In this document: positions 1-64,000 of the stretch, piece after piece
Layout of the letters: each line of letters opens with the position of its first letter
Numbering within the stretch: position 1 is the first letter of the stretch
Source: Scyliorhinus canicula
Taxonomy: Eukaryota
Assembly: GCF_902713615.1 (NCBI RefSeq)
Contig: NC_052147.1
Location: 254,420,886 to 254,484,885, forward strand
Direction: 5' to 3'
Length of the DNA: 64,000 bases
The notes under the pieces: model-generated
Told to the model about the DNA's origin: nothing
Databases searched by the model: none
The model's input: only the letters and a program-made list of their open reading frames with translations
Made by a program: the position numbers and the translations under genes

Positions 1-2557
1 AGGAAGTTCTCGGACCTGTCGGCCCGTTGTTTGTGAGGACTCTGAATGAGGCGAGGGGGGGGGGGGGGGGGGGGGTGGCTTTGCCCCCGACAATGTCTAG
101 AGCACTAATTTCTCTGATTTTGAAGCGGGATAAGGACCCCCTCCAGTGTGGGTCTTACAGGCCGATCTCGCTCCTCAACGTGGACGCGAAGCTGATGGCC
201 AAGATACTGTCCAGGAGGGTGGAGGATGTGGTTCCGCAGGTCATCCACGAGGACCAAACGGGGTTTGTGAAGGGGAGGCAGCTGAATGTCAATGTGCGGC
301 GACTTCTTAATGTTATAATGATGTCGGCGACGGACGGGGAGGCGGAAATAGTGGCATCGATGGATGCGGAGAAAGCTTTTGATAGGGTGGAGTGGAGTTA
401 CCTGTGGGAGGTGTTGAGGAGATTTGGGTTTGGTGAGGGGTTCATTAGTTGGGTGAGGCTACTGTACAGTGCTCCGGTGGCGAGCGTGGTGACGAATGGG
501 AGGAGGTCGGAGGACTTTCGGCTGTCCTGGGGGACGAGGCAGGGGTGCCCCTTGTCTTCCCTGCTTCTCGCGCTAGCGATTGAACCCCTGGCCATGGCAC
601 TGAGGGAATCGAGGAACTGGAGGGGAATTGTGCGGGGGGGGGGGGGGGGGGGGGGGGGGGGTGAGCACCGGCTGTCGTTGTACGCGGACGATTTACTGCT
701 GTACATTGCGGATCCGGCGGGGGGGATGCCAGAGGTGATGAGGATCCTGGGGGAGTTTGGTGACTTCTCTGGCTATAAGCTCAACGTGGGGAAGAGTGAA
801 TTGTTTTTGGTGCACATGGGGGACCAGGAGAGAGAGATAGGAGAGCTTCAGTTGAAGAGTGCAGAGAGGAGATTCAGGTATTTGGGAGTCCAGATAGCCA
901 GGTTCTGGGGGACCCTGCATAGGTTAAACTTTACGAGGCTGGCGGAGCAGATGGAGGAGGAGTTTAGGAAGTGGGATGTGTTGCCACTCTCCCTAGCGGG
1001 CAGGGTCCAGTCGGTTAAGATGGCGGTGCTCCCGAGGTTTTTGTTTCTTTTCCAGTGTCTACCCATCATGATTCCGAAAGCTTTCTTTAGGAGGGTTAAT
1101 AGGAGCATTTTGGGGTTTGTGTGGGCGCAGAAGACCCCAAGAGTGAGGAGGGTATTCTTGGAGCGAGGCAGGGAGGTGGGTGGGCTGGCGTTGCCCAACC
1201 TGTGTGGGTATTACTGGGCCGTGAATATGGCAATGATTCGTAGGTGGGTGATGGAGGGGGAGGGAGCTGCATGGAAGAGGATGGAGGCAGCGTCCTGTGT
1301 GGGCACGAGTTTGGAGGCACTGGTGACGGCCCCGCTGCCACTCCCCCCGGCAAGGTACTCGACGAGTCCAGTAGTGGTAGCTACCCTCGAAATCTGGGGT
1401 CAGTGGAGACGTAAGGGGGGGGGGGTGAAGGCCTCAGTTTGGTCCCCGCTACGGGGGAACCACTGGTTTGTACCAGGGAGGATAGATGGAGGGTTTTTGA
1501 GCTGGCATAGGGCAGGTATCAGGCGGATGGGGGACCTCTTCCTCGACTGGAAGTTTGCGACCCTAGAGGAGTTGGAGGGGAAGTGGGGTCTCCCCCCCAG
1601 GGAATACTTTTAGGTATATGCAGATTCGGGCATTTGTTAGGCGGCAGGCGGCGAAGTTTCCGCTATTGCCGCCAAGGGGGGTTCAGGATAGGGTGCTCTC
1701 GGGGACGTGGGTCGATGAGGGCAGGATCTCTGCAATTTATCAGGTGATGCAGGAGGGAGAAGAGGCCTCGGTGGAGGAGCTGAAAGCGAAGTGGAAAGAG
1801 GAGCTGGGGAGGCGATTGATGAGGGGACGTGGGCAGACGCCCTGGGGAGGGTAAATTCTTCCTCTTCTTGCGTACGGCTTAGTTTAATTCAGCTAAAGAT
1901 GCTGCACAGGGCACATATGACTGGGACCAGGCTGAGCCGGTTCTTTGTGGGTGAGGACAGGTGTGGGAGGTGTTTGGGAAGCCCAGCGAATCACACCCAT
2001 ATGTTTTGGGCTTGTCCGGCGCTGGAGGGTTTCTGGAAGGGGGTGGCGGGGACCTTGTCCAAGGTGGTTGGTTCCAGGGTGGATCCGGGCTGGGGGCTCA
2101 CTATTTTTGGGGTGGCATCGGAGCTGGGAGTGCAGGAGGTGAGAGAGGCTGGTATTCTGGCCTTTGCGTCCCTAGTAGCCCAGCGCAGGATCCTTTTACA
2201 GTGGAGGGACACGACGCCCCCGAGCACGGAGTCCTAGATTAGCGACATGGCTGGGTTCATCAAACTGGAGAGGGTCAAGTTTGCCCTGAGGGGGTTGGTG
2301 CCTCAAGGGTTCTTTCGGCGGTGGCAGCCCTTTCTTGATTTCCTGGCGGAGTGTTAGAGGGTGGTCAATTTCAGCAGCAACCCGGGGGGGGGGGGGGGGG
2401 GGGGGAATTTGGCTCGGTTATGGGGGTTTGTTCTTACGGTTCTATGTTTATTACTCTTTCTTGTTGTTAATTTATTGCTTTGTCTGGGGGGGAGGGGTTT
2501 CTTTTTTTTCTTTTTGTTTCCTTTGTTGGGATAAAATTTGTTGTTGAAGAAAAAAGA
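1..2557 (+). mobile_element. L1/Tx1-clade LINE, ORF2 RT domain to 3' end (cut by window start; frameshifted)
   Basis: ORF 27..1613 has SYRPISLLNVDAKL, DAEKAFDRVEW, GTRQGCPLS and LYADD. The C-terminal CCHC-type region (CGRC..ANHTHMFW.CP) is in ORF 1791..2237. The stop is at 2355-2357, followed by G-rich/T-rich 3' UTR and an A-rich end. Confidence 0.93.
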
Positions 2558-2914
2558 AACATCACAGTTAAAACAAGCCTCGCCTTCAAAGCTGGTTGTG
2601 AGCTCAGATTCAATTTATTACCATTGAAGCTTCTGAAAATTGCTGGTCTTCTGGGATGTTCTCAAAATTAAGCTTCAATTAGCCGCAAGGAAACAAATAG
2701 TAAAAACTTTTAAAGTATTTTATTAATTTACAAAGAAACTGATGACTGTTCACTAATAGTTCTGTATAGATTTTTTAAAGGTCATTTAACATTGGATTAC
2801 TCACAGTTGGTAGACATCCCTCCGCCAGGCAGGTACCAACGCTGGTCGGGGGGGAGCATAAAATTACATGGATGAGATTCCCGCCAGGATCGCACCTGTC
2901 CCGATCCAGACACA

Positions 2915-3520
2915 GGGCGGAATTCTCTGTCCCTGAGGCCAATAGAGAATCTACGGGTCATTCATGATGGGAAAATCGGCACAAACCCCTCACCGGTACC
3001 GGTTAAACACCGTCGGATTGGGCAGAAAATGGGCAGAGAATCACCGAGTCCCAGCCACGCATGCGCAGGGCTGACAAACTGTATCGGTTGCGCTGGAAAA
3101 CATGGCACCGGCAGTGCTGGACCGCGTATCCGCCCACCCCAACTTCACAGCCACCCCCTGGATATCCCCCCCACTCTCCCCAGCCCTAGCAGAAGCCACA
3201 CTCGGCCAGTGGCACGGAGTCCGGCTGTGTGTGGCAGCGCTGGACACTGTCCGCAACCAGCACGGCAGGGCACTGACCACTGGGACAACAGGTGGCCTGG
3301 GCCGTCAGGAACTCGGCCCTCGGAGGCGGAACGTTGCAGCTGATGATGCGCCAACGGCATTGCGACTGTGCGTGACGTGTGTCCCGATGACGCGATTTGG
3401 AGGGGTGGAGCATCGCAAACAGGCGTCAAACGTGTGCCTGCCTCGAATCCGGCGTCGGAGGTCATTCTCCGTCAGATCGCCGATCCAGATTTTGGGTTCG
3501 CGCAATGGAGAATTCCGCTC
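2915..3520. mobile_element. GC-rich non-autonomous TIR element (MITE)
   Basis: Ends GGGCGGAATTCTC ... GAGAATTCCGCTC. Flanked by 3-bp direct repeat ACA (2912-2914 and 3521-3523). Confidence 0.8.
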
Positions 3521-5117
3521 ACAATTTATAGACACCGATTGGATGCTGACGCTGAATAGAAAAATTAACTTTCTCGATCATAAGCGGGTAGTGGGGTCCC
3601 CTTCGGATTTCGGGAGCCCTCCTCTTCGGGACCTCAGCCCATGCCCCCTACCACCCCACCCAAACACCACCACCTCCCCTCCTCTCCCCCTGGCCTAGCC
3701 ACTGAGACTGAGATCACCCCCCCCCTCTTGACTTCTCAGGGCATCTTCAACCCTCCCACACCCGAGACACCTGGAACTTTCCTGAATTGCGATTCCGGGA
3801 CTCAGGCTTAGGCATAGCACTGGAATATCTCTGATTCGCCTACAGCTCTCCAAGGCAGGACTTTCATCCAAGAGCAGATGGACGTCCTGCCTACTGCCAA
3901 TCAGTTCTCAGTTGGGCGTAAAATAAGAGCAAATCTGCTGGAGTCGATGGCGATGCATTCTCTGCAGAATCTCATGATGGCAGGCGTCGCCCACGTGCCA
4001 TCCTGAAAATTCAGCCCATGCTTATTTTATGGCAAATCCATTCACAGATGTATTATTAAAGTGGCATGAAGAAATTACTCTTAAATTAATGGATTTATAA
4101 AATGCACTGTTACCTTCCAAAAAATTGTCCAATCACGCTGGCTCACACCAGATTTTATGTTCAGTGATATGTAAATGCATTTTGGCAGAAATATTAGGAA
4201 AAAGCACTCCTGAGAACTATCACAAGATGCACCCGGATTGCCAATTGTGCCCAAAAAAGAAATTCTTGGTCAATATTTTGCTCAGTTAATAGCTCAACCA
4301 ACTGTCTAACTCACAACCCAGAAAACAACTCTTACCATGAATCTTGCTATTTCCCCGTACCAAATATTCAGAAGGAATTCTTGAGTGATGTACCACTTAC
4401 TGTTAATTTAGGTTGAACTCGAAGGGGATAGGTGCATGTAGTCGGGGAGCCCGAGAACTAGGTTGGGACTACCAGCATTCATATCATAAAGGATGTTTAG
4501 AAGAGTTTATTGCATCTGGTGCTTTTGATTATAGGATTACAGAAGGCCAAGGTTTACATATGTGTTCCCCTTTTCGCAGTGTGAAAAACATTCTGTTATT
4601 CCATCACTAGAATAGACGACCCACATTTTGGTGATCTGTATTCTTCTGTGGTTGACATTCTGGTCCAACAGTGAAAGAATATAATGTTGATAAGCTGTCC
4701 TGCCCAATTTCCTGAAATATATTATACAATGCAATCTCCTAACTGTTATCGCAGGCCAACTGGTGAATAGACATACATGGCAGAAGTTGGCTGGATAATG
4801 GCTTTACTATCATGCCATATAAACATTTTATAATCTAATCCCTTTTTAGGAATAAAATCTATCTGATTTGTATTCACTTTATCTGCCTTTCTGCTAGTAT
4901 CAGTATTTCTCTTATAAAACATCAGGTGAAGATTTATTTACCCGTTGCCAGGGTACGATATACTTAACGTACCGGAGTCTTAGATGGGACCTTAGGAAAT
5001 TGGTGTCTCTAACTTGATTACATTCCTTAAATTTGTGATCCTTCAACATGTTACGTCAAAGCACTAGTGCACAGTATTGCAAATAAAGGTCTATGTGGAT
5101 AGTTATTGTATGTAATA

Positions 5118-5449
5118 GGCAGCACGGTAGCATGGTAGCACAAATGGATAGCACTGTGGATTCACAGCGCCAGGGTTCCAGGTTCGATTCCCCGCTTGGT
5201 CACTGTCTGTGCAGAGTCTGCACGTTCTCCCAGTGTCTGCGTGGGTTTCCTTCGGGTGCTCCGGTTTCTTCCCACAGTCCAAAGACGTGCAGGTTAGGTG
5301 GATTGGCCATGATAAATTGCCTTAGTGACCAAAAAAAAAAGGTTGGCAGGGGTTACTGGGTTGCAGGGATAGGGTGGAAGTGAGGGCTTAAGTGGGTCGG
5401 TGCAGACTTGATGGGCTGAATGGCCTCCTTCTGCACTGTATGTTCTATG
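5118..5449 (+). mobile_element. HE1-like V-SINE with CR1(HER1)-type tail
   Basis: tRNA-like head (GGTTCGATTCC B box), V-domain TGCGTGGGTTTCC..GGTGCTCCGGTTTC..CCCACAGTCCAAAGA, tail GATGGGCTGAATGGCCTCCTTCTGCACTGTA. Confidence 0.9.
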
Positions 5450-5645
5450 TATATGAATCAACATAATTTTATAAATTAAGGCTAGCAATGTATTCAGGTG
5501 TGTGAGGAGGGTTTGAAAACTGTCACAGAATCATAGATATGTTACGGTGCAGAAGGAAGCCATTTGGCCCATTGAGTATGCACTGGCTCTCCAAATGAGC
5601 ATTATGACTTAGCGTCATTCTCCTGTCTTTTTCCTTGCACATTGT

Positions 5646-5851
5646 GGCCAGAATCCTGCAGTCGTTTGCTGGCAGCGGGATTCTCTGGTGCCACCGACAG
5701 CGCACGCCGGCGGGCGGGTTTCCCAGCAGTGTGAGGTTGCTACAATGGGAATTCCTATTGACAATGGTGGGAGCAGATATCCTGCCGTCAGCGAACTGCG
5801 TTCCGCCTCCAGCCAACAAACACATGGCTGGGAGGCTGGAGAATCCCGTCC
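5646..5851. mobile_element. Short (~200 bp) MITE of the GGGCGGGATTCTC-ended group
   Basis: Degenerate TIRs and a central palindrome AATGGGAATTCCTATT. Related copies at about 20205-20400 and 29956-30133. Confidence 0.6.
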
Positions 5852-6009
5852 TTGTTCTATTTCAGCTTCTACTTGAATATCTGGATTAAACCTGCCTCAA
5901 CCACCCTTCCAGGCAATGAACTCCAGACCAATTAGAAAGTTAGAAGAGTCGTGGGATAACTTTTGCCTTCAGTTTCTGGCAGTAATCAAATGGAGTGATT
6001 TGCTTGAAA

Positions 6010-6584
6010 GCCCAGCACAGTGGTTAGCACTGCTGCTTCACAGCTCCAGGGACCCGGATTCAATTCCGGCTTTGGGCGACTGTCTGTGTGGAGTTTGCTC
6101 TTTCTCCCTGTATCTGAGTGGATTTCCTCTGAGGGATCCGGTTTCCTCCCACAGTCCAAGGATGTGTAGGTTGGGTGGATTGGCCATGCTAAATTGCCCC
6201 TTAGTGTCCAGTGAGGTGCAGGTTAGGTGGATTGGCCAAAATAAATGTGTGGGGTTGCGTGGTTAGGACTGGGGTGTGGGCCTCAGTAGAGTCCTTTTTC
6301 GGAATATAGGTACATACTCCTTCTGCACAGTTGGGTCTTTGTGGATCTTCCACCTGTCTCACAGATTGTAGAATCCAAAATTAATAATATGAGAATCAGT
6401 CCAAAGATGTGCAGGTTAGGTGGATTGGCCGTGCTAAATTGCCCTTAGTGTTCAAAAAGGTTAAGTGGGGGTGACTGGGTTATGGGGATAGGGTAGAGAC
6501 TTGGGCTTGAGTAGGGTTCTCTTTGTAAGGGCCGGTGCAGACTCGATGGGCCGTGTGGCCTCCTTCTGCACTGTAAATTCTATG
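6010..6584 (+). mobile_element. HE1-like SINE followed by a second HE1 3' half
   Basis: Same V-domain and tail motifs as 5118-5449. Confidence 0.85.
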
Positions 6585-7174
6585 GAAGGAGGGCTGTACA
6601 ATGGGTGGGTGATTTATTCCATTGAATTATTACCCAGGAAAGCGAAGGTGTAAATCATCCAACGTATTTGGGAAGTAACAGTTGAGCTATTTTATTCCTG
6701 GTGTTTGAAATGGAACAGGATGGGCTTGTGCAGCATGGTGCGTGTAGAAGGCCGATGGAAATTTGCTTCTCACTGCGGGGGGGGGGGGGGGGGGGGAGCG
6801 TGAACAACTGCTACCTGGCATAACTTTACATAGTGCTTCTCAAAGTGATTCTAGATTCTATTCAGATGTCAGGCCAAACTGAAAATGGGCCTTAATGCAT
6901 TGGCAAAAATAACACAAAATAATTGGTAAGTTTAGTCTCAATCTTACAAGGATAATCATCCCCTTTTGCCCCACAAAGGATGCGGCCCATTGAATCGGAG
7001 CACAGATTTGTCATTTGCATGTCACTGACGGTAATTTTATGGGGAAAGAGAAAGTCGACACAGTCTCTGCAAAGCTCAGCAAATACTATTTTGCATTTTA
7101 ATTGAGTGAATCATTCATCTAACATTAGGGGAAATGAGCTCAGCAGATGTCCTGGTTGGTACATGTGGTCATGA

Positions 7175-7790
7175 TTTCTAGTTACTCACTCAAGGGTGTG
7201 AGCTTGGCTGGCAAGACCAACATTTATTGTCCATTCTTAACTACCCTGAAGAAGATAGTGATAGGCTGCCTGTATGCTGAAGGCACTCCCACAGTGCTGT
7301 TAGTTAGAAACCCAGTGACACTGGAGGAACAGTAATTTATTTCCAAGTCAGGACTATGTGCGATTTAGAGGCCAGTTTGGAACTGGTAGTGTGGCCATGT
7401 GCCTGTCATTCTTGTCCTTCAAAGTGCTAGAGGTCGTGGGATTTAGAGATGATGGCAAAGAAGCCTAGTCAAGTTGTTGTCATGCATCTTGCTGATGGTA
7501 CACACAGAAGACACTGTGTGCCGGTGGTGGAGGGAGTAAATAGTTTAGGTGGTAGATAGAGTGCAGCCAAGTTTCTTTGGATGGTGATGAGATTCTTCAG
7601 TGTTGTTGCTGCAATCATCCATGACCATAGGAAATAGTCCATCACACTCCTCACTTGTGTCTTGTTGATGTGAACAAGTTTTGGGGAATCAAGAGGTCAG
7701 TAACTTGTTAGCCAGCCTGTCACTTCTTTTCGTAGCCACAGTTTTTATTTTGGGGATCTAATTAAGTTTTTGGTCCATGGTAATCCCAAG
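7175..7790 (-). mobile_element. Old CR1-type LINE 3' fragment
   Basis: Similar to 23458-24470 and 52232-52800. The minus-strand translation resembles the CR1 ORF2 C-terminus. Confidence 0.65.
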
Positions 7791-8030
7791 ATGGCACAGT
7801 GGTTAGCACTGCTGCCTCACAGTGCAAGGGACCCAGGTTCAATTCCGGCCTTGGGTGACTATCTGCGTGGAGTTTGTACATTCTCCCCATGTTTGCCTGA
7901 ATTTTCTACGGGTGTTCTGGTTTCCTCCCACAGTCCAAAGATGTGCAAGTTAAGTGGATTGTCCATGTTAACTCCCTCCTTAGTATCCAAAGATGTGTAG
8001 GTTAGGTTAAGGGGCTATTGGGATAGGGCG
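7791..8030 (+). mobile_element. HE1-like SINE (3' truncated)
   Basis: GGCACAGTGGTTAGCACTGCTGCCTCACAG head plus V-domain. Confidence 0.85.
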
Positions 8031-8258
8031 TGTCATGATATGCAGACATGCACATAATGAGATACAGACAGGCAGCTAATGAACACAGAGAACAGGAGAT
8101 AACTAATCAGCAGGCAGAAGTCTTGGGAGTGGTTTCCCACTATAAAAGGCACGAGGCACTCACACTCCACCTCTTTCCACTGGGGACATCTACAAAGTGA
8201 GACCGGTGTATATATCACATAATACCTACAGCATGTGGCTAAGAGCTAGTCTGGTTCA
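8031..8258 (+). mobile_element. Partial Gypsy-type LTR fragment
   Basis: Starts abruptly with TGTCATGA and contains TATAAAA at about 8141. No closing CA/TSD found. Confidence 0.4.
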
Positions 8259-11200
8259 GTCAGACAGATTTGGTCTATTGCATTCGCTGCTCCCAATGTG
8301 GTCTCCTCTATATCGGAGAGACCAAACGCAGACTTTGTGATCGTTTTGCTGAGCACCTTTGGTCTGTGCTCATTCAGGATCCTGACCTCCCCGTTGCTTG
8401 CCATTTTTTTTTTATAAATGTTTTTTATTGAGTTTTCATATTTTATATATGACAAATTACAAATTATTAGAGAGAAAAAAAAAAGAAAACACAAAAATTT
8501 AACATGAATATTTCCAGGTAAGCATCTTCACAACAACAATTGTGGCCGCTCCCTTTAGCCAGCATACATATTTTACATTCCCCAATATGGCCGAGGCACA
8601 TGTTTATAGGCATTTATTTATAGTTTGGTTTTGGGCCTTGGCTTGCCATCAAACTCCCATAACAAGCCTGTACCCCCCCCCCCCCCCCTCCACCTTCCCC
8701 CGATTCCCGTCCATTTTCCCCTGATTCTTGACCACCCGACTATTCTTCCTCTTGTACGTTGGCCACAAACAGGTCCCGGAACAGTTGCATGAATGGCTCC
8801 CACGTTCTGTGGAAGCCGTCGTCCGACCCTCGGATGGTGAATTTGATTTTCTCCATTTGGAGAGATTCCGAGAGGTCGGACAGCCAGTCTGCAGCTCTGG
8901 GCGGTGCTGCTGACCACCAGCCAAACAGGATTCTACGGCGGGCGATCAGGGAGGCAAAGGCAAGGGCGTCCGCCCTCCTCCCCAGGAATAGATCTGGCTG
9001 GTCTGAAACCCCGAAGACCGCCACTATCGGGCATGGCTCCACCCTCACCCCCACCACTTTGGACATAGCCTCGAAGAAGGCTGTCCAGTACTCCACAAGT
9101 CTGGGGCAAGACCAGAACATGTGGGCATGGTTGGCCGGGCCTCTTTGGCACCGCTCACATCTGTCCTCCACCTCCGGGAAGAACCTACTCATACGGTTTC
9201 TCGTTAAGTGGGCTCTATGTACCACTTTTAGTTGCGTCAGGCTGAGCCTTGCGCACGTGGAGGTGGAGTTGACCCTATGCAGTGCTTCGCTCCAGAGTCC
9301 CCACCCTATCTCCATCCCCAGGTCGTCCTCCCATTTCCTTCTTGTTGCATCCAGTACGGTGTCGTCCCTATCTACCAGTCGGTCATACATGTCACTACAG
9401 TTCCCTTTCTCTAGGATACTTGCGTCCAGTAGGTCTTCCAGTAGTGTCTGTCGTGGCGGTTGTGGGTACGTCCTTGTCTCCTTTCGTAGGAAGTTTTTGA
9501 GCTGCAGGTACCGTAGCTCGTTCCCCCCAGCTAGCTGAAATTTCTCTGTCAGTTCGTCCAGTGTTGCGATCCTGTCGTCCGTGTATAGGTCCCTGACTGT
9601 CAGTGTCCCCCCGTCCTGCCTCCACCTTTTGAAGGTGGCGTCAGTCAGTGCTGGTTTGAACCTATGGTTGTTGCAGATGGGAGCCTTGCCCGACATTTTG
9701 TACAGGCCAAATTGCTGCCGCAGTTGGTTCCAGGATTGGAGGGTGGCTGTCACCACTGGGCTGCTGGAGTGTTTTTTGGGTGGGGATGGGAGTGCTGCCG
9801 TGGCGAGGGCCCGGAGGGAGGTTCCCATGCAGGAGGCCTCCTCCGCACGCACCCACTCGGCTTCTGGCTCCTGGATCCATCCCCTTACTCGCTCGGCTGT
9901 TGCCGCCCAGTGGTAGAATTGTAGATTCGGGAGGGCTAGCCCCCCCTGGATTTTGTTTTTTGTAGGACCTTCTTTGGGATCCTAGCATTTTTACCCCCCC
10001 ATACGAACGCCATGATAAGTTTGTCCAGCGCTTTGAAAAAGGCCTTGGGGATGTAGATCGGAATGGATCTAAACAGGAAGAGGAACCTGGGCAGTACGTT
10101 CATTTTGATCATCTGGACTCTCTCTGCGAGGGAGAGTGGGAGTGTGTTCCATCTTTGCAGGTCCTTTTTAACTTCCTCCGTCAGGCTGGTGAGGTTCCAT
10201 TTGTGGATTCCTTTCCAGTCATGGGCTATTTGGGTCCCCAGGTAGCGGAATTTATGTTGGGCTTGTTTGAACGGCAGCCCCTTTAGTGCTGCCCCCCCCC
10301 ACCTTGCGGGTGTACTGGGAAGATCTCACTTTTGCTCATGTTGTGTTTGTAGCCCGAGAAGACTCCAAACTCTTTCAGGAGCGCGATGATTCCGTCCATG
10401 CTGCTTTGTGGGTCCGAGATATAGAGGAGCAGATCATCCGCATGGAGTGAGACTCTGTGCTCTCTACGTCCCCTTCGGATCCCCCTCCAATTTTTTGCTG
10501 CCCTGAGCGCGATTGCTAGCGGTTTAATTGCTAGTGCGAACAGCAGCGATGACAGTGGGCATCCTTGTCTGGTTCCCCTGTGCAGCTGGAAGTATTGGGA
10601 GTTGGTATTGTTGGTCCGTACACTCGCCATGGGAGCATTGTACAGGAGCTTTACCCAAGCGGTGAACCCTGTTCCAAGCCCGAACCGCTCCAGTACCTCT
10701 ATGAGGTATTTCCATTCGACTCTGTCGAAGGCCTTTTCTGCGTCCAGGGAGATGATCACCTCTTGTGTTCTCTCCCCGGAGGGGGTCATTATCACGTTCA
10801 GCAGGCGCCTGATGTTCGCGGTAAGCTGTCTACCTTTGACGAAGCCCGTCTGGTCCTCTGTGACCACCTCAGGTACACAGTCTTCTAGCCCTTTGGCTAG
10901 GATTTTGGCCAGTATTTTGGCGTCTGCGTTCAGCAGGGATATGGGTCTGTTGCTTGCCACTTTAACAAAAGACCCTGCTCCCGTGCCGACATGTCAGTCC
11001 TTGGCCTGCTTCGATATTCCAGTGAAGCTCAACGCAAACTGGAGGAACAACATCTCATCTTCTGGTTAAGCACGCTACGGCCTTCCAGTCTCAACATCGA
11101 ATTCAAGAACTTCAGATGATTAGCTTCCACCCCACCTGACCCATTTGTTTTCATTGCATTTCATTTTAACTGTCTTTTACCATTTCTTTCTTTCGTAACA

Positions 11201-11626
11201 TATATTAACCTCCCCCGCCCCACCACCATCTTATCCACCTTTCCTTACCCTTTCTCCACTTTGCTTCCCCCTTCCCCTCATCCCACATTTACATGTGTCA
11301 GTTTACCTTCTGATGTCAGTTTCTGTGCTGTTTGGCCTTTCACACCTTTTATTCTCTCTGGGGACTGCCATTAACACTCTTTCCCCTTGGTTTCTGTGGC
11401 CATTAGCACCCGATTTCCCTGGGTTTCTGTGGCTATGACTCATCTTTCATTCTCACTCCACAGTATAAATATTTCCCACTTTCTCTGTCTGTCAGCTTTG
11501 ACAGAGTCATTGGACTCAAAATATCAGCTCTTTTCTCTCCCTACAGATGCTGCCAGACCTGCTGAGATTTTCCAACGTTTTCTTTTTGCTTTCAGATTCC
11601 AGCATCTGCAGTAATTTGCTTTTATC
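8259..11626 (+). mobile_element. Penelope-like element 3' part (GIY-YIG endonuclease and terminal region), split by the L1 at 8404-10948
   Basis: Translation LVYCIRCSQCGLLYIGETKRRLCDRFAEH..VACHF continues after the L1 as VACHFNKRPCS..EEQHLIFWLSTLRPSSLNIEF. The 3' end has the typical CAGATGCTGCCAGACCTGCTGAG..TTCCAGCATCTGCAG. Confidence 0.85.
8404..10948 (-). mobile_element. 5'-truncated L1/Tx1-clade LINE with poly(A) tail and 11-bp TSD
   Basis: RT motifs in ORF 10283..10960 (DAEKAFDRVEW, GTRQGCPLS, LHADD) and a CCHC-type C-terminus in 8740..9852. T-run at 8404-8413. TSD GTTGCTTGCCA at 8393-8403 and 10949-10959. Confidence 0.95.
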
Positions 11627-14439
11627 CAGAGTACAGCTTTAAGTCCCCCATTGATGCCTCCTTTAACTATAGTTTGACTGAGAGAAGGAATTCGCAATCT
11701 GGACAATTGTGACTGTGGTTCGTGTGTCACATCATTCCATTGTTCATCACAGGATTGACTCCTTTAATGAATGAAATACTGTTTTATTTCATCTCTGCAT
11801 TTGGATAAAAAGAGCTAGTTTATAACTATCTGTGCAATGTTACACGATGGTGAAGAATTTCTACTGAAATACAGAATAATAACTTGAGGTAGGACAAAAG
11901 GATTATTGCGCATCTATCAATTTTGTCGTTTAATGGAATGTTCTTGGATGATGTTCAATGCCAAGGTGATTTTCATTAAAAGGTCCATCTTCTTTCAGAA
12001 CTCACTCTGTAGATGAAGGCTCTAAACAGCATTCAGGGGAGGCAGGCAAAAAGTTTAAATAACCTTGTCAAACAAGCTGTACTATGCTGCTTGACTGAGC
12101 ATCCCACACATGCCTTTCCACTGTTGGTATCTCGGCTGTTGGCATTAAAAGTGACAAAAACACAGTTCAAAGATTATTACTTATTCAAATCTGCCACTTT
12201 GTGGCAAACAATGAACAATGGCCCAATCCTCCTCCCAACCCCAACAGTACAATACTTAAATCTGTTAACAGCCAGTGGCGACTATTTATCTTTCTCCTGG
12301 TGAAAAATCAAGGACAACAAATGATACCATAAGAACAGGATAACCCAAAAATTGCATTCCTTTGTGGAGGTAGAGAGATCAAGCATTGAGGGAGAAATTA
12401 GTTCCATCTCATTGACGTTATACTGGGAGATTCCAAAGGGTGGTGTGGGCACTTATCTTTCTGACTCCCAGGTATGTCCCAATTGTAGCTTAAGGGACAT
12501 GTATGATGGCCAAACTTTGAATCACAATGGAAATACCACCAGTAGGCTTACCAGATCTTAAATCTACAGAATGGAGGCATTGGTGCCATTCTGAACTGTC
12601 TTTCAGTTTGCCCACTAGAATTGAGGCTAAATAAGGCAGAGAAAGAAAATATTTGAGATGTACACTTAATTAGTGTTGGAGCTTTGTTGCACAATAGAGC
12701 AAATCATAAAGACATGGGACTAGTTCACTGTGCTGTGGTAGGGTTACCCTACAATAATGGAGGTGTTTACTTCTCACCTTCATTTCCAATTGCTTTGAGT
12801 ATGAAGTGAACATATTTTAAATGTTGCAGGAAAGTTCAATAAAAATTGATTCATGTTCCTCCACGGGTTGTATCTTTAGGGATATGAAGGATAAATTAAA
12901 GAAAAAAAAATCAGGTTAATCAGCCACCTAGTTAGAATAAAATGGCTGCCCGGTCAACATCATTGTTCCTTATCTTAATCTGAATGACCTTCACGTTGAG
13001 AGTCTTGTTCCATTTCCTAATTATTGTGGATCACAGTACTAGATGTACTCTGATTTATCACTAACAGCTCAGACAAAGCCCTCCATATGACAAAATGTGA
13101 CCATTTGATCCGTATGTTATTGTGGGTGATCTATGGATCCAGTTACCATCAGCCAGTCTGCTCCATGGCAGTAATGTAGAGATAGGAGGGGACAGTTGAG
13201 GACTATGGACAAAATGAGGCCTTACGTACTGCCACCGTAATCTCTGTGCATTGCTGGCTGGTAGCATCCAGCAATTGAAGCGTTAATGAACAGAACCAAA
13301 TCAAACAGCAAGCAATGGACTGACTGCCGCAGCACATGAGAAGTCTACCGTTTCCCCGGCCGAGGATAATGAGTCATCAGAATCAGTACAGGAAAGTGAA
13401 GTTGTGCAACCTTGACCAGTTTGTGTCATACATCAGTGGAATTTTTAGAAGGTAACAGTTTGTGTTCTTGTGCTGCGGTTCTTGATTGCACACACCTGTT
13501 GGACTGGAGAGATTTTGCAATAAAAGGGAAGCAGTGTTTTTTTTTCCCTGAGTGCTGCAGAAAAGCTAAACCGCAGCAGACCCAGCAGTTAACCGGCATC
13601 AAAATGTTACATAACAGTAAATAGCGTTTAGCCATTTCAAACAATGTTACTGTATGACCAGGTAATTTCGGTACTGATTTCGACCAGTTATTTTAGAAGT
13701 GTCAGTGGAGTCAGGTAGCACTTTAATAGAAAACACTTCCCTTAAAAAAGTTTAATTATTATTGGAAAAGCAAAATTGTGCATTTGTAGCTGGGTGTCTA
13801 ATGAGCCTGGCCAGGATTATCTTGCTGGTTTCAGTCTCTCAAAAAATTCCCAGTCCTGCACAATCTCAGTGTTACTTCCACTAGCTTCTTCACAAATGAC
13901 ATGGCGCTCATTAAATGTCGCAATTTTCAAATTTACAACTTGCGTGACACCAACGTCAAATTTCCTTTCTGTAAGAAAGGGCTTTGTTTATGATAATACC
14001 ACAGGACGGTTATTTACATTCCTATGTGCGCAACCTGTGCAATTTCCCGAGTGATGGAAGAACAAAATTGCTATCATGCTTTGTTCAAATGTGTAATCAA
14101 GTCTGGACAGTAGATTATTGATTATACTGTACCTTGTCTTCAGCATCTCATATGATTGCCATCACTGTTCCATTGCCCTTATGTCACATTTATAGACTTA
14201 TTATTCCAGTCTAATTATTCAAGCAAATAGCATACTGTGGTACTTAACAATTGCCCATCGGGTTAGATTTGAGATAGAATTAATATTCATATTGCCCCTT
14301 GCATTGATCGTACCTAAACCCCTCATCATCTCGGAATGTGTACAGTACAGGCTTTCTCTGCTTCGGAAGGGGCAAAAAGGAAGGAGTGGTATTTTAGGAA
14401 AATTAACGTCAAAGAATGGTTCATTTTCCTGTAATATTT

Positions 14440-14942
14440 GAATTCTCTCTTGATTGGTTTCCTCCTTGCATCCTCCATAAATGCGAGCCGATCCAAAACT
14501 GCTGTGCGAGTCCGAACTTGCACCAAATTGCATTCCTTCATCACCCTCTTGTATTCTCTTCTCTCTGCCCAGAAAGGCCTTGATTTTAAATTTCTTCTCC
14601 TTGTTTTCACAATGCTTCATGGCCTTGCCCCTCCCTATCTCTGCACCCTCCTCAGGCTCTACAACCATTTCCACGCTCCTCCAATTTTGGCTTCTTGTGC
14701 GCCCTCGATTTTCTTCACTCACAGTCACGCCTTCAGGAGCTAAATCTCTGGAAATTCCCTTCCTAAACTGTTTTACCTCACTCTCTTCTTTCAAGGCACC
14801 TTAAAACTAGCTTTCTGGCCGCTTGTGCTAATTTGTTCTTTATGTCGCTCGGTGCGAAATTTTGTTTGATAACATTCTTCTGAAATGGCTTGGGAAGTTT
14901 TACTGTGTTAAATAGGCCATATCAGTGTAAAGTGTTGTTGTT
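14440..14942 (+). mobile_element. L2 LINE 3' fragment
   Basis: Translation LDFKFLLLVFTMLHGLAPPYL matches the L2 ORF2 C-terminal motif. Ends in (TTG)n. Confidence 0.75.
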
Positions 14943-15514
14943 AACTGAAGGTCTGCAATGTTTAGCCTCTATGTATACAATACTTTTTTTGGCTGCATTG
15001 ATGACTTAGGGAGAGATTTATGCACCAGGTGAACATTTCTTTCCATTTAATTATTGGATAGGGATGGTTGAATGTTTCATTCACAATTCATATCTAATTT
15101 GTGTCATGTTTATTTAACCCTCACTATTGTGTAAAACAAAATAAGTTAACTTGTTTTACTTCTGTCAAACTTGAGAGGCTCCTAATACCCAGCATGCCCG
15201 TCAATCTGAATCCTCTAACTGAATCCAGACTGGTAAGTCTGCCTGGAATCAGCAAGGTAAAAATTAATTTAAAGCTGTTGAAAACTATTTGAACAAAATG
15301 CATTGTGTGAAGGGAATAACGATCAGGAAATGATAGTTAATGCAAAATCAACCAAAAGGGTGACAGGAACCAATAATGTACTCAGAAATAACCATAACAC
15401 ACTGACGCCTCAATTTGTATCTGATAGAGAATTAAATCAAGTGCATATTTTCACTCTTTGTGAAGGTTCTATTTCCGTCAAATATGCACCTAGTCCATTT
15501 GGTATGAACATTTA

Positions 15515-16200
15515 AAAAAATATTTTACGAACGTTTTAAATTTTCACACTGTACATTCATTAAAGATAGACAAGACGGTTACAATTTACAAGTTGTTATT
15601 TATCGGTATCACCCCCCCTCCTTTCCTCCCCCCTTCCTTGCCCCCGCCCCCCCTCCCCAGCCCCACCTTCCGGCTTCCCCCTTAACCTCTCTTCCTTTGC
15701 TGTTTCACGGCCTTTTCCTTGGCCATTTACTTCACTTGGTGGATGTTCGGTGTTTATCTGTGGACAGTGCCCTCCTTCTCCTCCCGCCCTGTCCCCTGTC
15801 ACTTGGCCTTCCCTCCCTTCTTCTCTCCTCTTCCCATCCTGTTGTCAGCCTGCTTTTGAGGGTTCTCTTTCGTGTGGCCTTGTGTTGGGCCTTCTGATCC
15901 CTGTGTCGGCCACTTTCTGGCCTCCTCCTTATTGTTTCCTCTGATCTTTCCACCCCTTGTCCCCCCCCCCCTCCCATTTCTGTCTGCTCTCTGTGGTCCC
16001 TGTGGCTCCTGCGCCCCCCCCCCCCCACCCCTCCCCCTGCTCTATCAATTGTTGGCTTCAAACAGGTCTTGGAACAAGTTGGCGAATAGCCCCCATGCTT
16101 TATGTAAGCCATCTTCTGACCCTCGGAGTGTGAACTTAATCCTCTCCAGGTGGAGAAATTCCGATACCTATGCCAGCCAGTCTGCAGCTGTGGCCATTTG
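15515..16200 (-). mobile_element. L1/Tx1-clade 3' end fragment
   Basis: 16040-16200 is similar to 8755-8900 (the last ORF2 codons). It is followed on the minus strand by a G-rich 3' UTR. Confidence 0.75.
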
Positions 16201-16202
16201 GT

Positions 16203-17125
16203 ATGACCATGATCTTGAATGGCTTGTTGAGGCATGCATCTGAAGGTTGAACTGTGGATGTTACTGTATAACTGCAATATGGGTGTTATTTCTTCACAGG
16301 CATCTCGTTGGTTATATGGAATCCGAACATGTCCCACAATAATAAGCTGCATCCTTTATGTCGGCCATTGGGGTGCCTGTTTCACATAACTTCACTCCAA
16401 ACACATCCATCCAACCATTGCTGCGGGCATGCATAAAAACTCCTGCAGGGAGTTTGATCATCGGCATCGTTCCATGTTCGAAAGTTACCATAAGCTTTCA
16501 TTTTTTTCATTGTGCTTGTAGGCGAGTACCACCATGAATCTTGGTTTCTCACGTCCTGCTGCTTTCACTAGAACTGTTTTTGAATTGTTCCACTCCACAG
16601 TTTGGTTGTTGGGCATATTGAAACTCATGGCGCTTCATCCATTTTGCTGATGTGACTTTGATGGGTACTCATTTTTGCTGAGATATGATAGTGAACCACT
16701 GGAATCTGGTAATTTTGGCATTGAGGTAGTCTCTCAGCAATCTTGGTCTTCTGTCGCAACATTCGTCTATTTCAATCCATAAAGCAGCTACACCAATGAG
16801 CTGATGGTCTGAAATCTTTGTTGAACTCAGGGTTTGGTTTGGCATATTTCAGTACAGAAATTAACATTGTATTTCTGGTGATGTTGTAACAGTTCCGACG
16901 GTTTTGGAGGGCCATTCCGATAAATGTTTCTCAAGATGAGGTCTGGTCCCTGGTCTGATTTGGGCATCTTCTACAGGACACATTCCTTCTTCTTTCATTC
17001 CTCCACCAGTTTCTCCGCGAACACTGAATTCTTTCTCTGCAACGCAATTATTTGATGAGAGAGCGAATGTTATGACTTTTAGCTTGAAAGCAGCTTCGAA
17101 TTTCATTCTTTTTGCTGGCTGGCCT
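16203..17125 (-). pseudogene. Decayed pogo-superfamily (POGK-like) DDE transposase
   Basis: Brinker-type DBD FEAAFKLKVITFALSSNNCVAEKEFSV. Reading across frameshifts gives catalytic motifs in order: KMDEAP/MSFNMPNNQTV..KTVLVKAAGREKPRFMVVLA, NGWMD, LLLWDMFGFH, VQPSDACLNKPFK. Confidence 0.85.
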
Positions 17126-17428
17126 ATTCCTGTTCATCATTCACCATGCCATGCGTAATTTGCTCTGTGTGGATTTGTCTTAAAATCCCGCACATTATTT
17201 TTGCAACACAACCCATACTGCCTGCTTGATCCCATGCACCAACTTACAGTATAAGGCAAGTAGAACATGCATCTCTTGGATAAATAAGTTGAAGCTGACT
17301 ATTAATGCCAGTATAACATTTGGTATCTTCCTTATCACTGAGGTTACACTGACTGGCCTGTACTTGTTTAGCGTATTGTTACATCCCTTTCAGAATAAGG
17401 AATATGTACAGCATCACAAAGATATTTT

Positions 17429-18654
17429 GGGCGGAATTCTCCCCCCCACCACACCGGGTGGGAGAATCGCGGGGGCGCCGCTCGAGTCCCACCAGGCCGC
17501 CCCGGCACCCGCACGCGATTCTCCCACCTCCCACCCCCTCAAACCGGCGCGGTGAGATTTACAGCTGGCCGCTGGGAGAATCGCCGCTCGCCGTTTGTAA
17601 TGGGCGAGTGGCGATTCTCCGGCCTGGATGGGCCGAGCGGTCTGCCCAACACGACAGGATCCCACCGGCGCCGTCCACACCTGATCTCTGCCGGCGGGAA
17701 CAGCGCGGGAACGCTGGGGGGGTGGCCTGTGGGGGGGGGGAGGGAGGGGGGATCCAGCACCGGGAGGGCGGTCAAAAGGGGTCTGGTCCGCGATCGGTGC
17801 CCATCGATCGGCGGGCCGGCCTCTCTGAAGGAGGACCTCCTTTCCTCCGCCTCCCCGCAAGATCACTCCGAAATTTGTTGCAGGGCGCCCGCAGGGAGGA
17901 CGGCAACCGCGCCTCCGACGCCGGAGTGAAACACTCCGGCATCGGGACTTTTAGGGCGCGATTCTCTGCTGCCGGGAAAAATCGTGAAGGCCGTCGTGAA
18001 CTCGGCCGAGTTTCACGACGGCCTCAGAGCCCGCTCCTCTCACCGAATCACCCCCACCCGGGGTGCTAGGAGCGGCGCTCCGTTATTCTCGGCCGCCGGG
18101 CCTTGACGCTTGCGCCAAGAATGACGCGACGGCGGCGCCTATGTGACGTCAGCCGCGCATGCGCAGGTTGGCCGGTCCAACCCGCGCATGCGCGGCTGAC
18201 GTCCCAACGGCTGACAGCTCGAACCCGCGCATGCGCGGTGGCTGTCTTTCCCCTCAGCCGTCCCGCAAGACGTGGCAGCTTGATCTTGCGGTGCGGCGGA
18301 GGGGAAATAGTGCGTCCGATTGAGACGCCGGCCCGACGATCGGTGGGCACCGATCGCGGGCCTCTCCCCTCCCGAGCACAGTCGTGGTGCTCATTCCCCA
18401 CCAGGCCCCCTACAAGCCCCAAAACGGTCATCTCATGCCGATTTCACGACGGTAGCGACCAGGTGCGGTTCCCGCCACCGTGCGTGAAACGGTCGCGAAC
18501 GGCAGGCCGCTCGGCCCATCCGGGTCGGAGAATCGCGCGAGTGGCGATTCTTCCAAGGGGGGGGTGGGAGAATCGCGGGGGGCGCCAGGGGGTCGTGAGA
18601 TTAGTCGGGGGACGAGAATCGCGCCCCAAGTCTCCCGATGGGAGAATCGCGCCC
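17429..18654. mobile_element. GC-rich MITE containing a nested related MITE (17954-18626)
   Basis: Outer ends GGGCGGAATTCTC / GAGAATCGCGCCC. Inner ends GGGCGCGATTCTC / GAGAATCGCGCCC, splitting the subterminal motif GGGACTT|AGTCTCC that is intact (reverse orientation) in the 44117 copy. Confidence 0.8.
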
Positions 18655-18732
18655 AACATTCGTGACAGTGGATTACCGGTGAACACACTATAGGAAAGAT
18701 GTCAAGCATTCAGTACACGTGATTTTAAATAG

Positions 18733-20139
18733 TGTTGTCTATAAAATTTCTCAGAGAGTTCGATCAGTTTATTATTCAAACACTTTACCCCAGATGCCGT
18801 TATTAGCGAAGTGACCAAAGGACAAGTACAAATTGACAATGAGACCAAATTTATTATCAAACAGAGTAAAAACAGTTACTCCAATTAAATTATCTGAACT
18901 ACAATAATACCAAGGGGCGGAATTCTCCAACCCCCGGGGGAGAATCGCCCACGGCCGGCGTAAATCCCGCCCCCGCCCTGGCTGGAATTCTCTGCAACCC
19001 GGGAATCGGCGGGGGCGGGAATCGCGCCGCGCCGGTTGGCGGGCCCCACGCAGTGATTCTCCGGCCTGTGATGGGCCGAAGTCCCGCTGCTATCAGGCCT
19101 CTCCTGCTGACGTGTTTTAAACCACCTCTGGTGCCGGTGGGAGCAGGCAGGCCCCGGGGTCCTGGGGGGGGGGGGGGGGGGGGAGATCTGACCCCGGGGG
19201 GTGCCCCACGGTGGCCTGGCCTGCGATCGGGTCCCACCAATCGGCAGGCGGGCCTGTGTCGTGGGGGCACTCTTTTTCTTCCACCGCCGCCACGGCCTCC
19301 ACCATGGCAGAGGCGGAAGAGACCCCCTCCACCGCGCATGGGCCGGTGCAACGTCAGCGGCCGCTGATGCTCCGGCGCATGTGCGGACTCACGATGACCG
19401 GCGAAGGCCTTTTGGCCAGCCGTGGCGCCAGTCGGCGGAGCGTGAAAGGCCGTTCACGTCGGTCAGTGGGGCGCCAACCACTCCGGCGGGGGCCTAGCCC
19501 CTAAAGGTACGGAGAATTCCGCACCTTTGGGGAGGCCCGACGCCGGAGTGGTTCTCGCCACTCCAGTATGCCAGGACCTGTTGTCTCAAGCCTCCATCTG
19601 CAAAAGTGTATCTCACACCCTGCTTCTTTCTATCCTCTGCTCCACCGTCGAATCTTCTCTTTTGCCTCTGTGCTGAGTCTTCTCCGGGTAGGGTCCTGGT
19701 GGTCGATTCTTATACCTCTCTTCGCACCTCTCCATAAAGTTCCCTAGCCCTCAGCTCCTCAAGGCAGGGATCGCAACACCCAATGGAGTTGCCGATTGAA
19801 ATTCTGCAGTTCACCAGAAACCCACGCCCAGGGGCACCATCTCCAGGCATATTATCCGCATGTGACCTTACTCCATAAATGGGAACAAAACTTAGGTGCC
19901 AGAAAGTCAATCCATTTGACTGGGATCCATTATACCCTGATGTCCTGTTTACAGGGAAGGCCCAGACTTGTCCCGACTGTCTGTCCCTGCTCAGTGCATT
20001 CAAGCTTGGCTGTTCAAATTCCCATCAGACCTGCCCATCAGTGCTGACCGTGGCTGTGGTTTAAAATGTTCAATTCTTAATTTAAAGTGTCCAGTTGCAT
20101 CTCGCGCCTAAAATTCAGGCCATTTCCCGTTTTACCACA
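18733..20139 (-). mobile_element. Probable solo LTR, interrupted by a MITE
   Basis: TGTTGT...ACCACA termini with ATAG on both sides (18729-18732 and 20140-20143). Minus-strand AATAAA at about 18850. Confidence 0.45.
18915..19578. mobile_element. GC-rich MITE, one end apparently truncated
   Basis: Starts GGGCGGAATTCTC, with repeated GAGAATCGC/GATTCTCC motifs. Internal hairpin CTAAAGGTACGGA..TCCGCACCTTTGG at about 19501-19530. Confidence 0.7.
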
Positions 20140-22127
20140 ATAGTTTACATGTGCTGTGATGGGTACAATGGCATATTTACAAATTCACTATGCATAGTAC
20201 ATATAGGGAGAGATTTCTCAACCCTTCTCGCCAGTGAGTTCTTCCCGTACCGCTGATGGCAAACTCTTGCTGTGGGAAACCTGCAGCATGGAGTGGATGC
20301 AATGGGAAATCCCATTGACACTGGCAGGACTAGGTAAACCCCCTGCTGGCCAACGGCAGGCCAAGAAACATGCCGCGGGGGCACGTGGAAACCCCCCACC
20401 CCCAACCATAACCTTTACCCTGTCACCACCCACACTCCTACCACACCCAGAACTGCTTCCTGCACATTTAATTAATACGTAACATTTAAAAAAATTTATC
20501 TGTAGGCACAGCAAACTCCTGCACACCAGAACCATGAACATTTGCTGATGAACATCAATCAGTGTATATCACAACCTTTCAATGTAAACCAAGACATTTA
20601 TGTCAAGATCTGGTTATAGTTGTCTTGTAGCTAATTTACAACCTTCAGTCATGCTGAGCAATTCTATAATACCGTGACTTAGTTTAGATAACGTGACTGC
20701 GTAGGAACGAAAAGTAATAATAACGCTGCATAGTTTCTGAATGTTCAGGACTGGGGTTACATGGAACATGTCAGAAAAGTTAAACATGTTGATATGCAAT
20801 ACATCCAATCAGACAATTAATCATGGACGTTGCTTGCGACATACTTTTAATGTTGCTTCACCTAAATGAATGAGAAAGATGAGTCAAGGCTGATGGGAAA
20901 GCAATTGTGTAAACTGAGCTAAAACGCACTTTTCAGTTTCAACATAAAATAACTAACAGGTCGACATCTACTGATGTAGTGGAGTTTTGTTATGATGATT
21001 AAGTGAGTGACACATTTTGCAGAAGACTCCAGTTTATTTTGTACTGTGGCAAACTACATGCAAATCCTTGTGAAAGTAGAGAAGGCGTTGGGAGGGGATA
21101 AACAGAGTTTGGCAATGACATAGCACCGAGGCTAATCGTGTTCAGTTATATGCAAAAAGCACAATTTCTGGAGCTGAAAAGATGGGGTCATCTCACATGC
21201 TGGACTGACTTATACAACACGATCTAAGGAATTATTTTTTTCCTGCATTATTATTTCTAAAAGCTTCCTTACCACTGAGGTTAAACTGGCTGGCCTGTAG
21301 TCCGCTGGAAGATCTCACTGGCGAGGACGGTCGGAAAATTGCTCCCTACATGCATTACGTGTAATGAATTTATAAAAGCATTTACCATAGTACATGGAGT
21401 TATATTCCACCACAACACATGTAAACTATTTAAAAGCAAGTGTATTGAATGCTTAACATCTTTTCTATAGTATATTCACCAGTAATCCGCTGTCAGGAAT
21501 CAAATGTCTTTAGTATCTGCTATGTGATGCTGTACATATTGACCTCATCGTTAGGCTTATGTTCCTTGTTCAAATATATTAAATTATAATGGTTCATTAG
21601 ATTGCCCACCTGCTCTGACAATGCTACTTCATTCATTATGCATTTACAAATGATAGGTTTGATAAAAATCATGGATAAAAGTGAGACTGTAGCAATGATT
21701 CTTTCTCTGCCAACCTGGCAGAAAATGAGACCTGCTTTTTAATGGCTTGTTTCATTCCTGTTGTCATCAATTTTAAACTATTTGTCTGAGCAGACAATGA
21801 GGACACTTAGTGAAGCCACTGCCACCCCTCTTTAAATATGCAGATCAAGGCCTGATTATGTGAAATTTTGATTACTAAATTATGAATTGATAAATTGTCA
21901 GATATCTTGAATTTTGGCAGGCAGTCAATCCTGTGAAGTGCTTTGGAGCGTTTTACATTTGAGGTGCCATGTAAATTCAGGTTGGTGTAGGTGGTGGCCC
22001 AAGTGGAGAAATTGTTGAGGTTTCCACATCAAAAGAAACAAGCGGGAAGAGGGACAGGATTATAAGACGTCTAAACAAGGAAGTTTCTAAGCATTTTCTT
22101 TCACTATGTCAATTGGGGTGGCAGGAG

Positions 22128-22615
22128 AGGGCGGCAGTGGCACTGTGTTTAGCACTGCTGCCTCACAGCGCCAGGGGGCCGGGTTTGTTTCTGACCTTGG
22201 CTGACTGTGTAGAGTTTGCACTTTTCCCCACGTCTGCGTGGGTTTCCTCCAGGTGCTCAGGTTTCCATCCACGGTGCAAAGATGTGCACGCTAGGTGGAT
22301 TGGCCGTACTAAATTGCCCCTTAGTGTCCGAAGTTTAGTTGGGGTTGGTGGGAAGTGGGCCTAATAGGATGCTCTTTCATAAGATCGATGCAGACTCGAT
22401 GGGCTGAATGGCCTCCTTCTACCAATGCTGTGCAGGTTAGGTGGATTTGCCATGCAAAATTGCCCTTAAGTGTCCAAAAAGGTTAGGTGGGGTTATGGGG
22501 ATAGGATGTGGGTTTAAATGGGGTGCTCTTTCCAAGGGCCAGTGCAGACCCGATGGGCCGAATAGCCTCCTCCTGCACTGTAAATTCTATTATTCTACAC
22601 TGTAAGGATTCTATT
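22128..22615 (+). mobile_element. HE1-like SINE with duplicated 3' portion
   Basis: Head and V-domain, then two successive HE1 tails. Confidence 0.8.
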
Positions 22616-23344
22616 CAATTCAATGAAATAAAGAGAGCAGGTATGTTCCTCCAGGACCCACAAGGGAATGTAAACCTCCCTGCCTCCCGTTCCCAATCAG
22701 ATGAGCTTCCAGAAACCCCAACCGTGACATTCTGGATAGGCAACTGACTGGGAGGAAGCAGATAAGCCTCACAAGTCTAGTTCTTCAGAGCTTCATGTTA
22801 TTGAGGTCAAGGGGTGTGATTTGTTGATCAACTTGTCTCCCATCCACCCAATTTTTCCTGAGTTAAAATCGGGCTTTATGTTTTTTTAAACGAATGGAAA
22901 GGAATATATTTTGCTTGTTAAATTTGTGTTCAAAATACTAGATTCACATGTCCCTTTTACTGGAGAAGATATTTTAAGTTTTTAATTTGTGCATGTCACT
23001 GAACTGCGTCTTGCTTTTGGAAAAATTAGGTAGACAGGATGTGCAACTGCCCATTTTTGCCCTTTCTCAAAATGTGGACCCAACCCAGCAAATAGAATAG
23101 GAGATATTACTTTGCAATGAATTTGGGCAGAAATGGCTTCCACCCTGTTGAGTGAATGGTACAACCATAACTCCAGCAGTACCAATTTAATGAAAGTGCA
23201 GTTCCTTTAAATGAAGAAAGTGCAGTGCAGATGGGAATTATAGAGGAAGACTTGTCATTTTTACTCAAGCAAGTGGTGATGATGATGGTAATCTTCATGA
23301 AATCAGGATGTAGATTAATTGTGTAAAGTTAACGCAACAAATTT

Positions 23345-23457
23345 AAGGTTTGAGCCACACTTCAGAGATTAGAGCATAGAACCTAGGGTAACACCGAGGA
23401 GTGTGGCAGTGTCAGAAATGCATCTCTCAAATGAGACATTAAATTGAGAGTATGTCT
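23345..23457 (+). mobile_element. Deu-SINE (SacSINE1/AmnSINE1-like), 5' half
   Basis: Matches the recalled Deu-SINE 5' part (..CAGAGATTAGAGCATAGAACCTAGG..ATGAGACATTAAATTGAG). It continues at 27541. Confidence 0.6.
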
Positions 23458-24479
23458 ATTTTTTATTTGTTTACGGGATGTTGGCATTGCAGGCTAGACC
23501 ATCATTTATTGTGCATCCAAAGTTGCTCTTGAGACAGTGGTGGTGAGCAGCCGTGTCTGGATTGATTGGTTGTTGAAGAGTAGAAATCAAGCGGGCTGCT
23601 TTGTCCTAGATGGTGTCAAGTCATTGAGTCTTGGAAAAAAAAATTAATTGGGTACTCTAAATCTATTTAAAAAAAGTCTCCTGAGTGTTTTTGGAGCGGC
23701 ACTCATCCAGACATGTGGAGAGTATTCCATTGCACTTCTGATTTGTGCCTTACAGGTGGTAGGCAGGCTTTGGGGAGTCAGGAGGTGAGTTACTCACCGC
23801 AGGATTCCTAGCCTTCTTGAACCGCTACAGTTCCTGAGCACCCACATCATCCACAGCGCTGGTAGAAAGGGAGTTCCAGGATCTTGACCAAGCGACAGTG
23901 AAGGGATGCAATATATTTACAAGTCGGAGTGGTGAGTGACTTTGAGGGGAACCTCCAGGTGGTGAGGTATCTGCTGCTCTTGTCCTTCTAGATGGTAGTG
24001 ATTGTGGGTTTAGAAGGTGATGCCTAAGGAACCTTGGTGAGTTTCTGCAGTGCATCTTGTAGATAGTACACACGGCTGCCATCGTTCGTCGGTGGTGAAG
24101 GAGGGATTGATTGGTTGTTGAAGAGTAGAAATCAAGCGGGCTGCTTTGTCCTAGATGGTGTCAAGTCATTGAGTCTTGGAAAAAAAAATTAATTGGGTAC
24201 TCTAAATCTATTTTAAAAAAGTCTCCTGAGTGTTTTTGGAGCGGCACTCATCCAGACATGTGGAGAGTATTCCATTGCACTTCTGATTTGTGCCTTACAG
24301 GTGGTAGGCAGGCTTTGGGGAGTCAGGAGGTGAGTTACTCACCGCAGGATTCCTAGCCTTTGGCCCGATATGGCTTGTACAGTTCAGTTTCTGGCCAACA
24401 GTAACTCCCAAGGTGTTGGTAGCAGGGGATTCAGTGATGGTAATGCCATTGTATGTCAACGGTCGATGGTTTCATCAAA

Positions 24480-24803
24480 TTTCTACTGTGCAAAAGGAGG
24501 CCATTCAGTCCATCGAGTCTGCACTGACCCTCCAAAAGAGCACTTTACCGAGGCCCACTGCCCCACCCCCTATCCCGTAACCCAACTTGCACATCTTTGG
24601 ACACTAAGGGGCAATTTAGCAAGGCCAACCCATCTAATCTGCACATCTTTGAACTGTGGGTAGAACCTGGAGCAATCAGAGTAAACCCACGCAGAAACAG
24701 GGAGGGTCTATGGACTCTACACAGGCCGTCAGCCAAGGCTGAAATGAACACAGCTCCCTTGTGCTGTGAGGCAGCAGTGCTAACCATTGTGCCACCATGT
24801 CAC
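24480..24803 (-). mobile_element. HE1-like SINE
   Basis: Reverse complement of the HE1 head, V-domain and tail. Confidence 0.8.
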
Positions 24804-25379
24804 CCTGAATTTTCTCTTGTTGGAGATGGTTAATTTCTGGCACTTGTAAGGCACAAATTTTACTTGTCAGCCCAAGCCAGGTTATTGATGAAGTAGCTGA
24901 AGGTGGTTGGGCTTAAGACACTACCCTGAGGAACACCTGCGGTGATGTCCTGGATGCTGACCTCCAATCACAGCATCCATATTGCTTTATGCCAGGTATG
25001 ACTCCAACCAGCGTAGAGTTTTCCGCCTGATCTCCATTGACTACATGTTTGCTCAGGCTACTTGATGCCAAATGCTGCCTTGATGTCAAGCACAGTCACT
25101 TTCACCTCATCTCTGGCATTCAGCACTTTGTCCATGTTTGAACCAAAGCTGAAATAAGGTCAGGAGCTGCGAGATCTTGGCAGAACCAAACTGAGCGTCC
25201 GTAGGCAAGTTATTGCTGAGTAAGCGCTGCTTGATGACCTCTCCATCATTATACTGATGATGGAGAGTAGACTGATAGGGCGGTAATTGGCTGGGTTGGA
25301 TTTGTCCTGCTTCTTGTGTACAGGATATACCTGGGCAAATTTCTACATTGCTGGGTAGATGCCAGTGTTGTAGATGTAC

Positions 25380-25608
25380 AGGGCAGCATGGTGACCTAGT
25401 GGTTAGCACAACCGCCTCACGGCGCTGAGGTCCCAGGTTCGATCCCGGCTCTGGGTCACTGTCCGTGTGGAGTTTGCACATTCTCCCCGTGTCTGCGTGG
25501 GTTTCGCCCCCACAACCCAAAAATGTGTGCAGAGTAGGTGGATTGGCCACGCTAAACTGCCCCTTAATAGGAAAAAAATAATTGGGTAATCTAAATTTTT
25601 TTTTAAAA
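25380..25608 (+). mobile_element. HE1-head SINE with A-rich tail and 16-bp TSD
   Basis: TSD AGTGTT(G/A)TAGATGTAC at 25364-25379 and 25609-25624. Tail GGAAAAAAATAATTGGGTAATCTAAATTTTT..AAAA. Confidence 0.85.
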
Positions 25609-25913
25609 AGTGTTATAGATGTACTGTTCCTACTGGAACAGCTTGGCTAGGGGTGCGGCAAGTTCTGACGGACAAGTCTTCAGTACAATTGCCTGAATAT
25701 TATCAGGATCCATAGTCTTTGCAGTATCCAGTGCCTTCAGCTGTTTCTTGATGTCACGTGGAGTGAATCAAATAGGTTGAAGATTGAGATTTGTGGTACT
25801 GGGGACCTCCGGAGGAGGGCGAGATGGATCATCCACTCGGCACTTCTAGATGTTGTGAATGCTTCAGCTTTATCTTTTGCACTGATGTGCTGGGCTCCTC
25901 CATCATCAAGGAT

Positions 25914-26234
25914 GCGGCACGGTATCATAGTGGTTAGAACTGCTGCCTCACAACACCAGGGACCCGGGTTCAATTCCGACCTTGGGCCACTGTCTGTGTG
26001 GTTTGCTAGTTCTCCCCGTGTCTGCGTGGGCTTCCTCCGGGTGCTCCGGTTTCCTCCCACAGTCCAAAGATGTACGGGGTGGGTAGATGTACGGGGCCAT
26101 GCTAAATTACCCCTTAGTGTCCAGGGATGTGAAGTCTAGGTTATGGGGTTGCAGCAATAGGGTGGGACGTGGAACAGTGCATACTTGATGGGCCGAATGG
26201 CCTCCTTTTGCACTGTAGGGATTCTATGATTCTA
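25914..26234 (+). mobile_element. HE1-like SINE (CR1 tail)
   Basis: Head, V-domain and GATGGGCCGAATGGCCTCC tail ending (ATTCTATG)n. Confidence 0.85.
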
Positions 26235-26416
26235 TTTGTGGAGCCTCCTCTTCCAGTGAGTTGCTTATTTGTCCACCACCATTCACGGCTGGATGTGGCA
26301 GATGCAGAGCTCAGATCTGATCTGTTGGTTGTGGGACCACTTAGTCTATCACTTGCTGCTCATGCTGTTTGGAACACTAGTAGTCCTGTGTTGTAGCTTC
26401 ACCAGGTTGACACATT

Positions 26417-27036
26417 GGGCTGGATTCTCCGATTCTGCGGATGTCCGCAGGATCCGTCTGGTCTTGCAACTAAAAAGTCGCCGCCGTTGCCACTCCGATG
26501 CTCCACCCGGTGGGGGGCTAGCAGTCGTGCCACGTAAAGCCCACCTGTCGATACGGCCGCAGAACGGCTGGGTCCATGGCCGCGCATGCGCACTCCGGCC
26601 GTATTGCCATACAACATGGCACAGCCGCGCAAAAACTGCCCCCTGTAACCTCCCTCGCCACCCCCGGACCACCCCCAACCAGTCCCTCCAGCTCCCGCCA
26701 AACCCCCCACCAGCAGAACGGCGCTGCCCCCCCCCCCCCCGACTGTTGCGCCACTGGACACAGTCCGCAGCTGCCACGCGAGGACCCCTAAAAGTGAGAG
26801 GACACGTGACTCACGCTGTCGGAGACTCAGCCCATCTGGGGCAGAGGTCCGAGGGAGGGCCTCAGGTGACGTACTGAGGCCGCCCCGTTGGTGTGCGGCA
26901 TACTCCACGAGTGCACCATTTTTCAGGGGGCGGAGCATCGGAAAAACGGCACCTCCCCCGATTCCGGCGTGGAAATGGATTCTCCGGTCGATCGCCATAC
27001 GCGATTTCGGAATCGCCGATCGGGGAATTCAGACCC
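26417..27036. mobile_element. GC-rich MITE inserted in CR1
   Basis: GGGCTGGATTCTCC ... GGGAATTCAGACCC ends. CR1 sequence resumes on both sides. Confidence 0.75.
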
Positions 27037-27540
27037 TTATTTTTAGGTATGCCTGGTGTTGCTCCTGGCATGCTCTCCTGCACTCTTCATTGAAACAGGG
27101 CTGATTCCTGGCTTGGTGGTAATGGTAGAGAGGGGGATATGCTGGGCCATGAGGTTACAGATTGTGTTTAAGTACAATTCTGCTGCTACTGCCACAGTGC
27201 CTCATGGATGCCCACAGCGGTACAGCGGTAGTGCCACACAGCACGATGGAAGATATCCTCAATGTAAAGTTGGGACTTGGTCTCCAAAGGACTGTAGAGT
27301 GGTCATCCCTACTGATGATGTCATGGGCAAATGCACCTGTGGCAGGCAGGTTGGTGAGGATGAGGGCTAGTATGTTTCTCCCTCTTGTTGGTTCCCTCAC
27401 CATCTGTCACAGTTCTAGTCTTACAACAATGTCTTTAAGGACCCAACCAGCTCGGTACTATCGAGCCACTCTTGTTGATGAACATTCTCGTCCCCCACCC
27501 TGAGTACATTCTGCGCCCTTGTCACCCTCAGTGCTTCCAA

Positions 27541-27745
27541 CAGTCTACCCTCAGTCATAAATGTAAAAAAACCCATGACACTATTTGAAGAAGATCTGTG
27601 GTGTATTTATCACAAAAAAGATTGCCTGGCCATGTATCTCACTTGCTGTATTCCAATCTGGCCACCATGTTTCCCTATATTACTGCAGGAACGACCACTG
27701 AAATAAGCACTTCATTGACTGCAAAGCACGTTGGTGAGTCCTAGG
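27541..27745 (+). mobile_element. Deu-SINE, 3' half
   Basis: ..AAAACCCATGACACTATTTGAAGAAG.. and ..CACTTCATTGACTGCAAAGCAC.. match the recalled Deu domain and tail. Confidence 0.6.
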
Positions 27746-29829
27746 TTTACCCGTCTTACCCTTGTTTGAAGTACAAAAAAAAGTTCCCTTTTCTTTCACA
27801 CCCCTGGTTAATTTCACAATAAATGAATCTCACTATGAGAACAAAATAGTGGAACAACTGACAGATTTTGGATGCTTTCAATGCTACCTCAGGCAGCCCA
27901 CTAGAACCTTGGCTTGAGCAATGCAGGAAGGGTCTTCTCCCACAGGCAGTTTTCCTTCCTTCCTCAATCAAATGATCTCTGAAGGGAAGCTAGAGGGTTA
28001 ATGACATTTGTAACTGAGAGTCAGCCATGGGGGCCTTTCCACTATTCTCTAAAAATATAAACCCTTTGGTTTAGTATATATTGCAAAAGATATATCTTGC
28101 TAAAACTGTTTCTGATGGACTTGAGGTCAGTTACCTTCCCACCAATGGAGCTTTTCTAAGAAACTGCAGAAGTGAAACAAAGAAAACCCTGACACTCAAG
28201 AAGATAGTTTAGCTGGTTAAAGTGAATTCATTTTCTTCTGGCAATTATTTTTTTTTGTATGACCAAAAGAAATAAACCATAGTTAGCTGCATGCAAACAA
28301 CCCTTGTAGAGTGTAAATAGGATGTTCCTATCTCATTTACTGTCATGCAATGTTCAATGTATTATGCTATAATTTTATTGCAGATTATTGGAATGGTATT
28401 TAATTCAATAATGTTGACTTTTGATTGGCCGAATCATATGCATATTTTCAATTACAGTCACTACTCAGTAAATTTGTCACCTATTTGGCATAACATTCAG
28501 ATTGGCTTTTTAGCCAAGAGCCCAATTGTCAACGGTTTATAATCTTCCATCTTTACCAAAAATTTCTTATCCTGTTGGGTGTATTTTACCATTTACACTT
28601 AATGATTCTTCAGACAATGTTCAATAAAATCTTATGGGAGGAATTAAGTCAATTGTTGCAAATTCATACATGTCAGATGTTGACAATAATTTAGTTAGCA
28701 CAGAAACCTCAATTGAAGCTAATCTGTTGTCAAAAAAACCGCAGAGAGGGCACCCTTTCCGTTTTCCTAAAGCTTTGGGGACTCCATTAACCTTTCTTCT
28801 GCAGAGGTGATGATCTAATTGCACCTGGCAAACTCACTGCATTATTTCATGTTTACCAGAAACGGGTTGTTCTGTAGTAGAAATGGATAACCACAACACG
28901 CAAATCTTTTTAAGGTAGGATTGAGTTTTGCTGTGTTTGCTGGATATATCTGTAACCACACTATAGAAGAAAAAATAACTCATAAAGTGGACTAGAATAA
29001 GGCAAGTGGATGGGGAGGTAGCGGATAATCAAGATCAGGAGAGACATTCCCTTGTTGCAAGAATGTGTGTGTGCCCAATAGTGTTTGACAGTCTTCTGGT
29101 CCCAGAGAATTCAGCAGAATTGTGTATTTTAAATAATTTCAACACACTCCCTGCAGTTACATCTGGAATAAGGAATAATATATGCAGCAGTTCTAAAAAG
29201 ATCTTTTGAACTTCAGAAAAAGCAAAACTTTCTTCTTTGGTAGCTGAAGATGCTTAAAGGAGCTGCAAAACATTTCCCGTTGGATATCTTTCTGGAGTTG
29301 ATAGTACTAAGGAAAGTACTCATTTTGGGCTGAGATAAACCCTGCTAACAGGTATGGAGTTGGAGCAAAATTAAATTTCTCAGCTGGCATTCCATCTGTC
29401 CTTGCCAGCTAGCTAATCTCTGACTGCCTGAAAATCACCTTTCAACCGCTGACAGAGATGAATGATACCCCCTCTGTTGAAGTAGAAAGACATGATCTTG
29501 TGTTTTCGGACCACCCAAATCCTGGGACTGTGGGTAGGCCCAGAATGCCTGAGATGCAAGTATATGATGTCCTCAAATTGAGGACAGCTATTGTCAGGCT
29601 CATTGGAATGTCTATACTGTACAGCTGTGGAAGGTGGGGTGTTGGTGGGTGGAGTGCGGGTGGGTTGAAGGGGCTCACACTTAAGGTTCAATGTTTTAAG
29701 GTTTAGTCCCAGAAATTAAATATCGTAAACTTCTCAAAAATCTCTTTTGAATTTAAACCAGCTGTCTAAACTTTGATTGTGCCTGAAAGTATGCACAATT
29801 CTGATGGTGTTGCTGCACCAAAGACTTGA

Positions 29830-30390
29830 GAATCTTGGGCATCATCGCAATAAAAGGAAGAAAGAAGTTCAGTTATGGTTGTAATGTGGGAAATATGACA
29901 ACCAATTTACACATAGTAGATTCCCATAACAGCAATGCAATAATGACCAGGTAATGGCCTGAATTCAGTGGCAATGGGATTCTCTGGTCACGCTAGCAGT
30001 GAACCATCTCCCATGGGTTTCCCGGCAGCTTGTGATAGCTTCAATGGGAATCCCCATTGACAGCGGCGGGAGAAGACAATTCTGCATCCCGCTGCTGGGA
30101 AATAGGTGGCTGGGAAACCAGGGAATCCCGCCCAAGCTATTTTTGCGATGTTGGTTGAGCTGATAGTATTGACCACAGGGATCTCCATCTCTTTCCAAGG
30201 TATCTTTCACATCTGTCTGACAGAGTGGACATCTCATCTGCACAACAGCACCTCTGACAATGCAGCAGTCCCTCGGAACTACACTGATTTGTCAGCCTAG
30301 ATTTCTGCACTCATGTCCTGGAGAGAGACTCAAACCTACAAACCTCTGGGTCAGAGATGAGGGTGCAGCCAGTTAGGCCACAGCTGATGC
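29830..30390 (-). mobile_element. Deu-SINE with a short MITE inserted at 29956-30133
   Basis: Reverse-complement Deu domain (AACAGCAATGCAATAATGACCAG..GATGTTGGTTGAG) and head (GTCAGCCTAGATTTCTGCACTCA). The MITE is flanked by AAT/AAG. Confidence 0.65.
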
Positions 30391-30819
30391 TTATTATTAT
30401 TGTCCTTGAGAGTTTTAATGAAATAGAACATATCTTATTTTAAATGGATCATGAATTTACTGACCTGTTGTTTGTTACCAAGAAGATTGAATATCTTTGA
30501 TGATCTATAGTTAATCACCTTGGTATTTTGAGCTCAGATACAAGCAACAGCTATATTTTAGAATTTTTAATCAAGTGACTTATTACCTGTCCTCCTACAC
30601 TACAGATCCCAAATACAAAACATCTTCCTCTACTTTATGTTAACTCAATGTAACCCAACAAATTTGGTCTTTGAAATCCAAGGATCAAGTTCTCCATTCT
30701 TTGCCCAGTTTCTCAATCTAATTTGCCTAGCCAGGCTTCTCTACATCAAATTATTTTCCTAACAGTTTTTGAAAAGATACTATTTCAACTAGGGCTGTCT
30801 TTGCTCATGCAATCTCTAC

Positions 30820-31172
30820 AGTATAGAAGGCCTTTCGGCCATTCACGTCATACAATCTCTACATTATAGAAGGCCATTTGGCCATTTGAGTCTGCACTGA
30901 CTCGCTGAAAGAACACCCTACCTAGGCCCACTCCCTTGCCCTATCCCTGTAACCGCACCAAACGTTTGGACACTAAGGGACAATTTAGCATGGCCAATCC
31001 ACCTAACCTACACATCTTTGGAGCGCAGGAGGAAACCGGAGGGCCCGGAGGAAACCCACGCGTGCAGGCATGGGAAGAATGTGCAAACGCCACACAGACC
31101 CCAAGATCGGAATCAAACCCGGGTCCCTAGCACTGTGAGGCAGCAGCTAACCACTGTGTTACAATGCCGCCC
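30820..31172 (-). mobile_element. HE1-like SINE
   Basis: Reverse-complement HE1 with a duplicated tail end. Confidence 0.8.
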
Positions 31173-31254
31173 ACAATAATCTACCATTACTTAAATGAGT
31201 GAAATGAAATGGTTTCTTGGAGTAATCATCTTAAAGACAGTATCAACAATACAT

Positions 31255-31620
31255 CATCCCCAATGGATGCTAAAGCATTTCACATACAATTAGTTAATTT
31301 TGAAACACAATCACTGTTAATATGCAGGCAAACAGAACAGGAATTTTGTGCATAACAAATGTGCATGAACAGAACAGTAGTGTGCTGAAAGGCTGGCTTG
31401 ATGCTGGCTGCCAGAGCAATGTTGCCTATGATATGGAGGAACTCTGGGATCTTTAACATACACGCCAAAAGATGAATGGCTCATCTGAAGAACAGTACCA
31501 TCAGTATTATAATGCTCCTTCAGTTACTGTACTGGAGCATCTGCCTAGATTATGTGTCCACTTTTGGAGTGAGGTTCCAACCCACAACCTTTTGAATTAG
31601 ATACACGTATGCGACCGACT
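31255..31620 (-). mobile_element. Diverged Deu-SINE
   Basis: Similar to 29830-30390. Confidence 0.5.
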
Positions 31621-31780
31621 TGCAAGACTCAAGAGGAATATTCATTTACAACAAAATTGATTATGCTAGACTCAGCTGTATATTTTATTCCTTGTTAAAG
31701 TGCTCTGAATTTTATATTTATTAAGCGAAAGGTTAAAAGACCCAAGGAATCTAACACATAATATTAAATATTCCTCGATC

Positions 31781-32005
31781 AGGCAGCCCGGTGGTGCAGC
31801 AGATAGCACTGCTGTCTCTTGGCGCCGAGGTCCCAGGTTCGATCCCAGCTCTGGGTCACTGTCCGTGTGGAGTTTGCACATTCTCCCAATGTTTGCATGA
31901 GTTTCGACCCCACAACCCAAAGATGTGCAGGGTAGGTGGACTGGCCACGCTAAATTGCTCCTTAATTGGAAAAAATAATTGGACCCTCTAAATTTATTTA
32001 AAAAA
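31781..32005 (+). mobile_element. HE1-head SINE with A-rich tail
   Basis: Same subfamily as 25380-25608. Degenerate ~17-bp TSD (AAATATTCCTCGATCAG / AAATATTCTTTGGTTAG). Confidence 0.8.
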
Positions 32006-32159
32006 AATATTCTTTGGTTAGCTAAAGGAAGGATCCAATACAATAAAGAGTTCCCTTTACACCACTACTGGATCAAGTGCCCATTTTGTGCGTGCATACC
32101 ACCATTTTACAGTCATTATTGCACACAGGGCAGGGGAGGGAGAGGGAAAGAGAGGCAGT

Positions 32160-32530
32160 GGGAGAGTAGTAATCTCACTAGATGAGTAATCCAGAGGCCT
32201 AGGCTAATACTCAGGGGAGACAGATTTAAATTCCATCACTGCAGCTGGTAGAATTTGAATTAAATTAATACAATCTGGAATTGAACACTTGTCTCAGTCA
32301 TGGTGACCATAAAAAAAACCCATCCAGTTCATTAATGTCCTTTAGTGAAGGAAATCTCCCCTCTTGCCCTGGTCTGGCCTACCTGTGACTCCAGACCAAT
32401 AGCAATATGGTTGACTCTAAACTACCTTCTGAAATGGCCCAGCAAACCATCCTGTTCTAGGGCAATTAGGGATGGGAAACAAATGCTGACTTTACCAGTG
32501 ATACCCACATCCCATGAAATAATTTTTTAA
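32160..32530 (+). mobile_element. SINE with a CR1-derived tail (AGGGATGGG..AAATGCTG..CCCACATCCCATGAA)
   Basis: The tail matches the 3' end of the CR1 family at 23458 and 52232. Other copies at about 48860-49130, 53715-53820 and 62600-62950. Confidence 0.65.
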
Positions 32531-32660
32531 AAACCCAACGAGAAAAAATTGATTCTGCCAGGCATTCATATTCTTATGTTAGTTTTCTTGTCTCTTGTTG
32601 GGTGTGTGAATGCACACCTATTTTATGTGTCCAGAATAACAACAGTAATGGAAGGTTCTT

Positions 32661-32848
32661 TAATAATAATAGTAATAATAATAATCACTTATTGTCACAA
32701 GTAGGCTTCAATGAAGTTACTGTGAAAAGCCCCTAGTCGCCACATTCCGGCGCCTGTTCAGGAAGGCCGGTACAGGAATTGAACCCGCGCTGCTGGCCCT
32801 ATTCTGCATTACAAGCCAGCTGTTTATCCCACTGTTCTAAACCAGTCC
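32661..32848 (-). mobile_element. Short tRNA-derived SINE with (ATT)n L2-type tail
   Basis: Reverse complement of the 58242-58440 element. Confidence 0.75.
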
Positions 32849-35329
32849 CATTTATTTCAACATAAAAGCAAATAATTTTACTCTTGCTGGAGGATATCTG
32901 ATCCCCTGATGGTCCAGGGTTGGGGCACTCTATCTCGTAGTGGTAGAGTTCACATACATTTCTTTTTCTAATGCTCTGGTAGAGAGGCAGACATCTGTTT
33001 TCCCGAGTGGTGTCGATGGGCTGATCAGTCTTTGGGGATTTGTGTCTGCATCTGATCCCTAAAAGTATAGTGGTATCTGTGTCTGACCTCTGCAGGTGTA
33101 AATGACAGTATGTGTTTGTGTTTCCTGTCAGTATAGTGGAAGGTTGTGTCACTCTTCTCTAGGGGGTCTGCGGTGGGTGGGGGTGGGGGTGGGTGGGGGG
33201 GCTGGTCTAATGAAGCCAGCCCGTGGGACCAAGATTAAATTTTTCACTTTGACTTTGTGAAAACCTAAATATTACAGGCTCTGTAAATCCAAAATCATAG
33301 ACTACTTGTTCCTGGATACTAGGAAGCAGCATTGCGAAATGCACAAAGAAGATTCAAATGTGCCATTTTACAGATTATTAAAGATTTTGTTTTAAGTTAA
33401 TGGAAATGCAACTGGAGGTTTCATTGCAAGAAGCAGCATATTTCATTTAGCATGATTCCACAGACTCACCTTACTAATGGACAGTCAAAAGAAATATGGG
33501 AAAGACAATTTTAGTAACATACCAGTAAACTGCAACCTTGGCGTACTTGAAGTAACCCAAGATGACTGTAAAATCCAGGAATCTGAAAACAAACCTTTAA
33601 TAATTTTTATTTCCAAGAAATCTGCATTTTTTACAGCCGAGACTCTATTGTTACAGCCAGGGGTGATGAACGACAGGCAGGTAGCACAGCAGACAATTTA
33701 ATCTGAATAGTATTGATTTGGGATTTGATCATTCGAAATTTCTATGGCCAATTAATCATGGCCAATACTTGCTTATCGATCAATGAATCAATATTTTTTC
33801 CTCACCTTTCCCAGTGCTCCATTATCTCATTTCATTTTCATGTGTAAATTGACATTACTGGTGCAATCTTGTGAAATTTCAGCACTCCCTAATAATGCCC
33901 AAGACAGCCAATAAATAGGTTAAAGTATACACTAATATCCATTGTGACATTGCAACAGAAGGTAGACACAGTGATGAAGATTACAGAAATGTGACTAAGT
34001 CTATGACCATCCAAATATGCAGCATTGAGCCAAGTGATGATGACAGCAGAACATAGCACTACATAAAAATATCAATATTAGAATACTCTGTTTCTTACTT
34101 TTGTCAAAATAATACGTTTCCGCTGATGGGTTTATTCCAGACTTGTCACATCTCATGCCATAAGTGTTGACACTCATGCATTTTAACCCCATGTCATGCT
34201 CACACTTCTAATTTTTCTCATCTCATCAGCATTTAAAATGTTTAAGAACAGGCAGGGGAACCATCGCAAAGCAGGAAATTGAACAGGGCAAGTTTTCTAA
34301 CTTCCCTTTGACAGACATGGCAAGATGAAATGCAAAGAGCAGTGTTATCCACCCACCAGCAAAAAAATTGCGAAAATGTCTTGTGATCTCATGTCTTTGC
34401 TACTCTGCATCTTTCTCACTGCAAGAAACATACTTAGAATTCTGTTGCACGCCAAAAGAATTGTTTATCCCTTAGGTTAGAAAAAGATCTATCCGGATAT
34501 TCAAAGTGTCTAATGCAGCAGAGCCTGTAGGTGTCTTTGCTCCCCCCCACCCCCCCGCCTCCGACCCCCTAGCCAATTATACCTCTTGACCTCCACTGAA
34601 GGTGCTGATGGGTCAGATTCCATGGGCGTCAGCGCCATTCTGCTAGCTTGCCCAAGTAGCCATTCATCCATCATGTGAAGGGTTCTAAAGGACACAGTGC
34701 CAGCTCTGTATGATATCCCTTATGTCCGACAGGAGATTTTGGGGAGAGCTTCGACAGTATAGTTTTGTCCATCACAATTGAGTTGCAATGAACCTTGCAA
34801 AGTCTACATCTGGTGCCGTTGGAATTTCTTGGATGCTGCCGGGATGCAGTTTGTTCAGGTTTAAGTGATATGCAAAGGGAAGTGGCAAGGAACATTCGGA
34901 AGAGATGGACACTTGGGGTTGTCAGGGCAGGTACAGTAGATTAGTAACCATGCAATTTTAGGCAGGTTTCAGATCTCACTGTCAGAGGGTAATAATTAAT
35001 GATCAAATGTTAATGTAGATGCTGGGCTGTTGGGCTGTTGATGCTATTAATTCAGCTCAGTGGAGCCAGTCCTGCGCAAGACCTGCCACAGCTGTCACTG
35101 AGTTTGCTTAATTATCCTACTGCCTTTGGGCTCTTTTCCCCTTTTTGAAATTGTGGGACAGCACAGTTTCACTGAAGCAGCAATGTGAACAGTGCACAGC
35201 TTCCTGTGCTGCATAAGGCTACATCGGAGCACTTCTGCCAGAGTACCCAACAGGAACGGGTGAGCCTTATTGCTTTTAACCCATTGAGTACTCCTTCTAA
35301 TTTGATGTACTGACAACAGACTACAGAAT

Positions 35330-35470
35330 TAGGTTAAATCGCCATCGTCCCAGATGACCACAGGCTGCTTTCCCCTTTGAGGGGGAGAGCTGACTGGTGG
35401 TGGTTTAACCTGAGGACCACCACACCTCAGGTGAGGGGAAAGGTTAAGAAGGATGGGCCTTCAAGAATAA
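35330..35470 (-). mobile_element. 3' part of a short SINE-like interspersed repeat
   Basis: Recalled shark repeat motif CCTCAGGTTAAACCACCACCAGTCAGCTCTCCCCCTCAAAGGGGAAAGCAGCC. A related head is at about 47830-47990. Confidence 0.5.
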
Positions 35471-35635
35471 GGTTACTCAAAAACGTCCAATACTTTTTCA
35501 TCTCCTGAATGCAGCTCGCCGCCAGTCACAAACAATTCGAAGCACCAGGTGTTTTCTCTGCGTTTATAAAATTATTTTTAATTGGATACGTGGGTTACAT
35601 TATTTTTTTCAATGCGATATTATAGATTTTGTTCT

Positions 35636-35935
35636 AATCTTTATTGTCACAAGTAGGCTTACATTAACACTGAAATGAAGTTACTGTGAAAAGCCCCTAG
35701 TCGCCACATGTTGGCGCCTGTTCAGGTACACAGAGGGAGAATTCAGAATGTCCAAATTACCTGACTGCATGTTTTTCGGGATTTGTGGGAGGAAACCGGA
35801 GCACCCGGAGGAAACCCGGGCAGACACAGGGAGAACGTGCAGATTTCGCACAGACAGTGACCCGAGCCGGGAATCGAATCCGGGACCCTGGCGCTGTGAA
35901 GCAACAGTGCTAGCCACTGTGCTACTGTGCACCCC
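35636..35935 (-). mobile_element. HE1-head SINE with L2-type tail
   Basis: V-domain joined to TGTGGCGACTAGGGGCTTTTCACAGTAACTTCATT..GTGACAATAAAG. Confidence 0.8.
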
Positions 35936-36890
35936 TTTATTATAAAGGCTAATTCAACCAAAATGTATTGTAACAGAAACTCAGGCATGAGTAATTTGTT
36001 TACATTTGGCATTTGTTTTAGAAAAACAAATCTATGGGGGCTCAAAGCCTTTAGGATGGGAAACTGTTGAAACTTCAGCACAGTTTGATACCCCAATCCA
36101 ATTAAGCAATAATTATATACAATTGGATGGGTCAGCTGCATATTTCTGCCAAAGGCAATTGAGGATGAATACCAGATGTAAAATGCCACAACTGCAACAA
36201 ACTACGACAGAAGTTACCATTATGGTTGTATCATTAATTTGCAAAAGAAAATTAAGTGGAAGTTACCAAGCACACTGCAACTTGTGATGTTATTTTACAC
36301 TTTGGAAAATCACCATGCCTCTTTGATCACACAAACAATTGCAATATGTCAACAAGGTCATATGCTCGGAGTCTACACATGCTCACAATCTCCTGAATCT
36401 TAATGCCAGCTGTGTAAAATATAGTCACCAAGAGCTACCCGGATTAACTAGCTCTTAATTGCACTATCCAGAACAGCTATCCATTTTCCAAGTACTCAGC
36501 CTATCACAGCTTCCTGAGTTGAAAATCCCTTAAAAGTGGGTGCTCATTCTCGACACGTGGGAAATCTGGTGCTGTTGCAGGATTTAAATGTCTCTTTGTG
36601 ACAGCCTTTTTGTTGCAGAAGGAAATACCTAGAGGGAGTGAGTGCAACCCGTTGCTGAGATGAGGCCATTGAAATTTCCTGGAAGAATGGAGCAAGAAAT
36701 GAGAAATGTTAATGACACCGTCACCATACAGCACAGATGGAAGCAGCACTAGAAGAAATTTAATTACTACACTAGTTCAGCCAAGGTAGGAAAATGCTCC
36801 ATTAACTTCCACTAATACAGTGTATTAAGCATGTGTACCAATTACAAGTAGCCCACCCTCATTGTTTTAAGTACTTCCAGTGTTTACCTT

Positions 36891-37340
36891 AGAACATAAA
36901 AAATAGGAGTACGAGTAGGCCTTATGACCCTTCAAGCCTTCTCCTTCATTAAGTAAGATTATGGCCGATTTATTCTTGGCCTCAACTCTACTTTCTGCCT
37001 GTTGCCCATAACCCTCGGCTCCTCTACAGTTCAAATCTATCACCATCCGCTTTAAATCGATTCAATGACTCAATCTTCATGAGGTAGCGAACTCGAAAGA
37101 TTCACAAGCTTCTGTTAAAAGACAGTCTCCTCATTTCCATCTTAAATAGACAACCCCTTATTCTGAAAATACGGCCCCTAGTTCTAGACTCCTCAATGAG
37201 AAGAAAGTTCCCCTCATCATCTACCCTGCAAAGGCCGCTCAGAATCTTTTTTGTTTCAATAAGATCACCTCTCATTCTTCCACATTCCAATAACTATTGG
37301 TCAAATCTGCTCAACTTGCCCTCAAAAGACAACACAGTGA
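36891..37340 (-). mobile_element. CR1 LINE 3' fragment
   Basis: ORF 37102..37290 RMRGDLIETKKILSGL..ESRTRG matches the CR1 ORF2 C-terminus. Confidence 0.75.
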
Positions 37341-37740
37341 ATCTTCTTTGAGGTTTTGGACTATCTCTAGTCTTTGCTACATTGAGGATGAGCTCATCAG
37401 GACAGTTACTGAAAATGATAGCTTCCTTAGATGGAGCAAGGTTTTGTGGATATATACACCATATATACACCACACACTTTCACCAATGGTAGCATTTACT
37501 CACATATATCTAGTGCCAGGGAGAGAAATCATGGAGTTTACCTGTGTATGGGTCCCTTATTTCAAAGAACAAAGAACAAAGAAAAGTACAGCACAGGAAC
37601 AGGCCCTTCGATCCTCCAAGCCTGCGCCGACCATGCTGCCCGTCTAAACTAAAATCTTCTACACTTTCGGGGTCTGTATCCCTCTATTCCCATCTTATTC
37701 ATATATTTGTCAAGATGCCCTTAAACGTCACTATTGTCCC

Positions 37741-38004
37741 TGTGTTGTTCCTCGTGTCTTAATAAAGCTCGCAGTCTCAAGTGTGGAGAAGATGCTTTAT
37801 TGTGGGTTCGTTCAGTTTCCAGAGCTCGACCTAGAACTACCTTCCAGTGCTAACTACCAGCTTTGCTTGCTGTGTGTCCTGCTTCCCAGCCCCTGCTGTG
37901 AAGAGTGTCCTCACTTCCTGTCCTGATGTATTTATATGGCTCTCCCGTGCTCCCTCTAGTGGTCGCTCAGTTGTGTTGCATCTGGTTAACTTGTGATCAC
38001 CACA
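37741..38004 (-). repeat. 3' LTR (264 bp)
   Basis: Direct repeat of 41874-42137. Minus-strand TATAAAT and AATAAA present. Confidence 0.95.
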
Positions 38005-38020
38005 TCCCCCTTTTTCTCTT
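38005..38020 (-). promoter_or_regulatory. Polypurine tract
   Basis: Minus strand reads AAGAGAAAAAGGGGGA immediately before the TGTGGTG of the 3' LTR. Confidence 0.9.
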
Positions 38021-38452
38021 AACATATTTTCTTAACATCGTTAAAGAAAATTGTATATCCTGTCCCAGTGTATTTATAGCTCTCCCGCTCGTGTTTGCTC
38101 TGTTGTTTTTGTATCTGGTCAATCTACTATCACCACATCCCCCTCTTTCTCATTACATAGTTTCTGTACATCATTAAGGAAAATTATACAAAACAGTAAC
38201 TTATGATATGCGTATCTATACAAGTGATGATGCTATTGCCTTAGTTAACAAAGCCAATGTATTTATATGTCCAAACTTAATAAACACATTTATGAGTCCA
38301 AACTTGATGAATTTGTTCAGAGCTTTTTTTTTTTTCTTTTTGTTGTTGATGACGTGGTGATATTGATATTGCAAGTCCGCTGTGAATGTTGTTGGTGTTC
38401 CTTGTTATCTTAAGTACCCAATGCGTCATCCCGAGGTGTTTGCATGGTCACA

Positions 38453-41400
38453 TCACTGATGTTGACTGGCATGGACTTTTTTTTTGTGCTTGTGGTGTTG
38501 ATTTATTGTCTCATCCGCCTTGGATGCTGGTGTGCTTGCTTGTTCTGGAGCAGACGTGAGTTTGTGCGATTCGTTGTCATCCCATGACATGTTTGTAGTC
38601 TTGTTATCGTTTTGCAGTGTGCTGTGGCATCGTCCATCATGTGCCAAGTAGTGCCATTGTGTACAAGTCGTTGTTTCATTGCTGTTGTTTCTGTCGTTCC
38701 TGTTTTTGTTGTTTCCGTTGCCGTACTTGTCGCTGTTTTTGTCGTTTCCGTCTTTGTTGTTGTCGCTATCTTTGCTCCTGACTTTGTTGTGTTTGTTGCC
38801 ATTCTTGTTGTTTCTGCCTCTGTCGTTGTCGCTATCTTTGTGCCTGACGTTGTTGTTTGTCTTGTTGCGTGTCATGTTGCTTTTATTCTTGCTGTTGTCG
38901 TTCTCGTTTCTGCTGTGCTTCTTGCTATTGTTGTTTGTCGTGTCGCGCTTCATATTGCTTTTCTTCTTGCTGTTGTCGTTCGCGTTTCTGCTGTGCTTCT
39001 TGCTATTGTTGTTGGTCTTGTCGCGCTTCATGTTGTTTTTGTTCTTGCTGTGTTTCTTTTGACTTTTGTTTTTCTTGTTATACTCTATGAGTGTCCCGAG
39101 TGGATAATTTGAGTCATTGAGCATTCCGTCTCGCGAGTGGTGCGAATGATCTGATGTTGCATCGGTGCAGGTGACATCAATCAGTTGTGGAGAATTGGAT
39201 TCCGCATCTTTGCTTTCTTGGTGCTCGTCTTCCGGAGTCAAAGTCTTCTTGATTACATTTGACGCGGTGTCTGTGGACTCTCGGCGCTCCTCTTCTGGAG
39301 TCCAAATCTGCATGATTTCAGCTGACGTGGTTTCTCTAGACTCTTGGTGCTCCGCTTCTGGAGTTAAAATCTTCATGATTTCTGTTGATGTTATCTCACT
39401 GGACTCCAGGTGCTCCTCTTCTGGAGTCAAAATCGGCATGGTGTCTTTTTGTTTGATGTCTCTGGACTCCAGGTGCTCCTCTTCTGGAGTCAGAATCTGC
39501 ATGGTTTCTTTCGGCATTGTCTCTGTGGACTCCAGGTGCTCCTCTTCTGGAGTCAAAATCTGCATGTTTTCTTTTGGCGTTGTCTCTCTGGGCTCCAGGT
39601 GCTCCTCTTCTGGAGTCAAAATCTGCATGTTTTCTGTCGGCATCGTCTCTCTGGACTGTTGGGTGGCCCGACTCTGTGCTTCTGTACAGACAAGCTGAGA
39701 ACTGTCAGTCTCCCTGTGATCCTGTACGTCGAGTGCGAGCACCTTGTCACTGTTTTCGCTCTGTGCTTCGGTACAGACAAGCTGAGAACTGTCAGTCTCA
39801 CTGTGATCCTGTACGTTGAGTGTGATCACCTTGTCACTGTCTTCGCATGCAGTGGGCAGAGGTGCATTGTCTTCTTCTTGTTCCTGTGAGCGTGTTGGAC
39901 TTTCATAGTCTGCTTTTTCTTCTTGTTCCTGTGAGCGTGTTGGACTTTCATAGTCTGCTCTTTCTTCTTGTTCCTGTGAGCTTGGTAGACTTTCATAGTC
40001 TGCTTGCGGTTGCTCAGGTACAGCGGGTTTACCTTCATGGTCTTGTTCATGCTTGGTGTCCGCCCGGGAGTGTTTGCTTGCATCCCTGTTGGCGTCTTTC
40101 ATCACTCGCACTGTGGAGCCTGTCATCGCTCGCTCCGTGGAGTCTTCCTGTGCTCTCTGTGTGGCGTCGTCTTCATCTTGGGTATTGCTGTCATCCAATG
40201 TATCGACGAGCTGCCATGGCACCATGGTGTTGGATTCATCCACCATGAGTAGAGTCGTGTTGAGCTTTGCAACGGTGTCGCTGATGCTGTGATCAGCATG
40301 TCCAAATAACTCCTCCATGTCTGAGTAGTATTCTTTGAAACCCATTTCATCTTCGTTGGCTTCTTCTACCACGAGTTGATTCGTGTTGAACTTTGCGACC
40401 GTGTCGCTGATGCTGTGATAAGCATATCCGACTGACTCAGCTGTGTCTGAGTAGTATTCTCCGAAAACCAAATCATCCTGGTTGGATTCTTCTACCACGA
40501 GTTGATTCGTGTTGAACTTTGCGACCGTGTCGCTGATGCTGTGATAAGCATATCCGACTGACTCAGCCATGTCTGAGTAGTATTCTTTGAAAACCAAATC
40601 ATCTTGGTTGGATTCATCTACCACGAGTTGGTTCGTGTTGTGCTTTGCGACCGTGTCGCTGATGCTGTGATAAGCATATCCGACTGACCCAGTCAGGTCT
40701 GAGAGGTAATCGTCGAAAAACAAATCATCTTTTGTTGTTTCGGAATTCTTTTTGTTCGCTTCACTGTGTGTGGTGAAGGCAGCTTTTTCCAAGGTTTTGT
40801 GCAAGTTGTTTTTCACTGTTGGTTTAAGTTCAGGCGTTTTTCTGTGTTCTGAGGCAAGAAAATTTGGTTTTACCACTTTAAGTGTCTTGTTTTCAATTTT
40901 CGGGCATTTCCCTTTTAAGTGGGCGTGGCCAGGATTCTCAGACGTCATGACGTCACGCGTAGGAACGACTTGCACATGCGCAAATCGGCTTTCTTTCCTT
41001 GTGCGGTTCGGTGTCCATTGCGCATGCGCGGCTTGCGCATGCGCATGACGGTCCGCGACGAAGACTTTTTTTGACTGCGCATGCGCGGTTTGCGCATGCG
41101 CATAACGATCGGCGCCGCGATCTTTTGTAAACTGCGCATGCGCGACTTCCGGTTCCGGCGCATGCGCAACTTCCGGTTCCGGCGCATGCGCAACTTCCGG
41201 TTCCGGCGCATGCGCAGACGCGATTTGTAGTTCTTTGCTTACCAGAGACTGCAAAATGTGCTCCGACGCCATTTTATCGCGGATTTCAGCGTTTTTTCTT
41301 TCTAAAAGTTGTAAGTTACCTTTTCTTTCCGATCTGGACTGGATTTCAGCGTTTTGGCTTTGTGAAAAATTCATGTTATTTCTTCTTTTTGATCTGTACT

Positions 41401-41806
41401 GTGCATTCGCGATTTCCTGATCTTTTTGTGATTTTTTAAGTCTTGCATCACTCAGTCTCTGTGCAGGTTGGACTGTGAGCATGCCTTGCTGTTCAAATTT
41501 CTCACAGTACTCTTCAAATTTGTTTAGTAACGTTTGTAAGCTGTTCCTGTCTTCACCTTTTGAGTGTTTAAGTCCATTATACACTTTCTTATTGACAGGC
41601 CCTTCGATGAGAATTGCTATTTTAATTTTGTCTGAGGCGTCTGCTACATCATTAGCTATGAGATAAAAATCGAACATTTGTTTGAACCTTTTCCAGACAT
41701 TTATTACATTACCAGTCGTGTCCAGCTGAGGTGGGTATCCATGCCACATCCTCGAATTAGCGATGTCTTCCCCAGTCAAATGTCCAGTAGGAGATTTCCA
41801 TGCCAT
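38453..41806 (-). CDS. 1117-aa Gag-like N-terminus fused to a tandem-repeat, low-complexity tail
   Basis: Uninterrupted ORF. Residues ~25-105 (PPQLDTTGNV..WKRFKQMFDFYLIA..SDKIKIAIL..LLNKFEEYC) resemble the Ty3/Gypsy Gag capsid N-terminus. No protease, RT, RNase H or integrase motifs are visible. Confidence 0.8.
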   Translation of the reverse strand: MAWKSPTGHLTGEDIANSRMWHGYPPQLDTTGNVINVWKRFKQMFDFYLIANDVADASDKIKIAILIEGPVNKKVYNGLKHSKGEDRNSLQTLLNKFEEYCEKFEQQGMLTVQPAQRLSDARLKKSQKDQEIANAQYRSKRRNNMNFSQSQNAEIQSRSERKGNLQLLERKNAEIRDKMASEHILQSLVSKELQIASAHAPEPEVAHAPEPEVAHAPEPEVAHAQFTKDRGADRYAHAQTAHAQSKKVFVADRHAHAQAAHAQWTPNRTRKESRFAHVQVVPTRDVMTSENPGHAHLKGKCPKIENKTLKVVKPNFLASEHRKTPELKPTVKNNLHKTLEKAAFTTHSEANKKNSETTKDDLFFDDYLSDLTGSVGYAYHSISDTVAKHNTNQLVVDESNQDDLVFKEYYSDMAESVGYAYHSISDTVAKFNTNQLVVEESNQDDLVFGEYYSDTAESVGYAYHSISDTVAKFNTNQLVVEEANEDEMGFKEYYSDMEELFGHADHSISDTVAKLNTTLLMVDESNTMVPWQLVDTLDDSNTQDEDDATQRAQEDSTERAMTGSTVRVMKDANRDASKHSRADTKHEQDHEGKPAVPEQPQADYESLPSSQEQEERADYESPTRSQEQEEKADYESPTRSQEQEEDNAPLPTACEDSDKVITLNVQDHSETDSSQLVCTEAQSENSDKVLALDVQDHRETDSSQLVCTEAQSRATQQSRETMPTENMQILTPEEEHLEPRETTPKENMQILTPEEEHLESTETMPKETMQILTPEEEHLESRDIKQKDTMPILTPEEEHLESSEITSTEIMKILTPEAEHQESRETTSAEIMQIWTPEEERRESTDTASNVIKKTLTPEDEHQESKDAESNSPQLIDVTCTDATSDHSHHSRDGMLNDSNYPLGTLIEYNKKNKSQKKHSKNKNNMKRDKTNNNSKKHSRNANDNSKKKSNMKRDTTNNNSKKHSRNENDNSKNKSNMTRNKTNNNVRHKDSDNDRGRNNKNGNKHNKVRSKDSDNNKDGNDKNSDKYGNGNNKNRNDRNNSNETTTCTQWHYLAHDGRCHSTLQNDNKTTNMSWDDNESHKLTSAPEQASTPASKADETINQHHKHKKKVHASQHQ

Positions 41807-41858
41807 TTTGTGCTTTCTGTATCTGCAGCTGAGTTGTCCTGTCGTAAGCGTCTGAAAT

Positions 41859-41873
41859 CACTCCTAGGTACCA
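41859..41873 (-). promoter_or_regulatory. Primer-binding site, tRNA-Leu(UAA)-like
   Basis: Minus strand TGGTACCTAGGAGTG against the complement of the vertebrate tRNA-Leu(UAA) 3' end (TGGTACCAGGAGTG), with one extra T. Confidence 0.7.
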
Positions 41874-42137
41874 TGTGTTGTTCCTCGTGTCTTAATAAAG
41901 CTCGCAGTCTCAAGTGTGGAGAAGATGCTTTATTGTGGGTTCGTTCAGTTTCCAGAGCTCGACCTAGAACTACCTTCCAGTGCTAACTACCAGCTTTGCT
42001 TGCTGTGTGTCCTGCTTCCCAGCCCCTGCTGTGAAGAGTGTCCTCACTTCCTGTCCTGATGTATTTATATGGCTCTCCCGTGCTCCCTCTAGTGGTCGCT
42101 CAGTTGTGTTGCATCTGGTTAACTTGTGATCACCACA
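41874..42137 (-). repeat. 5' LTR (264 bp)
   Basis: Direct repeat of 37741-38004, followed by the PBS. Confidence 0.95.
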
Positions 42138-43249
42138 GTCCCTGCTTCCACCACCTCCTCCGGCAGCGAGTTCCAGGCACCCACTACCCTTTGTGTGAAA
42201 AACGTGCCTCGTACATCTCCTCTAAACTTTGCCCCTTGCACCTTAAACCTATGCCCCCTAGTAATGGACCCCTCTCCCGTGGGAAAAAGTCTCTGACTAT
42301 CCACCCTGTCTATGCCCCTCATAATTTTGTAGACCTCTATCAGGTCACCCCTCAACCTCCGTCGTTACAGTGAGAACAAACCAAGTTTATTCAACCTCTC
42401 CTCATAGCTAATGCCCTCCATACCAGGCAACATCCTGGTAAATCTTTTCTGCACCCTCTCTAAAGCCTCCACATCTTTCTGGCAGTGTGGCGATCAGAAT
42501 TGAACACTATACTCCAAGTGTGGCCTCACTAAGGTTCTATACAGGTGCAACATGACTTGCCAATTTTTATACTCAATGCCCTGGCCAATGAAGGCAAGCA
42601 TGCTGTACGCCTTCTTGACTACCTTTTCCACCTGTGTTGCCCCTTTCAGTGACTTGTGGACCTGTACACCTAGATCTCCCTGACTGTCAATACTCTTGAG
42701 GGTTCTACCATTCATTATATAATCGCCACCTGTATTAGACCTTCCAAAATGCATTATCTCACATTTGTCCGGATTAAACTCCATCTGCCATCTCTCTGCC
42801 CAAGTCTCCATACGATCTAAATCCTGCTGTATCCTCTGACAGTCCTCATCGCTCTTCACAATTCCACCAACATTTGTGTTGTCCACAAACTTCCTAATCA
42901 GACCAGTTACATTTTCCTCCGAACAGCAAAAGTCCCAGCACTGATCCCTGCGGAACACCACAAGTCACATCCCTCCAATCAGAAAAGCACCCTTCCATTG
43001 CTACTCTCTGCCTTCTATGACCTAGCCAGTTCTGTATCCATCTTGCCAGCTCACCTCTGATCCCGTAGGACTTCACCTTTTGTACCAGTCTGCCATGAGG
43101 GACATTGTCAAAGGCCTTACTGAAGTCCATATCGACAACATCCACTGCCCTATCTGCATCAATCATCTTTGTGACCTCCTCGAAAAACTTTCTTAGCCTC
43201 GACAGCTTCTGTTGACAAGCTTGGCAATGTGCTTTGAGTCCTACGGAAT

Positions 43250-43830
43250 AGAATAGTGTGCACAGAATGAAGCTATTCAGTCCCTCAAATCTGTGCCAAA
43301 ATTAAGTCCAGTCAATCCAATCTCCGCCGCCTGTTCTTTCCTTATATTTTTTTTCTCCAAGTATTTATCAATTTACTTTTAAATCTAAATCTGTATCTAC
43401 CACAATATTAGGGAGGGAGTACATTCCAAATCCTAACCACTCTTTGCGTAAAAGATTTTTTCATGCGTCTCCTCTGGTTCTTTTGCTAATCAGTGTAAAC
43501 TAAGTGAAATCTTCTTATCGATGTCCTTCAGCCATTGGAAACCATTTCCATTTATTCTCTCTGAACTCTTCATAATTTTATACGCCTCTATCAAATCCCT
43601 TTCGGCGTCTTTCCAAGACACCGAACAACCCTCAAAGAGAAGAACCCCAGCTTCTCTGTAATCCCTCATTATTGGAACCATTCCAGTAAATCTCTTCTGA
43701 ACCCTCTACGAAGCTGTCACATCCATCCTGTACCTTGAATTGTAAAGCATGGTCACGCTGCTTTAGAAGGTTCAGAACAAATTCTTCACTTTTACATCCT
43801 ATGCCTCTATTTATGATACACTTTACCACG
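43250..43830 (-). mobile_element. Old CR1 3' fragment
   Basis: RDLIEAYKIMKS and INRGIGCKSEEFVLNL remnants in ORFs 43490..43681 and 43632..43844. Confidence 0.6.
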
Positions 43831-44116
43831 ACTTTGTCAGACAATTATACACAATTTGGCTGTTCATACTATGCAACCAGCTCTGCTTCTTTGAACCTGG
43901 CCCTATGCAATATTCAGACAGCAACATCAAACAGGCTGAACCTCAGGCAGCACCACAAAAAACAATCACAATGAGAACATTTTGAACTAACACTGACAAT
44001 TCTATTGGTGCTTGACTCCTGGGTTTTAGTTCTAAGTTCAAAAATGAAAAAGCCTTCCAGTAAATTAGCACTAACCAATTCACCTGCGTAATGTGCTATT
44101 TCTATTCATACACATG

Positions 44117-44556
44117 GGGCTGGATTCTCTGTTCTGGAGACTAAGTCCCCACGCCGGCGTGTAATCGGTGGCGTTTTATGCCAGAAAAATTGGCGCAAAA
44201 TGGCCACCGAAACGGCCTGGAGAATTGCCGGTCCCGTGGTCGCGCATGCGCACCTCAGTGGCCTGCGGAGGCCGTGCCATGCTTCATGGCGGATACTGCT
44301 CGCGGACCCGGCCCGCAAAAATAGTGCTCCCTTCGGCCAGCTCACGTGCCCCGGACCCCCCCCCCCCCACCATGGTGCCCCCAGCCCCGAATATATCCCC
44401 CCTGCCCGCGAATCGGCTCTCCCCCGACTGTGGCGGTGCTGGACTGAGTCCACCGCCGCCACGCTGACTTCCCGACGGGTCAGACCACACATGACCCATG
44501 CCGCTTTTCAGGGGGCAGAGCATCGGAAGTGGCTTCGGGATTGGGGATTCCAGCCC
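44117..44556. mobile_element. GC-rich MITE with 3-bp TSD
   Basis: GGGCTGGATTCTC ... GGGATTCCAGCCC. ATG on both sides (44114-44116 and 44557-44559). Confidence 0.8.
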
Positions 44557-44664
44557 ATGGGCTTGAACAGAGAAATTACACTTTGTATTAAGTGATAAAT
44601 ATTTTCTCATTTTAAAGTAAAACTAACCACACTTACAAGTGCCCAGCATGGAGTATATAATGGG

Positions 44665-44845
44665 AGAGCAAAATCCTGCAGATTCTGAAATAAAATGAGT
44701 AAATGCTGGGAAGACTCAGTTGGCCAGTGAGCAGAGAAATGTTTCAGGTTCACATCTGCGCTAGTTCTGATGTGAGGTCACTGACTTTTGTTTCTCCCTG
44801 CATAGATGCTGCCAGACATGCTGAACATTTCCAGCACTTCCCATT
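44665..44845. repeat. Penelope-terminus-derived inverted-repeat element
   Basis: The left arm (AAATGCTGGGAAGACTCAG) is an inverted copy of the right arm (GCTGAACATTTCCAGCAC). The right arm matches 11540-11580. Confidence 0.55.
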
Positions 44846-46585
44846 ACTATTAGAACAAAAATAACCCCTCTTGTCAGCTCTCAAAAAGACTTCTTGTGAG
44901 TCTCTCATTCCCCATGAGCAAGAAACCCAGCAGGTACTGCCTGCAATCTGTTGCAGCACAACATTTAGCATGAATTTCAAAAATATGGTTAAGGTAGGAA
45001 GAAAACACAATCAACTTGCTGAGCCAAAAAACAAACAATTGTCAAAGCAATAAATTGATAATTAAAAAAAAGCTGAGTAATTAATTAAAAAAGGCCATTA
45101 AAAAGTTCCAAGCAACAGAGCTAACTAATGATGCCATTTTTGCCTTTTCGATTTAAGAAGCAGAGTAAGAGAGAGGCAGACTTAGGCCCCAAGTCCTGGT
45201 CACCAGGGATGGGGGAGGGGACTGTGGCTGAGATTGCGCTGACCTCGCGTTCACATCTGGTGGTGCACACTCTGAGCTGGTCTCATCAGAACTTTTATGA
45301 AAGTACAGGTCAGAAGCACGTTGTCTCTCAGTCTTGATTTTAATTCTCTCCCGGATGTGGAAATAATTGCAAGTTGCAAACTCTGTTTGAGGCATTGGTG
45401 GATCGGAAATTATTCTACCTAAACTGCAACAGCAAGCTTTGAGAAGAATGCGGATCACCGTTCTACATTCTCCTGCAGTCTGTATGGGAACTGGCTTAAG
45501 TTTTTTTACCATTTCTCACTCTCAAGACATTTCCTTTCATATTCTCTTCAGTACTTTGTTAATATTACATACACCTGCCAACCATCAGCATTTTACAGCC
45601 TTATAATGTAATAATACATACTTACAAAAAACTTCCACTTTAAGAAACAAGTCAAATCTTTGTAAATAACTTTGAAATGATGACACAGTTCCTTCCTTTC
45701 AATTTCTTCCCATAACTGAAGCCTAATTTGCCTACAATTTGTTTGGAAATTCAAATTTATTTTTCTCCGTTTCAGCAGTTTCCATCTTCTTCCTCCAACA
45801 AATTGGGCTAAAAGCGGGCTTTGTGGTTTGCTGAGCGGGACCCGGCGGGGAATGGGAGGGCGGGGGGGGGAAAGCGGGCGTCAAGTGTCTCTATCTGTGA
45901 CCTATCCGCACCCATGCGTATCGAGATGGAGGAGACAATGCAGTTTTGATGTACTCTCTACACCTGCATCTTTCAGCCGATACAATTGCAGTGCTGCATC
46001 CTCTTTACCTGAAGGGCTAATTGTGGACTCTGAAAACAGCAGGTAGACTGACCAAAGACCTAACAGACGGCGTGCACTTCCACTGGTGCCCTTGTCGAGT
46101 AGAACTCCCTTGAGGCAGCCAATTAGCATGCCCTGTCCTGGAGCTCCATCGGATTGGACTTCGGTGATCAGTGCAACCTGTAGATATGGCTGTGCCCCTC
46201 CTGCACAGAGTGGTGATGTTGCTAATGGGGAAAGCTTCAGTTGAGCCCAGAACCCCCATCTCCAAGGGCGCTTATAACATCCAACTCTTTTTGAAAATAA
46301 ATTACACTAAATCCTTTCCGAAATGATCTTTCTTTCTCCCTATTCTGCCATTCCAAACAGTCATAAAAGTTTAAAATGGGATTTTGTTCCCTTCTGAGGG
46401 AATCTAGAACTAGGGGGCACAGCTTAAAAATAAAGAGTCTCCCTTTTAAGATGAAAATGAGGGGGAATTTCTTCTCTCAGGAGGCTGCTAATTTTGGAAT
46501 TCTCTTTCACAGAGGAGGCTTGGTCAGTCAATATAGTTAAGGCTGAATTAAACGCAGCCCAGAAACCCTTCGGGTGTTGATGCTG

Positions 46586-47405
46586 GGGCAGGATTCATGG
46601 ACTTCCACGACAGCAAAAGTTAAAACTGCACCTGGACCGATTCAACGTCCAAGGAAGGGCTAGCACCGGCGCCACGTGGAATTGATTCCATTGAGAAACG
46701 GTGCAGGATTCGCTGGGTCCATGATTGACACTCGGGAGGCTGACAAGCTGCAGCCGCATATAAACATTGCACTCCCCCCAACTCATCCCAGCCAACAAGA
46801 TGGCACTGGTTGCGCTGGAGCACACACATCCTGCTGATAGGTCGGCTGGGGCCAGAGGGCACCTAGGGGGGTACTCTGGGTGGACACCCATATGACCTGT
46901 GGCCCTAAGCTCACAGTGGGCAGTCAGTGGCGTGCATGGCTGCCTTGCTGGCTGCGGTAATAGTGCTCCCTGCCATCCAGTCCAACCCCACAGCCCAGCT
47001 CCTGGCAACCCCCCGCTATACCCCCAGCCCTGGCAGAAGCCCTTCTGCCAGCAGCATGACTGCCAGCAAACTATGGCGATGTTGGACACTTTCCATACCC
47101 CCCTCTCTTCCTCAGCAGGCACCACACCGGTCTCATTATTTTTAAAAGCAGACATGAACCGCAGCGTCGGGAATGTGGCCCATCGGAGGAGGAAAATCAC
47201 GGAGGCCCTGGAGAATACTGGGTCAGGCCCACCAATGTTATGCAAACGGTGTACACTGTACGTGCGTTCCAGAACGCATTAGCGCCGCGTTTGAGAATCA
47301 CGATTTTGCGTCAAATCGGCTCCTGCCGCGATTTTGGCGTCGGAACCGATTCTCCACCCAATTGTGCTTTGCGATTTCAGCGTCAGCCAATGGAGAATCC
47401 CGCCT
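46586..47405. mobile_element. GC-rich MITE splitting a CR1 3' fragment (46385-46555 and 47440-47580)
   Basis: GGGCAGGATTC ... GAGAATCCCGCC ends. The 3' subterminal region is similar to 3440-3520 and 26930-27036. Confidence 0.7.
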
Positions 47406-49134
47406 ATTATATTTCTTCCTGTCTCCTGGCTGAGACAAAGATCTACAAAGGAATAAAGGATTATGTAGGGCAGGCAGGAAAGTGGAGTTAAAACCATAAT
47501 CGGATCAGGCATCATCTTATTGAATGGTAGAGCAGGCTGGATGGGCTCTGGTCTGCTCCTGCTCCTCTTATGTTGTTATGACCTTGTGAAGCACAAACTC
47601 TGACACATCTCTTTATCATTACAAACAAATGTTTTTGCTGTCCTCATACCACACACTCACAGCAATCTCTTCTTATACACCACCATTTTCAGAATCAGTA
47701 ACCCCTCCTATGATTCCTTCCCAACTTCACATTCCATGCGCTTGGCTTTCTATTCATGACCAGGTTACAGTACTGATGAGGTTATGTTCCTTTCCCTCTA
47801 CTCCAGGGAGCATCCTCGTTTACGTGAAGATTGCCAAATTGTGGCTTACGCAGTGAGCTTTACTTTGGAGCAGGGTAAGGAGGCGTGCCCTAAGTCTACT
47901 TAGCAAGAAGGGGGATTAAATCCCCCACTGTTGGTGGCATTCTGAATCATAGGCGAGCCATCTAGCCAATTGAGATAAGCAGGCCCCAAGAACTCATGTT
48001 ACTAGATAAATAATTTAAAGAACACAGGCAGCATTGGGGTCAAATGTGAGTCCCATCCTGCACCGTGTAAGGAGCAGCCATCCATCATTGATTTTACCTG
48101 CATTGCACAGCTAATGGCTAGAGGGCACGTTCACCATTCATTTAAGGACAGCAGACATACTCTCAAAGCTAATGGGCCAATAGGAAGCCCTCCAGAGCGA
48201 AAGAAACAGCAGCCTGTGATTGCAGGTAAGAGAGAGAGGGGGCACCTTAAGAAGGAGGCATTTGCTTAGATATTCTAAAACATTTGAAATAAAATATAGC
48301 CGCGGCTGCTACATCACCATTGTGGAGATAGAAGTCTTCCACAGGGTGGCATGTAGCCCAGTTACAGCCAAGTAGGCAGGGAGAGCCTTCAAGACTGCCC
48401 AGAGAGCTGACTCCCCTATCTTGGGCCTTCAAGGCTGACTGGAGAGGCAGCACACCCTATATTGGATCTTCAAGAGTGCCTTGAGAACTGATTCCTTGAT
48501 GTGCCACTGGAGGTTTTCCTACAGACACCTGCCATATTTCTAATGGCAAGTGGGTCTTCGGAAATTCTAGTTGGCCACTGCTTAATTAACCTCTAGTTAA
48601 GCACTGCTTAATTAACCTCTTAATGACCTTCACAAGATTCCTGCTGTTTATGGTTGGGTAGCTATTCTGCCCCCAATCTGTCCTTTAGGAAATGGCTCAA
48701 GTGTGAGGTGGTGCAGGTAAACCAGCACACTGGCCAGCTGCAAAAGATTATAGGCTCTCCCGCTTCTGCTCTCAACCCTTTATTAGGCCGCAAATCCTGC
48801 CCCATGCTCCTATCAATTCATTTTCAGAATGTCTTTTAAAAAAATCTGCAAGTAATAATTTGGGATTAGTAAAAGGAAACATGAAGCTGTCAGACTGTTA
48901 CAAAACTAATGCCCTTCAGTAAAGGAAACATTCCACCTTACCTGTCAAGCCCATATGCCAAAGTGGTTGGGTCTTAATTGCAATCTGTAATAAAATGGAT
49001 AAGCAAGGCACTCAGTTGTATCAGATAGCTTTCAAGAAGGTCGGCCATCATCTTCCCAAGGACAACTAGGGATGGGAAACAAAGACCTGCCTAGCCAGTA
49101 TTACCTGCATACATGGATCAAAGGGGAAAAAAAC

Positions 49135-49945
49135 ATTCTAATTGTGCACAATTCTGGTCACCACACTACCAGAAGGATGTGGAGGCTTTGGAGAGGGTGC
49201 AGAGGAGGTTTACCAGGATGTAGCCTGGTCTGGGGGGTATCAGCTATGCGGAGAGGCTGAATAGACTCGGACTGTTTTCATTAGAACAACAAAGGTTGAG
49301 GGGTGACCTGATAGAGGTCTACAAGATTATGAGGCGCATGGATATAGTGGATGGGCAGGCACTCTTTCCCAGAGTGGAGGGGTCAGTCACCAGGGGGCAT
49401 AGGTTTAAGGTCCATGGGTCAAGGTTTGGAAGAGATGTGCGAAGCACATTTTTTACACAGAGGGTGGTGAGTGGCTGGAAGGCGCTGCCAGGGGAGGTTG
49501 TGGAAGCAGATACATTAGTGGTGTTCAAAAGGCATCTCGACAATACATGGATAGGATGGGGATAGAGGGATACGGCACTAGGAAGTGCTGAGGGTTTTGG
49601 CCAAGGGTGGTGATGCACGATCAATAACTCCCGAAGCGAGATTGTAGGACAATTGAAGGCTTTATTGAACTAGATGTTTCCCCCAGCAGCGTAGGTGCAG
49701 AATGCAGCAGCTTGGGAAACACAGACTCTTATACTCCGCCTTACTGGCCGGAATCAGCAGGCAGGCTTCACCAGTGATCTTACAGAATCAGGTACCTCCA
49801 ACACCAATGATCTTACAGCATCAGGTATCTCCACCTAGGTACCGTAATACCCCTAATACCAACTACCACAGGTGGTATCATGACCGGTACAGGCTTGGAG
49901 GGCCGAAGGGCCTGGACTGTGCTGAATTGTTCTTTGTTCTTTGTT
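49135..49945 (+). mobile_element. CR1 3' fragment split by a solo LTR
   Basis: ORF 49296..49565 RGDLIEVYKIMRRMD..TRGHRFKV..FFTQRVV. (TTGTTCT)n tail. Confidence 0.85.
49611..49870 (-). mobile_element. Solo LTR (260 bp) with 5-bp TSD
   Basis: TG..CA termini. GGTGG at 49606-49610 and 49871-49875. Minus-strand AATAAA and TATAA. Confidence 0.85.
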
Positions 49946-51422
49946 CAATCCTTGCCTCTTCTCCAACTTTCAGCATGTAAACTACATGTCTCCACTGTCC
50001 TATTCAACAGCCATATACTAACTCTCATCCTCTTTCTGCAGCACCAAACAGCATTTAAGTTGGGGGAAAAAGTACACCTGACAGCATGGCCCTCATGCAA
50101 GCATGAAACTCGAAGATTAGTGTCCAGAGCAGAGCCATGAACACTGTGGAAGAGGATGCCGGAGGCTTTCCTGAGCAGGCCATCTGCACTTTACATATAA
50201 CTCTTCATATGCATCAGCAAAAGCTTTGCAACTTCAAGCTGAATTCTCAAGATTGTCCCCTGCTATTGTCCAGATTACCCGTGCCATGCTAACTCTTGTC
50301 CTTTTTCACTCTATTAATGAAACACAGCCTGCAATAACTAATCTACGCTGATTATGCAGAACAGGGGGAATAAGGGTGCAGGTGCACTTAGCAGGTAGCG
50401 TACTTACGCATGGAAAGTTAAGATGGTACAATGAGGATGCCAGCTGGGCAAGTAAAATAGCAGGAAATGATATAATAAGCATGATTCAGCCAAGAGAATA
50501 TGTGGTAGCTTTGGAATTCCCCCTCTGTGCATAGATACAAGACTGCGAGCATTTTTCGGCAGCCCTTCAGCGGGAATGTACAATTTCTCACGTAGCTCGG
50601 CAATGAATTGTTTATAGTCATTTTATTTGGGACATGAAGCAGAAATCTCATGCAATAAAATGTATTTCTTTGCACATTTTATCCAACCAAATTCTGCAGG
50701 ATTATTACGAAGAAAGGGATCTCATCACAGTGCGACAAATGTTGTCCCCATTCCACCTTGAAACTAGAAAACAATGGTATTTTGGAGCTTTGCTCCATCC
50801 GGGTTAGTTAGACGCATCCTTCACATTTAATAGACTTAGAAATATTTACTCAAAGATGTGTAAAAAGTATTTTTCTCCTCCATGGAGTCCTAAGTGGCAT
50901 GACATAATGAACTTCAAATTAAAGAGATACAGTTTAGCCTTGGTTGGATGCGCCATATTAATATTGCCTTCGTCGTGAAACCACAAATTGCCCACTTTAA
51001 GGGTGATAGCTGTTTCCCCCCTCTTTACTCTGTCCAGCCCCCACATCATTTTGAACATCTCTATCAAATTGATCACATTGTTGCTACATTGGAAATTATT
51101 AGAGTTTACCCCCTATCTGAACGTCTTTTCAAGGTATTGGGGGAACAAAAACATCTTGCATTATTAAATATGGCATTGTTTGTACTGTTCCTAAGACTTG
51201 TAAGTTAAATAAACTGTTGTACATTTATCGAATACTATTCAAGATAAACTAAGTATATTTGCGAATGTATAAATATATGAAATATGTATTTAATCAAGTC
51301 TATAGTTTTGATCTTGTAGCACTAAACTCAGTCTTTCTGAAGACACCTCATCAGCTGTATGATTTCCATACTACCAATGACTTATCGAGTACTCTATTGA
51401 ACATCATTTCCTCCTGAGATTT

Positions 51423-51580
51423 ATCATAGAATCATGGAACTTACAGTGCAAAAGGAAGCCATTTGGCCCATCGAGTCTGCGCTGGCTCTTGGAAAGAGCA
51501 CCCTACCTAAGCCCATACCACCACCCTCTCCCCATAACCCAGTAACCCCACCTAACACTGAGGGCAATTTTGGGCACTAG
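51423..51580 (-). mobile_element. HE1 SINE / HER1 3' tail fragment
   Basis: Reverse complement of the HE1 tail. Confidence 0.7.
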
Positions 51581-52190
51581 GGATGCTCCTAATGAGTCAA
51601 CCAAATTTAGTCCTTTTGAACTAATCTTTGGTCATGCGGTAAGAGGACCACGTAGATCGATTAAGGAAAAATTGGTGAGTGAGAAGTCGGAAATTATATT
51701 ATTGGATTACGTGTCAAATTTTAGGGAATGATTAAATAGAGCAGGTGAATTGGCTCGACAACATTTTAAAGTTGCACAAAATGTGATGAAATGGCTAGCG
51801 GACAAGAAATCCAAAGTCTGTTGTTTTACCAGTGGACATAAAGTTTTAGTGTTGTTACCAGTGGCAGGTGAACCTTTAAAAGCAAGGTTTTGTGCACCTC
51901 ATCAGATTGAAAGAAAATTAAGTGAGGTGAATTATGTGCTAAAAACACCAGATAGAAGGAAGACTCACCGAGTGTGTCATGTGAATATGCTTAAAAGGTT
52001 CTTTGAAAGGGAAGGAGAGAAAAAGGAGGAGGTTTTCATGATTCTAACTCAAAGTGACGAACCAAATCCAGATGACTGTGAATTTGACATACCTCAAATT
52101 AAATTGGAAAACGAGGTTGTTCTTAAAAATTGGGATAAATTGTTGCGTTACCTTCCAGAGGAATAACGAACTGACCCGAAAGAGTTATTT
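51578..52190 (+). pseudogene. Gypsy pol fragment (integrase C-terminal region)
   Basis: RDAPNESTKFSPFELIFGHAVRGP, then GHKVLVLLP..LKARFCAPHQIERKLSEVNYV..CHVNMLKRF (GPY/F-type module). Confidence 0.85.
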
Positions 52191-52231
52191 TTAGAGATTT
52201 AGTTGAGCTTGATTAAGAGCAGCATTGTTTT

Positions 52232-53700
52232 CTTTTACATTTTTTCATGGGATGTGAGCATTATTGGCAAGGCCAGCATTAGTAGCCTTTTCCTAATTGC
52301 CAGTGAGAAAGTAGTGGTGAGCCAATTTCTTGAACTGCTATAGTCTATCTGGAGTAAGTACATCCATAATGCTAACAGGAAGAGAGTTCCAGGTTTTTGG
52401 TCCAGCGACAGTGAAGGAACGGTTGTGTAGTTCCAAGTCACAATGGTGTATGGCTTGGAGGGAGACTTGGAGGTGGCGGTGTTCCCTTGCGTCTGTTGCC
52501 ATTGTCAATCTTGGGTGGTAGTTGCCGTGAATTTGAAAGGTGTTGTCGAAGGAGGCTTGGAGAGTTGCTGCAATGCATCATATACTACAGTCTGTTGCCA
52601 CTTGTGTCAGTGGTGGAGGGACTGAATGTTTAGGGTGGTGGATGGAGGGGTCGAACAGCAGGCTGCTTTGGCCTGGATGGTGGCAAGCTCCTTGAATGTT
52701 GCTGGAGCTGCACTAATTCAGGCAAACAAGATGTATTCTCATGCACTCCTGACTTGAGCCTTGTGGATGATGGACAGGCTTTGGGGAGTCAAGAGGGGAG
52801 TGACTTGAAATGGCACGGTAGCACAGTGGTTAGCACTGTTGCTTCACAGCGCCAGGTTCCCGGGTTGGATTCCCACTTGCGTCACTGCCTGGCTCGAGTC
52901 TGTCCGCGTGGGCTTCCTCCGGGTGCTCCGGTTTCCTCCCACAAGTCCCGAAAGACGTACTTATTAGATGAATTGGACATTCTGAATTCGCCCTCTGTGT
53001 ACCCGAACAGGAGCCCAAGTGTGGCGACGAGGGGCTTTTCACAGTAACTTCATCACAGTGTTAATGTAAGCCTACTTGTGACAATAATAAAGAATATTAT
53101 TATTTATTGCCACAGAATTTGCAGCCTCTGACCTGCTCTTGCAACTACAGTGGCTGGTCCAATTAAGTCTCTGGAAAGTGGTAACCTCCAGGATGTTGAT
53201 GGTAGGGATTCAGTGATGGTAATACCGATGAATGTTAAGGTAATGCAGATAGATTATTTCTTGTTGGAGGTGGTTATTGCCAGGCACTTACGTGTTGTGA
53301 ATGTTACTTACCACTTATTAGCCCAAGCTTGAACAATGTCCAGGGTTTGCTGTATATGAGCGCAAACTGCCTCAGGATCTAAAGAGTTGTAAATAGTACT
53401 GAACACTGTGCAATCATCAGCGAACATCTTCATTTTTTGACCTTATGATGAAAGGAATGTAATCGATGAAGCCACTGAAGATGGTTGAGCCTCGGACTCT
53501 AGCCTGAGGGACTGCCACAGTGATGTCCTGGGACTGAGATGATTGCGCTCCAACAACCACAATCATCTTCTTTTGTGTTAGATATAACTCGAAATGGTGG
53601 ACACTTACCTCCCAATTCCCATTGACATCAATTTTGCTCGGTTTCCTTGATGCCACACCCAGTCAAATACTACCTTGATATCATTTGCACCTCACCTCAC
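52232..53700 (-). mobile_element. CR1-type LINE 3' fragment
   Basis: Same family as 23458-27540. RT remnant VPQARVRGSTIFSGFIDY in ORF 53417..53656. Confidence 0.75.
52810..53105 (+). mobile_element. HE1-head SINE with L2-type (ATT)n tail
   Basis: Same subfamily as 35636-35935. Confidence 0.8.
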
Positions 53701-53879
53701 CCTACGGGAATGTTGATGTAGTGATCATGTTATTGGACTAATGATCCAGAGGCACAGGCTAAAGGTCTGGGGAGAGGAGATCAAAATCCACCATGGCAAC
53801 TAATGTAATTTAAAATCATTCAGCACTTTCTGACCAATCCTGAGTGCACTAATAACTACACTGGCAACCAGTTTAAGAT

Positions 53880-56800
53880 AATTAGTTGAGGTCATAATGT
53901 GGTTCATTCATTCACGGGAAGGCAGTGCAGGGGTCCCCTGCGGTCATCTTCCTCCAAAACAGGTGTACTGTTTTGGATACCGTTGAGGGAGATGGCTCAC
54001 CAGTGGAAGGCAGCAGTAGCCAGGTTCATGGCACTGTGGCTGGCTCTGCTGCAGAGGAGGGCAGGAAAAAGAGTGGTACAGTTGTAGTGATAGGGGATTT
54101 GATTGTAAAGGGAGTAGACAGGTGTTTCTGTGGACACAAACAAGACTCCAGGGAGGCATGTTGCCTCCCAGGTGCAAGGGTCCGGGATGTCTCAGAGCGG
54201 CTGCACAACATTCTAAAGGGGAGGGTGAACAGCCAGCTGTTGTGGTGCATATAGGCACCACCAATGTAGGAAAAAACGGGATGGGGTCCCACATGCTGAA
54301 TTTAGGGAGTTAGGAGATAAACTAAAAAGTAGGCCCTCAAAGGTAGTAATCTTAGGATTGCTACCAGTTCCATGTGCTAGTCAGAATTGGAATGACAGGA
54401 TAGGCAGGATGAATGCATGGCTTGAGAGATGGTGCAGGAGGGAGGGATTCAGATTTTTGGGACATTGGAACCAGTTCTGGGAGAGGTGGGACCATTACAA
54501 ATTGGACGGTCTACACCTGGGCAGGACTGGAACCAATGTCCTAGGGGGGTTGTTTGCTTGCGATGTTGGGGAGGGTTTAAACTAATGTGACAGAGGAATG
54601 GGAACCGATACAGGAAGTTAGAGGGTAGCAAAGGGGGGACAGAAACAAAAGCTAGTAAGGAGCAAAGTGGAAGGCAGAGAAAAGGATTGAACTGCCCAGT
54701 ATGGCAGGGGGGCGGGAACCAGAGCAGTAGTTCAGCAGGTAAAATAACTGAGGGAGAGCTACAGCCTAAAGCCAATAAGATTAAGAGGAAGAGCAGGCAG
54801 GGAGTGGTTGGTGAACGCAGCAGGGTTGGTGGGCTGAAGTGCATTAGTTTCAATGCAAGGAGTATTTCAGGTAAGACAGATGAACTTAGAGCTTGGGTTA
54901 GTATGTGGAATTAAGGTGTTGTTACTATTACAGAAACTTGGTTGAAAGAGGGACAGGATTGGCAACTAAACATTCCAGGATAGAGGGGGATGCAAAAGGG
55001 GTGGGGGAGTTGCATTATTTTTTATTGGTTAAGGAGAAAATCAAAGCTGTGCTGAAGTGGGACACCTTGGAGAGTTCAGGCAGCGACGCAATCTGGGTAG
55101 AGCTCAGTAATAGGAAGGGGGCTGTCACAGTGTTGGGGGTTTGCTACAGACCTAACAGCCAGCGGGAGATAGAGAAGCAGATATGCAGACAGATCTTGAA
55201 AAGATGCAAATACAATAGGGTTGTCGTGGTGGGTGATTTTAACTTTCCCTATATTGACTGGGACACACTTACTGCAACAGGCATGGATGGAGCAGAATTT
55301 GTATTGAGTGTCCAGCAGGGTTTCTTGAAGCAATATGTAAATAGCCCAACCCGAGAAGGGGCCATATTAGGCCTGGTGCTGGGAAATGAGCGCGGCCAGA
55401 TGATCGAAGTTTCAGTGGGAGATCATTTCGGGGGAACAGTGATTATAATTCTGTAAGTGTTAAGCTGCTTATGGAAAAGGGCAAGAGTGGTCCTCAGGTA
55501 AAGGTGTTAGACTGGGGGAAGGCTAATGACAACAGCTTTAGGCAGGATCTGGAGAGTGTTGACTGGGCGAGGCTGTTTGAGGGAAAATCAACATCCGGCA
55601 TGTGGGAGGCTTTCAAATGTCAGTTGATTAGGATTCAGGACCGGCATGTATCTGTGAGGACGAAAGATAAGGGCGGCAAGTGTAGGAAACCCTGGATAAC
55701 GAGGGATATCATGAATCTTGTCAAAAAGAAAAAGGAAGCATTCATAAGGTCCAAAAGGCTTATGACGATGAAGCCCTTGAAGAATATAAAGCAAGTAGGA
55801 AGGAACTCAAGGTAGGAGTTAGGAAGGCGAAAAGGGGTCATGAAATATCATTGGCAAACAGGATTAAGGAAAATCCTAAGGTGTTTTATACATATTTAAA
55901 GAGCAAGAGGGTAGCCAGAGGAAAGGTTGGTCCATTCAAGGATATTGGAGGGAATCTATGTATGGTACCAGAGAAAATGGGAGAGATACTAAATGAATAC
56001 TTTGCCTCAGTATTCACCAAAGAGAAGGACTTGGTGGATGAGGAGTACAGGGTCGAGTGTGTAGATATTCTGAGTCATGTTGATACTAATAAAGAGGAGG
56101 TGTTGGGCATCTTAAAAAGCATTAAAATATATAAGTCCTCAGGGCCTGATGGGATCTACCCTAGAATACTGTGGAAGGCAAGGGAGGAAATTGCTGGGTT
56201 CTTGACAGTAATCTTTGTATCCACATTGGCTACAGGTGAAGTTCCAGAAGACTGGAGAGTAGCCAACGTTATTCCATTGTTAAGAAGAGCAGCAGGGATA
56301 ATCCAGGAAATGATAGGCCGGTGAGCCTTACGTCAGTGTTAGGGAAATTTTTGGAAAAGGTTATTAGAGATAGGATTTACTCACATTTGGAAACAAATAG
56401 GCTTATTAGTGATGGGCAGCATGGTTTTGTGAAGAGGAGGTCGTGCCTCACTAATTTGATCGAGTTTTTCGAGGAAGTGACAAAGATGGTAGATGAGGGA
56501 AAGCCTTTGACAAAGTGCCTCATGGTAGACTGGTACAAAAGGTGAAGTCACATGGAATCAGAGGAGAGCTCGCAAGTTGGATACAGAACTGGCTTGGGCA
56601 CAGAAGACAGAGGGTAGCAGCAGAAGGGTGGTTTTCTGAATGGAAGGCAGTGAGTCGCGGCATTCCACAGGGATCAGTCCTGGGGCCTTTGTTGTTCATA
56701 GTGTATATAAATGATTTGGAAGAAAATGTAGCTGAACGACACAAAAATTGGTGGAGTTGCGGATAGTGTAGAGGATTGTCAGAGGATACAGCAGGATATA

Positions 56801-57097
56801 AACTGGTTGGAGTCTTGGGCGGAGAAATGACAGATGGAGTTTAATCTGGACAAGTGTGAGGTAATGCACTTTGGAAGGTCCAATGCATGTAGGAATTACA
56901 CAATAAATGGTAGAACTCTTGCGAGTACTTGCAGGCCGAGAGATCTGGGCGTGCATGTCCACCGATCACTGAAAGTGGCAAACCATGTGGATAAGGTGGT
57001 CAAGAAGGAAAATGGCATGCTGGCCTTCATCGATCGGGGCAATGAATATAAAAATTTGCAAGAAATATTGCAGCTGTGCAGGACCTTAGTTAGGCCT

Positions 57098-57128
<31 letters not shown>

Positions 57129-57648
57129 CACACTACCAGAAAGATGTGGATGCTTTGGAGAGCGCACATAAGTGGCTTACTAGGATATTGCCTGGTATGG
57201 AGGGCATTAGCTATGAGGAGAGGTTAAATAACCTTGATCTGTTCTCCCTGAAACGACGGAAGTTGAGAGGCGACCTGATAGAGGTCTACAAGATTATGAG
57301 TGGCATGGACAGAGTGGATAGTTAGATGCTCTTTCCTAGGGTAGAAGAGTCAAGTACTAGGGGACATAGGTTTAAAGTGCGTGGGGAAAAGTTTAGAACG
57401 GTTGTGCGAGGCAAGTTTTTTTACACAGAGGGAAGTAAATGTATATATATACTGCCTTTGGAGGTGGTGGGAGCAGATACGAAAGCGGCATTTAAGACAT
57501 CGAGGCAAATATATGAGTAGAATGGGAATTGAAGGACACGGACTCCATAAGTGCATACGGTTTTAGTTTAGGCAGGTATCATGCTCGGTGCAGGCTTGGA
57601 GGGCCGAAAGGCTTGTTCCTGTGCTGTATTGTTCTTTGTTCTTTATTC
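53880..57648 (+). mobile_element. Near full-length decayed CR1 (HER1-like): ORF1 esterase, ORF2 APE and RT
   Basis: ORF1 SGNH-like blocks VVVIGDLIV, CLPGARVRDV, VVHIGTTNV, DGLHL. APE motifs FNARSI, VVVGDFNFP, PTREGAIL. RT motifs KSSGPDGIYP, GIPQGSVLGPLLF, LVRPHLEYCVQFW. Many frameshifts and stops. Confidence 0.92.
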
Positions 57649-58241
57649 TTTGCAAACAAAAGGAATATATTCAAGCCTCTTTTTTGAATTACTCCAGAAC
57701 TTCGGGAGCCTGTAGTTCCCTGTTGCTTTCACCATGGCTATGCCATGGCCAATTAGATTTCACTTTCCAAGCTTTTTTTCCCGTAGTGTAAATTGTTGTA
57801 ATCATTTGAATTTTTCATTCTTGCATTTGGCCTGATGGGTGTCAGATGGAAATTTTGAGCAACGTGTCTCTCTCTTCAGCAATATTCAATTCTGCACTCC
57901 CAAGTTTCTGTTTAAAGCCTAGTAATTAATAGATCTTGAGTTAATTCAAGCTAGTCTCAATAATAGTGAAGCATTTTAAAGGTTCCATTTTTTTTCCAAT
58001 GCATTAAGCTGTTCATTATCAATTGGGCTGAATTTAACTTGAACACATGTTAATGTAAGCCTACTGGTGACAATAAAGATTATTATTATTATCAAATGAA
58101 CTAAAGAACCCCAGTAGCCAGGGGTTGGAAGGGGTGAAATTTAATGGATGGCCAATCCGATATAGCTTGCATTATTTTGCCATCCAAATGAATTCCTATC
58201 CTTAACTAATATGTAGCTGCCCTTTAGGGGCATCCTTCTAT

Positions 58242-58440
58242 AGGGGCTGGTTTAGCACAGTGCATTAAACAGCTGGCTTGTAATGTAGAGCAAGGCCAGC
58301 AGGGCGGGTTCAATTCCTGTACCAGCCTTCCCAAACAGGCGCCAGAAGGTGGCGACTAGGGGCTTTTCACAGTAACTTCATTAAAGCCTACTTGAGACAA
58401 AAAGCGTTTATTATATTATTTGTATTATTATATTATTATT
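58242..58440 (+). mobile_element. Short tRNA-derived SINE with L2-type (ATT)n tail
   Basis: GGGCTGGTTTAGCACAG head, GGTTCAATTCC B box, GGCGACTAGGGGCTTTTCACAGTAACTTC tail. Confidence 0.75.
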
Positions 58441-58642
58441 CTGCTTTCCAGATTATGTATGGCCTTTAGAATGGATTGGCCCTGGGCTTTTCAGATAGTA
58501 GACTGGAGAAAGGACAATGTGCTTCTATAAGGCGGGTCTTTACTTGACAGTTTCTCTCCCTTCCCTCACTTACCTGGACATAACCATTTGTTATTATGTA
58601 CTCTACTCAGCAGCTCTGCAGAAACTAATAGGCTGCAATAAT

Positions 58643-58980
58643 GGGGCAGCACGGTGGCACAGTGGTTAGCACTGCCACCTCACAAAGCCAAAGACTGGAT
58701 TCAATTCCTGCCATGAGTGACTGCCTGTGTGGAGTTAGCACATTCTCCTTGTGCCTGCGTGGGTTTCTTTTGGATGTTTCGGTTTCCTCCACACTCCAAA
58801 GATGTGCAGTTTAGGTGGATTATCCATGCTAAATTGCCCTTTGGTGTCCAAAAATGTACAGATTAAGTGGGGTTATGGGGATAGGGCAGGAGAGTGGGCC
58901 TATGTAGGGTGATCTTTCAGAGGATCGGTGCAGACTTGATGGGCCAAATGGCCTCTTTCTGCACTGTAGGGATTCTATGC
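58643..58980 (+). mobile_element. HE1-like SINE (CR1 tail)
   Basis: Full head, V-domain and tail. Confidence 0.88.
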
Positions 58981-59019
58981 AAGTTCAAGTAAAATGCGTG
59001 CAATAAAGAAATAAGAAAT

Positions 59020-59875
59020 TTACAAATGGATATGGAATGGGCCAAAATTTGGCAGATGGAGTTTAACATGGATAAGTGTGCTGTTATCCATTTTGGTCAG
59101 AAAAATAGAAAGGCAACTTATCTAAATGGAGAGGAACTTCAGAGTGCTTCAGTGCAGAAGGATTTGGGTGCCCTTGTGTATGAATCAGAGAAAACTAATA
59201 TGCACATGCAGCAGGTAACAAGGAAGGCAGATTGAATTTTGGCATTTATTGCTAAAGGAATAGAATATAAAAACAGGGAAGTATTGCTGCTACTGTACAA
59301 AGCATTAGTGAGACCCCATCTGGAGTACTGTGCACAGGTTTGGTCCTGTTACCTGAGGAGGGATATAATTGCATCAGAGGCAGTTCAGAGGATGTTCACT
59401 AGATTGATTCCAGAGATGAGAGTTTTGCCCAACGAAGAGAGATTAAGCGGTTTAGGCCTGTACTCTCTTGAGTTTAGAAGAACGAGAGATCTAATTAAGT
59501 AATACATATGATGATAAAGGGGTTTGACAAAGTAGACGTAGAGAGGTGGTTTCCTTTTGAGGGACAATTTAGACGAGAGGTCATAATTTTAAGATAAGGG
59601 GGAGCATATTTAAAACAGAGACAAGGAAAAATTACTTGTCTCAAAGGGTCGTGAATCTGTGGAATTCACTACCCCAGAGTACGGTGGATGACTGGACATA
59701 AAGTCAATTTAAGGAAAAGATAGGCAGATTTTTACTTAGTAATGGGTTGAAGGGTTATGGTGAATGGGCAGGAAAGTGGAGTTGAGGCCGAGATAAGATC
59801 AGCCATGCTCGTATTCAAAGGCCATAGCAGGCTTGAGGGGCTGAATTGCCTACTCCTGCTCCTGGTACTTATGTT
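59020..59875 (+). mobile_element. CR1 3' fragment
   Basis: WQMEFNMDKCAVIHFG and LYKALVRPHLEYCAQVW in ORFs 59026..59235 and 59239..59502. Confidence 0.88.
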
Positions 59876-60595
59876 AGCATCACTTGCAGTTGCACTTCAA
59901 ACTGATTGTACCAGAGGATCAAGGAGCTGCCCCTGAAACTTCCAGGGCGCAACAAGAAAGCCTTTATGTTGATCTGACCACAAGGAGGCTTGAAAGCATC
60001 TCTGTGCAAATGCTGATGGGTATTGGAATACTTCCTTCAGGTCATCATTAGTACAGTGAGTTTGCTTGCATTTTTCAAAACACACGGTTACATTATTTTT
60101 ACTCTACTTCCACGTAAACAATTTTTTGCAAATGTGTAGAACATTGAATATTTTTCTATTCACATTGTTTAATTTAAAATACATTAGATGAAAACAGTGA
60201 TTCTCATTCAGAGGCACTACATTGGTGCTATTATAATTAAACATCATCGAGATTTACCACACACTTTTATAAATCTCGCAAAAATGCAGCTTAAGTAAGT
60301 GTGGGACAGTTAATTAGATATTTGATTCAAGCACATCTCACTGGAGTGCAAAAATAATCTGAACATTCAATTTCTAAATGTAATCAAATTATGTCATTCT
60401 AAATATTTAGGTCTTAAATTGCCAATAGGAGCCAGTTCCTTCAGTCTTGTACCTGAAATAAATCTCCTGAGATTAATTTTTATGGAGACCATGCTGTTTG
60501 TAGTGATTAGATTTCAAATTTCACCAATTTCACAATGAGGACACATTGAAACAAGCCAAACAAAGGATGGTGTATCCTTCCGGACATTTATCGGT

Positions 60596-61685
60596 TGTTA
60601 CGATCCCAGTTGATGTTACAACTGGACGGGAAGGTTCCAGAATGGAACCCTGGCCTAAAAGATCGTGACGTTTTAAAATAGAACATAGAACTTAGTTTTA
60701 ACAAGGAAAAAACATTTATTAAATATGGAAAAATTGGATTATGATACAATACTCCTTTACCCTCTCAGTTTAACAATTGCGTATGGGTTTTAGGATTAAT
60801 ATGGATTACAAAGTACATTTTAAATTACTATAGTCTAATTAACACCCAAAGTCCCTTTAAAGCACACAAGATAACTGTGGTAAGACCCACTGCTCCCTAA
60901 ACCCGAGCGATTACTCCACAAAATCCCCCCAGATGATCCTTATACTGCGAGCCACCTGGTCTCACTGAACTCCAGCTTCCACACAAGTGATTTAAAATTC
61001 TACTTTCAAAAGTCACACTTTCAAAACTTCTTTCAAATTATATTTTCCCTTCATTGCTTCCATCAAGGTTTTACACCTCTCCTTTCAGGTTTCCTTTGTC
61101 TGAAAGGCATGAACTCTGAGGCCCAGCCACTGATTTCCACAATTATTTCAAATAATGTCTCCTAAACTGTAGTAATTTCTCACAAACCTTATCACACCTG
61201 CAGATATATTTCTGACCTCTCATGATCCAATGCATTTTCAACTCTAAGTGACTTTTCTGAACAGTAATCTGTTCTGCTGCCCAGTTTCCTCTGTTCCGTT
61301 ATCTCCAAACTTCTTGGAAACTTCTCTTAATTTCTCTAGTTTCCTTAACTAACTGGACTTAAGATTTACAGTACATGTTCTCTTATCCATTAGTCCGTAG
61401 TATGTTTTTTCTTCTAGCAAAGCTGAAACACATGTTTCCACGTTAGCCTTGTAAAACCAACCACATCTAGCAGATCTGTGAGAGCTGCCTTCTCTCTCAG
61501 TACGTCTCTCCAACTGCAATCAAATTAGCTAAACTATCATTAAAAATGTCTCTGCGTGAGAAGGCCCCAGTTGCTAAGCTGCTGGTATGTTTACTCTTCA
61601 TGACGTAGACCTCTCCAAGCACAGTAGAATCACAGTTGGATTTGAAACCAACACCCAGACACCTTTGTCCAGCATGAATCTAACA
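60596..61685 (-). mobile_element. Probable solo LTR (1,090 bp)
   Basis: TGTTA...TAACA termini. Flanks ATCGGT (60590-60595) and ATAGGT (61686-61691). Minus-strand AATAAA at about 60716. Confidence 0.65.
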
Positions 61686-61744
61686 ATAGGTTTCACCGTT
61701 CTAGGCACAGAAACATTAAATTCAACTGACTAAAAACTATACAG

Positions 61745-62362
61745 GGGACGGGATTCTCAGAGTCTCTGTGCCGCAATCGTGCTTGGCGTGGGGGCGGAGA
61801 ATGGGTGTCAGAGCCGCGATCGGGTCCGACACCGCTCCCGTGATTCACTGGGGACCGGAGAATTGCCGCCAATCGCGCGCGCGATGCGGCGCCAGCTGGG
61901 GGCCATTGAAAGAGGCCCCGGTGGCAATTCTCTGCCGGCAATTGGCCAAGTTCTCACCGACGTGGTTCATTCATGGTTCCACTGACCGCGGCTACTCTAG
62001 TGGGGGCGGGGCGATCCATCACGGTGCTGGGCCTCCAGGATGGCCAGGCTCACGATCGGGGGCCACCGATCAGCGGGCGCACGTGATCTTGGGTGGGGGG
62101 GGGCCCTATATTGTTGGGATCGGTCCGCAGTGTGGGTCCACCATGTTGCGCGGGGCCGCCACCGTGAGCATGCGCAGACCCGCGGCCAGAAGTGCAGGGC
62201 CCCATATTGGGAGCGGAGCTGCGAGGACTACTCCGGTGCCCTGCTAGCCCCCTCTCAGGTAAGTCAATCGCTCTGGACTTTCTCCAGGAAAATCTAGAGT
62301 GATTTGCGCCCATTTTCACGTGGGCCTGGGGACATAGCCCCATTATCATAGAATTCCACCCC
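61745..62362. mobile_element. GC-rich MITE
   Basis: GGGACGGGATTCTC ... AGAATTCCACCC ends. Interior shares motifs with the other GC-rich MITEs. Confidence 0.7.
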
Positions 62363-63399
62363 GTATTTTTAATGTTTACCAATACAATTATAAATCCCTT
62401 AAAACTACCTTTGTTTTCCTACATCAGAAACTATGGGCTATATTTTTCCGACTCATTGGCGATGATCTGGAGCTAGAGGACATGCTTGATGGGTGATGTA
62501 TGGGCCAGAGAGGATCCCTGGAGGTAATGGTGACCCTGAAAGCAATGTTGCTACCATTGACCTATGAACAAACCCCACCCCTGGAAATTCTGATTGCCAG
62601 GTTCTGGCTGCTAGCCTTATCATCTTCCAATAAATGCTGGCCAGAGTACTCTGGGGTTCTAAGTTCAAATCCCACCACTGCAGATGGTGAAATTTGAATT
62701 CAATAAAAATCTGAAATTGAAAAGTTTCATCATGACCATGAAACCATTGTAGATTGTCATAAAAACCCATCTGGTTCACTAATGTCCTTTAGGGATGGAA
62801 ATCTGCCACCCTCACTTGGTCTGGCCTATATGTGACTCCAGAACCACAGCAATGTGGTTGACTCTTAACTTCCCTCAAGGGCGATTAGGGATAGGCAATA
62901 AATGCTGGCACAGCCTGCGATGCCCACGTCCCATGAACGAACAAAATAAACAGAAATGTAAAAAAAACACTGACTGCCTTTGAAGGATACCAGGCATTGG
63001 CAGATCCTCTCCCTGGCATTTCAACATCAGCAATGGGCACCCCTAGTGGTGATGCTGCTGAGCTGCTGGCCCACTGATTGGTTGCCTCTGGCAATATGCC
63101 ACTTAGTGACCCACCAGCAGCCTATGCAGGTTTGGTTATTGCTTTTTGCCCAGGGAAATGACCTAGCCATTTCCGTTCTCACCAAATTTCAGCAAAAATC
63201 ACAACATTTTGACCAGCCACGTTAGCCACATAAATCCCATATTGGCCAAGGTGGTCAGAGGCAAGGTTTTCCATGTGAGGTTAGCAGGAAGGTGGGGCTC
63301 GGGTGGAAGGGTCTGAAAGGCAAATGCTTGACTAGGAAGGGACGCTGAGACAAGGCAGAGGCGTGGACTGGAGAGCAAAGGCTTAATTGGGGGTGGGGG

Positions 63400-63610
63400 G
63401 GGTGACTGGGGAACAGTACATGGAGATACATGATGTGGGGGGGGAATGAGTGAGGAAGAGAGCACAGAGACACGTGACATAGCTGGGATGAGTGGGAAGA
63501 GAGCACAGAGACACGTGACGTAGGTGGGATGAGTGGGAAGAGAGCACATAGACACATGACGTGGGGGAATGACTGGGGAAAAGAGCACAGAGACAAAGGG
63601 CGGGTGGGGA
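63400..63610. repeat. 41-bp minisatellite, about 5 copies
   Basis: AGCACA(G/T)AGACA recurs at 63461, 63502, 63543 and 63584. Confidence 0.85.
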
Positions 63611-64000
63611 CACAGGGGAGGTTATTGGTTGCAAACAGTGATAGAATTTCACCCAAGTTAGAGACTGGAAGAAGATATAGAGAAAAATTTGCAGTAAATA
63701 AACTGACTATTAGAAAGCAGAGGTCAAAGTACTGAAACACAGAATGACTCCAAATGCAAATGCATTGTTAAACAAGTGGTAATCATAACGATTGACAAAG
63801 AGAGCAAAAAAAAACTCTATTTATCAGTGCTTCCTTAATATTACTAATGCATTGCAAAGCTCATGCTAACTTGCTATAGCATTATTCTTCTTTGTATTCA
63901 AGGTTGGTCCGATCAACACAAGCGCAGAATCGGAAACCCTAGCTTTCCATTTTGCTTCGTCCCAATCTCAGCCGGTGCTAATTTTTCAAATCCCAATTGT

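Follow-up and report, generated by a model that had tools for sequence, protein, structure and literature searches.

A young pol-less LTR retrotransposon, probably of Ty3/Gypsy origin, with an apparently remodelled Gag extended by in-frame repeats

Introduction

Among non-autonomous LTR elements, TR-GAG elements keep a GAG ORF without the pol enzymes, are presumed to be trans-mobilised and are called 'semi-autonomous' (definition cited in PMC13570524), while LARD elements are defined as non-autonomous, longer than 4 kb and non-coding in their interior (PMC13570524). The TR-GAG literature that we found deals with plants throughout, in line with the first-pass annotation of the present locus, which had regarded such elements as described mainly from plants. 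In mammals and birds, deleted ERV/LTR derivatives such as ETn/MusD, VL30 and the IAP deletion forms spread in trans, and none known to us has half a capsid joined to long coding repeats. Ty1 p22, Fv1 and enJS56A1 Gag are examples of truncated or defective Gag proteins that restrict their relatives.

The element described here resembles TR-GAG in part, having LTRs, a PBS-like site, a PPT and a retained gag-derived ORF with all pol enzymes absent. In contrast to TR-GAG, its Gag is partial, with only the capsid N-lobe kept and the C-lobe and functional zinc knuckles gone, its ORF is lengthened by in-frame repeats totalling about 800 aa, its length of 4.4 kb equals that of a small autonomous element, and it carries a 'K02A2.6-like' Ty3/Gypsy Gag in an animal host genome rich in LINE-like repeats. 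With LARD elements it shares the status of a non-autonomous LTR element above 4 kb (4397 bp) whose interior is not pol, but the LARD interior is non-coding, whereas here 87% of it is one open frame. ETn/MusD, VL30 and the IAP deletion forms may be comparable, being LTR elements of vertebrates that have no pol functions and depend on helpers, although they derive from retroviruses and are either non-coding or gag-pol fusions.

Results

Termini, insertion site and age

The window, a 64-kb stretch of DNA, carries on its minus strand an LTR retrotransposon of 4397 bp at 37741-42137 (Table 1). Its two direct LTRs end in TG..CA and differ at 0 of 264 positions, a short TSD flanks the whole, and a PBS-like site and a PPT each lie beside their LTR, as is typical of LTR retrotransposons. 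In the sense orientation, which is that of the ORF, TATAAA occurs at position 69 of the LTR and AATAAA farther on, at position 204. The element has a full cis set for reverse transcription and integration, consisting of LTRs with TATA and polyA signals, a PBS-like site and a PPT. No tRNA gene that could point to the primer for the putative PBS was found in the 64-kb window, and the LTR sequence does not recur elsewhere in it. The element sits in a LINE-like repeat, the flanking parts of which contain RVT_1, and another copy of this repeat at ~57420-57490 (opposite strand) crosses the junction uninterrupted with a single pentamer, providing a paralogous empty site. The first-pass annotation had claimed 264-bp LTRs without differences, a GTCCC TSD, a PBS and a PPT, all of which were confirmed, the PBS as a PBS-like sequence. 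Since the LTRs are identical and the CpG o/e of the interior (0.88) exceeds that of the flanks (0.35-0.45), the insertion is young. An older tandem duplicate of the region around the PPT, which lies outside the ORF, has ~80% identity to 37916-38055.

Table 1. Features of the element, with positions in the window
Feature	Position	Strand	Description
TSD GTCCC, left copy	37736..37740	.	
3' LTR	37741..38004	-	264 bp; sense start TGTGG, end ACACA
PPT	38005..38020	-	AAGAGAAAAAGGGGGA; purine run immediately upstream of 3' LTR
Older internal tandem duplicate	38056..38188	-	~45 nt, second PPT (GAGAAAGAGGGGGA) and first ~83 nt of U3 including TATAAATACA
Single ORF, 1117 aa	38453..41806	-	stop included; ATG with A at -3 and G at +4
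K/N-rich basic block, aa 906-1045	38672..39091	-	net +24, pI 10.4; 78-, 66- and 45-bp repeats
Acidic arrays	39220..40005	-	3 x 45 bp (39872-40005), 2 x 87 bp (39672-39846), 7 x 63 bp (39220-39657)
4 x 126-bp repeat	40229..40731	-	42-aa acidic units with aromatic residues
Degenerate first zinc knuckle, aa 289-303	40898..40942	-	SENPGHAHLKGKCPK; collinear second HSP with P0006 residues 230-239
CpG-rich block	41020..41216	.	8 perfect GCGCATGCGC palindromes (NRF1 consensus) and 3 ACTTCCGG (ETS-like)
Basic polar linker, aa 107-200	41207..41488	-	net +7, pI 10.3; contains 60-bp repeat
Gag capsid N-lobe, aa 24-103	41498..41737	-	four predicted helices
PBS-like 18-mer	41856..41873	-	TGGTACCTAGGAGTGATT; starts with TGG, adjoins 5' LTR
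5' LTR	41874..42137	-	264 bp, 100% identical to 3' LTR
TSD GTCCC, right copy	42138..42142	.	

A single ORF without pol

The ORF occupies 3354 of the 3869 internal bases, in agreement with the earlier claim of one stop-free frame over about 87% of the interior, and is the longest in the window (runner-up, 528 aa). The remaining five frames of the interior contain 37-73 stops each, with no open stretch above 182 aa. An autonomous element would encode RT and IN; in the ORF, Pfam searches found neither RVT nor RNase H nor rve domains, and tblastn of the whole window with four Gag-Pol relatives, three of them complete and one partial, gave matches at the Gag N-lobe only. The element therefore encodes neither protease nor reverse transcriptase, RNase H or integrase, and the absence of pol noted in the first-pass annotation stands. 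A second copy of the element was found neither in the 64-kb window nor in protein collections or metagenome scans.

A capsid N-lobe and a knuckle remnant

The earlier impression of a Gag-like start to the ORF (~105 aa) is confirmed by homology for aa 24-103. These residues gave 305 phmmer matches, which fall at protein N-termini and include complete PR-RT-RH-IN polyproteins, and an hhalign comparison of the ORF with 'K02A2.6-like' Ty3/Gypsy Gag-Pol (probability 99.1, E 1.2e-18) was confined to the same segment. In the AF2 model this part has a pLDDT of 92-97 and corresponds to the N-terminal lobe of the capsid, that is, to helices 1-4 of 9. In the N-lobe, 17 of 21 columns conserved across the family have been retained, while beyond C101 just 1 of 21 is kept. 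A fold search with the model of the relatives' Gag matched capsids of retroviruses and retrotransposons and nothing else (HIV CA, PNMA2, PEG10, dArc1, Arc, and MLV; probability 0.9-1.0), and the search with the ORF's own model returned nothing significant, its top match being the MOAP1 CA-like domain at E 0.58. The assignment to Ty3/Gypsy is based on homology of the Gag N-lobe to PR-RT-RH-IN polyproteins, as the element has no pol for an RT/IN phylogeny.

The place of the relatives' capsid C-lobe is occupied by the linker of aa 107-200, predicted to form a single long helix; the C-lobe itself is missing from the ORF protein. Farther downstream, the string GHAHLKGKCPK, rightly suspected of being a knuckle remnant, is collinear with the relatives' first zinc knuckle; it has the spacing of C-X2-C-G-X2-H-X4-C-P, but S and P stand in place of the first two Cys, and it forms a small hairpin in the structure model. 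No intact CCHC motif is present in the ORF. Ty3/Gypsy Gag combines a two-lobed capsid with a CCHC nucleocapsid; here, the N-lobe stands alone and CCHC is missing. Autonomous 'K02A2.6-like' Ty3/Gypsy elements (e.g. P0010 and P0120) share with the present element the homologous Gag N-lobe (37-48% identity), the collinear knuckle, and the 5-bp TSD and TG..CA LTR ends that the superfamily predicts, but they differ in possessing a capsid with both lobes, two CCHC knuckles, PR, RT, RNase H and IN, all of which the present element lacks. Taken as a protein, the ORF appears to be a remodelled Gag with an intact capsid N-lobe, no C-lobe, a knuckle minus two cysteines and ~800 aa of in-frame repeats.

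Repeats that keep the frame

Downstream of the Gag part, the ORF consists of eight tandem-repeat arrays, predicted to be disordered and acidic and ending in the K/N-rich block, much as the first-pass annotation had described (acidic repeats with a basic C-terminus after them). About 90% of the whole protein is predicted to be disordered and is of low complexity, and its non-Gag part has no homologue among the 5.8 billion proteins searched.

The periods of all eight independent arrays in the ORF (24, 57, 60, 126, 45, 87, 63, and 78) are divisible by 3, the chance of which is (1/3)^8 = 1.5e-4; this holds for only two of nine arrays outside the element, and the sole tandem duplication of the element outside the ORF has a period of ~133, not divisible by 3. 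Some 700 non-redundant codons are free of stops, compared with one stop per 18-35 codons in the other frames. Because the repeat units have diverged by 2-25% while the LTRs have diverged by 0%, the frame was open long before the present insertion. These observations bear on the idea that the element is a LARD-like non-coding derivative, whose ORF would be an unselected remnant of a recent rearrangement, too young to have decayed. Its size of 4.4 kb fits LARD, decay after so young an insertion is not expected, and the repeats lack clear amino-acid constraint; nevertheless, eight separate frame-preserving expansions with units since diverged by up to ~25%, together with the long stop-free coding history that predates the insertion, make this origin improbable.

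As the frame stayed open throughout the origin and divergence of the repeats, its openness mattered to the replicating lineage. The residues are a different matter. Between adjacent repeat units, dN/dS is 0.61 in frame, compared with 0.73 and 0.77 when either wrong frame is read, so that the frame was kept open with no clear constraint on the amino acids. Zero stops across at least 66 inferred substitutions is only weakly unusual (p 0.05-0.09), which counts against the main interpretation. Of the earlier interpretation, a young, complete, pol-less element with a true Gag fragment is upheld, but its repeat units show no clear amino-acid constraint. Such a pattern would also be expected if the ORF were open for RNA-level reasons, with ribosome transit shielding the genomic RNA from nonsense-mediated decay or aiding its export or stability, and with a protein that has no role in assembly. 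The largely disordered, low-complexity product and the short 3' UTR, with the stop ~430 nt ahead of the PPT, fit this explanation as well, whereas the confidently folded N-lobe with its conserved residues would be unneeded for RNA shielding alone, and LARD, TRIM and similar non-coding elements spread without an ORF (PMC13570524). We regard it as somewhat unlikely.

A CpG-rich motif block inside the ORF

The CpG-rich block, with a CpG o/e of 1.74, is laid out as 57-bp and 24-bp in-frame repeats encoding AHA/APEPEV, and its palindromes were assigned by the published NRF1 consensus (PMC10810270). Perfect transcription-factor consensus sites that are at the same time coding tandem repeats point to a possible dual use of the sequence, and the NRF1/ETS-motif array may serve as an internal enhancer. 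Such a block is also akin to a housekeeping promoter, and Gag-derived host genes exist, with Arc, PNMA and PEG10 among the fold matches of the relatives, so that domestication of a Gag as a host gene, or capture of part of a host gene between LTRs, was considered. However, the identical LTRs, TSD, PBS-like site and PPT denote recent retrotransposition of the entire unit, the non-Gag part lacks any homologue in the protein search, and the uninterrupted ORF is situated in a LINE-like repeat; a host gene is thus extremely improbable.

Discussion

We consider it probable that the element is a young non-autonomous LTR retrotransposon from Ty3/Gypsy with a 'K02A2.6-like' Gag, of the gag-retaining kind and mobilised in trans. 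Having no copying enzymes of its own, it would need the machinery of another element for movement, and since the relatives of its Gag are Gag-Pol proteins of Ty3/Gypsy that include PR-RT-RH-IN, it is naturally read as a Gypsy parasite. Packaging, copying and integration of its RNA would fall to proteins that an autonomous relative supplies from another site in the genome.

What the ORF product contributes is a more tentative matter. It is possible, though we lean somewhat against it, that the N-lobe joins helper capsomers, that the basic segments hold the element's own RNA and that the acidic repeats are a spacer. By its N-lobe the ORF protein would enter the capsomers of the helper, while the basic segments would retain the protein on the RNA from which it was translated and so bias packaging towards the parasite; the acidic repeats would then act as a spacer free of constraint. 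The basic parts of the ORF protein yielded no RNA-binding motif. For an N-lobe without a C-lobe, poisoning of assembly is as plausible as joining.

The ORF product could also antagonise the helper, in that an N-lobe without C-lobe would enter capsomers and block closure of the lattice. Only one capsid lobe of two is present, the large acidic extension could hinder assembly sterically, and Ty1 p22 and Fv1 are likewise partial capsid proteins potentially able to interact with a relative's full-length Gag. Those proteins oppose transposition, whereas the present one is encoded within a mobile unit that itself just transposed. Its mobilisation signals are intact and its insertion is recent, and as the element depends on working helper particles, a strong inhibitor would halt its own spread; moreover, it lies between identical LTRs with no host-gene context. 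Antagonism therefore has little chance of being the explanation.

Returning to trans-mobilisation, its most far-reaching form, which we find doubtful, is that of a semi-autonomous animal (probably vertebrate) Ty3/Gypsy parasite, in which the N-lobe and ~1000 aa of disordered repeats, first acidic and then basic, would be needed in cis for entry of the RNA into helper particles, the K/N block would replace the nucleocapsid, and the repeats would double as an NRF1/ETS enhancer array driving expression from inside the ORF.

If sister copies prove to be broken, the element would be one more deletion derivative. Gag-retaining non-autonomous LTR elements have been documented almost only in plants, and the mechanism by which such parasites compete for helper particles is not understood. 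Since one capsid lobe has been kept, the nucleocapsid fingers have been lost and ~1000 repeat codons have been held in frame, a young animal example of this kind would amount to a natural dissection of the capsid contacts that suffice for hitch-hiking.

Structure and age of the element

The 4397-bp element on the minus strand is a real feature: its two LTRs, which end in TG..CA, show no differences at any position, and GTCCC stands on either side of it. It interrupts an RVT_1-bearing, LINE-like repeat that has further copies in the window, and when a paralogous copy was aligned across the junction, the left flank ran continuously into the right flank with one pentamer only. Because this paralogous empty site holds a single pentamer, the target duplication and clean insertion proposed in the first-pass annotation are verified; its identical LTRs are confirmed as well. 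The PBS and polypurine tract that it described were likewise found adjoining the 5' and 3' LTR, respectively, and the LTR, read in sense, has a normal U3-R-U5 layout, with TATAAA at position 69 and AATAAA at position 204; the element has every cis sequence that is required. We take the PBS to resemble the 3' end of tRNA-Leu(UAA) plus one extra base, which is a lead rather than a result, and no tRNA gene was found within the window.

The insertion is recent. Zero differences over 264 bp bound the LTR divergence at ~1.1% (95%), and at an assumed rate of 1e-9 per site per year we infer an insertion age of roughly less than 6 My. The CpG observed/expected ratio is 0.88 in the element interior, compared with 0.35-0.45 in the flanks and 0.48 in the window, which is in keeping with recent insertion into a genome that depletes CpG. 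No further copy of the LTR sequence occurs elsewhere in the 64-kb window. An older tandem duplicate, comprising ~45 nt, a polypurine tract and, with its TATA box, the initial ~83 nt of U3, sits upstream of the polypurine tract just inside the 3' LTR, and supplies a second polypurine tract and a second promoter-like piece.

The window consists largely of RVT_1-bearing, LINE-like copies and fragments. It also holds a near-exact 257-bp direct repeat inside another repeat. This was rejected as a TRIM, being without TG..CA ends, and may have arisen by local duplication very recently or through an error of assembly. Two direct repeats of 214 bp could be the LTRs of a small, old LTR element.

Coordinates of the element, its parts and other repeats in the window
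Feature	Position	Strand	Remarks
5' LTR	41874-42137	minus	264 bp
PBS-like sequence		minus	TGGTACCTAGGAGTGATT, immediately after 5' LTR
ORF	41806..38453	minus	1117 aa, 87% of 3869-bp interior
tblastn match of Gag-Pol relatives	41501-41734
NRF1/ETS block	41020-41216		~200 bp, inside ORF
Tandem duplicate	38056-38188		~80% identical to 37916-38055
Polypurine tract		minus	AAGAGAAAAAGGGGGA, directly before 3' LTR
3' LTR	37741-38004	minus	264 bp
LINE-like copies/fragments	27-1613, 10283-10960, 42131-43166, 49141-49520, 56500-57655		RVT_1-bearing
214-bp direct repeat	6015-6228, 7794-8007		80% identity, 1.8 kb apart
257-bp direct repeat	23559-23815, 24104-24360		near-exact, 545 bp apart
Other GCGCATGCGC sites	18155-18236, 26582-26591, 44242-44251		unrelated GC-rich repeats

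A single ORF without pol

The ATG of the ORF has A at -3 and G at +4, the remaining five interior frames contain 37-73 stops each (longest open stretch 182 aa), and the ORF is the longest in the window, twofold over the next (528 aa, at the window start), which bears out the earlier description of one stop-free frame over about 87% of the interior. Pfam searches of the whole ORF and of three pieces gave no pol domain, the sole match being a non-significant Phi29 SSB, and tblastn of the whole window with Gag-Pol relatives (three complete, one partial) and two Gag fragments matched at one place only, within the ORF. Pol domains in any frame, which the first-pass annotation had named as evidence against its reading, were thus revealed neither by Pfam (ORF) nor by tblastn (whole window), and the element, having no enzymes, is therefore non-autonomous. 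Beyond aa 103, homology was detected neither to pol nor to the C-lobe of the capsid, and the only Rfam match is snoRNA-like and below threshold.

The N-terminus is half of a Gag capsid

When 1.84 billion representatives were searched exhaustively by phmmer with aa 1-125, 305 matches had E <= 1e-3. The top two, P0001 and P0002, were discarded as spurious and repeat-driven, one being a translated tandem repeat and the other a bacterial repeat protein; all subsequent matches align ORF residues ~25-103 with target residues ~7-87, at the extreme N-terminus. The long targets are Ty3/Gypsy polyproteins with the order protease, RVT_1, RNase H, integrase zinc domain and rve; those with names are 'K02A2.6-like' proteins (pseudoscorpion), and others are unnamed proteins from a sea spider and beetles. 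These relatives share a common architecture, with W at ~20, an RD..G motif at ~134 and two CCHC knuckles at ~205-250. A profile of eleven relatives' Gags matched ORF aa 1-340 with probability 99.1 and E 1.2e-18, confined to aa 24-103, so that the suggestion that the first ~105 aa look like Gag is substantiated by both phmmer and profile alignment. Aligned with 41 relatives, the ORF agrees at 17 of the 21 columns that are >=80% conserved up to C101, and at only 1 of 21 beyond it. Searching PDB sequences with aa 1-140 yielded no significant match, and the profile of Gag relatives gave only a weak retroviral Gag match and nucleocapsid-knuckle matches against PDB sequences.

The closest genuine phmmer match, P0003, is 45% identical to the Gag N-lobe and comes from a 2094-bp contig (locus L001, Logan SRR9716013), where a 97-aa ORF, followed by a stop and a 47-aa piece, lies downstream of a 441-aa ORF; this locus is a broken gag and uninformative on element structure.

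The AlphaFold model of aa 1-280 of the relative P0006 (42-row alignment, pLDDT 85) has nine helices and then the knuckles, and Foldseek matched it in the PDB to retroviral or retrotransposon capsids only (HIV-1 CA, PNMA2, PEG10 CA-CTD, dArc1, Arc, MLV), with probabilities of 0.9-1.0 and E-values of only about 1e-2. The model of ORF aa 1-340 (pLDDT 73) had no significant Foldseek match; it contains four confident helices at 34-106 that correspond to helices 1-4 of P0006, followed by a long helix (114-198), a helix at 220-262 and a small hairpin at 286-297. A coiled coil at aa 114-198 was set aside, as the segment is polar and basic and misaligned relatives among the input rows may account for its high pLDDT. 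Only helices 1-4 of the nine are matched; the ORF has thus kept the N-terminal lobe of the capsid and lost the C-terminal one.

P0027 matches P0006 at 70% identity over residues 1-93 and then passes directly to the knuckles, at the breakpoint of the ORF. Both P0027 and P0021, from other organisms, have the Gag N-lobe fused directly to CCHC knuckles, the C-lobe missing and the boundary after YC.P.KN; P0027 retains protease and RT. This lobe loss could reflect a deletion derivative or a gene-model artefact.

The ORF has no CCHC motif, in line with the first-pass annotation, which had allowed at most a remnant at GHAHLKGKCPK. BLASTP against P0006 gave a second collinear match, ORF 293-302 (GHAHLKGKCP) with P0006 230-239 (GFEHVKGKCP), the first knuckle of P0006, and the ORF stretch SENPGHAHLKGKCPK has the exact C-X2-C-G-X2-H-X4-C-P spacing, with the first two cysteines changed to S and P. 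Because the match is collinear and the spacing exact, we regard the knuckle remnant as real.

In-frame repeats and the open frame

Tandem Repeats Finder placed 11 of the 19 arrays of the window inside the ORF. The eight independent arrays there, with periods of 24, 57, 60, 126, 45, 87, 63 and 78 (66/45 overlapping), all have periods divisible by 3 (chance (1/3)^8 = 1.5e-4), against only 2 of 9 arrays outside the element, and the duplication that the element carries beyond its ORF has a period of ~133. As the repeat units are 77-98% identical and the LTRs identical, the expansions are much older than the insertion, and the frame was kept open throughout. At least 66 substitutions between units created no stops (p 0.05-0.09, weak). 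A weaker alternative would take this ORF for a functionless leftover.

The acidic repeat region and following basic part that had been described are present (aa 373-905, net -86; aa 906-1045, K/N-rich, net +24, pI 10.4), and charge-hydropathy analysis finds the N-lobe alone folded-like; the 42-aa units are borderline, and some structure in them could exist. Between adjacent repeat units dN/dS was 0.61 in the true frame and 0.73 and 0.77 in the wrong frames, showing no clear amino-acid constraint. Conservation can be demonstrated for the open frame and for the residues of the N-lobe, but not for those of the repeats. The main rival explanation holds that translation of the element RNA alone matters and the protein itself does not.

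Within the ORF, a CpG-island-like block (o/e 1.74, GC 0.59) is translated in frame as AHA/APEPEV repeats. It contains three ACTTCCGG motifs, ETS-type cores, interleaved with eight perfect GCGCATGCGC palindromes, where window shuffles predict 0; the whole window has 13, again with 0 expected. GCGCATGCGC is the NRF1 consensus (PMC10810270). The block may serve as an internal enhancer or represent a piece of a captured promoter.

Relation to known elements and possible mobilisation

Word-indexed searches of 5.8 billion proteins with region 1-140 of the full ORF, the whole ORF and aa 1-200 alone found nothing, and the exact ORF is absent from a 15-billion-protein collection. Metagenome scans for protein patterns and the exact LTR-PBS junction were empty, as expected for an animal element, and no other family members appeared in the protein or metagenome collections searched. 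TR-GAG elements, LTR elements that kept a gag ORF and lost the pol enzymes (PMC13570524), are the closest named category, as a gag ORF is kept and the enzymes are lost in both; none outside plants was found in the literature searched. The element agrees with LARDs in size but differs in coding status, and it is set apart by its half capsid, its lack of a working knuckle and the great length of its in-frame repeat extension.

We propose that an autonomous Ty3/Gypsy relative would mobilise the element in trans. A weaker rival makes the ORF product an inhibitor of this presumed helper. Under mobilisation in trans, the product would enter the helper capsomers via its conserved N-lobe, and its basic parts may keep the protein on its own RNA.
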